Position numbers and translations under genes: made by a program
Shown: positions 1-64,000 of the stretch, one piece after another
Numbering within the stretch: the stretch's first letter is position 1
How the letters are laid out: the number at the start of each line of letters is the position of its first letter
Assembly: GCF_006345805.1 (NCBI RefSeq)
Contig: NC_043002.1
Span: 74,958,001 to 75,022,000, forward strand
Length of the DNA: 64,000 nt
Direction: 5' to 3'
DNA from: Octopus sinensis
Lineage: Eukaryota
The notes under the pieces: generated by a model
What the model saw: the letters and a program-made list of their open reading frames with translations, nothing else
What the model was told of the DNA's origin: nothing
Databases searched by the model: none

Positions 1-710
<710 letters not shown>

Positions 711-722
711 TTTACATATATA

Positions 723-1110
723 GGCGTAGGAGTGGCTGTGTGGTAAGTAGCTTGCTTACCAACCACATGGTTCTGGGTTCAGTCCCACTGCATGACACCT
801 TGGGCAAGTGTCTTCTACTATAGCATTGGACTGACCAAAGCCTTGTGAGTGGATTTGGTAGAAGGAAACTGAAAGAACCCCTCGTATGTATGTGTATGTA
901 TATGTTTGTGTGTCTATGTTTATCCCCCCAACATCGCTTGGCAACCGATGCTGGTGTGTTTACATCCCCATAACTTAGCAGTTCAGCAAAAATAGACCGA
1001 TAGAATAAGTACTAGGCTTACAAAGAATAAATCTTGGGGTCGATTTGCTCGACTAAAGGCGGTGCTCCAGCATGGCCACAGTTAAAATGACTGAAACAAG
1101 TAAAAGAGAG
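723..1110 (+). mobile_element. Near full-length family A SINE
   Basis: Head GGCGTAGGAGTGGCTGTGTGGTAAG with A-box-like TGGCTGTGTGG and B-box-like GGTTCAGTCCC, then core CCTTGGGCAAGTGTC, a TG/TA spacer and a tail ending GACTGAAACAAGTAAAAGAG. Confidence 0.9.
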
Positions 1111-1465
1111 TATATATAGTCTCAATGTGCATGTGTCTTCATCCAGACGGTGCTTGTTTTGGCTGCAAGTATTCACTTGTGTGCAAATTGTCAGTATTAC
1201 TAGTTTAGTTTGTATGCCATTATGTCACAGAATAGACTGGCACCATTTTAATATGCTGTTAATTGGTATTGATATTTTATTGTGAATGCATTATAGCGTG
1301 CATTCATAATGGGGTGGTGGATTGTTTAGAAAAATGAGATTGATCCAGCAATCAAGGGATTCTAGGACTAATATGGCTATTAAATTAAAGATGTTGATGT
1401 ATCTTTTTGATGATATATATTGATATATTTGTGTGTGTGTGTATCTGTCTATCTATCTATGTGTT

Positions 1466-1470
<5 letters not shown>

Positions 1471-1504
<34 letters not shown>

Positions 1505-1555
1505 GGAGAGGTAGAGAGAGAGAGATATGTATATGTGTGTGTATGTATATATATA

Positions 1556-1599
<44 letters not shown>

Positions 1600-1630
1600 T
1601 ATATGTGTGTGTATGTATATATATGTGTGT
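1471..1630. repeat. Compound (TA)n/(GA)n/(TG)n microsatellite
   Basis: Read directly. Confidence 0.95.
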
Positions 1631-2187
1631 ATGTGTCTGTATAATCTTTGCTTAGTGTGCACCAATGCAGCTATAAACACATCTAAACACATGTGCACAC
1701 ACATACATGTATGCAAAAATATATGCATACAGTAACACAAACACATCATGTATACACATACATATACAAAAGAGAAAAATACCAGCAAGCTATAAATTGT
1801 TTAATTGCTTGAGTCTAATTCTAATTCATTGCCAGTACTTTCATCCTTCTCTTGTCCTACCACTTCCCAACAGCTGTCTCTTTCCACTGGACTGACTAAT
1901 GGACTGATTTTTGTCTGCATAGTAACGAAGATTTGCTAATCCTGCAGCTAATTTTATATGAAAATATGTATGTCATGAAGGGTCAGCTGCACCCCCTACC
2001 GCTCCCTGTCAAGCTTCAGAAGCTTCACTCTTTTGGAAAATATTTATTTTCTCTTTTTTTTTTAATTAAATTTACAGTTCATTGCCTTCACCTCATTTTC
2101 CTCTATTCTATGTGTACATTAATATGTGTAATCTTCTTTTATCAAGCATTGGGATTGATAAAAGCTATATGAAATAAAACAATAGAT

Positions 2188-2645
2188 GCAGGCATGACTG
2201 TGTGGGTAAGAAGCTTGTTTTGCAAGTATGTGGTTTTATGTTCATTCCCACTTTATGGTACCTTGTGCAAGTGTCTTCCACCATAGCCCTAGACTGATGT
2301 TTGTGAGTGAATTTGGTCAATAGAAGTCTACTAAATTTTGTGGAAACCAGCTGTGTGTATCATGATGATGGTGATGATATATCATCATCATCATACTTAC
2401 TTTTTTCCATGCTGTCATGGGTTCTATGTCAGCTTTGGCATGGTTTCTACAACTGGATGTCTTTCCTAATGCCAACCACTTAACAGAGTGTACAGGGTAC
2501 TTTCTACATGGCATTTCTTATATATATATATGTATGTATATGTGTATATCTTTCTATTTCTATTTGTATCCCAGCATCATTAGACAACATGTGTTGGTTT
2601 GTTTATGTCCTGCTAAAGAGATTGGTTGAATAAGTAAAAGATAAA
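2188..2645 (+). mobile_element. Degenerate family A SINE with an antisense (GAT)n-tail module inside (about 2385-2515)
   Basis: Head at 2188-2320 and A-type tail at about 2575-2645. The internal GGATGTCTTTCCTAATGCCAACCACTT is the reverse complement of the shared tail. Confidence 0.7.
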
Positions 2646-3196
2646 AATAACTATTTCAAATTTTTAAGCTTGGCTCTTGAGATCTTGCAAGGAGTAAAAA
2701 AACAAGGAGCTTTGATGTCCTTACCCCCATCAACTTCCACTTAGTAATTTCTGCAGTTCATTAAGGATCTAAGTAAAATGAAATTGCAACAAAGCATTGA
2801 AATTGTATCAGATTAATTGACATCAGTATTGTGGCTTAAATTCTCTATATTCCCCATATCTCTATTAAAGTAGAAATTAAATAAAATTGATAGTTAATTG
2901 CTATGTTTTTTCCCTGGCCAAAAGCCTTAACTTTCAAATGCATTCCATATAATTGTAAATAGGTAATGTAGGGTAGAAAAATCTTACTGATCTAAACAAT
3001 GGCAGCCTTGTGAAATTGAAATGTTTCTTATTAGCTTAGGACACTGTTCACCTTCTGTGTTCTAGATGTGAAATGGTTTTTGTCCTGCTGATATGCCCGG
3101 AATACACACTGAGGATAAAATCTTCACTGGTGCCCTTACAACCTAATGCATTTTGGAATTCATTATTACCACACACATTTTGTATTTAGGCACTAT

Positions 3197-3231
<35 letters not shown>

Positions 3232-4217
3232 GTAGGGAGTGAATATATGCATGTACACTAATAGAATGTATATCCTGTCTGGTATTAAAATGTTTTCATT
3301 ATTATTTTTTTAATGTATTATTGGAGAGAGTATTCTAGATTTTGCATTGCAATTACTTTTGATTTCAGTTTGCTGCTGACATTTCTCTTTATTCCTCTAT
3401 TCCTGGCATGTGTTTGTAACAGACAGCTGACACTCTGTAGATGTGTTTTGTTCAGTCAATTACTCTGCCCTAATCTGCATAGATTATTACTCGTCATGAA
3501 ACCTATAAAAATTTATCCTGCCTTATGAGAAGATGCACACTTCGTCTGTAAACACACGCATACATACCTATATGCTGTAACTGGTGCACACCTAAATAAG
3601 CACAGATACATTCATGCACACGCAAACAAGCACATTCACACGCAAAACATTAGTACATCTTTTATTCGTTCCATGCACAAAGTTTCCTTCGCTCACATAA
3701 AATTTGATTGGAAACACAATACAAGAACAATATCGAAAACATGGGTCTCTTGAAGTGTTAGCAGAGCGCCATTCTAAGCTACGTTATACAGCAAAAGGAA
3801 TTAATTTTGCTAACATACACCATGCCATTATGTAAATCAATGAGTAAATACTCTAAAGCAACCACCTAAATTGCAGGATTGTACCTATTGAATCTTACTG
3901 AACCAGTGATTATATTATCCTCTAGAGACCGATCTGAAGCCAGTTCTTCACTTTCTCTCAGATGTTCTGTTTCTCTGCTATTAAATCAAGTAAATTACAT
4001 TGGAAACACTCGCAGAAAGACGAAGCTCTTTGCACTTGGCCATTTTAAATAGGTGACTTACATTGGCATAGAAACTACTGGAATGTTTTTTTTTTTAATA
4101 CTAAAGCTTATTTTAAATCTCAACATCTTTGTTGTCATCATTGTCATCATATTTTTTTTGCATTCTGAGTAGTGAAAAAAATAATTCTCACCACCACCAC
4201 CACCACCATTATTACTA

Positions 4218-4447
4218 TTGAGCTAGCAAGCTGGCAGAATTGTTAACATGTCTGATAAAATGCTTACCAGCATTTCTTCAGGCACTTTATGTTCTGAGTT
4301 CAAATTCCACCAAGGTCAGCTTTGCTTTCCATCATTTTGGAGGCAGTGAAATAAAGAACTAGTCATGTGCTGTGGTTCATATAATTGACAAACCCCCTCC
4401 CTCAAAATTTCAGGCCTTGTGCCTATACTAGAAAGGGTTATTATTAT
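4218..4447 (+). mobile_element. tRNA-derived SINE, family B
   Basis: GCAAGCTGGCAGAATTGTTA head, GAGTTCAAATTC B-box, tail GCCTTGTGCCTATACTAGAAAGG followed by (ATT)n. Confidence 0.85.
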
Positions 4448-4451
4448 GAGA

Positions 4452-4918
4452 GCACTGCATAACTGGCATCCGTGCTAGTGGAGCACTAAGAGCACCATCC
4501 AAGCGTGATCATTGCCAGGGCCGCTGACTGGCCCCTGTGCCGTTGGCATGTAAAAAGCACCATTCGAGCGTGATCGTTACCAGCGTTGCCTTACTGGCAC
4601 TTGTGCCAGTGGTATGTGAAAAACAAAAACATATGAGCGAGGGTGTTACAAGTGCCGCTGGACTGGCTCCTGTGCAGGTGACTCATAAAAACACCATTTG
4701 AGCGTGGCTGTTGCCAGTACCGCCTGACTGGCCCTTGTGCTGGTGGCACGTAAAAGCACTCACTACACTCTTGGAATTGTTGGCATTAGGAAGGGCATCC
4801 AGCTGTAGAACCTCTGCCAGTTCAGATTGGAACCTGGTGCAGCCACCTGGCTCACCAGTCCCCAATCAAACTATCCAACCCATACCAGCATCGAAAGCGG
4901 ATGTTAAATGATGACTAT
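4452..4918 (+). mobile_element. Non-autonomous retroelement with internal tandem units of about 65 bp and the shared (GAT)n tail
   Basis: Five ACTGGC-starting units from 4462, then TTAGGAAGGGCATCCAGCTGTAGAA ... GGATGTTAAATGATGA. Confidence 0.75.
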
Positions 4919-4929
4919 TATTATTATTG

Positions 4930-5180
4930 ATTTCAAATTTTGGCACAAGGCTAGCAATTTCGGAGAAGCGGGTAAGTCAATTACAGCGATCCCAGTACTC
5001 AACTGGTACTTTTATCGACCTTGAAAGGATGAAACACAAAGTTAGAATTTGACTTGCACTTTCATCCTTTCAGGGGTGATTAAATAAGTAGTAGTTGAGC
5101 GCTGGGGTCAATATAATCAACTACACCCCCCCCACCGCCTCCAAAATTTTAGGCCTAGTGCCTATAGTAGAAAGAGTTAT
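4930..5180. mobile_element. Two family B 3' halves in inverted orientation (minus, then plus)
   Basis: AAGGATGAAACACAAAGT at about 5026-5043 is complementary to ACTTGCACTTTCATCCTT at about 5051-5068; the flanking modules mirror each other. Confidence 0.7.
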
Positions 5181-5235
5181 TTAATTACTTAAAAAAAAAA
5201 AAAAATAGAAAAAATGAATTATTTTTTATTATTAA

Positions 5236-5457
5236 CCCTTTTGTTACCGTATTTATTTTGAGATGCTCTGTGTTTCTTTCAATTAATTTTAAATATAACA
5301 AAGAATTTAGTAAAATAACTTGGTTATCATTTAACTAGTGTTAGGAACATAAATTGTGACTAAGGTTTGGCGGAAGATTTTAATTCAAAACTTATGAAAA
5401 CAAAACATTTGTACTAAAGAGCCAGAGCCGGTTTCAGCCGGGTTGGTAATGAAAGGG
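5236..5457. mobile_element. piggyBac-type MITE, family 1
   Basis: TTAA at 5232-5235 and 5458-5461. TIRs CCCTTTTGTTACC / GGTAATGAAAGGG match at 11 of 13 positions. Confidence 0.85.
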
Positions 5458-5464
5458 TTAATGA

Positions 5465-6345
5465 TGGTGCGTTGGCAGAACCGTAAGCATACTGGATGAA
5501 ATTCTTAGCGGTGTTTCCTCCATCACTATGTTCTGAGTTCAAATTCTGCTGAAGTCGGCTTTGCCTTTCATCCTTTTGGGGTCAATTAAAATAAGTACTG
5601 GAAGGTTCACTTTATCTTTCATCCTTTCTGTGTTGATAAATTATGATGTGATCGACTATCCTGTCCCCACAAATTTCAGGTCTTGTTTCTATAGTAGAAA
5701 AGATTATTATTATTAAGAAGGCAGTAAGGTGGCAGAATCATTAACAATGCTAGAAAAAATGCTTAGTGGCATTTTGTCTGTCTTCATGTTCTGAGCTCAA
5801 ATTCTGATGAAGTCATCTTTGCCTTTCATCCTTTCAGGTTGATAAATTAAGTACCAGTGAAACACTGGAGTTGATGTAATTGAGTAGTCCCCTACCAAAA
5901 AAGATTCAGGACTTGTGCCTATAGTAGAAAGGATTATCATTATTATGAAGGTGGCAATCTGGCAAAATCTTTAGCACACTGGGCGAAATGCTTAGTTGTA
6001 TTTTGTCTGACTTCATGTTCTGAGTTCGAATTCTGCCAAGGATGACTTTGCCTTTCATCCTTTCAGGGTCGATGAAATAATTAGCAATTCAGTGCTGGGG
6101 TTGATGTAATCGACTACCTCTCCCCCAAATTTCAGGCCTTGTGCCTATAGTAGAAAGAATTATTATTAAGGCAGTTAGATGATAGAATCATTAGCATGTC
6201 AGGCAAAAAGCTGTCAAGATTTACTCTGCCTTTCATCCTTTCAGTGTTGATAAAATAGTACCAGTTAAGCACTGGGGTTTAAGTAAATAATTTGTCCTGT
6301 CCCCTAAAATTTGCTGGCCTTCTCCCGCAATTTGAAACCATTGTT
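5465..6345 (+). mobile_element. Four head-to-tail family B SINE copies
   Basis: The GGCAGAA head, GAGTTCAAATTC, GCCTTTCATCCTTT and CTATAGTAGAAA+(ATT)n recur with starts at about 5465, 5716, 5948 and 6168. Confidence 0.85.
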
Positions 6346-9164
6346 ATTATTTTAGTATTATTAGCATGTAATAGATTTGTAAAAGTTATCAGTAGCATGT
6401 AATAGCTTTATAAAAATAATATTATATCAAATTTTTTAGCTGAGGAGGGGAAAAATTTGAAAATTTAGAAGTACAATGGTTATGATGTTAAAGTTTAGAC
6501 TGTTAATTGTATGATCATAAACATCACTGTTGAAATATTTGCTGTTGTCTTTAAGCCACATAGATATGTAAATGTTATACATAAGTGACAAAATATGGTA
6601 CCTTTATCTACACCATTACTGTAGCTTATCATTGGATAACGAAGCCTTGGATATGTCTGTATAAAAGCCTTGGTGGATCAGGACAGACTTGAGGTTAAAC
6701 ATGAACAACAATTCTTAACTTTTATTCTTTAAACCTTTAATTTGTTTACTGCAATTTGTCTGGCTAGGAAGATACCAGTGCTACATGGAGGATAAAGACC
6801 TCTAATTGTATAAAGACATTCTTTAAGGAAGCAGTTCTTATATTTCTATCAAACACTTTGACTTGATCTTTTATATTATTTCATTTCAGTTTATTTCTTT
6901 AATTAAAAATCTTGGCACAATTTTAAAGATTTCTTGCAGTTTATTTTAAGTCTGAATATTAAAAGTGAAAAATAAAAATAAAGACAAAAGGAAAAATATA
7001 TAATTAAAGAAAAAAAAAAGGTTATGTTTCTTCTTTAGTTATTAATTTAATACAATGTATATTCAGCACTTGCATTCAGCTCTAATGAACGAATTGGGAG
7101 ACTTTAATAATCTAAATCAGTCTGTATGTTGCTTTCATTAATATATGCTGAAAATCATTTCTATTATTGTAAACCACAAGAATAACAAATAATAGCGAAC
7201 ATATAATTTTAGAAATGAAACATTTCTTTTGTTATTGACAGGTTAAATAAGCCATTGGAACAATCTGAATTACATGTTTATGTATGCTTTAGTTGTAGAA
7301 TTAGTTGTTTCTGTTAGTGGTAGTTTCAGGTGTGTAAGCTATGGAATGTAACTGCTGACATTTTGCTTGTGTTTGCACGGCAAATAGATATTTCTACCAT
7401 TTGATCTGTTTTTAAATATTGCCATAGCACTTAAATCTAATTTAAAATAAACTGTCAGTGTGTAAGTGTTGAAGAATGGTGGCGGGACTTAAAAGCATAC
7501 AATTTTATTTAGTTTATTACGTAATTACATGTTCATTTCTAAATAACATGTTGCACAACTATAATTTAAAGAGGGTGTAGGGGGGGGAGTGGTGGTGGTG
7601 TTGTTGTGGATGTATTTTCAGTTTATATTGGTTTCCTTCATTTCCAAATTTCAAAGGATGGTTGTGATGCTGACAGCAGCAGCAGTAGTAGTGGCAATGA
7701 TGATGATGATGGTGGTGGTAGTGATGGTGATAGAATTGGAGTTTAGGTAGGATAGAAGAGAAATGGAGAGATGATGATAATAATAATAATAATAATAATA
7801 ATGATGATAATAAAGAATAAGATTGCAGTGTGATTGAAAGTATGCTTTAGCTGTGATGTAAATAGTAAGGACATTTATTTATTTATTCTTACTTTTTTAT
7901 ATTTATTTTATTTATTTATTATTTTTTTTTTACTTCTGTTGAACCAAGCATAGTGTGCTGGAAACTATTTTGAACCAAATCTAACGTTCCAGTTGCAATA
8001 TAAATCAATACTGTCTATGTCATTTAATTATTCCCTTTCCTGCTCTACCTAGCATCTGACTGCTATTACATGAGAACAACATCGACTTGCTTGGCTATTT
8101 ACATGTATAATGTACCAATAGTTTGGCTCTCGCAATCATTTCACTGTCAAATCCTGTACATGCAACCTTCAACAAGGGGGTTATATCATAAATGTGGTGT
8201 ATACAACCTTTTATTTCATTGCCTTTACATTCATTAGCAAGTGCCCCCCCCACACACACACACATCTCCACACCCTTCCCTATTCTTCATGTTTTATTTA
8301 TACATTTGATCACATTTGGTTGCCTATTCTTTTCTCGAAGAATGTAGGTAGAAATTGTGTTTATTTATTTATTTTGTTTGTTAGCATTAATCTTAAGTTC
8401 CCCCCCCCACACTTTTTTTTTTTTTTTTGGTTGTGGTTTTGGTCTCAAATCTTCCATCAGCTACCCTGCCCTCATACATTTCTACAGTCGTGTTATGTAC
8501 TTGTTGACATGGGAACATAATGTGTTCCTGTCATAATTTCTTTATCAGCACAACTGTTTTCTCATGTTTGTTTATATTATGTAGTTTGTCTTGTATTTTC
8601 TTCATCCTCATCTAAAGAAACAAATTTTAATTACAAGGATCTTCTGTTATAATCTGTGGTTACATTACATTTAATTTTTTTTTTTTTTTCGATGTTAGCA
8701 ACATATATTTATCATGCCTTGAACAAACTGCAAGTGTGTGTGGGTGTGTGATGGAAGTAAGAGCTAGTATTCTGTTAGAACACAGCAAACCTTGTTCTGT
8801 TCTACAACATGTCACCCTAACATATGTTTATTTACATTGTGTAGTTTATTTACTTGTGTTTTCTCAAAGTATTATGTAATTTTGTTATTTTAGTTTTCTC
8901 CTTATAGCTTGAATTCTTATCCATATTATTCATGTATGTGTGTGCCTACATGTGTGTGAACATACAGATTATAAAGAATATGAGTGTCCATCTCCATAGA
9001 CAATGACACACATAATTTAAACTCAAACAGACACACACACACACACACACATGCACAAATAACAATGGTTGAAGCTTGAACTAATAGCTATTGGTTTTAT
9101 TGCTGTAACATTAACCATTCGTGTAGCATGGTTTATGCAGTTTTTACCGAATTATCACCATTAT

Positions 9165-9400
9165 TTAATGTCTTGTTTTTCATGCTAGCATAGGTTGGAT
9201 TGTGAACCAGAAAGTTGGTGAACCAGACAGTTGTTTCAAACTCCAACATCTACTTTGGCATAGTTTCTAAGGCTGGATGTCCTTCCTAATGCCAGCCACT
9301 TTACAGAATGTACTGGGTGCTTTTTATGAGGCACCAGCACTAGTGATCTCTCCAAGTAACTTGGAAGACATGACCTCTTTGACTGAGGGACAAGCAATAG
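9165..9400 (-). mobile_element. SINE/retroelement 3' module with the shared (GAT)n-type tail
   Basis: GGCTGGATGTCCTTCCTAATGCCAGCCACTTTACAGAATGTACTGGGTGC is the reverse complement of the shared tail. Confidence 0.75.
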
Positions 9401-10768
9401 TGCAGGAGGTGGCTATATGGTTGAGAAGCATGATAGAGGAACAAACAGGAACTGGTGTCTTGCTGTAGAGTGATATAGGGTTACCCCTGTTGGACAAGAA
9501 AGATGGTTGCAAAGATGTCTACATGCAACCTCAAGTTACAGGAAGGTGAATATAAGAAAAATAATATAATTATAGAATGTAAAATTCCAGTCTTGGAGTA
9601 GTCATCTAGAAAGTCTATTCATGCTTTCAGTATTAATTTTTCTAGTATGCTGTGGTTCACTTCTACAGCCACCAGAACTGATTCCAAAACATGCTTTCTA
9701 GTTAGTATTGAAAATTTATTTTTAACCTTGATATATCTTGATCTCACTCGCTCTGAAAACACCACTCCTGGATTCTACCTGGTTTCCCTATTGTCCTTCT
9801 AATCATAAATCTACCCAAGACAATCAATAGAACTTACTGAATCATTTACCAAGTGAAAAATCATTTCTTTAATCACGTTATAGACTTACATCATCATCAT
9901 CACCTTCACCTTCATCAAAGCTGTTGCCGCCATCACCACTGTCATTGTTGCCATCGTTGTTATCATCATCATCATCTTGTGTTCTTTTTCTTTTGCATCT
10001 TCTTTATCCCTCTTTCTGACTTCTTCCTCTTCATCCACTATGTTATCACTTCCATGTTTCATTTTCCTCTTCCTCATCATCTCTCTCTACTTTCTTTGTC
10101 TCCTCTTTCCTGGTTGTCTTCTTCCAATTGTTTCCTAATAGCTGCACTTTTGTAGGTGTGTGCAGCTGCTGTTTCGAATTAATCTAAATTATAGAATATG
10201 CATTGATGAAAGAAAGCAAAAATTTGAGGCGAGGATGAAGATAAGTTAGCTAGCTAAATAGATAGAAAGATAGCTGGATGGATAGATACATAGAATAGAG
10301 CATACAAACCAATCACATAAAAATAAACATAGCTAAGCCTCTTTCTCTCTTCCCTCTTTCTTTCTCACCTTTATTCCCTTATTCTTCCATTTCCTCGCTC
10401 TCTCTTTCTCTCTCATTATTCTTAAACACATCCTCATTACTTTCAAGAATGTTTGCTATCTTTTCCTTTGTTGAGTTTAAATTCCTCCAATTATTGTTAC
10501 ACTGTCGCTACACATGTATTGCATACATGCATATACATACATGCACACACACATGCACATCTTACTGCCACCTCTACAGAAAATTGTTACATCCTTTTGC
10601 CACCATCACCGCCACCACTACTACCACCACATGCATTACCTTTACATTAACTGTCGTGCTCAATTTCCACTACTTGTTATGTCCTTTTGGGGAGTGGTGA
10701 TGGCGGTGTGACATACACATGCACTTCAGTGCATGCATATATATATATTACAACATGCATATTGTGTG

Positions 10769-10821
<53 letters not shown>

Positions 10822-11409
10822 GCACACACAAACTTATATCTGCATACATATGTGTATGTATATTTATAATATATGTTTGTGCGATTATCTGTCATTACAG
10901 CTGTTTTGTTTTCTCTTTTTCATTTTATTTGTTTTCCCTTTTATTCATTTTTCTTAAAAAGTATTCTTTTTAATGTCTTTTTTTTTTAATTATTTAAAAA
11001 AAATTTTTTTTTTATTTTCATTTTCTCCTGAGGATACAGATTATAAATTATTTACCTTTTCGAAAAGAATTAGATGTTGAATTACACAAAAGAAATTTAT
11101 TTTTCTTTATTGTTTCTATGTTTCACTCTCTTTTGTTCAAATTGTAATTTTAATTTTGTTTCACTGTTATTATTATTATTATTATTATTATTCAAACCTT
11201 TTTAATATATATGTTTTAAAATGTCTCCCTACTCTCTTCAGTTTAGTGTGTTTATTAGGATCTAATCAATATTATTATCTCTTGTCAGATATGGTGGGTT
11301 GTTGGGAAGGAGAAAGGGACTCAGGGTATAGCTTTGTTCTTTGCTTGTATTTTCCTACAAACATTATCTCCTAGCACACACTAACTACCTCGCCACACCT
11401 CAGCTGATT

Positions 11410-11502
11410 CTCTCTCTATCTTTTCCTCTCTCATCTCTCTCTCTCTCTCATCTCTCTCTCTCATCTCTCTCTCTCTCTCATCTCTCTCTCATCTCTCTCT
11501 CA
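11410..11502. repeat. (CT)n with periodic CAT interruptions
   Basis: Repeated CTCATCTCTCTCT units read directly. Confidence 0.9.
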
Positions 11503-12014
11503 TAAATCTTTCAGATGCCAGTACAAGAAGTCTGGCTGTCTCTTTCTTTCATATGCAAACATGAAATCTTCCTCATATGTAAACAGTAGAAATCTCTCTT
11601 TCTCTCTGTCATCTACACACACACGCACACACACACTTCTTTGTGTATATGTGATTGTGTGGCATTAACAATATTTTTTAGTTTCTTATCATGTCTGCTC
11701 TTTCAAGAATATTGGTTCTTTTATCCTCTCTCTCTCTCTTCTCTTTCTCTCTCTCTCTTTTGGAAGTGAAGACTATCGTATTTGTTCTTGGAACTTCTTT
11801 CTGATAAATGTTTACAACCTCACTTTGTTTTTCCATTTGTGTGTGTGTGTAGAAAATGAAGTGATTGTCCCCCACCCTCAATCTTAATATCTTTTATTTG
11901 TACATGCGTGTGTGTGTATGTGTGTGCGCGCGTGTGTGCAAATGAGAGAGAAAGAAAGAGAGCAGTGAGGATTGTTGTGGTGAAGCAATACTTGATCAAA
12001 GGAATTAATGTGAT

Positions 12015-12023
12015 ATATATATC

Positions 12024-12061
<38 letters not shown>

Positions 12062-12070
12062 TATATATAT

Positions 12071-12159
<89 letters not shown>

Positions 12160-12165
12160 ATATAG
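12015..12165. repeat. Compound (TA)n(CA)n microsatellite, duplicated block
   Basis: Read directly. Confidence 0.95.
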
Positions 12166-12664
12166 CTGAGATATTTGTTACTTAGTAGTAGTAGTAGTGA
12201 TGAAAATGAAGGCCAGTGTATACAGAAGCAATGTTTACTCTTAATAGATAATACAGTGTGGATTGATACTTGCCATATCCTGTCTTGTGATAATCATATT
12301 CCAGCTAAATCCAGTGTTGCTCTTTCTCAACTAAAAATGGACACAGTCATAGCTACGTGACTTAGAAGTTTGTTTAGCTATGCATGATTCTAGATTTAAC
12401 TTAACTGCAGGGTATGCTGGGTAAATGCCTGCACTGTATCCTTGTGATGTATGTCTTTTACTAGAACAGCATCACTTTCAAATGAGAATACCTGGTGTGG
12501 TATTTGTTCTTCCCGAGTTACACAGATAATCCTTGTTGCTCTTTTTGTCAGTAATGCAATGAAGCAGTAGCTGTCTTGCTAGAAAATTGTAACCAACAAT
12601 GTTATTACACAGGAATTGAAAACTGTGTGTGTGTATATATATATATATTTATATAAAACAAAAA

Positions 12665-12890
12665 AAATCACCATTTAATGTCCACCTTCAATGCTGGCAT
12701 GGGTTAGACAGTTTAACAAGGAGCCAATGAGTCAGGGACTGCATCATACTGCAGTGTCAACTTTGGCATGGTTTCTACAGCTGACTGCTTTTTCCTAACA
12801 CTAACCACTTTACAGTGTGTAATGGGTGCTTTTTTAAGTTCCACTGGCACATTTTGGTCACCATGTAGCTTGCAAGCCAGTAAACCCAGG
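12665..12890 (-). mobile_element. Shared (GAT)n-tail module, antisense
   Basis: CATTTAATGTCC..GCTGGCATGGG..GGTTTCTACAGCTG..TTCCTAACACTAACCACTTTACAG. Confidence 0.7.
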
Positions 12891-13389
12891 ATGGGAGGAT
12901 TTGTTGGCTTCTCAGCTACATGGTCACCTGTGTGGGTGGGTGGGTAACTGAGAGTGAGATCGTTGCTGCGGAGGAACTTAATGAAAGGAGATTGACTTGC
13001 ATATTAACAATGTTTGGTTTCTCATTTAGGCTTTCTTTGACTGAGAACACTGATTCTTTTGCTTAAATATTTACTCTCCTCTTTCTTACTTTTAGTCTTT
13101 ATGTTTCTGTAAAGAATGTTTCTTATTTTATTTTACCATGGTTATAAATGCTTTGTAAAGGTGTGAATTTCATAATTCATCTATGCAACAAGGCTACTTG
13201 ATCCGTTAGAAAAATAAATCACATCTTATGACATACAATGTAGTCTCAAATATTATGGCACCTACTACCATTTTTGTTCCTAAAAATATATTAAGTATCC
13301 AACCCCTCCCTGTGAATATGTGAATTATGTAAATCCTTTTCATTTGAGATATGTTATGAAGAGTTAAGCTGCTCACTTTGTGTCTATCT

Positions 13390-14095
13390 GTTTGGGTTCA
13401 ATGTTACTGCCTAGCACCTTGGGCAGTGAATTTAGTTGATGGAAACTGTGGAAGCAGTTGATGGAAACAGGTGGCGTGCTTGGCAGAAACATTAGCATGC
13501 CAGGCGAAATGCTTAGTGGTATTTCGTCTGTCTTTACGTTCTGGGTTCAAATTCTGCCGAGGTCAACTTTGCCTTTCATCCTTTTGGGGTCGATAAATTA
13601 AGTACCAGTTATGCACTGGGGTCGATGTAATTGACTTAATCCGTTTGTCTGACCTTGTCTGTCCCCTCTGTGTTTAGCCCCTTGTGGGTAGTAAAGAAAT
13701 AGGTATTTCGTCTCTTTACGTTCTGGGTTCAAATTCTGCTGAGGTCGACTTTGCCTTTCATCCTTTCAGGGTCGATAAATTAAGTACCAGTTACGCGCTG
13801 GGGTTGATGTAATCGACTTAATCTCTTTGTCTGTCCTTGTTTGTCCCCTCTATGTTTAACCCCATGTGGGCTATAAAGAAATAGGAAACTGTGGAAGCCT
13901 GTTGTAGATGTGTGTGTTTTTGTGTTTGTCCTCCACCCCACTGCTTGATAATTGGTGTTGGTCTATTTACATTCCCATAACTTAGTAGTTTAGGAAAAAA
14001 AACTTATTCAACAAATGCTTGACTTAAGATTAAGTACTAGGGTCAGTATGTTCAACTAAACCCTTCAGTCCAATGACTGAGACAAGTAAAAGGTA
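13390..14095 (+). mobile_element. Degenerate family A SINE hosting a nested family B insertion
   Basis: GGGTTCAAT..CACCTTGGGCAG head before 13441. The body resumes at 13884 and ends GACTGAGACAAGTAAAAG. Confidence 0.75.
13456..13883 (+). mobile_element. Low-divergence family B SINE variant with a duplicated 3' segment of about 184 bp
   Basis: 15-bp TSD GGAAACTGTGGAAGC at 13441-13455 and 13884-13898. Repeat units at 13518-13701 and 13702-13883; many CpGs retained. Confidence 0.9.
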
Positions 14096-14238
14096 AAAAA
14101 AGGTACAGCAACTACTTCAGTCAATTGTTTGTAAGAAACTATTGTTTCTTTTTTAACCCTACTGCCATTTTCTATTGTGCAATGTTAAGTACATTTTCCC
14201 TAAATAAATTTTGTAAGTTGGATGTGTTTCCTTGTTAA

Positions 14239-14439
14239 TCCTTTAGCATTTAAACCAGGTATATCCAGCTAAAATATCTACCTGTTTTATGCTCAAATAG
14301 ATCAGATCTGGTTTCTCACCAACCCCACAATATCATTCTAAAAGTTAAGTTACCTCAACAAAATCTCAGAGCTATTGGACAATACATTGTTGATTCAAAA
14401 CAATGTGAATAAATAAGCATTACTTTTGACAATAATGGG
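14239..14439. mobile_element. piggyBac-type MITE, family 2 (right end partly deleted)
   Basis: TTAA at 14235-14238 and 14440-14443. TCCTTTAGCATTTAAACC start; interior homologous to 18468-18686. Confidence 0.8.
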
Positions 14440-15031
14440 TTAAACCATGTGTACTTTGGTTTTCTTAAGGGAAAACTGTCCACAACATTGCTGGTTTACT
14501 GGTTCCTGAATCTTGAAGCTTCCTCCTTTTACTGGTTCTAATTAGCCATTTGACTGTATTTCTACTGGAGCATCAGGACTGTGGAAATTATAAGGATTTC
14601 TTACTAAAGTGCTTGAGAGGAGTCAGATTTAGCTTTTGGAAATTGACAGATGACAATGTTGAGTAGAGTGATTTTACTTCTGGCTCGAATTCAGTTTATA
14701 GACAAAATCATTTTTGTCTTATTTAGAACCTGTTGCCTTCCTAATTTTACCATAACAATATCCTTTACATCATACATAATGTCCATAGATGCAATTACAG
14801 CTAGTAATTAGGTTGGACTCTACCTCATTACAGTGATGAAAAAGTTGGTGTTAAAATAATTAACTAATTGATATTGCACTGATGTCTCTCTCTATGTATG
14901 TTGCAATTGTTAAGCATGGAAAAATGGACATAAAATGGCAATTATGATAATATTTCACTTTGAAAAACTATTGTTTGTATTGTGTGTGTGTGCGTGTGAA
15001 GCACGTTCAAGCACGCATATTCTCTCTCCCC

Positions 15032-15081
<50 letters not shown>

Positions 15082-15327
15082 AGTAAATAGATTATCTCTC
15101 AGCTTTGACAATGAATCTTCTAGTTCCTTATGCAACTGAAACAGTTTTTTTGTTTTTAGTGGCTGATTATACCATAGACATCTGCATTTTTTTGGTAGAA
15201 TCAGTGTTACACAGTATATGGTAATGCTGATCCTTTGACTTACAGGCTGTCTGACAATCTTGCATATGGTTTCTGTCTGTTCAGTTTCACACTCACAAAG
15301 ACACCCAATACACTAAACAGTAAGATG

Positions 15328-15570
15328 AAACCCATCGTCATCACCATCGTTTAACATACGCTTTTCCGTGCTTGCATGTGTCAAGCAGAATTTCTTGAGG
15401 CAGATTTTCTACAACCTGATGCCCCTCCTGTCATCAACCCTTGCCTGTTTTCAAGAAAGGTGATATTTCCTCATAGCCAGATATGTTTTTCATAGAAGAC
15501 TGAAAGCAAACAATTTTTCTTGTAGGACATTGATTCCCAATGACAACCATCATGTGATGTTTAAGAAAGG
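15328..15570 (-). mobile_element. Family A' SINE 3' module (shared (GAT)n tail), antisense
   Basis: The reverse complement aligns by eye to 16150-16330 and to the tails at about 38900-39110. Confidence 0.75.
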
Positions 15571-15613
15571 TAATGGGCTACCTCCATCTACCATAACCAC
15601 TTACATGTGCGCA

Positions 15614-15644
<31 letters not shown>

Positions 15645-15964
15645 TAGAGTGCCTATATAAGGCTTATTGAAGAATGCTCTTTAAGAGATTAGAAATGAGG
15701 TAGCAGCTATGATCAAAGTCTATGTGAATTACATAAACACAAAAAAGAATCTTGTATATACTAAAAAAAAAAGAAAATATGTGTATATTTACTTTATGGT
15801 AAACCTTCTGGGATATCTAGGAGCTTTGATGACTGCTTTGCCTCTTCATCTCTGTAGAATGAAACAGATTCTGATGCAGTCTTACCATAAATAGCAGTTG
15901 GCCACAGGGGCGTTTATATAAAGCATTTGGAATATACAAGGGGAACAGTGTACATTTATATATA

Positions 15965-16390
15965 GTTAACAGTAGGAAGCAAGCTTCCCAACCATATGGT
16001 TTCAGGTTTAGTCTCACTGTACATCATTTTGGGTTAGTGTGTTCTACTATAAGCCTGAATCAACCAAAACCTTATAAGTGGATCTCATCTCTGTTGTGAG
16101 TGTGTGTGTGTCTCCTTGTCTTGACATTGCATGATAGTGGAAATTAGTGTCACTCATAAAAGTAGTGTTCTTCGTTTCCAGTCTTCTGTAAAAACATCTA
16201 GCCATGAGAAAATTTAACCTTACATAAAAACAGGTGAGAGTTGGCAACAAAAGAGGTATGTATCAGGCTGTAGAAACTTTGCCTCAGCAAATTCTATCTG
16301 ACCCATGCTAGCATGGGAAGTAGACAACGAAGTGGAAAAGTAGACAACGAAATGGAAAAATAGACAATAAAACTATGATGATGATACATA
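15965..16390 (+). mobile_element. Family A' SINE (A head plus (GAT)n-type tail)
   Basis: GCTTCCCAACCATATGGTTTCAGGTTTAG head; CAGGCTGTAGAAAC..CTGACCCATGCTAGCATGG tail with a 20-bp tandem duplication near 16318-16368. Confidence 0.75.
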
Positions 16391-17134
16391 TGAACCTGAT
16401 AACCATATATTTTAATTTGTCTATTTAAAGCTTTTATTCATCAAAAATTAACTGGGGCTTTAACTGAAGTCTGTGTGAACTAAGAATAAATGTAAATGAA
16501 ATCTTGAATATATTATGTCTTTTGTTTCAACTTGTTATACATCTCTGAGAATTTAAATGTTAGTTGTGTTCTTGTCTGTGTATTTAACAAAAAAAAAAAG
16601 GCCTGTAGCATTTGTAATGTTACATGGTGATGAGTGTCATCATTAAGTGTTGTAATTTCAACAATATATGTGTATTGGTCAACCGTTTGCAACTTTGTTT
16701 AAATGTTTTTTTTGTTTTTTTTTTTATGTTCCCAAAAGCTGACGATACCTTAATATTTGTCTGCTGCAGAATCAGTAAACAGTTAACTAGGTTCAAAGCT
16801 CTATAGCATCTATTTTGCCCTTGACTTGTAACATACAGGTTCACTGTTTTCAGCAGTTGCTGTTATGTGGTATGAAAAGACTTGAATAAATCTGGCACTT
16901 ATTTTATCAGTCACTTTTTACTAGCCTGCTAAGTTTCAGGTACAATAAGCAAACCAACACCATTTCACAAGTGGTGAGAGGCAAACATAAACACATGTGT
17001 CTTCATTTACCTCAGGCCCTCAACTGTTTGAGGGAGTCATGGTATGTCATTGTGACATACAGCTTTTCCTGGGTACTTTTTAGACCTGGTGGAGCTCAAC
17101 TCCAAGTTAGATTACAGCTGTCTGACTAGGGTAG

Positions 17135-17807
17135 AAAAGAATTGATCTCAGTACTGGACTGGTACTTTATTTATCAACCCCAAAAGAATGAAATGCAGAG
17201 CTGGCAGGACTTTATCTCGGTGCGTAGAGAGCCAGGATAATTATTGTAAAGCAATCTATATCCATCTCTGTAATGACTTTGCCTATTGGCGACGACTCTT
17301 TCTAGGGATATGATGAGCTTCCATACAGTTACAATGATAATATAGCAAAAGTTAATTTCGATGACAATTTTCTTTTACAATTACTTTCAACCAATGAGGA
17401 GGAAAACTGTGAAATTGGAATGATAATAATAATTCATTCTAATTTTGGCTATTACTTTTGAGAGAATGGGGAAGTCAACTTCATTGTCCCCAGTGCTCAG
17501 CTGGTACTTATTTTATCAACCGCAAAAGGATGAAAGGTAAAGATGATTTTATCAGCATTTGAACTTGGAAGAAATGCTGTTAATCATTCTGCCAGCTCAC
17601 CACCTTAATGATAATAATAATCTTTTCTGCTCTAAGCACAAAGCCTGAAATTTCTGAGGAGGGAGCTGGTCGATTACATTAACCCCACTGCTCAACAGGC
17701 TGAAAGCAAAATTGACCTTGGTGGAATTTGAACTTGGTATGTAAAGACTGACAAAATACTATTAAGCATTTTGTCTGGCATGCTAAGGGTCCCATCAGCT
17801 CATCACT

Positions 17808-17842
<35 letters not shown>

Positions 17843-18020
17843 TTCAAATTTTGGCACAGTGCCAGCAAGTTCAGTAGTGGGGCCAAGTCTATTACATCAA
17901 CTACTACTTATTTTATCAACCCTGAAAAGATGAAAGGCAAAGTCAGATTTGAACTCAGAATGTAAAGCCAGATGAAATGCTGCTAAGTCTTTCACTCAGC
18001 ATGCTACTGATTCTGCTAGT
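17135..18020 (-). mobile_element. Antisense cluster of family B SINE copies separated by (AAT)n
   Basis: CTGGTACTTATTTTATCAACC..AAAAGGATGAAAGG and GAATTTGAACT recur at about 17160, 17500, 17720 and 17910. Confidence 0.8.
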
Positions 18021-18025
18021 GATAT

Positions 18026-18467
18026 GAAAGTATTGACCATCTCTTAAGTGAATGCAATAAGCTTGCAGAAAAAGCATGTAAGTTCAGGCATGACTGTCAG
18101 TAAAAGAATGCATTGGGATGTTAGCTAAGTGTAGAAAAGTAGCTGAAAAATGATATTAACATGAGCCAAAGCATGTAATGGAGAATAAAAAAAAAAAAAA
18201 AAAAAAGCAGTGCAAGATCATTGACTTTGTAGTACCATTTGTATTAGTGTGGACATCAAAGACATTGAGAAATATCAGGACCTAGCCAGACGGATGATGA
18301 GGTTGTGGAAGACTCATAGGCCAAGTATTCCTCTGCTAACTAGTGCACCTTGTTCAACACCAAAACTGCTATTTAAGAGGCTGAAGGATATTAGAATTTA
18401 GGCTTGCATTGTCAAAGTGCAATCCTGCATTCTGCAAAGAATCTTAAGAAAGATTCTTGAGATTTAA
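18026..18467 (+). mobile_element. 3' fragment of an R4/Dong-type (REL endonuclease) non-LTR retrotransposon ORF, decayed
   Basis: Manual translation across frameshifts: ESIDHLLSECNKLAEKACKFRHD (zinc-knuckle region), MHWD, EK*Y*HEPKHVMEN, CKIIDFVVPF, IEKYQDLARRMMRLWK, ILRKILEI*. These match the C-terminus of REL-type LINEs. Confidence 0.8.
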
Positions 18468-18686
18468 CCCCTTACCATTTAAACTGGCCATATTTGGCCA
18501 AAGTTTTCTATCTGTTTTATGTTCAAACTAACCATATCTGGTATCTCACACCTACCCTACATTGTCACTCTAAAAATAAACAATTACATCATTGAAATTT
18601 CAAAGCTACAAGATGATGCTTGATTATTTCAAATGATGTGAATAAATAGGCATTACATTTAATAAAGTAATCTGAATGCTAAATGG
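18468..18686. mobile_element. piggyBac-type MITE, family 2
   Basis: TTAA at 18464-18467 and 18687-18690. Ends CCCCTTACCATT / AATGCTAAATGG. Confidence 0.85.
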
Positions 18687-19559
18687 TTAAAAAAAACTTT
18701 TCAGTGAATCTGAAGAGAACTGCTGCTAATTACTGTAGCATTTAATACCTCTGATGATCATAAAAATAATAAAGTATCACTGTTCCTCTTAAGTTTAGAA
18801 CTTGTATAGACATTTCTAAAATGACAACGTTAATAAGTTATGGTCTAATGCAAAATTAAGTCCTTGTTATTACTTTATTGTTTATTGTCAGTTTTAGAAA
18901 ATCCTCGTGTGTAATTTAAGTGCCAGAAAATAAATACTGAGCTGTCAGAGACTTTTCCATCTATTTACCAGGATGATTTAATTCATTACAAGTTGTCTTC
19001 TGAACATCTTAAAGTTTCTGAATACTTTTAAAAGTTGTTCTTACACAGTCAGGTTAGGTCTCTCTTTTCAGACCAATGCTACCGACAGATAGTGTGTGGT
19101 GGTCTTCTTACTGGAAGCTGTATATATTGTGTTAGAGACAGAAAATGAAAGACAGTTGATGCTCAGGGAGGAGATAATCGCTTCTAAGCATATCCCTTTT
19201 TGGTCTTCTGTGGAGAATTTTTTGTTTTCAGAGTGAAAAGAGCATACATTTATTGCATAGAATTCTTTTATTCTTCTTTTTTATTATTATCAGAGTAGCC
19301 ATGTATGATATCATTTCATCCTGTTTGAAAATCTCAAGTTATGCTGTGCTAAAGATTTCAAAAGTACTTGTGAATGTATGTGTGTAGTTGGAATTTACAG
19401 AAAAAAAGGGACAAAGGGACAAGCAGGTATATTAGTTTGACCCTCTGGAAGAATGGAAAAGCTGTTGATGTTTTGAGCCAATGCTCTTTGACAGAAAGGA
19501 CTGAGAGGGAAAAAAATGAAGAGAAAAAATTGTGTAGGGATTAATGGTTCCAGCTAACC

Positions 19560-19800
19560 TAGCAGAAAGGCAGTGAGATGGTAGAATTGTTAGCACATCA
19601 GGCATAATACTTGTCTTTTCAGGCTCTTTATGTTCTGAGTTCAAACCCCTCTGAGGTCAGCTCTGCTTTTCGTTCCTTTGGTGTTGATAAAGCCATGCCA
19701 ATAAGTAAAGTTACATCAACTGCAATCATGTTCTGGGTCAATGTAATCAACTTGTTCTTTCTCCTCACGATTGCCGGCCTTGACCCCTGCAATGGACTAG
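19560..19800 (+). mobile_element. Family B SINE
   Basis: GGTAGAATTGTTAGCAC, TTCTGAGTTCAAAC, CGTTCCTTTGGTGTTGATAAA. Confidence 0.75.
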
Positions 19801-21029
19801 CATCCCACTCAGGGAAAATTTCGTGGTTTCAGTCACTTATACTCCATGGAATTTGGGTAAACTGGCCTTTTGAGTCCTTATGAAAAAGAAAATCTAACTA
19901 TGCACCACTGCAACTTAAGCACCACCGTGATTCACACATGGCTTAAGACTTGTATCTGAATTATCTCATTGGAATTTTTCTTGGTTTGTTCTGAGTAGCA
20001 GCAGTATTGTCAGAAATATAAGAGTAAAAATAAAAACAGTTATTTCCTCATTCATGTAACAAAGAGATGTCTTGATAACAGGTTGGTCCTTTCCCAGGGG
20101 GGAAAAAAATAGTGAAAGAGAGGTAAAAAATATTATTTGTTTACAAGACTAATTGTACTTAATATTTCTAATGTTGTGTAGTTTCCAGGAACTTTGGATT
20201 GTCATTTAAAGAAAATGTTTTAAAGAAAAAATTGTTTTCATTCTATATATATATATATATATAACTTTGTATTGTTGGTTTTTTTCTTTTCTTTTTCTTC
20301 TTTTATACTGAATGGCATTTGAAGTAGCTTTTAGGTGCTACTTTCTTACATAGAATAATATAAAAGCTCTTTCTTTTAGTTTTCTCGTCATGTTTTAGCC
20401 GGATTTTCGATTCTCAGGTCATTCCATTTGTGGAAAATATTTTTCTCTAGCATCTGTGGAAATCTTATCAAAGCTCTTTAAGAGACTACACTTTGTATGT
20501 TGCCTTGTTCTGTTGGTCAAATACACTCAATGAATTTAGGAGTTAAGAGGCTTTCTCTCCTTCACCTCTCTCTTCCCTACCCCACAGTCTTTTTCGACAT
20601 TTTCTTTTCTGTGTTCATCTCCTAGGCAACTCTCAATTTACCTATCTAATGTATTTGGCATTAATGTACTATGAAGATGGACTTTAATCATGAAAGAATT
20701 CCTGGAACACACTGGGCATTTCTATATAAACAACTAAATCTCCCCTCTGACGCTTTACTGTGATTTATTGCTAATGTCACTTTGGTTTTATGATTTATTT
20801 TTATGTACTGCTCTTTAAAATTTACATCATGAAATTTGTTTTTCCTTTCTTGATTTTTATTATTTCAGTTTCAGTATTTTTTTTTTTTAATTTCACATTT
20901 GTCAAAACTTTCAGAAAAATAGACAATAATAATAACAATGATGATGATGATGATATTAATAATATTGATGATGATAATAAAAAGAATGTGGGTGATCTGT
21001 TCAGAAGGAAGAAATAAATATTTTATTAG

Positions 21030-21076
<47 letters not shown>

Positions 21077-21250
21077 AAAATACTAACAAAAGACATAGTA
21101 AAATACTATTGAATAATCTATGCCAAATTCAACTGCACTGAGCTTTATTATTTCTTTTATTTATTCATTATTGTTAATCTTTTATTTGTGATAATTCTTT
21201 TTGTTGTCAGATCTTAGAACAGATATTAAGAGAGGTCTCTTCACCCACCC

Positions 21251-21255
<5 letters not shown>

Positions 21256-21294
<39 letters not shown>
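21256..21294. repeat. (TG)n microsatellite
   Basis: Read directly. Confidence 0.95.
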
Positions 21295-21296
<2 letters not shown>

Positions 21297-21659
21297 GGTT
21301 CTTATGCTGATACTTTAATGATAGAATTTTCTTGAGAATTATTCTTATTGTTGGTTTGTAATTTATTTCCATTATGTTGTGTTCTGATGTTTTTTAATAG
21401 ATGTGTGAATGTGCGCGTGCACACACACATAATGTGTGTGTGCCTCCTCATCTAGATATCTTGCATTAAGCACATTTACTTTTCTTTCTTTGCCAGAATA
21501 GCCTCTTAACGTTGCTTTGAAATTCTTTATTCACCAACATTTTCCTTATAGGTGTTCATATAAAGCTTGACATGAACATTACTAATTGTGGAGAACCTGT
21601 GATAGTTCTTAATAGTGCATCTCCTCCTCCTCCTGATTAACTCACTAAGAGTATAGAAG

Positions 21660-22110
21660 TGGTCACATGTTACAGCCAAACTATTATCAATGTACACATG
21701 CCCTGATGTACTACTGTTATTGGTCATATGTCAAAGCTAATGCTGGCTACAAGTGACAGTCTAATTGCTAAGACTGACCACATGATATGGACACTGCTAA
21801 CACTGGCTACATACCACAGACTCATTGCTAACACTTACCCAATAATACATATTGCTATTGCTGGCCACATGTCACTGACACACTTCTGTAAGTGGCCTCG
21901 TGTCACAACTGATACTTGACTGCTATCACCAACCATGTGTCACATTCTTCATTGCTATTACTGGCAACATGTCACATTGTACATTGCTATTATTGGCTAC
22001 ATATCACATCCTACACTACTATTAATGCCACATTCTATACTGCTTTTACTAGCTACATGTCATATTCTACACTGCTATTACTAATCACATGTCACATTTT
22101 ACACTGCTAG
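21660..22110. repeat. Degenerate minisatellite, 32-bp unit
   Basis: Unit approximately CACTGCTATTACTGGCTACATGTCACATTCTA. The clearest consecutive units are at about 21950-22110. Confidence 0.8.
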
Positions 22111-22749
22111 TACACCCTGCAAGCTGTTAATGGCCAACCATTCTTTTTATTCTCAATGTTCATTCGGGTTTTTTTTTTTTTGCTATCCAAATGTAATGGT
22201 TAAAAACACACCAAACACTAAAAGTTATAAAGGTTTGTTGTTAATGTAGTAGTAGTAGTGTTGGTTGTTATAGACGAACACCAAAACAACTAGTGTTGCG
22301 ATAAAATGCATCATTGTCTAATATCAGATTTGTCATTATGAATCCATCACTCCTATGAAATGCCAATCAGGGATAAAACTATCTTAAGAAATGTCACCAA
22401 ATGGATTAAAAACACTTTTTTCTCTTAATCTAAATTTCATTTTAATGTAGATTGAAGGAATCAATTGAAAAACTCTTTCAAGAATGGTTTTATCAATGAA
22501 TATTGCAATTCATTTTTTTTTTTAAATTTTAAAATATTAAAAAAAATAAATCTGCATTTGTAATTTTCCAAAATATTTGTGTGTGGGCGTATGTGTGTGT
22601 GTGTGTGGATGTGTGATTATCTTTATAAATCACTTTTGGAGAATATTTTATCCATGTTTTATCTCTCTCTCTCTCATATATATAACTCCACCTTCCTCAG
22701 CTAATAATGCATGCCTATGTGCACATACATGCACACGTGTGAGTGTATG

Positions 22750-22789
<40 letters not shown>

Positions 22790-22922
22790 GTTAATCACTA
22801 GACTTTAACTATGCAATATTCTAACAAAAGTGACCATTTTTCAATGATTCTTTTAGAATTCACTACTTCGATGACATGTTTTCTTTTTCTTCCTGAGTAA
22901 TTTTTCCATTTCAATAAAATTG

Positions 22923-22966
<44 letters not shown>

Positions 22967-24499
22967 GGAATATATATATATACATATTATACATGCACAC
23001 ATCTCTGTATGTGTATATGTATGTATATACATGAACACATATCTATATATGTGTATCCATGCATATACACACACACATACATGCATGTGTGTGTATGTAT
23101 ATATATATATATACATATTGTGCAAATTACTTGGTAAACAGGTTTTCTATGCTATGTAATTTGAATATATTTATAATAATACATGTGTATATCATTGGTG
23201 GGTAATCTTATTGTGCCTTATATATAATGTGATTCACTCAATCAATACAAATTCAAAACATATTGTATACTTATTATTTTGTAGATATTCTCGGCCATTT
23301 TTGTTTTCTTTTCACTGTTGTTGTAGTTTTTGTTTTTGCTGTTAATAATAATAATAATAATAACGATAATAATAATAATAATAGTAATAATAATGGTGGT
23401 GGTGGTGGTGGTGGTGGCAGCCACATTAGTTGATGTTGTTATGTCTTACACCATTTATTTTTGTTTTGTGTGAATGGCGTAGAAAGCAATATAATGTTAG
23501 TGGATGCTGTTTATCAAGAAGAAATTGGTAAATAAACAACAAGAATACATATATATATATATATATATATATGTTCTAGTGGAACTTTCCTCAGCGGTAG
23601 GTCTATGTTTCAGCACAGTTACTTGTAATGCTTATTGATTATTTCAGGCAGATTGCTTTGGTGGGAGGGATGAGTGGTATGCCTTTCTCAGCATTTTTAA
23701 GCACTACAAGATGATAGTGATGATTTTAAATTACATGTTGAATATATCAATGTACTCGTGTATTATAGCATTACCATTTGTTTATATTACTGATTGGTTT
23801 TTGTTTTTATTAAATCACCTCCACTTTCCAAGAGTGAATAGGGCTTGGATAGCTGGTTTGACATGGTACTGGACAACCAGCTGAGAGGGTAGTGGTTTAT
23901 TTCCTGTTTCTGGACACTGTTTTATGCCTGAAGCCAAGACATTTAACTCTTAAATGGTACAGTCCACTTAAATGGAAACAACTATAACAAAGTAGAAACA
24001 ACACTATAGTGCAGGTAGTTGTTGCATTCTAATATAGATTTTTTTTTTAATGTGTGCTTGCAGTACAAAATAGAATTCTTGCTATGGTTGTAGCATGAAG
24101 AGTGATGGCTTCTGTCAAGTAGACATGACCTACATACACTATAGAAAGTAGTAGTAGTAGTAGTAGTAGTCAACACTGATTGGGCTTTCCAGTAATGATG
24201 ATTCCATTTTTTGCAGAAGTATCTAGTGTGTACTATAACTTGGTGGAATGTGATTTGAAGTAGATTTTGCCTGCTATTTCTAACATGTTTAGAGGTTAGA
24301 GATCTTGCAGAGAGTTGTAAAGAAGTCATCTTCAGTATTGCTATTCTGAATATGCTCTGATGCTATCATTTATCTGAGACTATCACTCATGCTTCTCACT
24401 CTGTTAAGAGATTGACTGGCAAACAGAAACAAAGAATTGTGAAAACCTTTTAATTGTGTGAAAGACATGACTACATCTGTTGCTGTTTGAGAAAATGCA

Positions 24500-24680
24500 C
24501 CTAGTACACTCTGTAAAGTGTGAAGTTGTAAAGACCCTCTAGTCTTGTCAAAAGCATGACTCCTTTTTAGTACTGGTGTCATTGAAGCAAAAAAATAATA
24601 AATAAAGCGACCAGTACGCATTATAAAGTGGTTGGTATTAGGAAGGGCATCTAGCCATAGAAATCAAGTCCAAAATATAA
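24500..24680 (+). mobile_element. Shared (GAT)n-type tail fragments
   Basis: GCACCTAGTACACTCTGTAAAGTG and AAAGTGGTTGGTATTAGGAAGGGCATCTAGCCATAGAA. Confidence 0.65.
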
Positions 24681-24884
24681 TGTGAGTAAATGAGGTCCCC
24701 TGACCTATCTAGGTGAGCATCAGTGATAACTTATGCAAAAATGATAGCAGCAGTTTATGAATTTTAATTAAAAACTGAAACATCTATCATTGTCTTGTGT
24801 TAAATCTCTTCTCTCACAAATTCAAATCCAAATTTGTCTTCTCCTCTGATAGTAATTTCAAAGAAAGTAGTAGGGAAAAAATGA

Positions 24885-25020
24885 GAGACTATAAGATTGA
24901 ATGTATTACAGCATTGAGTTTTATCTCCAAGGAATTCTGAGTTCAAATCCTGCAGGAACTGGATTTTCATTTTTATCCTAATTGATGTAAAGTACTGCTC
25001 AAGTAACTTTGATATATGCC
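24885..25020 (+). mobile_element. Degenerate family B SINE
   Basis: TTCTGAGTTCAAATCCTG..TTTTCATTTT..GATGTAAAGTACTG. Confidence 0.55.
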
Positions 25021-26199
25021 ACACATACGAATGGAACGAGCAATGTAAAATAAAAATTATTATTTTTGTGGTCAAAGGAAAGTGTAAAGAATTACAAAAT
25101 ACCAGACTTTACTGTCTATTTCAGTACCATTTTTCTCTGAACCAGGTGCTGCTATTGCTTACTTTACTTTCATATCTTTATTAAATCAGTTATCATCAAT
25201 CTAATGTAATAAATGCAAATGTCAGTGTGGCTGTGTGTCACACTTTTTCAACTTTATTCCTAGATGCTGTAGCTCAACATATCATACCATTTTGGAATCA
25301 GGTTGACTTTGTGAATAAATTAAAAACATTCCAGGCCAAATCTGGACCCACAATCCTGAAATTTTAGATTCCCAAGTTTTCATTACTACAATTGTTCTCA
25401 GCGATAATTTTTTTATTTTTTTTTTTATTACATGATTTTTTTTGCAACAAATTTCTTTGTTTGATAACAATTTTTACTAGCTTGACTTGTGTAAACTTCA
25501 CGGAAAACATAAAAAACATAAGCATCTGTAAATAGTGACTCCATTTAATAAGTATTGAATAATTATATGCATGACTACAGATATATACCTCACCAACTTT
25601 GTTGCCTCATAAATCCCATAAGTAATTGCTTAGATCCTGTTGATTGAGTGTATGTTTTGTTGGAACAATTTTTCTGAGGGGCTAGAGAGAGGAGTTTCGG
25701 AAAATTTGCACAACCTGACATTTTCTGCCTCATAACTTTCAGAAAAAATTGGTATTTTTTAATGAATTTTTTACAAATCATTTCAAACAGCATAGAATAA
25801 CTGTCACAATGGTTTTATCATATATCATCCAAAACGAAAAGTTTTCCAGCATTTTCTCTCTGAGAATAGCTTCTCTTTTACTATCATTCTCTTTCTCTCT
25901 GCTCCCTTCCTCCTCTCTGACTTGTTGCCTCTAATATTTCTTCTGCGTTTAACACAGTATATTTCTCTTGCCTCTCAGTGCTATCAATGTCCTCTCTCTC
26001 TCTCTCTCTCTCTCTCTTCCCTCCCTATTCTTTGCCGATTTGCCTCCTACTTCAACTATACTTGCTCTGTTTAACAAGATTTTTTTCTCTCTTTTTACCT
26101 CTTCCTTTCAACTAAGTGTAAAGGTAAATACATACTGTAAAAGATGAGGCAAACTGTATGAAAAATATAATCCTTTTAATGACTTGTCTTAGACATTTA

Positions 26200-26578
26200 G
26201 GCAGAGGTGTAATGGTGGGATTAAGAAGCTTGTTTTGCAACCATGTAGTTTGAGGTCCAGTCCCACTGCACAGCACCTTCAGTAAGTGTCTTCTACTATG
26301 GTCCTAGGCCAACCAATATCTTGTGAATGAATGTGGTAAATGGAAACTGTGTGGTAGCCCATTATATATGTGTGTATTTGTGTTTGTTCACTCATTGCTT
26401 GACAACCAGTGTTGGTTTGTTTACGTCCCTGAAACTTAGCAGTATGGCAAAACAGACCAATAAAATAAGTACTAGACTCTGAAAATAAGTACAGGAGTCT
26501 ATTTGTTTGACTAAACCCTTCAAGGTAGTGCTCCAGCATGGTCACAATCCAATGACTAAAACAAGTAGTAGATAAAAG
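26200..26578 (+). mobile_element. Family A SINE
   Basis: Complete order of head, core and tail, ending CCAATGACTAAAACAAGTAG. Confidence 0.85.
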
Positions 26579-27261
26579 TATCAGTGATATGCAAGGATGA
26601 ACTTATAACTTTCTTCTTGCACCTTTGACAAAAGAATGTGAGGCAAGAGGGTGAATTGGTTGAAGTCTTAGTCAATGCTCTGTGTGTGTGTGTGTGTTGG
26701 TATAGGTTTAATATTGGTGGTTAATCAATAGAGTTTCATCTGGCTAGCCTTGTACTGTTTCTTCAGACATAGCTTTCTTGAATGTTGTGGATTAGCTTGT
26801 GTAATACTGTTAGCAATTATTAATGGTATTTAAAAGAAACATTGTTGAAAGCTGTGGAGAAAAGGTGAGATAGAAATGAGATGAGATTTGTTTATAGACA
26901 GGCTACAATTGAAATGTTCTAGACAGATTGGGAAGTATTAGCGTGTGTGTGTGGCAGGGGAGAGAGAGAGATTGTACCTTCTTTTGTTTTGACTGCTTGA
27001 TATTTGGATCAAAAATATTAGCCGGTTCTGTCAATGAGGTTAACACCATAACTTGTAGTTGGGAAGGGTTATAGCTGCCTTCCATAAATGACCTTATTCA
27101 TTAAAATACTTCTTTTGGTGGTATATGCTTCATAGATGGAAATGTTATTGAAGAAAAGGCTGATAAGAAAGGACCTTGTACATTTCATTTAGATCTAAGA
27201 GCAATTTGATTCATTACAAATTCCATGTACACATTACATGCATAGGCAATCTGGCTTAAAG

Positions 27262-27440
27262 ACTGAGCTGGCAGAATCATTAAAACACTGGGAAGGAAAT
27301 GCTTTGCAGTAATTGTTCTGTCTATTTACAATCTGAGTTCAAATCCTGCCCTCATCATTTCAGGATCAGTAAAATAAAATACTAATCAGATACTGTGATT
27401 GATGGTATTAACTAACCTAATCTTCTCAAAATTTGTTGCT
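27262..27440 (+). mobile_element. Family B SINE
   Basis: GAGCTGGCAGAATCATTAA, CTGAGTTCAAATCC. Confidence 0.7.
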
Positions 27441-27469
27441 GATTTAGGCACAAGGCCTATGATTATAAA

Positions 27470-27695
27470 TAAGGTACTTTGATGAGCTAACTAGGGAGCC
27501 TCTGCTTAGTTGTTTGACTATTTAGAAATAGCAGCCAGGCCTCCTTTGAACAATGCACCATGGTGAAAAAAAGAGAAAGAAACATGAGTTAATGGTTGTT
27601 CTGTATATCCCTTAAAGTTGTGAGTAGTTAGAGCTTGAATACCTTTAATCATTGGTCTGGTTAGTCAGAGTTGACATGGGCTAAACAGCAACCAG
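27470..27695 (+). mobile_element. Interspersed repeat, family C (probable SINE or SINE tail)
   Basis: TAGAAATAGCAGCC..GAATACCTTTAATCATTGGTCTG..GTTGACATGGGCTAAACAGCAAC. Homologues at about 30255-30452, 43010-43095 and antisense at 31705-31900 and 43500-43720. Confidence 0.6.
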
Positions 27696-28510
27696 CAGGA
27701 CCTTGTAAGCCACTGTGATCTTTGAATAAAAGAGGCTTTGAAGCCAATGAGGAGACCTGTATGGTTGCTTGCGAGAGAAATAACAACCTGATCCCCACAC
27801 ACACACCCTATTATCTTGTAAAGGAAGGACTCATTGGATAATGTAGTACCCGGTTCTCTGTCTGTGAGGGAAAAAAAGAAGATTGGATACATTAGTTTGA
27901 GCATTTTTTGTCATAAGGCGGCTTGATCATGGCTGACTAAAATCTAAACAAGATGTAGCAGCTTTATATTTGAATTTTTTCTAGTCTAAACATATAATGA
28001 AGCAGTTTGACAACACAGGCATGTGAAAACAAAAGCTACTCAATTCTTAAAGCATTAAGTATTAATAGCTTTGCCATACAGTCCAGTTAATGCTGAGTAA
28101 ACAGGTGACAAGTTCAATTAGGGTTTTATTGATAGATTAATGTACTTAACATTATCCTTGAGCTGAGCTGGTTATCAAGGTTTGATGACTTTGGTTTTTA
28201 GTCTTTTTACTCTTGATATTTTCACTTACTAATCACAGTATTTATTATTTTTAATTATAACCAGTTGATAAAGTTCATGCCTTTATCAACTGTTGTGTTG
28301 TGTACTTAGTACGGGAACTTGAATGGACAAGTTGGTTAAAATGAATGACTTAGTACTTAGTTATTATGTTCAAGGTGTGGAGTGTGGCTGGAGAAAAGAG
28401 TAGTATATAATAACTTGATTTTAGTTTGTGGTTGTTGTTGGTGGTTTGTTTGTTAGATAAGGGGTTAATTGCTTCTTTTTTTTCTTCTTTGTTTTGTTGC
28501 CTTGCCACAG

Positions 28511-28550
28511 GAAAGCAAGGATTATAAAAGCTTTAGCAAAGCAGTGTTAG
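28511..28550 (+). other. Candidate 40-nt exon
   Basis: Long pyrimidine tract ending TTGCCTTGCCACAG, then 40 nt, then AG|GTAAGT. One frame is open (ESKDYKSFSKAVL). Confidence 0.4.
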
Positions 28551-30254
28551 GTAAGTCAATCTAGAGAACACGTTTGCTGAAAGATTTTCAAGTATTTACA
28601 TTAGGTTGTGGATATTACTGCATAGAAGACATTTATTACATTTGTGTATTTGTGGTAATCCTGTTGACAAGAGAGCAGGGTTTATCTTGAATCCTCTGTG
28701 GTATTGTCATCAAAACATTACTGAGAGCTTTGCTTGATACTGTAGTTACCAGTATATGTGATCAGATGGCATTGCAAAAGAACTTCCCAGTAGTCCTGGA
28801 CACACAAAACTTTTAAATATATTTATACAAGATATCTTATATTTACTTGTAATGTTATATCTACTTGATAGTGTAGATTACCTACAATAAAGTTCTAATA
28901 TCAGAGTTGATATGAATTCACCCACCCGCTCCTTTCTTCCACTGATTTGTGTTCATAGTTAAATCTGAAATCTTTTTGTATGAATAAGTCTATTAGGAAG
29001 CAATGACTGCTTGTGTGAATGTTCTTGTGAAACTTTCCTCTGTATGCTGTGTATGTGCATGTGTATCAGTGCATATAATTGAAGAGAAAAGAGCCAAAGG
29101 TTGAACTGATAAAACTAAATTCAGATATAATCTATTATTTATTCTTTTGGTGAAACAGTGTATTGCTTTTAGTTTTTACTTGTGGAATTTTGGAATTTGC
29201 AAGTCCATGTTTAGGATAGATAATAAGCTGGGTATTTTGGTGCACAGTGGTTGAGGGCTATTGCAATCATGCAATAAAATTCATTTCCTATCTGTTTTTC
29301 ATATTAATTACACAGTGAATAGTTGGTGGCAAATATCAAATCAGAAACATTAATTGATTGAAAGAAGGGATTTGAGAATGAAAATACTTGGAACAAATTT
29401 CCTAAAAATTCAAACATGCATCAGCAGAAAAATGTTAGGAAAAAAGCAAAAATAAAACAAACCCCACAGCTTTTAAGAAGATAGCTTCAGTTTTTCTTTC
29501 ACACTATGAATGTTGTGATAAAACTGTTTCTAAAAACCATCCTATTCTATCAGCCTTATAATAAAGTCTCTAAGCTTTATCTTGTTTCTGAGGCTGCTGT
29601 ATCAAAGAAAAAAGAAATTATTTTGTTATTCTCTCTCTTCAGCTTTCTTTATCTGTTTAATCCTGTTCTCATGTATTAATTCTTGTTTAGCAGCTCAGTA
29701 CTTCATTTGAAAATCTTAATCATATAATTACAGTCTATCATGAATATATTTAATGCCTTTAAGTTTCCAAGGGATATCTTTTAAATTCAGTTGCTTTTTT
29801 TTATATATATTTACTCTTTAGTTGTGTTTTTTTTTTTAATTTAAAATTTTTTAATTATCTATTTTGTTACGTAATTTTGTAACTATGAGTTTTCTTGGAA
29901 GCAAATTATAAAGTGTAAATTGCTCATAATCATTTCACAATCTAAATGAACATAGATTTTTATCTAATTTACATTTGATTTTTAATTTTTACAGTTTTGT
30001 ATTTATCTGATTGCTGATAGCTTAGATTTTTACCTGTCTTGTTCAGCATGATTAATTTTTTTTATCATAATTTTTATCATTATTTCTGTAATTCTTGATG
30101 TGCTTAGTAAATATATTCTTGCTTGTTAATAAATTGAAACTAATATTGATTTCTTACATATGTAGAAAGGTTTGCAATTAAAGGGGTAATTATAATTAGT
30201 TTGTATAATGTAAATGATATGTCAGTCCTCCTGTGCCAACCACTAATATTCACT

Positions 30255-30452
30255 TACTCTGAACCAATGAAGAGGCCTGAGGAAGCCTAACTGGCTAGAA
30301 ATAGCAGTCAAATCTCTCTCAGATAACATGTAACCATCTTTGAAAAGGAAAGTATGTAATGGATAATGTAGTAGGGGTAGAAAATGGGTATGGTCATAAT
30401 TGAAATGCTTCAATAATAAGTCTGCTCAACTAGACTTGACATGTTGCTTTAA
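30255..30452 (+). mobile_element. Family C repeat
   Basis: CTAGAAATAGCAGTCAAATCTC..GAAATGCTTCAATAATAAGTCTGCTC..GACTTGACATG. Confidence 0.6.
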
Positions 30453-30454
30453 CA

Positions 30455-30775
30455 GGGTAAGGGTAAAGACCACCTTCAGTCATGAGTGACTATGGGATTG
30501 CACCTAGAAAGTTCCCCTCTGGGACACAAGTCTGGGCAAGGTTGTTTATAGAAGACCAGCAGTCGCCCATGCATGCCAGCCTCCACTCTCCATGCCACTG
30601 ATGTTATCCAAGGGAAAGGCAAAGGCTTGGCACCTGTGATGTCACAACTCAATTCTACAGCTAAGTGAACTGGAGCAACATGAAATAAAGTGTCTTTCTC
30701 AAGAGCCTGGTTTAGAAATTGAACTTACTACCTCATGATTGTGAGCCCAATGCACTAACCACTGAGCCATGCTTA
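30455..30775 (-). mobile_element. tRNA-derived SINE, family D
   Basis: The minus strand begins GCATGGCTCAGTGGTTAGTGC (A box) .. AAGTTCAATTTC (B box). Homologue on the plus strand at about 56975. Confidence 0.75.
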
Positions 30776-30983
30776 AACGACAACTATAACTAAACTTATT
30801 CTGTTTTTATGCACCTTTTTATTTTCTAAGATAACAGTGATTTGCATTTAAGAGATTCAATCTTAACTGTTATTTTTCACATTTCCAAGATGGATACAAT
30901 CAGTTTATTAGTGCTAATTGTTGCAGTGACTGTGGGGAGCAGTAGAACTGTAACCCAAAAATAAAAGGGGGGTGGGGGGTTAA

Positions 30984-31213
30984 CCTTATTATTTTTTTTT
31001 TTTTGTTACAGTTCGACTGTATTTCAATTAAATTTTGTTGCAATTAATTTTGAAAATAATGAAGAATTCATTAAAATAACTTTGTTATCATTTTGCTGGT
31101 GTTTGGAGCATAGATTAACATGAAATTTTGATAAAAGGTTTTTAACTTGGAACACTTGGAAATAGTTTGTATTATAGAATCAAAGGTAGTCTCGGTTGGA
31201 TTGGTATTGAGGG
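30984..31213. mobile_element. piggyBac-type MITE, family 1, degenerate
   Basis: TTAA at 30980-30983. Interior resembles 5236-5457; right end GGTATTGAGGG followed by CTAA. Confidence 0.6.
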
Positions 31214-31217
31214 CTAA

Positions 31218-31431
31218 CCCTTTAGCATTCACATTCTTTGTCAAATGTAATGGTAATTTATTCAGATAATCTTGAATTAATCATGGCTTTTCTTGCAGCT
31301 TTGAGATGTTAATGATGTAATTGTTTTAGAATGACATTGTAGGGCAGGTGCAAGATGCTACATCTGGCCAGTTTGAATATAAAACAAGTAGAATATTTGG
31401 ACCTGATTTGGTCGGTTTAAATGCTAAAGTG
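31218..31431. mobile_element. piggyBac-type MITE, family 2, in opposite orientation to 18468-18686
   Basis: Ends CCCTTTAGCATT / AATGCTAAAGTG; flanked by CTAA (31214-31217) and TTAA (31432-31435). Confidence 0.8.
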
Positions 31432-31704
31432 TTAAAGAAAAAAATAAATAAAGAAGATAAAAAGAGTACTGAGCTGAATTTGGTCTCAGAAATAGAAAGT
31501 AGTAGTCTAATTTGAAAAATCTCTCTCCTCTCAGATAAAGAGCCAGTCCTTAAATATCAAATTCTTCTTCATGAACTTCACTGTATAATTTTTGTTACTG
31601 CTAGTTTCACCAAGGATTCTGTTTTTCTGTGTAAAGTATGTAATTCAGTATTTTTTTTATGATTGCTTGCACCAACATTGTGTTCTTGAAATACTTATAT
31701 TTTT

Positions 31705-31900
31705 AGGTTGTTATTTAGCTCCTGGTCAATCCTAATAAAGCAAATATAAGTCCGAAAGTACAACCGTGGCATTCAATCTCTTCTTTTTTCTTCTGAATAT
31801 ATCTTTCTCTGTTTACCATTATAGGATGTCATTTGAAATGTTTGGGTGATATTTCTAGCAGGTCATGTGATTGTGTAGAGTCTCTTTTATTGGCTCATAT
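31705..31900 (-). mobile_element. Family C repeat, antisense
   Basis: TTGTTATTTAGCTCCTGGTCAA..ATATTTCTAGCAGGTC. Confidence 0.5.
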
Positions 31901-33337
31901 TATTTAGGCTATTGTTTGGCACCATCATTTCATTGGAAGCAAGCTTATGGTTAAGTGTTTCATCCATGACTATCTGATCTTATTTTCAGTTCTTATTAAC
32001 CAGTAGAATTTTGTTCATGATGGCAGGGTGTAATTTGAGGGACATTTGGCTAGTTTTTTCTAGCAAATGGAATGGCCACATAGGTATTACCTCATGTTTA
32101 AGTGGGAGAAGTAGTAGTAGAGTGCTGGATTAAATGCTCTCTATAGCACTGAGTTGCATTCCTTTATATCTAACAATAATTTCTTTAGTTTTAATAATGA
32201 TGATTTTTTATATTTAATAATAAAATCCTGTTAATGTTGATTTTTGACTTCCATTCGTATTAGTTTGATAAAAGAAGTGCTGGGTATGTACTGGTTTTGA
32301 CATAAAACTGTGGATTGAATCTATTTTAATTTGGAGATCTGTGTCAGTATATGATAATAATAATTGAAATAGATTTCAAGAAAAAAAGAAATGACAAAAA
32401 CAAACAAAAGTATAGGGAAATTAATTTTACATTGCAAGGAAGAAGAAGGGGAGAATTTAATATTTCAAACTGTAGTCCTTCATCAAAAACAGAGCACAAA
32501 AAAGGACAAGGTTCTAAAATGAAAGCAGCATGTTGGTTCTGTTGTAAAACCATCACCTATTTATTTCTGATTTTGTTCTGGAAATTCTTTTGGTTAAGAG
32601 AACTATACTCTGTTTGCTGTTATAAATTTGTGTCCTTATCCTAATGTGAAGGAATCATTATCTGTGTATTTCTAGCTAATACTGGAGGATTGCTTTTGAT
32701 TTTCTTTGTTAAGAGGAGGAAGATTTAAAGCATTGTTTAAAATCAGAGCTGTTTCACTTCCATGTAAATTCAGTGAAAAGGTATTAAAATAATATCAATG
32801 TTGGAAGCATTGAATACCTTGTTACTATTTCTGTAAATCTGTCTGTCTATTTATTTCTCTCCTTGTTTTTCAATAAATATCTATATAATTAGCATAAGAT
32901 GAACTCCTGTCATGAACTAAGTAAATTGCCACAGATCTATTCACATCTGACAATAGCTTCAAAAGTTATTGTATTATAGTAATTTTTGTTTTTATTATTT
33001 AAAAAAAAATTATTATTTTTTTTAGAAATGTTTTTGCATTGTAATTGATTATACAAAGTTGTGTTTTTATTTTTTCATCATTGTGATTAAATGTTACAAT
33101 ATTTACAGTTCATTTCATATGATTTCTGACAGTTTTAAAAGACAAATATATTGTATTACTAAAAACTACATTTTGTAAAATTTGTTGTTTTTTTCTTGGA
33201 CACCATTTGATAAAAGCCACTTTATTTATTTTTATTTATTTGGTTTTAGTTTTTTGTTTTTAAAATCATAAATTTTTGTCTTCTATACTATTGTTTGCAA
33301 GATTAAAGTAAAATTTGTATAAGATTTAATTTTATTA

Positions 33338-33371
<34 letters not shown>

Positions 33372-35089
33372 CATCATCATTATTATTTAGAGTAAAATGA
33401 ACTTCATTTGGTTATGGTGTAGTAAATATAGCTGTTACAGTATTAGTGTACCAAGTAGCAAGTGATAATTTGTCCTGTGTGTTTTTCATCAATATATTTA
33501 GTCTCTTGTGTATACATAGCAGTTTTGCTGTTAGAGGAAACAATTGTAGGAAATAACTCCTCAGTAGCCAATAGAGAATGGGAATTTTGCCAACTGTATA
33601 AGCTATCGAGTTTTGTTAGAATAATAAAGAACACTGCTGTAATTCCTCTTTATTACTGTTTTGGAACTGGTATCATTAAAGTGTCTCTCAGATTGGGCTT
33701 CATCCAGAATCGGAGAGCTGAAGCACATGTCCAAGTGAAGAGCCATTTACACACACATACTTACACTTGTGTGTATGTGTGTGTGTACCTGTACATATGT
33801 ATATGTGGAGAGAGAGAGAGAGAATTGGGGCAGGTATGGTTCAAAGTATTTTATGAGAGCTCATAAGGTGCTCACTACAGAGGGATTATCTTCTTTGCAA
33901 TATCTCTTCTATCTCTGTCCTTCCTCAAAGCAAGATCTGCATTGTTTTTGTTGTTATTGTTGTTTGCTCTTCTCATTCTCTCTTTCTCTGTCTCTTGTTT
34001 TCTTCTTCTTTTCAAGTCCCCTCTGGGATTGCATTAAGTATCAAGGAGTGTTTATATAGCTTGTCTTTAAAATGACTGAGCTTATTCTTTTGTGTTGGAA
34101 TATATATATGTATATATATTGTCTGAATTTCCTCACATTTTAATGTGTCTCTTGTGGTATTCTTCTCTTTCTCTATGGCAACATGGTCTTTTTCTCTTGG
34201 ACTTTTTATTCACCACCACCACCACCACCACCGCTACCAATAGTAATAACAACAATAGTAATAATAATAATAATAATAATAATAGTCATTTTATTTTGCT
34301 CTTCATGTTTTATTTGTACAATCTATAGCTTGATTTAACTATTCATTTGTTCCTTCCATTTTATTCCTTTTCTTTTTTTTTTTTTTCTTGCACAGTTCTT
34401 TCCATTTTCTTTCAAATATCTATCTCTGTCCTCTATTTTGCTCCCATAGTAACACAAACAGAAAAAGAAAAACTTCTGCTATTTTCTCTAGAAGCTATAT
34501 AACTGAAGGATTCACCCAATCCCCACACATTCTCCTCATATGTTTCCCCTCCCCTTCTCGCTTTCTTCCTCTTTCCATCTCATTTAATTTTAAATTGAGT
34601 CTGTTTTGTTTTTGCTTTAGTTTTTTTTTCTCTTTTTTTTTTGTTTGTTTGTGTTCTTTTTGTTCATGGACATTGTAGTTTTGATTTAAACATGTAAATT
34701 TAACATTTTATTTCTTTTACTCATTTGCTATTTGATACCCTCTCTTACTCATGCATATATACACATACACATCACATGAACATGCACATATACGCATGTA
34801 CACATATCTTTTTGTACATGCATACACAAACAGAATCACACACACACACACATAATGTTAAATAAAGTCAGGGCTTCTCTACTGTGACTCAATAATTCTT
34901 TCATAAAAGACTATTTAACATATTTCTCCTTGGCAGATCAAATGATACATAATTGTTGTGGAATAATTAACATTCTGTATTATATTGTGTACAATTCCTG
35001 CAGCATTGCAAAACATCTGATGATGACAAGAAAACACAAACCACTCACCCAAAAAGACTGTTTGATTGAACAGCCTGCCTGTCTTCTTG

Positions 35090-35109
35090 TGTGTGTGTGT
35101 GTGTGTGTG

Positions 35110-35148
<39 letters not shown>
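35090..35148. repeat. (TG)n microsatellite
   Basis: Read directly. Confidence 0.95.
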
Positions 35149-35149
<1 letters not shown>

Positions 35150-36669
35150 ACAGTAACTGACAGTACACAATTGGTTAGGTGCTTCTTATGAGGATGGCAA
35201 TATTGATTTAGTTTGCATGAAACCCATGTTGAATTCTTGAATATATTTATGAAAATGTTGGGAAAATAGATTTCACACATCTCCCTCTCCCTGCCCCACC
35301 TCACCCCCTCTCCTTCCACTTCACTCTCCTACATCTGTCTTTTTCCTTCCTTTTCATTCAATTATATGTTTGCTTATCTTGTAGACATTGTTATTAGATA
35401 AAGAATGCAATGTAATAAAAACAAAAAAAAAAAAGACAAAATACATATCAGATATATTTTATGTTCTGTTTCTCTGTATTTAGCTGACACTTGGATAATT
35501 GTCAATTTTCTTTAGTTCTCCGAGAAATTTATAGAAAGTATTGAAGCTTGTGTTTAAGCATGTCTGTCTTTATGTGTGCGTGTGTGGATATATGTGTATG
35601 TATGTGTATATGTGAGAGAGAGAGAGAGTATAGAGAAGAGAGGGGGTATATGTGTGTGTGGTATTAGTGTGTATGCACATCTGATATTTGTGTTTGTATT
35701 TTTATTCAGAACTTCTTTTTCTCTGTGGTTTTTCAAGGAGATGCTGGTGAGATGGGAAGGGGTAAGGTAGGGAGAAGTTTTCCTTTGTTTTAAGGGTCAC
35801 AGTTTAATATGTCAGTTATTGATTGGATTTTTGAAGTGTATCTGAAATCCTTAAGCTGGATTACCAATATAGGGCATGTATAAAATCTAAGAAGTTAAAT
35901 TCAGTTGTTTAAAAGCAACCATTTCTTTCTCTTTCCTGTGTTGGGGAGGGTGTCTGTATGTTGGGGAGGGTGTCCCAAATTTCTAATGATTATATTATTT
36001 TCTATTTTCCTTTATTTTGTACATATCATCATCATCATCATTTTACTATTATTATCTGTGTGAATATGTTATTTAGAATTTTTGTTGGTGTTGTACTCAA
36101 TAATAACACTTCTGTATGTAAAGAAAGACAGTTAGACCAGGTGAGGAGAGGAGAGGTAGTTGGCAGTGTTGATTGTTATGAGTTGAATGTGATTACAGAT
36201 CAGGAAGAGGGAGTGGTTGCTATCTAAGGGGCCCTCTTAGTCAAGCTATGTAAGCTGATTATATTTAAGCATACAGGAGTCAGGTGGCAGTGGTGGGAGA
36301 GGAAGGATTAGGACTGATGTTTGGGGTTGGGAATAAATGAGAGAACAACACAAAAAGAAAAGGGGGCATGAAACAAACTGTAAAATTAAGGTTGTCTAAT
36401 TTTGTTATGTCAACTTGTCTGAACATAAGACTCCACAAGTCTTATGGAGCTGTCAGTCATTCGTTTCCAACTTCTGTCACCACCTCCTTAGGTAGTGTTA
36501 GTAAATTTTACTAGAACAGGTTAGGTGTTGTTACACCTTGTGCTCACTTCAAGCTATTTCTCGATCCTTTATTTAATCCTTTGTCATCTCTACCTCCACC
36601 TTTCTTCTCTTCACTGCTGCTCACTCACTTCTCCAATCAATATAGTTTTTTTCTTTCTTTTTCTCTTCA

Positions 36670-37068
36670 TCTTTTATCTTAGACTTGTTTCAGTCATTAG
36701 GCTGTGGCATTGCTGGGCTACTTCTTTGAAGCGTTTTAGTCATACAAATCGACCCATTACTTATTGTCAGAGTCTGGTACTTATTCTATTGGTTTCTTTT
36801 TGCTAAACTGCTAAGTCATGAAGACATGAACAAACCAACACCTGTTGTCAAGTGGAGGTGAATAAACACAAACACACTGTCACACATGAGTGTGCATACA
36901 CACACATGCCACAGACTTCCTTCCACTCTGTTTCTGTCTACCAAATATACTTACAAAGTATGGTCAGCCTAGAGCTATAGCAGACACTTGCTCATATGCT
37001 ATACAGTAGGACTGAACCCATAACCATGTATTTGCAAAGTGAGCTTTTTAACCACACAGCCATGCCTG
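36670..37068 (-). mobile_element. Family A SINE, antisense
   Basis: CTTGTTTCAGTCATT tail reverse complement at about 36684; AACCACACAGCCATGCC head reverse complement at about 37050. Confidence 0.8.
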
Positions 37069-37207
37069 CTCCTATATTGTTGACTCCTTTTTTTCTTTTC
37101 TTTTCAAAAATTTCCTTGATTCATAGTGTCTCATTTACTGTGTATTTAAATTTTCATTGATTTTTTTTTCTTATTCTACCCCCATTTGTTGTTGTTGTTA
37201 TTGTTAT

Positions 37208-37650
37208 AATGGTGGCAAGCTTGCAGAATCATTAACACGCCAGGCAAAATGCTTAATGATATTCCTTCTGTCTTGATGTACTGAGGTCAAATTCCACCAT
37301 AGTCGACTTTGCCTTTCATCCTTTTGGGAGCGATAAATTAAGTACCAGTCAAGTTCTGGGGTTGATGTGATCACCCACCCCCTCCCCTCTAATTCCAAGC
37401 CTTGTGCCTATAGTAGAAAGGATTATTATTATTATTAAGGCGGCAAGCTGGCAGAACTGTCAGCACACTGGGCGAAATGCTTAGCGGTATTTTGTCTGTC
37501 GTTGCATTCTGAGTTCAAGTTCTGTGATGGTTGACTTTGTTTTTCACCCTTTCAAGGTCGATAAATTAAGTACCAGTGAAACATTGAAGTTGATATATTC
37601 GACTGATCCCCTCCCTAGAAAATTGTTGCCCTTATGACAAAATTTGAAAC

Positions 37651-37660
<10 letters not shown>
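37208..37660 (+). mobile_element. Head-to-tail dimer of family B SINEs joined by (ATT)n
   Basis: Copy 1 ends CCTATAGTAGAAAGGATTATTATTATTATT; copy 2 starts AAGGCGGCAAGCTGGCAGAA at about 37437. Confidence 0.9.
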
Positions 37661-37689
<29 letters not shown>

Positions 37690-38589
37690 CAATCTTTAGT
37701 TTTTGGATAGCATAATTCTCCACCATAAAAAAAAGGGTGTCACTGAGTTTTAATTTTCTTTTCTTTTGATGAAGTAAAAAAATTCTCCAGACTTTATAAT
37801 ATTTCCTCATTCTCATTATACCTACTTTAAGACTATATTTATTTGTGTGTGTGTGGGGGGGGGGGGGGCACAGCTAGTTGAGTTGGAAAGCATGTAATTA
37901 AAATGAAAAGAAAAAATATGATGATTTTAGCATCTGGAAATTTAATAGCCTGGAGTGGGTGAGAATTAATGGTGGATAAGAAAGGTGTATATTGTAAATG
38001 GCTTTTTAGTGTAGGTTCTAGCAACATTTAAATCAGATAGAGCACATTTTGAAATGATTATTGATGCTCAAGTGATTTCAAGACCCCCCGCCCCCACCAT
38101 CATTCTTATATTATTATATTGAAGTTTTGAACAGTGAAGAATTCTTTAGTTGTTGGTTTGTTTTATTTATATATATATATATAATATATATATATATGAT
38201 GTGTGTACACATGCACGCACATCTTTTAGCGCTCAGTTGGTTATGACAATTAAGGTTCACTTGATCTGATCAACAGAATATCCTGCTCATGAAATTAACA
38301 TGTACACTGGGGCAGAGTTTTCTATGGTCAGATGCCCTTTCTGGTACCAAACTTCATCTGTTTCCAAGTGAGGCAATGATTTGCCAATTTATCAAAGTAC
38401 AAATAAAACCCAGACATAGTTATACAGAGAACTGGACACAAATTACACTATTTGAATTATTGTTTGCTTACAAAGATCTTTCAACATGCTAAGACTTTGA
38501 TGGAAGAATAACTATTCAATATGGTTGAAGTAGCCTGCAATATTTATATCTGACTGAGTTGCGTCTCTTTATCTTAATCTCCATTTTTT

Positions 38590-39110
38590 ATATAAATAAA
38601 CACCAGACAAAGTACTGGGGTTGATATGAATAATTAAACCCTTGAAAGCAGTGCCCTAGCATGGCCACAGTCCACTAACTGCAATCAGTACTTGAATTGT
38701 GTGCATGTGCGTAATATATTTGGCTGTGTGGTTAAGAGATTTGCTTCCTAACCATATGGTCTTGTGCTCAGTCCTGTGCTGCACCACGGGCAAGTGTCTT
38801 CTAGGCTGACTAGGCTGGAAACTGAAAGAAACCTGTCGTGTGTGTGTATGTATACATACATACACCCTTGACTAAACATCATATGGTGGTTGTAAAATGA
38901 GCATCAGCATTATACAAGTGATACTGTTAATTTCCTGTCTTCTGTAAAATAAAAACATTTCTAATTTTGGGAAAATGTTATGTTACTTGGAAACAAGTGA
39001 AGGTTGATGACCGGCAGGGCATCTTGCTGTAGAAAATCTGCCTCAGAAAACCCTGCTTGACCTATGCAAGCATGGGAAAGTGGATGTAAGGATGATGATG
39101 ATGATGTGTG
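38590..39110 (+). mobile_element. Family A tail fragment followed by a family A' SINE
   Basis: CATGGCCACAGTCC tail at about 38660; TGGCTGTGTGGTTAAG head at about 38721; GGGCATCTTGCTGTAGAAAATCTGCC tail and (GAT)n. Confidence 0.8.
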
Positions 39111-39819
39111 TGGAGAGAGAGAGAGAGAAAGCAATAAACGAGAACCCTAAAGACTCTCGGAGAATATAAGGATTAAAGTGTGATGAAATGCTGTACTTGT
39201 GCATTAAAGCATGAGATATGAACCAGTGTATAAAAATCTTTACATTGTTGTTGTAGTTGTTGTTAATTTTCTGCACACCAAATTGATATCATTGGCATCA
39301 GTGGAAATAAATAAATTGGTTGCACATGTATTTCTTTCAGTCAACTTTTGTGTTAAGATCAGATTACAAGCCGCTTCCTACAAACATTTATAAAGTCTCT
39401 TGTTACTATTTCCTGCCTGGAATCTTCACTAATTCATCATTGTCCATTTGTTGTCTGTGCACTGACCAGAATTGACATAAAACCTGTCATTAGTAACTTG
39501 AAATCTTGGTGAATAGCTAGTTCCAAGTCTGGCAAGCACAACAAACATTACAAATGGTTGCTTGCACACATCCACGGTTCCTAACATCCACCCTACCACA
39601 CCAAATAAATCTCAGCCCAGAGTTTGGTTGTCTTTGACATTTCTCATCAATTTCTGTGCCTTTCCTTATTTGTGCGTGTTTATTAATACATGCATCTCAG
39701 CAGAATTTTCTGTATATAACTTGTGGGTGACAGAGAAAAATTACCTAAAGAGTTTTGTTGTCTGAAAATTATAACTTCTAAAGTTATCTTGTTTTAAGCT
39801 ATTTCTCATAAAACTGTAT

Positions 39820-39850
39820 TTTATTTGTTTTCTTTTCTTTACAGGTAAGT
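39820..39850 (+). promoter_or_regulatory. Candidate recursive splice site (3' acceptor fused to a 5' donor)
   Basis: TTTTATTTGTTTTCTTTTCTTTACAG|GTAAGT, junction at 39844/39845. Confidence 0.5.
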
Positions 39851-40249
39851 CTTTTTTACACACTCTGTTGTGATAATGCAATTTAAAAAAAAAAACTGAA
39901 AGAGGAAAAAGAGATGAGTTACTTTGCAATTAAGGTAAATAGTCTTTTTTATACATAATTTTTCTTCTTTTTCTTTCATGTTAATGAACAGGTTATAGCC
40001 AAAACAAAACACTTATGAAAGATTACTCCCCCACCCCTCTCTCTCTCTCTATATATATATATATCAGACTCACACATATCATGCTGTTTACTCATGATTT
40101 GTTGGCAACATATAATGCTCTTTTAATGTTTTAGTTAATATCTACAATGTGCTTCATTAATTTTAGAACAAGGATTGAAAAAAAAAATGTCTATCTTATT
40201 CTAACTTTAATGTTTATGGTAGCTCATACATATACAAGGTATTGAAATG

Positions 40250-40460
40250 AGTGGCAAAGCGATGGAATTAAATGTTGTACAGTATTTAGTTTTATCTCTG
40301 TGTATCTTTATGTTCTTAGCCTGAGACCCACTGGGGATATCATTGCCTTTCATCTCTCCAGAGTGGAAGGAGAATAAATACCATATGTACTGGAGCCAGT
40401 TCAATGAAGTATACTTCTCCTTTATAAATATGGCCCTCTGCCACTATAAGAAAATGTTAT
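40250..40460 (+). mobile_element. Old, degenerate family B SINE
   Basis: TTGCCTTTCATCTCTCCAGAGTGG..AATAAATACC..TACTGGAG..CTATAAGAAAATGTTATTAT. Confidence 0.45.
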
Positions 40461-42084
40461 TATCGCAGCTAGCATCTTAACATATCTTTATCATGTCACA
40501 CAGTGACACGAGTGCATACCAATACATGTGCACACATGCATACAGGAACTATAGAGGTACATGCACAAATTTAAGTGAAACTGAATTGGGAAGTTATTGA
40601 CTTCCTGACTTGTCTGATAAAATCAATTCTGCATGTATATTTCAGATTTGGTTGCATATATGTATATCTGCATTTATGTGTATGTTTGTGTTTGTATACA
40701 CACACACGTTTGTGCATATGTGTAACATTTCACATATATATGTGTTTGTTTATGTACTCTGTATGTTAATGAAAGAATAGGGTAAAAAAACTAATGAAGA
40801 TGTTGAAGATAATTCCATCCTTAAATTTACAATCCAGTATAATTAACTTGGGAATAAATTCATACCACAGCAACCCAGCATTTTTAGATATAAGTGTGGG
40901 AATAAGGCACAACACACATTTAACAAATCAGTACATACACACACATACACATGTGTGCATGCAAATGAATAACTGTACATGCATGGAAATAGTAAATGAT
41001 GCAAAAATTGCAGTTCTCTTCTTGTAAGGCAGATTTAAAACCTCCCATCAGAATTTGTAACTATAATATAGAAGTTCATATCTAAATATTGTAAATTTAG
41101 TCCAGCTCTTTTCCTATCCCTTATAACTACACTAAAACAATGCCTTACCTTGATTACCCATAAAAAGGTGGTGAGAGACATTTTCAGTACTGGCTGTGCA
41201 AGTCTTGAGAACTGTTAGTTTGTTGTCTCTGAGCTGTGTCCTTGTAGAATTAATTGCTACTTAATGGTTTGTATTGGTGCAAGATAATTGATTTTAGAAA
41301 AAGACCTGAAGTGAGAAGAACCAAAGATTAAGTGACACTAGAATTTTTGTCTTGCTAGTAGTATACTTTGTCAGAATTAATAACCACTTCTGCAACTCTT
41401 ATTATTATTATTTTTTTTTGTTCATTTCCGCCTCCTTCCTCTTTCGTTGACACACATTTACTTGCTCGATCTTGTCACTTATATATCTTTATGTACTAAA
41501 GTAATTTAAACACAAACATTTAATTGTAAATTATATTACTTTTGTTAGAAAAATCAATAAAGGTGATTTTGAAGTAAATATTATTTCTAATTTATTCTAT
41601 TTCTTTTAAACAATTGATGGGGTTTTGTATTTTTTGTTTTTCTATCCTTAATAGTATATATATATGTATATATATTGACACAACACCTTCTTACTGTAGT
41701 AGTGTAATTGTGCTTCCTTTCCTGATTGTATTATTCCACCATTCATTCCTATGGTTTCACTTATGCTCTGCAACTATTGAAATCAGCAGACACCAATTAA
41801 TCCCCTCCCCACTCCCACACATTCTGTGTGGGCAAGAAATGCAAGGAAACAAAGACCTGTTTCAATTTCAAGAATTTTGCTTCCTTCCATTCGGCAATGT
41901 ATTCTAATGAATACACACACACACACACACACTGGCTTTTTAAGACATTGTTTCTTTTAAAAGTGCATTCCCCCCTCCTCACTATTAAAAAATTGTGGGG
42001 TTTTTTTTTTTTTTGTATTTTCTTGATTTCATTATTATTGCCAATAATAATGAAATAAAAGAAAATATATATGTTGCCATCTAA

Positions 42085-42475
42085 GCAGTTTTCTTATAGT
42101 TGTTTCCTAACCACATGGTTTTGGGCTCAGTTCCACTGCATGGCACCTTGGGCAAGTATCTTCTACTCTAGCCTCACCCAACCAAAGCCTTGTGAGTGAA
42201 TTTGGTAGATGGAAATAGAAAGGATCTTGGCACGTGCATGTGTGTGCTACTGTCTCTTTACTGTGACATTGTGTGACAGTAAGCAAGTGTCACCATCATG
42301 CAAGAAATATCCTTTATGTGAAATCTTCTGAGAGATATCTGGCCATGGGGAAATGTTACCTTATTTGGAAAAGGTGAGGGTTTGTGTCAAGAATGACATT
42401 TAGCTATAGAAAATCCACCTCGGCAAAATTTGTCTGACCCATGTGTGCATACAAAAGTGGTCATTTAAAACAATG
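42085..42475 (+). mobile_element. Family A' SINE
   Basis: CCTAACCACATGGTTTTGGGCTCAGTTCCACTGC..CCTTGGGCAAG head; TAGAAAATCCACCTC..CTGACCCATG tail. Confidence 0.8.
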
Positions 42476-43499
42476 TGTGTGTGTGTGTGTGTAAAAAGAG
42501 CTTATACTAAAATATGATGTATTATGTTTTGGTTTTTGTTGGCATTGTGTTCTGTTAAATATGGCAATTTATTTTTCCTGCAGATACATAAATTGCATAT
42601 AGATGAATTGTAGTGCTGAAGACACCTATGGGATATTTTGTTTCTCTCTTTATTCATGTGTCATGCCTTTAGGTGTCAGCGATCATGTACCTCCCTGTTA
42701 AAGATTCATGATATTTTTTTTAAGCAAAGACATAGCAGTTGTTTCCCCATTGCCTTCTTCTGGTTTATTTACAGTTTACTCTTGTAGTCTCCTTCTCTCC
42801 TGAGCTTACCCTTGAGACACAAAGCCTATTTAACCCCTCCTTCATATGGCATCACGTGTGTCCACACACTGGTGAGCCTGTGTCACACATATCTAAAGTC
42901 CTGTATGTCTTATCCACAGTCATCATTTGCTATTTGAAAGAAAGAGGTGTGTGTGAGGTGTGGATTGTATAATGTAAGCTGAGAATATACAGTATCAGGG
43001 GGGAAAAAAATTCAATTAAATAACTGGATAGTCACAGCTGGAAGGCCTTTGATTATGGGTCTGCTGAATCAAGGTTGACCTGTAATTAAACAAGTCGTTT
43101 ATAAGATATCTGATGGCTTTATTCTGCGAGTATATTTATATTCTTGTCTCAACTGGTTTGAGCACTTCTGTTATTAAAGTATTACTTAGGTGTTAGCCTA
43201 AATTCCTAACTAGTAACAAAATCCTTATGTAGTAAATAGTTCCTTGTAAGGATTTATATAGACACATGGACTTAATCTATTGAAATAGTTAATATTAACA
43301 AGATTTTCCCTAATCCTGTGTAGTTTCTTCAAGAAAAGCTCTGAGCACTTCCAGTTTATAATAGAGATAGAAGCAGAGGCTAAGATCATTTATTGGTTTC
43401 TCACTTTCAAGTTATTGTAGGGTATACACAGCAGATAATTCACATGTTATTAAAGCTGTGAATGTATGATCATTCAAGTGGGGAAATGTAGTTGTTGTT

Positions 43500-43720
43500 C
43501 TTGTTGTTATTTAGCTGTAAGTCAACTCTGATTGAATAAATGTTGGATCAAAATGTTACAGTCATGAATTTAACTATCTTTTTTCCCCTCCCCTCCTTAA
43601 TTGTGTCTCGCAACATATCAAATGTGCTGTTTTCATCTTTTAAAATGTGTTTTAATGGAGATATGACTGCTATTTCAAGTAGATTGACCAGCCAAACAGA
43701 GGTATTCTGTGATCACTGCT
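43500..43720 (-). mobile_element. Family C repeat, antisense
   Basis: TTGTTATTTAGCTGTAAGTCAACTCTG..GACTGCTATTTCAAGTAG. Confidence 0.5.
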
Positions 43721-44397
43721 AAGTCTGTTGGTTAGGTAGTTCTGATTGTCATTTCAGGAACTACACTGCTCCTGTTGTGGCTTCTTATTTTTATTAATAT
43801 AGATTTTGAGATGATTCATGTTTGTTTCCTGTGTGATTAGAGTTAGATGTTTCACTAGTGTAGTGTAGCATTACTTTGGGTGTAGTATTCTTCATAACTA
43901 GGTACTCTTTCTCACCTGTAAAGTATGAACAAAATTTTATTTAAGTACATAGAGTAATCTTCTACCAGCCTCTAGAATTGTTATCTTAATGACACTTGAA
44001 AAGTGCTATGTTTTATAATGAGGTCAATCTAGTTTATTTATATTAATGTAAATTAAACATTTTATTTAAAATTTAATAGGTGAGAAAGATTAATTGCTGT
44101 TGATTCACAAACAAAATATGTGTTTAGAGCCTGGATTATTAGAAAAGTAAAATGAGTGTCTGATTCCTCTCCCCACCCTCTATGACTTAGTTTGAGGATG
44201 AGGGGAGTGGCCATGTCCTTTTGGTGCATCTCCAAAAGTGATAGTGATAGTAGTAGGGTAGAAAACATCACTGATAAGCTATCCTAAAACCAAACCCAAA
44301 TTCTTGAAAGAGTATGTATTCTGCTGAAAGCCAGATAGTGTTAAACTGGGCAGAAGATTAAAGTCTATTGCTGAAGAACATTTATACCCCTTTTGGG

Positions 44398-44590
44398 CAG
44401 TAGTGTATGGTGGTGGTTGCTTTGGGTGTGCTGCCGCACCCAGTGTAACCAAATTTCAAGCAGGAGTATAACAAAAGTTTTCCTTTAAGATTTGTGATTA
44501 AAGTAATAAGTAAGGTTAATGTTTGTAATGAATTTACCATTTTCGATGGGTGTGCAGTACACACCTAGCCCACCCAGAATATACGCCCTT
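44398..44590. mobile_element. hAT-type MITE
   Basis: 8-bp TSD CTTTTGGG (44390-44397) / CTTCTGGG (44591-44598). Degenerate TIRs CAGTAGTGTAT / ATACGCCCTT; subterminal GGGTGTGC motifs. Confidence 0.65.
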
Positions 44591-45546
44591 CTTCTGGGAG
44601 GTTTCTATAGAGTTTCTCTGTTCCTAATTTTGCACAAAATGCTTTTGTTCAATCCAAGTTATGGATTACATTTTTACAAGTTATTACACAATGGGAGTAA
44701 ATTTGGAATCATATGATTGTGAAACAAACTCCTTAAACATAAGGACATGCCTGCTCCCATCAAATGGGAGGGTGAAAGTACTTGAAGTGCATTTGGGCCA
44801 CTTGAGTGGCCTCTTGATACATTAAACACTTTTGATAAGTTATAGTGGTTTTTACTTCTGAAGGAAGTGTTCCCAAAACTATCTGAAGAATTTGAGCAAG
44901 ACATTGTATCTATTCTTGAAACTTTTGACATTTGAAACCTTCTGTTGCAGAAATTTTATGCTGGTAAATTACAATTAAATCATTTGGAATTAATTAAGAA
45001 TTGCATTGAACATAGAAGGAGAATTTCTATTTACTAATTGAGGGTTTTTATGATTACGGTTAATCTTTTGAGTAGATGATTGCAGTACTGAATGTGTTGC
45101 TGTTAGATTGAACATTTCTGGTATTGATCAGCTTGAGTGAAATGGAGTGGAAACACTATTAGCTCAAGGAGTTTCTTACACAGTGATGGGAAATACAAGT
45201 GGACTGTTTGACCAATCAATGTTATTGACACCATCAATACCTTTCAAAGCATGTATTGTGTCCTTAATCAAGGCTCATTACTCAACTAGTCTCACTGTAT
45301 TTACTTGTAAAATTACTACTGATTTCACTTACTCTGCTGCTGAATTGTAAGTGATTTCAAGGAGCTATAGTCTTTAAAATAAACCTGCAACATAATATTC
45401 TGAAAAATATCTGAACCATTCAAACCACGTTGAATGATTAATGACGATGATTAGAACAAATCTTGCTAAGACTTTTGATTTTTAATTTTGTTTGACTGTT
45501 TGTCATTCTCTATCTTACTTTGAATAAATAGTCTGTAATATATATG

Positions 45547-45591
<45 letters not shown>

Positions 45592-45670
45592 CTGTATATA
45601 GTTCTGTGTGTGTGTATATATCTGTCTGTTTGCCTGTATATAGCTGTGTGTATGTATGTGCATATGTGTC

Positions 45671-45704
<34 letters not shown>

Positions 45705-46254
45705 GCATTTCTGTGTGTGTATATAAAATGTACACATACACACACACATAAATATATAAGTATGCGTAATGAATGTCTCTATTCAACATGATTTAATGAT
45801 GGATGAAAGGGAAATGTTTCTTATTATCTGTTATCAATATTTGATGAGTCAAAATAATGAAGCATTATTGCCATGTGTCAGTTTAATGAATACAGTTAGT
45901 TTAGCTTATTTTGGTGGTTTATACTATATAAATGACCTTAGGAGGTTTGTGCCAGTTTTATTGAAATAGAAGATTGTTGTGCGGAGAAAATGTGTCTCCT
46001 TGCTACTACAAGCTTTAGAATACAGTAAATAATATTGTGATCTCATTTATGTCACTTCAACAGTTGCTTGAATGGCTCTTATTTCTCTGAATTGCTGTAT
46101 TTTTTGCTTTGTTTTTTACAAGTTAGAGGATGAGGAGCAGCATTTATACTCCATCATTCATGCATGCTTACATTTACACATCCAGAAGATCATGCTCAGC
46201 TTATGTCTTCTTAGTCTTTTCACAGTCTCCAGGTTCAGTGCCCAAGGTTGACAA

Positions 46255-46860
46255 CTGCACAGATGGGTGAGATTAATGCATGTGAGATTCAGTTTGAACA
46301 GCCATAAGTTGGGGGAATATAGTCATACAAAGAGAACTGGAGATTTGGCTTTATTTATTGTAATAGAGTGGATTCTGTTAAAGATATCAAAACACCTGAT
46401 GATGGTGGTGTCCCTGAACATGTGCAGTCTTTCCTTCCTGCCAGTGCAAAAGGAAGTGTGTTGTTGGTGTTGTGAAACTAATAGTAAACAGTAAAATCCA
46501 AGTAGAAGTTCATGGATCTATAAAATTGGCTGGCAGAAGGGATTTAAGTGAAAGGCAGATTGTATGATGTTTGAGTATGAAGTGTAATATTACACAGTAG
46601 TGTACAGGGTCATTAAATCTGGAGATTGTGGAAAGGCTGAGAAGAAATAAGCTGAGCATGGCCTCCTGGATGTGTAATTTTAATGTGCCTGAGTGATGGA
46701 GTACAAATCTTTTGAGAGAAAAAAATCTGAGTATCAGTTGAATCAGATATGGCATGCAAAAGAGAAGACTGAGCATCTGATGTAGATTTGTGATGCATAT
46801 TGGGGATGACAGTTGGGTGGCAGTGCCATGCAGTCTAAGTTAAAGGGGTGTGCTGAAGAG
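46255..46860 (+). mobile_element. Decayed RTE-clade LINE, C-terminal RT region
   Basis: VKGRLYDV (from 46548), ERLRRNKLSMASWMCNFNV, LLREKNLSI, MQKRRL, FVMHIGDDSWV. The core at 46540-46830 is best supported. Confidence 0.7.
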
Positions 46861-46903
46861 AATGCCAAATGCATTTCAGTTTTTGGGGTCTTTTTTAATG
46901 ATA

Positions 46904-47272
46904 TGAGGTCTGATCAATAAGTATCCGGACTATTGCCATAGTTATAAAACTAAAGTGCACAGTGAAGGTGCATGACACAGATTGACCTCAAACTCCTCTG
47001 TGCATATGCATTAAGTTGTAATGTTCTGGCTCACTTCTGCTGTTTACAGCAGTGCTTGGAAGGAAGGTGTATTGCGTGTGGTCAATGCGACAATCACACA
47101 TACACACCTTCCTTCCAAGCACTGTTGTAAACGGTGGAAGTGAGCTTGAACATTAGAACTTAGTACACATTCACAATAGAGTTCAAGGTCAGTCTGTGTC
47201 AAGCGGCTTTACTCTCTGTGCTTTAGTTTTGTTACTATAGCAACAGTCCGGATACTTGTTGATCAGACCTTG
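46904..47272. mobile_element. Fold-back MITE, Tc1/mariner type (TA TSD)
   Basis: TA at 46902-46903 and 47273-47274. Ends TGAGGTCTGATCAATAAGTATCCGGACT / AGTCCGGATACTTGTTGATCAGACCTTG; the arms stay complementary to the centre at about 47085. Confidence 0.9.
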
Positions 47273-47477
47273 TATGCATTCACAGCTAGTCACCTGCTTG
47301 CTAACTGCTGCTAGGATGAGTGTTCTTTTTCATTTAATATTTATTGTGTTTTTAACACAGTATGTCCATAAAGGATGTTATCTCAAGATAAATACTGCAG
47401 TAACTGGTCTATCAATGGTGTATACACTTAAAGTATGATACAGAGATGGTTATTTAAATTGAATACTACCTCAATTG

Positions 47478-47775
47478 CATGTAACTGTGTGGCAAGAAGT
47501 TTGCTTCCCAAGCATATAGTTCTGGGTTCAATCTCACTTTATGACACCTTGGGTGTGTGTGTATCTTTGTGACTATTTGTCCCCTGCCACTGCTTGACAA
47601 CAGGTGTTGATGTGTGTACCTCCCTGTAACTTAGTGGTTTGGCAAAAGAGACTGATAGAATAAGCACCTGCTTTGAAAAAAAAAAAAAACGGACTGGGGT
47701 TGATTCATTTGACTAAAAATACTTCGAGGTGTTACCCCAGTATGGCCACAATCTAATGACTGAAACAGATAAAAG
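47478..47775 (+). mobile_element. Family A SINE with an internal deletion
   Basis: ACTGTGTGGCAAGAAGTTTGCTTCCC head; tail ending AATGACTGAAACAGATAAAAG. Confidence 0.8.
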
Positions 47776-48111
47776 ATATATATATTTGTGTGTGTATATA
47801 CGTTTATATATTTGTGTGTGTGTGTATATACATATTTATATACTTGCATGTATATGTGTGTATATACATGTAAGCACATGTGTGTATATATGTGTATATA
47901 TATATATATATATAGGATTGAGGGAATGGCATATCTAGATGAGTTGTATATGTACACTAGTGATATATGAGAGCTTCAATGAAATATGTTTTACCTGACA
48001 AACACTGTTTTTTTCCTGTCTATTTTGAAGTACATATAATTTAAACATGTTTTCAAGAGTTTTTCTATTTATTTTTAATTTATCTTTCTATTTATTTCTG
48101 CATTTCTGTAT

Positions 48112-48146
<35 letters not shown>

Positions 48147-48746
48147 GCTATTTATAATTTCACTCTCTACACACCACCGAATGTAGATAGAGATGAAAAT
48201 TTATTGTTTGTTTGATGTCATTCTTCTATTTTTTTTTCCCTTCTCTCTTTTTGTTTTGCGTTTTAACTCCTTATTTTGTTTGTTGTAATTGTGTTACTTT
48301 ACTAAATTTAAAATTCTGTAAAAAAAAATAATTTTTTTTAAAGTCTTATAATTTCTTTTCCATTTCCATCTGGTTCTGTTTGTTTTTTCCTTCATATATT
48401 TTCCTCCAAGACTATCTCTACTTTATCCATATGCAGCCAAAGAAGCCTCTTTGGCTTTCTGTACTTCTCAGCTTCTTTCGGAATATATTCTTTCTTGCTT
48501 TCTTTCATTCATTCATTCATTCATTCATTCTCTTCTGTTATTTGTTAACTGGCTTTTTTGAGAAAGTTTTCCCCTCTTCCTAAATTTTTTATTTATTCCT
48601 TCACATTGTTGTGTTTGTTCAGTACACTCTGGGTAACGTCTGTGTTAGCATGCTACTTTGTCTTGTGAAGTTCAGCTCTGTTGTAAGGATTAATAAACCT
48701 TAAAGGCTGGTATGCCACTGGCATCAACAATAATCTGTGTGTGCAC

Positions 48747-48782
<36 letters not shown>

Positions 48783-49119
48783 CAGTGTATACGTGCTCAA
48801 TTGCAGTGGTGTTAATACTTTCAAAGAACAAGAGATAATCTATACACCATGCAGTGCAGTGAAAGGGAAATAGTCAGTGTTGGGTTATCTCCAGCTGGGC
48901 AGAGAGTCAGGATGTTAATTTCCACTTGGGTTACTGGCAAGTAGGGGCACTGCTGATGAGAGAAGTACTGCTGAGGTTCCAAGGCTAGGATCTGTTGGGC
49001 TATAACAGAGAAAATAAAGATGATGTTGTAAAGACTAATTAAAGAAGCAACAGGGGTAGGTGGAAATTGTTATTCTCATCATCCTGGCAGTGTTTCTCAT
49101 CTTTTTTTTTTTCCTTCAG

Positions 49120-49148
49120 ATAGTAAATAGAAATTGAGCAGATATGAA
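49120..49148 (+). other. Candidate 29-nt non-coding or poison exon
   Basis: CTCATC(T)nCCTTCAG acceptor, 29 nt, then GTAAGT. Stops in all three frames. Confidence 0.25.
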
Positions 49149-50129
49149 GTAAGTAGGGGGTTAAAGAGAAAAATCATTTATGTGGCATGAAAAGGGTGGT
49201 GGCGGCGGCGGCAGTGGTAGTGGTAATGGTGGAGATGTTGGCTGAGATGAGAGAGGAAATATAAGTTACTGTCAGGCTTTGCACTGAAACCTGACAAGCT
49301 GAGAACTAAGATTTAATTACCATTCCACACATAGAAGCTGTGAAGTTTTTGACATGGGGCAGGAGAAGATAGAGGATTTTCTTTTGAGATTATTTGGGAA
49401 AATTACTGTTATAGTGATTAGTATTTCTTTTTCATTATCTTTTTATTAATTTTTTTTCCTTTGTTATATTTTAAAGATTCTGCCTGGATGCTGCTGCTAC
49501 AACAACTTCTTAATGGTTATTGTTCTTGCAGTCATCCTCATTCGCTCTTCTAGAAACTTCTTCTTTATTCTCCTCCCTTTTTGCCTCTTTGTTTCATTTT
49601 TGTCCTTTTTTTTTTTGCATCTTGTTACCGCCATTGCAAAACAAAAAGATAGGAAAAAGAAAAACATAACTAATAAAAAGACTGTCATACTGCATGGTAG
49701 AATTGTAACTGTTGCTGTTATTGAGTACATTACTGCCTCTATCACCACCACTGCCACTTCAGTCTCAATGAGAAGACATCCCTCTAGAAGACACCACCCA
49801 CTCTTGCTGTTGCAGAGGCAATGGGCTGATGAGACATGATGTATTATTAATTCAGACTCCTGGGTTTTCCTCTTATAAGTAAGTGTAGATGAGGAAGTAG
49901 ATAAGAACTTGAGATGTTGAGACAATTGTCTTGCTCTCATCTTGATAAAGGCAGATCTCCATGAATGCCAACTTTTGTGTTTGGGCTATTGGTAATGTGA
50001 GAATCACTTGGTTGTGTTGCCGATGGAGTGACAGCAATATAGTTAAACTTGGGCAAAGGTAATGTGTGTATGTGTGTGTGGAAGATATATTTTCTGTTCT
50101 CCTCCTTAACACCCCACTCTCTTCTGTCA

Positions 50130-50179
<50 letters not shown>

Positions 50180-50189
50180 ATGTATGTGT

Positions 50190-50335
50190 GTGGGCATGAT
50201 TGTGTGGTTGATAACTTTGCTTCCCAACCACATGATTTTCTGCTGTAGCCCTGGGCTGAACAAAGTCTTGTGAGTGAATTTAGTGGATGGAAACTGAAAG
50301 AAGCCTGTTGTCTTTGTGTGTGTGTGTATGTGTGT
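50190..50335 (+). mobile_element. Family A SINE head fragment
   Basis: GATTGTGTGGTTGATAACTTTGCTTCCCAACCACATG..GTGAGTGAATTT..GGAAACTGAAAGAAGCC. Confidence 0.75.
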
Positions 50336-50552
50336 GTGTTTATTTAGGCTTGTGCTCCATGAAAGGCTTGAACTATGAACAGTGTTATTGTCATTTTTGA
50401 AAATAACAAACCATTGCTCAATATCTGCCTTCAAAAACATGGAATATGAGATCTTTTTTTTGGTCAGTGTCAGAAAGGACATTCTGCTGTAAAAAAAGAC
50501 AACATCCCAATTATATGCATGTAACCCATGCTCACATAGAAAAACAGATGTT

Positions 50553-50761
50553 TGAGGGGGTGCTGAAAAGTTGCTGGATATCGCAAAAGGCCTACTTGGA
50601 GGCCCAACCTTCTGAGTTCTTTTACAAGGCTTAGAAAAATTGAAGGACTGCTGCAATAAGTGTGTGAATCTGAGAGGGGAATATGGTGAATAAAATCATT
50701 ATTAACTGATCTTCCTATATTTTCTTTTACCCAAATCCAGGAACTTTTTAACACCCATTTG
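50553..50761 (+). mobile_element. Mariner-derived MITE retaining the transposase C-terminal coding remnant
   Basis: TIRs TGAGGGGGTGCTGAAAAGTTGCTGG / CCAGGAACTTTTTAACACCCATTTG, with TA at 50762-50763. Interior reads KAYLEAQPSEFFY/GLEKLKDCCNKCVNLRGEYGE*. Confidence 0.8.
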
Positions 50762-51073
50762 TAAAAACAAACACACACACGTGCATAAGAAGCTTACTTT
50801 GCAATCATGTTATGTTTCACATTCAACTCAGCTGTGCCTTGGATTGACACTTAGCTTCTGTATGAAATTTGATAGCTGGAAATAGTGCAGAAGCCTCTGT
50901 GTGTGTGTACCACTTACATAAACTGGTGTTCTGTCCCTCTATATTCCACAACTTAGCATATTGTGAAATAGATACCAATAAAATAAAATACCAAACTGAA
51001 ATGAGTAATAAGGTTGATGACTAAATCGGTTGAAGTTGTTTCAACATGTCAATAGTTCATTGACTAAAGCCAG

Positions 51074-51114
<41 letters not shown>

Positions 51115-51154
51115 TACATACAAACATAGAGGGAGAGACACACACACATACACA

Positions 51155-51540
51155 GATGTGTGGTTAAGTTGCTTCATAACCGCATGGTTTTTAGTTCAGT
51201 CCCACTGCATGTATTTTGGGCAAATGTCTTTTGGTTAGCTTGCGGCTTGTGAGTGGATTTGGTAAGCAGAAACTGAAAGAAACCTGCTGTATATACTTGT
51301 GAGTGTCAATGTGTGTCTTTGTGTGCCTCTTTTACTTGACATTGCATGATTGTTTGCAAAAGAATGTTATTCATTACCATTATTCCGGAGAAAAAGGAAA
51401 GGCATGTCTGGCCATGGGTAAATAATACCTTGCTTGGAAACAGATAAAGGTTGGCAACAAGAAGGGTATCTGGCCATAATAAAACATCTGCTTCAGTAAT
51501 TTGTCTGACCCATTTAAGCATGGAAATGTAGATGTTTTGA
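51155..51540 (+). mobile_element. Family A' SINE
   Basis: TTCAGTCCCACTGCATG head; GAAGGGTATCTGGCCAT..CTGACCCAT..AGCATGGAAA tail. Confidence 0.8.
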
Positions 51541-51824
51541 TAATATACACACACATATAAAAGACAAAGTCACAATCAAGTTTGATCTTTCAAAAGAGGA
51601 TTTGTGTCTTTCTTCTTTGGTGGGATGGATGAGAAGATAAAAGTTTAATCTAATTTGTGAAAGCTCACTTGACTTGTTCTGTTGTCAGTAAATCTCAGTC
51701 AGTTATTATCAATCTTCTCAAATATTTCAGCAACCATCATGTTTGGCAGTTTATAATTTTCTCCTGATAATTTCTAGTAATGTAGCTACAATTTATCCAG
51801 CAAGCTGTTATTTTGCTTTTGTTA

Positions 51825-52120
51825 GTTCTCTCGGTGCCGTGAGACAGTCTCTCTAACTAGTTCTGTTTTCTGCCATTATTCTAATTTCATTCCACCTTTG
51901 CCATGTGATTTTAGGGTGCCCTACTGCGCTTTTCCCTTCAGACTGTCACTTTAGTGACACCATGCAATTGCTTTCTTGATCTTATCAGAGGACATCTTCG
52001 ATCCAGTTCCAGCGTCTGTGTCTTATTCTGTCACTGATCCTGTTTTTACCTATTGTCGACACATTTGTATCATTTCAGAGCTATTTTGTTTTTGTCTCTC
52101 AAAGCACGACCCATACCAAG
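51825..52120 (-). mobile_element. Decayed RTE-clade LINE, 3' end of ORF
   Basis: The minus strand reads ISDRIRHRRWNWIEDVL, then SAVGHPKITWQR, WNEIRIMAENRTS*RDCL. Confidence 0.75.
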
Positions 52121-52829
52121 TCCCTTAATAGGCAAGTAAAAGCCTGAAGATTATTTCTTGAGGCTCAGTTGTTCTTTGGAAATGCAATATACAATATGCA
52201 GCGTCTCAACGTTTCACATATTAACATTTCTAGTGTCTTATGCAACTACAGTTAACCCTTGTAGGGGCAGGATTTGAACTCAGAACACCGAAAGTCGGAA
52301 CAAATGCTACAAAACATTTCATCCAATGCTCTCTCAGTTCTTTGAGTTTGCTACCTATTCAGTTAAAGCGGTGTTAAAGAGGTATTAATATGTATGCTTG
52401 TCTTTTCCTGCTTGTGCACACTAATGCTGTGTGCATTTCACCTCTGTATTATAAATCTCTCACCAAGTAGCAAGAATGTCCAAGTAAATAGTAGCGATGC
52501 CATCTACTCTTGAAACATTGATGTCACTCCTCTTTAAAATGGTTTTTAGCTATCTCTTTAACCATTTCATTGTTCTCTCAACTAGGCAAGGACTATGGTC
52601 TAAATCAATGTCTTGCAACTAATTTTTACCTATGAACCCACTTTGATTCTTATTTTGCTTGCATTGACTCTTGTGGATATTCGATATTTAAAAAATCCTA
52701 TTACATTTTAATAATTAACTATTAATCGGAATTGTGCAAAAAGAATTGTTAAAATATTTTGTGTATTATAGAAGTATAACCAGTTTATTGCACAAATTTT
52801 AACAACAAAATCTTATGTGGACCCTGGTA

Positions 52830-53250
52830 ACTAACTGGCTGTATAGGAGCCAAGGAAGAAGACCTTTTCAACATCTGAAGACTGCAAACCACTATAAAGC
52901 TCAGATCCAAACTCATCATTGGCCTACAGTTTGCTGATGTTTGCTGTTGTAGCTGACACTCAAGAAGCCCTACAAATCACTATTTCAGTAGTTATTACTG
53001 CATCACAAAAAAAAAAAGATCACTCCGAGAGTTAACTTCCAGAAAACTGAGATCAGCTGTCAATAATAGCATATTACACAAACCCTCTCTCCTCTCCACT
53101 TTCTCAGTACACCAGCAGCAACTAATCACACTCTCCTGCTTCAAATACCTTGGCAGCATCATTTCCAATGACTGCACACTGGACGAGAAGATTCTAAACT
53201 GTCTCAGTTTTAGCACAAACATAGGCTGACTAACAAAATCTATTACGTAA
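52830..53250 (+). mobile_element. Decayed RTE-clade (BovB-like) reverse transcriptase fragment
   Basis: DLFNI*RLQTTIKLRSKLIIGLQFAD, AVVADTQEALQ, VNFQKTEI, FKYLGSIISNDCTLDEKI (the latter from 53140). Confidence 0.85.
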
Positions 53251-53438
53251 AATGATAGGCAGGATGAGGTAGAGAAATGCAGTTGGTTTGTTTCAGAAAA
53301 GGGCAGTGGACAGTTTAATAGAGATGCGTGTGTATATATGTTTGAGAGTGAGTATGTGTGTGTGTGTGTGTGTTGTACATATACTCTGAGAGAAAGAGAG
53401 GCAAATAAACTTTCATGTGCACAAACATACATGCACAA

Positions 53439-53439
<1 letters not shown>

Positions 53440-53469
<30 letters not shown>

Positions 53470-53711
53470 TGTGTGGGTGTATAACTGTATGTGCATTTAT
53501 GTGTATTTGTGTGTGTATGTGTATATAAGTGTGTGTGTGTGTGTGTATATATGTTTATATATATATATATATATATGTATGTGTATATATATATATATAA
53601 ACTGTATGTATATGTATGTTTATATGTATATGTGTATATATGTATGTGTATATATATAATGTATGTATATATGTATATTTATGTATGTATATAAATATGT
53701 ATATATATATA

Positions 53712-53747
<36 letters not shown>

Positions 53748-53750
53748 GTG
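53440..53750. repeat. Compound (CA)n/(TG)n/(TA)n microsatellite
   Basis: Read directly. Confidence 0.95.
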
Positions 53751-53954
53751 CGCGTGTGTATAATGTATAAAATTATTGCCATATCTTTTTTTATTTTATT
53801 TCTTCTGCTTTTTGTCTTTATTTGTTGTTTGAGCAGCAATATTTTTTGCAAAATTACTATTGTTAGGAGCAATTATTTAGAGATTCTTTTAAAGTCTGGA
53901 ACTATAAATGCCATTATTAGGAAATATGCTATTGGAATGAGTCTGTAGGAATAA

Positions 53955-53998
<44 letters not shown>

Positions 53999-54244
53999 AC
54001 AAAAAAACAAAGCAGAAAAAAGAATAAAAGGAGTATTTTTGGATTTGAGATGTATTCTGGAATATGGTTTAAAAATCAATATTTTAGCTTAGAAACCCCC
54101 TGCAAGCAATGATCTATGTTGCATTGTGATGTTATCTTTATGTAGTAAGTGCATGTGTATATAGAAAAAGTGTGTGCATCTGCATGTGCACGCATGCTCA
54201 CATATATGCATGTAAATATATAAGCATGTGAGCGTATAATATGA

Positions 54245-54281
<37 letters not shown>

Positions 54282-54375
54282 ATGCGTGCATGTATACCTC
54301 TTGTATTTATCTTTATGAATATATATATATATATATGAGAGAGTGAGAGAGAGTTATATACATCTTATGCAAGTG

Positions 54376-54417
<42 letters not shown>

Positions 54418-55673
54418 TATATGCATACATACACGTGCGTGTATGTATATAATATATAATATCCGCACATATGTATATCTGTATGTTTATATTTGTGTAT
54501 GTATCTTTGTGTGTGTGTGTGTGTGTGTGTGTCTGTGTATAATTATATGCAGGTGTTTGTGTGTAATTATGACTTCTTTACATGTATATATGTGTGCCTT
54601 TTAAAACAAAATGCAATTAGATTTATTTAAAATATAAAAAACAAAAGCAGCAGCAACTGAAGAGTTTGATTTATTTCAATTCCCCTTTTATGTTGTGTGT
54701 GTGTGAGATACAACAATCAATTTAATGATTGAAAGAAGTTGCTCACCTAATATTCTGTCGTGACATCAGAGAGGGAGAGAGTGATCATATGGCTGGTAGT
54801 TAGCTCAGGAGATAGGTGGTAGGTAAGTAAAAGAATAAGAGAGATAGGTTTATTTTCCATTGACATTCTTCTCCAGTTACTGCATGATAGGAACAGGCAA
54901 TGGGTGGAGGAATTTGTATTAACATTTTTATTGATATATGAATAACGTCTTAAAGCTTACAAAAAAAAAAAGAAAAAATAAAGAACTGGAGCAAAACATA
55001 TATAATATATATGTGTGTGTGTGTGTTAATGTCTGTGTAATTTAATGTATATTTGACATGTTAAAAGTTAGTAATTGGTCAGAGAATTTGCAAAAGAAAT
55101 ACATTTTGCAATAGATATTGATTCATTTTACATATTAAGAAGGTTTCCATTTCTACGCTGTAAAACTCATTAGCTCTCGGTTATTTTAGCATCCTGTATC
55201 AAGTAATTTCACTCTGCTGCTAACTAAGTGGGTTGGTACAACAGTGAGTCGGTGCTTTATACCTTTTACATGGCTCAGTGCCACTGACAGGATATATGTT
55301 TTTGATTCTTCGCTATATGGAATCACCTTATCCAGGAGCCAGTCACAATGAAAGCATTTTTTTCTTCTTTCCTCTTTGTTTTCTTTTTTCGTCTTCCTAT
55401 AATCCTATTATGTTGTTAAATGGAAACCATGTGTCTAAGTCTTAAGTCTTAGAACTGCATTCCTACAAGACTGATTAATAGCTAGACAACCAAATTGGTG
55501 ATTCTTCGGTTATTCCCTGCAACAAAGATTTTAGTTGAGATGACTATTAAACTGGTTATTATTATGTGTAAGTATTTGCAGTATGAATTGTGGAAACCTA
55601 CAGAACAAGTACCAAGCAGTGGTGAACTTTAGGTTAGTTAAAATATGTTTGTTACGCATTTCAACTTCTCCAG

Positions 55674-55797
55674 GCAAATTCACTGCAGTTACCATTGAGG
55701 TGGGGTGGCTCACTTGTGGTTAAAAGGTGCTAATTCACCATGTCTGAGCAGTGTTGCTCTCTTGGATTCTCAGACAACAGAGGGCAACACTAGGCAG
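55674..55797 (+). other. Candidate 124-nt non-coding exon
   Basis: CATTTCAACTTCTCCAG acceptor and CAG|GTATGG donor; GC-richer than flanks; no frame open throughout. Confidence 0.25.
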
Positions 55798-56149
55798 GTA
55801 TGGTAATTCTACATGTTTTACCATAAGGGAATAACAGTAAGCTTGCCTTTTGAAGTTGAAATATGTCGCAAACATATTTTAACTAACCTAGAGTTACTAA
55901 AATTTGTAGCCAAGTAGGGTCAGCCTGTGTTGATAATGATAAAATCAGAAACAAAAGCACAAGGGAAGTTTGGTGGTGCTTCTTGAGATAAAATAGGGTG
56001 CCAACATTCAGTTATATTTTAATTATTTCAAACAGAGCTGACCACCAAGACAGTTTACCGATCTGAACTTTTTTTTAACCTGTCTCTGTTCACATTTTCA
56101 TTTCCATTAATTCCTTCTCTCTAGTTGCTTTAATATCTTTATTTTCCAT

Positions 56150-56560
56150 CTTTTACTTGTTTCAATCTTTGGTCTGCAGCCATACTGAGGCACTGGCTTG
56201 AGGAGTTTTAGTTCAACAGATAGACCCAGGTATTTTGTTTTATGAGTCCGGTACTTATTCTATCTCTCTCTTTTTTTTTTTTGCTGAACTGCTAAGTTAA
56301 ATGGATGTAAACAGACCAAAACTGGCTGTCAAATGGTATGGGTGACAGACACAGGTGTAAAGATGCACACACACACCATGTGTATATGTGTATACATATA
56401 TACACAACAGGCGTCTACACAGTTTCTATCTTCCAAATTCACTTACAAGGTATTAGTTGGTTTGGAGCTATAATAGAAGACACTTGCTCAAGGCACTGTG
56501 CAGTGGGACTGAACTCAAAACCATGTGGTTGTAATGCAAGCTTCTTAACCACAAAGCCAT
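56150..56560 (-). mobile_element. Family A SINE, antisense
   Basis: TACTTGTTTCAATC tail reverse complement; GAAGACACTTGCTCAAGG..GGGACTGAACTC head reverse complement. Confidence 0.8.
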
Positions 56561-56863
56561 ATTTGTGTCTATTTGGATCTTATAGATACATTGGAATTTT
56601 CATTCACCCACCAAACAGGTTGACTCTGGGAGGATTTCAGGGACAATTTCATCTCAGTTTAAGCTGTTCCACTTGATACATTGATTTCATCCTTATATTC
56701 CTGCACCAGTATTGAAACTTCTGGCGGAGTTTTTATTTTGGGACTCTTGTATAGTTTTTGACAATCAATTTGTCTTTTGCAATGATAATTTGGCAGTCAT
56801 TCTACATCTTTAAATTCAATTTTCATCTTAAATTTTCATTCTATGAGTACACATGTATATAGT

Positions 56864-56896
<33 letters not shown>

Positions 56897-56974
56897 GAGA
56901 GGGATACACATATGCATACTTGTCCATATGTGCATGTCCCTATTTGTATAGCAGCGAAGCATGTATGTTGAAGG

Positions 56975-57220
56975 TTCATGGCCTAGTTGTTAGGGTGTTG
57001 CACTCACAATCACAAGATTGTGACTTAGATTCCCAGACTAGGTGGTGCATTATGTTCTTGAGCAAAACACTTTATTTCACATTACTTCACACCACTCACC
57101 TGTAAATGATGAACCTTATGACAGACTGGTATCTCGTTCAATTGGGAATGTTGTCACCTCTGTTATTGATACACCTTGGAAATCCGGTAACTTTCCCTTC
57201 AAGTTCTAGGACTCAAGACA
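56975..57220 (+). mobile_element. Family D SINE
   Basis: CATGGCCTAGTTGTTAGGGTG..CTCACAATCACAAG..TTCTTGAGCAAAACACTTTATTTCAC, homologous to 30455-30775. Confidence 0.7.
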
Positions 57221-57530
57221 GGAGTTGATGGTGATGTTGTTGCTGCTGCTGATGATGGTGATGTGTGTATAAAGTGGAGCAGGGGATTTTTTTTCTCATT
57301 TTACCTTTTTTTCTCTTCCTACTTCCTGTGACCCCTTAGCTGATGGAGTAATTGTAACTTTATCTTGCATTTTATATACAAAAGATGTGTATTATAGTTG
57401 GCTTCCATGAGAAAGACATCCGTTGTATTATCATGCCTGTCGATTACTCCTCCCAGCATCCGCAAACAACAAGATTTCTCTTAAAGTTATTAAAACTAAA
57501 TCTCACACTGCCGATGCTGTTATTACCAAT

Positions 57531-57549
57531 GCTGCTGCTGCTGCTGCTG

Positions 57550-57620
<71 letters not shown>
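57531..57620. repeat. (GCT)n(ACT)n compound trinucleotide repeat
   Basis: Read directly. Confidence 0.95.
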
Positions 57621-57621
<1 letters not shown>

Positions 57622-59160
57622 TTGTTTTAATTTTGGTTGGAATTGTTTTGACTTGGTAATAGTTTCAATGTCCACCACCAAGCTGTCCTTCTGTAAACAA
57701 CACTTTAGACTAATGTCTCTAGAAGCAGTTTAGACATGTAATTGTTAATTAATTATCTCTATCATCTTCAGCATACTCATTTGACAACAATTCTTTATTT
57801 CTATCATGAATGTATGGCTACCAAATTAGACATCCCACCACCTTTTTTCATCACCACTCCAACCACCACCACCACAACAACAACAACAGTACCATCACCA
57901 CCACTGCCAGTGATAGCCTTTATCATTTATGTGATTTCAGTCACTCCTAGAAATTAATTATTTGCAAGACTGTTAATAATGATTCCTCTGATAATGCTGT
58001 AGGATGTAAGATGGATATGAAAATCTCTCCCTGCTAAGAATGAAGGTGTGGGAGTAGATTTTGAGGAGAGGGTAGAGACAGAGAAAGAGAGGGTATAGAA
58101 AGCGAGCGAGCAAGTAATGTTTTTGAGTTAATGGAAGTTGGTGTTAAATTGTGGAGGGAATGAAGCAAGAAATTGATTATGCAAACCATTTCTGTTCGGA
58201 TAGGCAATTCACCAAATTACTGTCAATAACTAGAAAATGATTGCCAGGCATATAACTCTCTTGATCTCTGCAAATTTACCGTGTATATATATATATATAT
58301 GTGTATGTGTGTATGTTTCATTATATATCAAATGCTAGTCTTTTTGTATTCTTTTTTTTCTTTTTGCTATTCTATTTTTGTAGTTTAAAGTTAAATAATG
58401 TAAATGTTTTTGTGTTTTATTTCTTGTTTGTGTTGGAATTTATTTCCATTTCTTGAAACTTTAAACATTTACAGAACTATTTGCAGTTTAATTGACTTAT
58501 AATCTTGCTTTCCTAATTGAGCTGTGGCAAAATTTTATGGGGTACTATAGCTATTCTTGTATCAATGAGAATTTAGAAGGAAAAAAAAGATCTAATCCCA
58601 TATGTAATATGAATAACGGATGTTTTCATCTTATGTGAATAGTGGAGGACTGAAAATAAATTACTTCACTTCCTTTGATAAAACAGTATATTATTGGGCC
58701 AATGGGCAGGCATATTTGTTATTCATTTATTCATTTATATTGATGCTTGGATTAAATACTATCATTCACTGTTCTTTTTCTTCTTTTCTCCTTTTATTCA
58801 TTTATTTTTTCTCATAGAGCTTTTTAGTCTTGAAATGATGATTGAAAATTGCTGTTTTAATTATTTTTGGTTCCTGTATATATAAATGGAATGTATCATC
58901 AACAATATTTATTTTTCATTTCAATTATCAAACTGGTTTTATGTCTTCAATTTATCTTTCTCCCATGAATAAGCCTTCTTAGAGAACTGATTTGGTTGTT
59001 AAAACTAAATGTTTCTGTGGGCTTAGCTTTATGTATCCATTATTTTTGTTTTTATGAAAGTTTATTTCTTTCTTGACTTATTTTTCCAGCTAAATTGAAT
59101 TTCTTATGAAATTCCACTTTTAACCCTACTTATCATAATCATTATGGTATGTCAGTGTCA

Positions 59161-59198
<38 letters not shown>

Positions 59199-59334
59199 AC
59201 AAAGACTCATACTTTAAACTCCCAACACCTGGCACAAAGTTACCTTCCCATCTCAATTACTCCCCCCCCTTAGTTGTGAGGGTTTTCCCCAATTTCCTTT
59301 TCTTATTCTTGTCTTGCTAGTTACCTCACTAGTG

Positions 59335-59530
59335 CTGAGGGCACAAAAAAGAAAAAAAAAAGTGCACCCAGTATACACTGTAAAGTGGTTGACATTAGGA
59401 AGGACATCTAGTTGTAGAAACAATGCTAAAGCTGACATTGGAGTTCAATACAGCCTTGCACCTTGCCAGATCCTGTGAAACCATCCAAGCCATGCCAGCA
59501 TGGATAACGGATGTTAATGATGATGATAGC
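59335..59530 (+). mobile_element. Shared (GAT)n-type tail module
   Basis: GCACCCAGTATACACTGTAAAGTGGTTGACATTAGGAAGGACATC..GCCAGCATGGATAACGGATGTTAATGATGATGAT. Confidence 0.75.
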
Positions 59531-60149
59531 ATGTAACTGTTAGTAAGAATACATAAAGCTTACTGATATGATCTCAACCTTCTAGGTTACACTATGCCTT
59601 ACTTTTGTCTCATTAGATTAATTTATAAAAGGGCTACTTTCTTGTTCCTAGTTCATCAGTTGTGTATCAGTTACTGTTCTGTATCCTCGGACAAGAAAGT
59701 TCATTTTCATCCCAGATGACAAAACAGGATATGATACTTGTGGTTAGAGAAAATTTCAGAATTTGGTTTATTATTTTTAGTTCAGCATTTTAAGATTATA
59801 AACACAAAAAAAAAGTTAATAAATGGACTCTCAGACCATAAGACACTTCATAGATAATTCTCTGGGCGAAGTATCACATGCGCGTGCACGCGTATGTGTG
59901 TGTGTGATGGATAAATTATTGGAATGTTTGCTGTTGTGATGCTTGTCCAAATTTGATGTGACTCTTTCATATATTTTGGTGCAGAACTAAGTGCCATATC
60001 CTCAAGTAACATCAGGTTTAATGTCGACCTGCAGAATAACTTTGAGACTCTAAAATTCTATAGAAAAAGCAATTACAAGGTTACCAAAAGTTATTTCTAA
60101 AACTGAGGGCTATGAATATGCACTGTTTGGAGTGTAATTGATGTTTCCA

Positions 60150-60900
60150 TACGAAAAGTTACAAATGCAGTATTGGATCTAAATTTAATCCCTCTGCAGT
60201 GGTAAATTTATGTAGAGTAAGTAAATTCTATCCAATACAATTATCTATTTAAGTGTTGTCCAGTTTTATTTTGAACGTTTGGTTTGATTCTGTTCATTTC
60301 TACTTTTTTAGTTTACTTACTTGTTCAACTGTGGTGAATAATGAACATAATTTCAAAGATGTGAACTATATTTTTATCATCTTCTTTCAATAATCTGGTG
60401 TTGAAAAACTCTTTGTGCAATGTTCAAATACATTTTCAATTTAGTTGTCCTTAGTGGCAACATGTGTGCTTTCAGTATAAACCACTCACTATCAATCTGC
60501 TCTACTTGACATTTATTTTTAACCAAAAGCTTGTGAAAGCATTCCCAAACTTAAATAACAACATTGTTTTCGAAAGAACCACAGTTTTCATTTAATAGCT
60601 TTGGGGGAAAATTATTGAGAAGTGTAGCAATATTTTCCGAAAATAGGCTAACTTGAAAATACCATTAAAATATTCTTCAACACTTGTGCAAATGTTGCTT
60701 ACCGTTTGAATCTAATCATCTTCAACTGCAATTGTTATCCTGTTATAAGCTGTTAATTTCACACCATGATAAATCTGCTCTCCTTCACTTTTGGTAGTTT
60801 TAAAGTATTGCTATTTTCAAATTAGTTCAACAATATTGTCATTGGTTCATGACGTTTTACATTTAACCTTGGATATTTTCACTGCTGATGCTTGCGGGTA
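60150..60900 (-). pseudogene. Decayed hAT-family transposase, C-terminal/dimerisation region
   Basis: Minus-strand segments across frameshifts: EQIDSEWFILKAHM (about 60500), KNIVHIFEIMFII, MNRIKPNVQNKL (from 60297). They resemble the hAT C-terminal ERxFSxMNRIK motif region. Confidence 0.55.
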
Positions 60901-61334
60901 TTTAATATCATTTTCATGCATTTATATGAAAAGGAATATAAGTATTTTTCTGGAAATTGGTGTCAGAATATAAAATTAATGATTCTCTTGTACATACATA
61001 TATACATACGTACGTATGCATGTTTGTATATAGCAATTCCCTGTGGCTATGATCAGCTAGTGGTGAATCCTAGTGAATTTAACAGGGAATGGTTTGTTGC
61101 ACACCAGCTATAAGTTCAAATCTAGTGGCAGTGTAGGTCAGCATGTTGGAGGACTCTAATTTGAGGTTGAGTACTAGAGATGCTTCTTATGTCCTACTGT
61201 AGAAGCTTTTTCTCCACAAAAAGAACTGAACCTGACAATACAGACTAATGATCCACTTCTCAATTGTACAGTGGTGCTTATGGAGGAAATTTGTTCTTAG
61301 CCTGCAGTACATATCTTTAACTTAGCAAGCTCAT

Positions 61335-61675
61335 GTGGCTGTGTGTTTAAGAAGTTTGCTTCCAAACCACATGGTTTGGAGTTCAGTCCCACTACTATAA
61401 CCCTGCATTGACTAAGGACTTTTGAGTAGATTTGGTAAACTGAAATGTGTGTGTGTGTGTGCTGCCTTTTCTTGGCACTGCATGATAACTGTGTGTAATA
61501 CTGGCATACAGATAGTGCCATTCATTTCCTGTATTCTGAAAAAAACATGCCTGACTATGGGGAAATATTGCCTTGCCTGGGAACAGGTGAGTGTTGATGT
61601 AAAAAATCTTCCTTAATAAAAACTGTCTGACCCACACAAACTTGGAAAAGTGAACATTAAAATGATGATGAGGTT
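61335..61675 (+). mobile_element. Family A' SINE
   Basis: GTGGCTGTGTGTTTAAGAAGTTTGCTTCC head; CTGACCCACAC..GGAAAAGTGAACATTAAAATGATGATG tail. Confidence 0.8.
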
Positions 61676-62196
61676 GATAGGTTTTGTCTATGGGTACAAG
61701 ACAGTACCACTTGGGAGGAACAGTCTGCTCTGTCATTTATAGATCTTTTGATAATGACAGTTACGGTTGCTGAATTCAGGTGTAACACTTGCATACAAGT
61801 TTCTTTTATTGTTTCTCTTGGTAGTACTGAATGTTTTTTTTTTTGTTTGTTTGCATATTTTCACTCTCACTTCAGGAAAGTCACTACAAGACAGACGTGC
61901 CATCTACTCTTAATAGGTTGATGTTGCTCCTTTTGGAAGTAGTGTTCAGCTGGTCTTTGTTCTGCTTCTTTGGTCTTCCATCCAGTCATTGACCATGGTA
62001 TAGAAAATCCTCATGGGGGGACACAACACAGATACAGTGGCACCATTCAATTCAAGAATGCTAGTATACTAATGTTAAAATGGCATTTTTTATATATTCA
62101 AGTTGTAAATAAAGAACATTTCACGAGTTTTAATATGTTATATAACTTTACAGTCTAATAACAACATATTAATTTCAAATTAAAAATAAATATTAA

Positions 62197-62991
62197 CCCT
62201 TTGAGCCCTGACCTCCTGAACCTTATTTCACCATATACCTGGCTTCCTGAGCAAAATAAGTTGAAAATTAAGTTAGTATCAATTACAGCTCTCAAAGCAA
62301 AAATATCAATGTCAATAAAACTCTGACAACACAAATACACAACAGAGATGCCTACCTGGCTCCTAGTGTCAATATTCCACCTTTGTATGCCAATCGGTAC
62401 AGTATGTTGATCCTCTTTTGATGCAGAGATGAACCTTGCATTCTTGGCAACAGACAGCTGATTTGACAGCTTTGACTGGATAATTCTTGTAAGGAACGCT
62501 GGGGTTTTCTGATTTGAATTTGTTGTACTTCTTGGCACATACGACATGCAATGTGTTTGTAGACCCATCCTCTGAAATACGTGGATAGTAGCAGCCTGTG
62601 CTTTGGAGATGAACAGAAACTGAATCAAGATCACTTGCAGGATATTCTTCTTCATTTTCTGCCTCTCATTCACTCAATTCATCTAATTGAGCGATCATTT
62701 CAGCAGCTGTGAACAACTGCTTACATTGTCATTTTGGTTCAGAAGTTCAGGCTGACTTTGTTTCATGGTGAAAAAACTCTAATTTCGACATCAAAACAAG
62801 CCACATTCAATTCAGAAAGGCAGCAGACATGTTGTTTTATCATTCTATAATCTAGGGGTGAATGAGCATTCTGAATGGATAAAAATAAATCATCGTACTT
62901 CAGTGCAGATGCACTACACCGGTAGAGCAGTGCTATGGTATAGAGAAAAATAAGTCATCCACTGGTAAACCGGTGTTACGGGCTCAAAGGG
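62197..62991 (-). mobile_element. Internally deleted piggyBac element (795 bp)
   Basis: Perfect 12-bp TIRs CCCTTTGAGCCC / GGGCTCAAAGGG. TTAA TSDs at 62193-62196 and 62992-62995; piggyBac-like Cys-rich coding remnant inside. Confidence 0.92.
62369..62791 (-). pseudogene. Truncated piggyBac transposase reading frame (N-terminal segment fused to the C-terminal Cys-rich domain), three TGA stops
   Basis: One frame: MSKLEFFHHETKSA*TSEPK*QCKQLFTAAEMIAQLDELSE*EAENEEEYPASDLDSVSVHLQSTGCYYPRIS...VVCAKK...CCQECKVHLCIKRGSTYCTDWHTKVEY*. Confidence 0.75.
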
Positions 62992-63112
62992 TTAATTATC
63001 ATAATTTATAGCGCCATTTAATTTAAGAACGAATTGTAAAATATCATTTTTTTTGCTTTAAAAAGTTTATTCTGAGATCCAAAAAAGAAATAATAATAAT
63101 AAGCTCACATAA

Positions 63113-63720
63113 TCAGTATTTGGTTGGGTATCCAAAATTACTTAATACAGCTTTGCATTTGCGAAACATAGAATTGGTCAGATCATATATCACTGTTCAT
63201 GTGTTTTTTCACGATTTTCGCAAATAATGTTTAAAAAAATCATCCTTATTCTTTAGCTTATGACCTTGCACAGATCTACTCAACCTTTCCCAAAGATTTT
63301 CAATGGGATTTAGGTTGGGTGACTGCGCTGGCCACTGCATCAATTGAACTCTTTAAGGCTTAATATAACCTCTGACTAGGTGCGAAGTGTGTTTCGGATT
63401 GTTGTAATGCTGGAAAGATTGGTGCAAATGCTTTCAGGTGTATGGAAGCATAGTCTTATCCAATACTTCTAGATAGGACATACTATCCATAACGTCCTTA
63501 ATTCAGATTATAGGACCAATGCCATTTCCAGACATGCACCCCCCCACACACACACACCATCACACTTCCACCACCGTGCTTAATTGTAGGTTGGATGCAT
63601 TCTGGATGATATTCTTTGCTTAATATGCCTTCTTACATGCTTCCTGCAATCACTGCTGAACAAGTTGAACTTTGACTCGTCTGACCACAACACATTCGAC
63701 CAATCTGGTGGACTTCAATT
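63113..63720 (-). pseudogene. Decayed Tc1-type (DD34E) transposase, catalytic half
   Basis: WSNVLWSDESKFNLF (W at 63687), KHGGGSVMV..GCMS, FQHYNNPKHTS, WPAQSPNLNPIENLW (about 63334-63288), GYPTKY* ending at 63113. Confidence 0.92.
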
Positions 63721-63744
63721 CAAATGTTCTTTTGTCTTTTGTAT

Positions 63745-63779
63745 ATATTTACATACACACACACACACACACGTATAAA

Positions 63780-63834
<55 letters not shown>

Positions 63835-63890
63835 ATGTATGTATATATATATATTATATATATATATATATATACACATACACATATCTG
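63745..63890. repeat. Compound (CA)n/(TG)n/(TA)n microsatellite leading into an A'-type SINE tail that runs off the window
   Basis: Read directly; CATGATGGTTGCAAATAAGCATC..AAAACATGTCTGGC follows. Confidence 0.85.
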
Positions 63891-64000
63891 CATGTATGAA
63901 TGTGTGTGTATTTGTCTCTACTTTTGCCATGATGGTTGCAAATAAGCATCATAGAAGTGGAGTTATTTCTTCCCAGTATTCCTTGAAAAACATGTCTGGC

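Follow-up and report, generated by a model that had tools for sequence, protein, structure and literature searches.

The junction 39844|39845, on the + strand of the octopus window analysed here (the whole stretch of 64,000 nt), is a good candidate for a recursive splice site, though not a demonstrated one, and its use in the cell is predicted. A strong 3' splice site and a strong 5' splice site lie there directly against each other. That the site is a working, splice-competent ratchet point in an intron of at least 64 kb of a + strand gene is considered a serious possibility, a little short of an even chance.

The polypyrimidine tract TTTATTTGTTTTCTTTTCTTTA spans 39820–39841. An earlier note on this DNA called it nearly pure, a fair description given 19 pyrimidines in 22 positions, and it places TT at −6/−5. 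The tract is followed by a CAG acceptor at 39842–39844 (AG at 39843, C at −3) that ends at 39844. A GTAAGT donor at 39845–39850 lies flush against this acceptor; the earlier note had reported it as perfect and immediate, and its positions are exact to the base. Two branch-point-like motifs match yUnAy at the sequence level only: TTTAT at 39820–39824, with A39823 at −22 from the junction, and CTCAT at 39805–39809, with A39808 at −37. The run upstream of the acceptor AG is free of AG for 45 nt. The dinucleotide occurs at 39782, 39797 and 39843, which leaves 39797 as the closest upstream copy and 39799–39842 without any other.

This anatomy resembles that of the fly sites. In Drosophila, TT is present at −5/−6 in 196 of 197 ratchet points, and only five of the mapped branch points fall outside −36 to −21 (Duff et al., 10.1101/006163). 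The A of TTTAT falls within this range, and that of CTCAT barely beyond it. A putative branch point about 21–36 nt upstream, with no AG between it and the acceptor, is found together with the tract, its TT and the strong juxtaposed CAG|GTAAGT. Zero-nucleotide exons such as those of Ubx, kuz, Bx and luna share with the candidate the long pyrimidine tract, the TT at −5/−6, the CAG|GTAAGT core, the distance of the branch-point-like motif and a short cryptic exon ending in a weaker donor. They also share a very long, exon-free intron, which here is an apparent setting only. Fly recursive host introns measure 11–133 kb (Duff et al., 10.1101/006163). Unlike the octopus candidate, which comes from another taxon and is known from its sequence alone, the fly sites are defined by junction reads, saw-tooth coverage, lariats and ultraconservation.

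Juxtaposed sites were scored with a generic matrix covering −20 to −3 of the 3' splice site and +3 to +6 of the 5' splice site; its consensus frequencies are general ones, not trained on the species. The 3' part of the site scores 9.0 bits, matched by 0.15% of AG dinucleotides on the + strand, and the intronic part of the donor 4.7 bits, matched by 0.64% of + strand GT. The full donor at 39845 reaches 9.0 bits with a generic matrix. At 13.7 bits the junction ranks top of the 350 AGGT sites on both strands of the 64 kb, and the runner-up scores 7.1. The runner-up, TTTACAG|GTGAGA at 43916 on the − strand (7.1 bits), and a further juxtaposed motif, GGGAACAG|GTGAGT at 61586 on the + strand (6.4 bits), are both within chance expectation.

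The core AGGTAAGT occurs three times on the + strand (28549, 39843 and 54821) and is absent from the − strand; base composition predicts about one copy per strand per window. Only the copy at 39843 is preceded by a pyrimidine tract (17 of 20 positions), the other two having 8 and 7 pyrimidines. The number of sites of at least 13.7 bits expected per 64-kb strand was 0.0044 when the distributions of acceptor and donor scores in the window itself were convolved, and 0.005 in order-3 and order-5 Markov simulations of 200 windows each. Multiplying the AGGTAAGT count by the 2.8% of + strand 20-mers with at least 17 pyrimidines gave 0.02–0.08, a rougher estimate, but one that takes into account how patchily T-rich tracts are spread in the real sequence. 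For one window the juxtaposed motif is a true outlier, at about 1 in 20 to 1 in 200 (about 0.005–0.05 expected). It is also the only unusual feature among those cited for the site.

The same figures bear on a chance juxtaposition, in which a T-rich tract and CAG happen to stand before GTAAGT in non-coding DNA rich in A and T, the site is untranscribed on the + strand or ignored by the spliceosome, and selection plays no part. This reading is given nearly the same weight as a working site, again below an even chance. Tracts of the required kind are readily supplied by the T-rich + strand, and the core is expected about once per strand from composition, as set out above. By our own arithmetic, at 0.005–0.05 sites per 64-kb strand, chance alone would place hundreds to a few thousand sites of this strength in a genome of 2–3 Gb. 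The site is, moreover, the best pick in 64 kb, and the scan spans many windows. Against this stand the gap of 6.6 bits, or about 100-fold, to every other AGGT site, and the co-occurrence at one place of TT at −5/−6, an in-range branch point, an AG-free stretch, a weaker downstream donor and a purine-rich stretch. A 3' and a 5' splice site of this strength within a transcribed intron would also be expected to see at least occasional use.

How far a motif match can be trusted depends on the animal. For introns of more than 50 kb, Shepard et al. (Table 2) tabulated the density of ratchet-point motifs per 100 kb, sense against antisense, in a set of animals that includes no mollusc (PMC2773006). 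The values are 2.2 against 0.10 in the fruit fly, 1.03 against 0 in the mosquito, 0.81 against 0.10 in the beetle, 0.54 against 0.066 in the sea urchin and 0.48 against 0.12 in the bee (PMC2773006). Sense motifs are therefore 4 to more than 20 times commoner than antisense motifs in five of five tested invertebrates. In eight vertebrates both strands carry about 0.1, with a ratio of 0.9–1.5 (PMC2773006). Since in every animal studied the antisense strand of long introns has about 0.1 motif per 100 kb, and the vertebrate sense strand hardly more, these counts lend support to chance juxtaposition (PMC2773006). If the octopus genome resembles those of the tested invertebrates, so strong a sense-strand match would probably be real; if, being large and rich in repeats, it resembles those of vertebrates, the match would probably be a chance one. 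The window itself contributes one site on the + strand against none on the − strand, a count too small to indicate enrichment.

The strand was assessed from base composition. The window is rich in A and T (A 19163, T 22960, G 11294, C 10583); this composition, like the abundance of microsatellites and repeats, is compatible with a cephalopod origin. Once tandem repeats and homopolymers had been masked, every one of the 32 two-kb bins held more T than A (skew −0.081), and 21 of them more G than C. An excess of T over A is described as a general sign of the coding strand in transcribed regions in the passage of PMC5786239 that cites Touchon et al. 2004. Because T exceeds A in every bin, the + strand is probably the sense strand, and one transcription unit probably crosses the whole window, as judged by base skew alone. 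The candidate thus sits on the probable sense strand, which speaks against chance juxtaposition. The skew may instead be linked to replication, or the window may be intergenic.

Searches for exons and genes were consistent with a long intron. Pfam gave no significant match among 277 stop-to-stop ORFs of at least 50 aa, the best value (E = 5e-4 among 127 ORFs) being at noise level. No exon-like period-3 peak was found in the 64 kb, all peaks being trinucleotide microsatellites, and a scan of the same 64 kb for exons bounded by splice sites yielded no convincing coding exon. The Rfam scan of the window returned no hits, and ARAGORN detected no tRNA genes anywhere in it. An 82-aa ORF adjoining the site (39517–39762) had no homologue in a protein search, and a 62-aa minus-strand ORF overlapping the site gave no record on exact look-up in protein collections. 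An exact 25-mer scan of metagenome contigs produced 0 hits. The long-intron, sense-strand setting is thus drawn from T over A in 32 of 32 bins and the lack of a detected exon in 64 kb, with host gene and strand taken from the skew only. A position within a long intron, on its sense strand, is considered likely for the site. Use of a motif match of such strength, averaged over invertebrate-like and vertebrate-like regimes, is given an even chance or slightly better. Combined, these two judgements leave a working site somewhat below even, with chance juxtaposition about equal.

The site has no second copy within the window, and its derivation from a repeat was rejected on that ground. The nearest elements repeated in the window lie at 38873–39109 and 42100–42458, in agreement with the earlier statement that the site stands in unique sequence with the closest SINE several hundred bp away, which holds within the window. 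Sequence that recurs within the window makes up just 16% of it, so a repeat-free stretch of 3 kb is ordinary and would also fit chance juxtaposition. A minus-strand U1 snRNA gene or pseudogene was likewise rejected: the match stops after ACTTACCTG, which is merely the complement of a consensus donor, and the Rfam result was empty.

Downstream of the junction, a second donor-like motif, AAG|GTAAAT, is present at 39932–39940 with its junction at 39934|39935. It bounds a putative cryptic RS-exon of 90 nt at 39845–39934, which is non-coding and carries stops in all three frames. The coordinates and the stops agree with those reported earlier. The second donor is the weaker of the two, with 3.4 bits against 9.0 bits for the donor at 39845, and is the sole positive-scoring donor in the 300 nt downstream. 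Cryptic RS-exons are short, poorly conserved and usually frame-disrupting, and are skipped if the regenerated donor is the stronger one (Joseph et al., PMC8605326). The candidate exon is longer than the roughly 50 nt typical in flies (PMC8605326).

Nevertheless, the second donor and the three-frame stops are near random expectation and carry almost no weight. An equal or better donor 30–200 nt downstream is found for 16% of random + strand positions, so that the weaker donor at +90 counts for little (chance 0.16), and 53% of random 90-mers from the + strand are interrupted by stops in every frame. These figures fit chance juxtaposition. The interval also contains a purine-rich, splicing-enhancer-like stretch, AAAAACTGAAAGAGGAAAAAGAGA, at 39891–39914 (22 of 24 purines). 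Such a tract occurs in just 2.5% of 90-nt windows on the T-rich + strand, and is given little weight as it was spotted post hoc. The reading of the site as a ratchet point or RS-site, put forward in the earlier note, stood as far as every feature legible in DNA is concerned; the part of it that leaned on the RS-exon did not add to the case.

The acceptor (9.0 bits), the sole positive-scoring donor at 39935 and the enhancer-like stretch would also suit an exon that is expressed. In this alternative 39845–39934 would be retained in some mature transcripts as an alternative exon (a 5'UTR exon or an NMD-triggering poison exon) or as an exon of an ncRNA, and the GTAAGT at its start would serve as an alternative donor or be incidental. 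Expressed RS-exons are known in flies and form the majority class in mammals (PMC8605326). The donor at the start is, however, far stronger than the one at the end, an arrangement that mostly led to skipping in the tested fly cases (PMC8605326), and the 90 nt are without coding capacity. An expressed exon is considered unlikely. The candidate is like pseudoexons and poison exons of long introns in being a non-coding interval of about 90 nt that is bounded by an acceptor and a donor and contains stop codons. Unlike it, ordinary pseudoexons have no consensus donor at their start, which here is the stronger of the two.

A further comparison is with vertebrate RS-sites, for which a model of RS-sites and RS-exons was reportedly proposed by Sibley et al. 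in 2015, with CADM2 and other long neuronal genes as examples. The candidate would work in the same way, with a downstream donor that defines the exon and then competes with the regenerated one. It also shares with them premature stops in the RS-exon and a large, repeat-rich genome; its motif is nearer to the stringent insect consensus than theirs. In mammals only nine fully suppressed intronic RS sites have been definitively noted (PMC8605326).

If the site is a working ratchet point, its action can be outlined on the model of flies and vertebrates. What was observed is the motif, how rare it is, how it is built and how the two strands differ in composition; + strand transcription, use of the site and each step of the outline are inferred. 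The strong tract and CAG would be recognised by U2AF and U2, and the branch point would lie near −22 or −37. U1 bound at AAG|GTAAAT (39935) would define the cryptic exon of 90 nt, perhaps with some help from the purine-rich stretch (39891–39914). Ligation of the upstream exon to 39845 would then remove the first part of the intron and, by placing GTAAGT right behind the exon, regenerate a strong donor. The regenerated donor (9.0 bits) would be predicted to beat the donor at 39935 (3.4 bits). The next step would remove the 90 nt together with the remaining intron, and the mRNA would keep no trace of the site.

GTAAGT can pair along its whole length with the 5' end of U1, and long introns need protection by U1. 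In a setting that appears long and free of exons, the consensus donor might thus bind U1 snRNP without splicing and block premature cleavage and polyadenylation (telescripting), the acceptor-like tract being coincidental. Such a role would leave the strong adjoining upstream acceptor, which is the statistically odd part of the site, without an explanation, and it is considered very improbable.

Should the site prove to be used as a ratchet point, molluscs would gain their first described recursive splice site. The earlier note knew of no description of recursive splicing in cephalopods, and a literature search agreed, finding none for cephalopods, octopus or molluscs; co-occurrences of the terms were incidental. 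A used site would be a new case, in a new lineage, of a mechanism well known in flies and vertebrates. It would also bear on whether bilaterians in general remove very long introns stepwise, or whether this is peculiar to insects and a handful of vertebrate genes. Cephalopods are a useful test: they are invertebrates with genomes as large as those of vertebrates and rich in repeats, and the two groups of genomes are opposite in motif enrichment (PMC2773006). A lone motif match is weak evidence and settles neither possibility. More broadly, cephalopods might split the giant introns of their large genes through insect-type ratchet points, of which this site would be a conserved example; recursive splicing would then reach the lophotrochozoans, suggesting bilaterian ancestry. 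This wider proposal is tentative and rather doubtful.

Other features of the window were recorded. A large foldback at 46901–47275 consists of two nested inverted-repeat pairs. Its inner arms (46961–47070 and 47104–47213) are 110 nt long, 81% complementary and separated by a 33-nt loop, and its outer arms (46901–46962 and 47214–47275) measure 62 nt at 84%. The foldback may be a MITE-like or hairpin element. At 4400–4920 a GC-rich element (about 0.5) forms a high-GC island amid DNA of 30–37% GC and holds a 65-bp unit repeated 4.1 times with a 69% match (array at 4491–4759).

A cysteine-rich ORF on the − strand at 62372–62665, ending in ...CCQECKVHLCIKRGSTYCTDWHTKVEY, overlaps a 172-aa ORF at 62158–62673 on the same strand. 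The cysteine-rich ORF resembles the zinc ribbon found at the C-terminus of piggyBac-type transposases; as its Pfam scan gave no match, the likeness is no more than an impression. One interspersed repeat has a translated signature such as HPV(H/Y)(S/T)VKWL(A/T)LGRTSS and occurs at 9239–9412 (−), 12778–12915 (−) and 59218–59475 (+), among others. The 86-aa ORF derived from the copy at 59218–59475 had no homologue in a protein database search. A second repeat family, with the signature (F/V)LQ(L/Q)DA(L/F)P(N/V)(A/I)N, is found at 2378–2626, 4686–4865, 15355–15492, 24373–24663 and 38961–39134. Long microsatellites lie at 72–545, 7562–7878, 9841–10152 and 57358–57730. They include (TA)n-rich sequence near the start of the window, trinucleotide arrays rich in His and Tyr codons, and a CTn-type array coding for poly-Leu/Thr, and the longest apparent ORFs of the window come from microsatellites.
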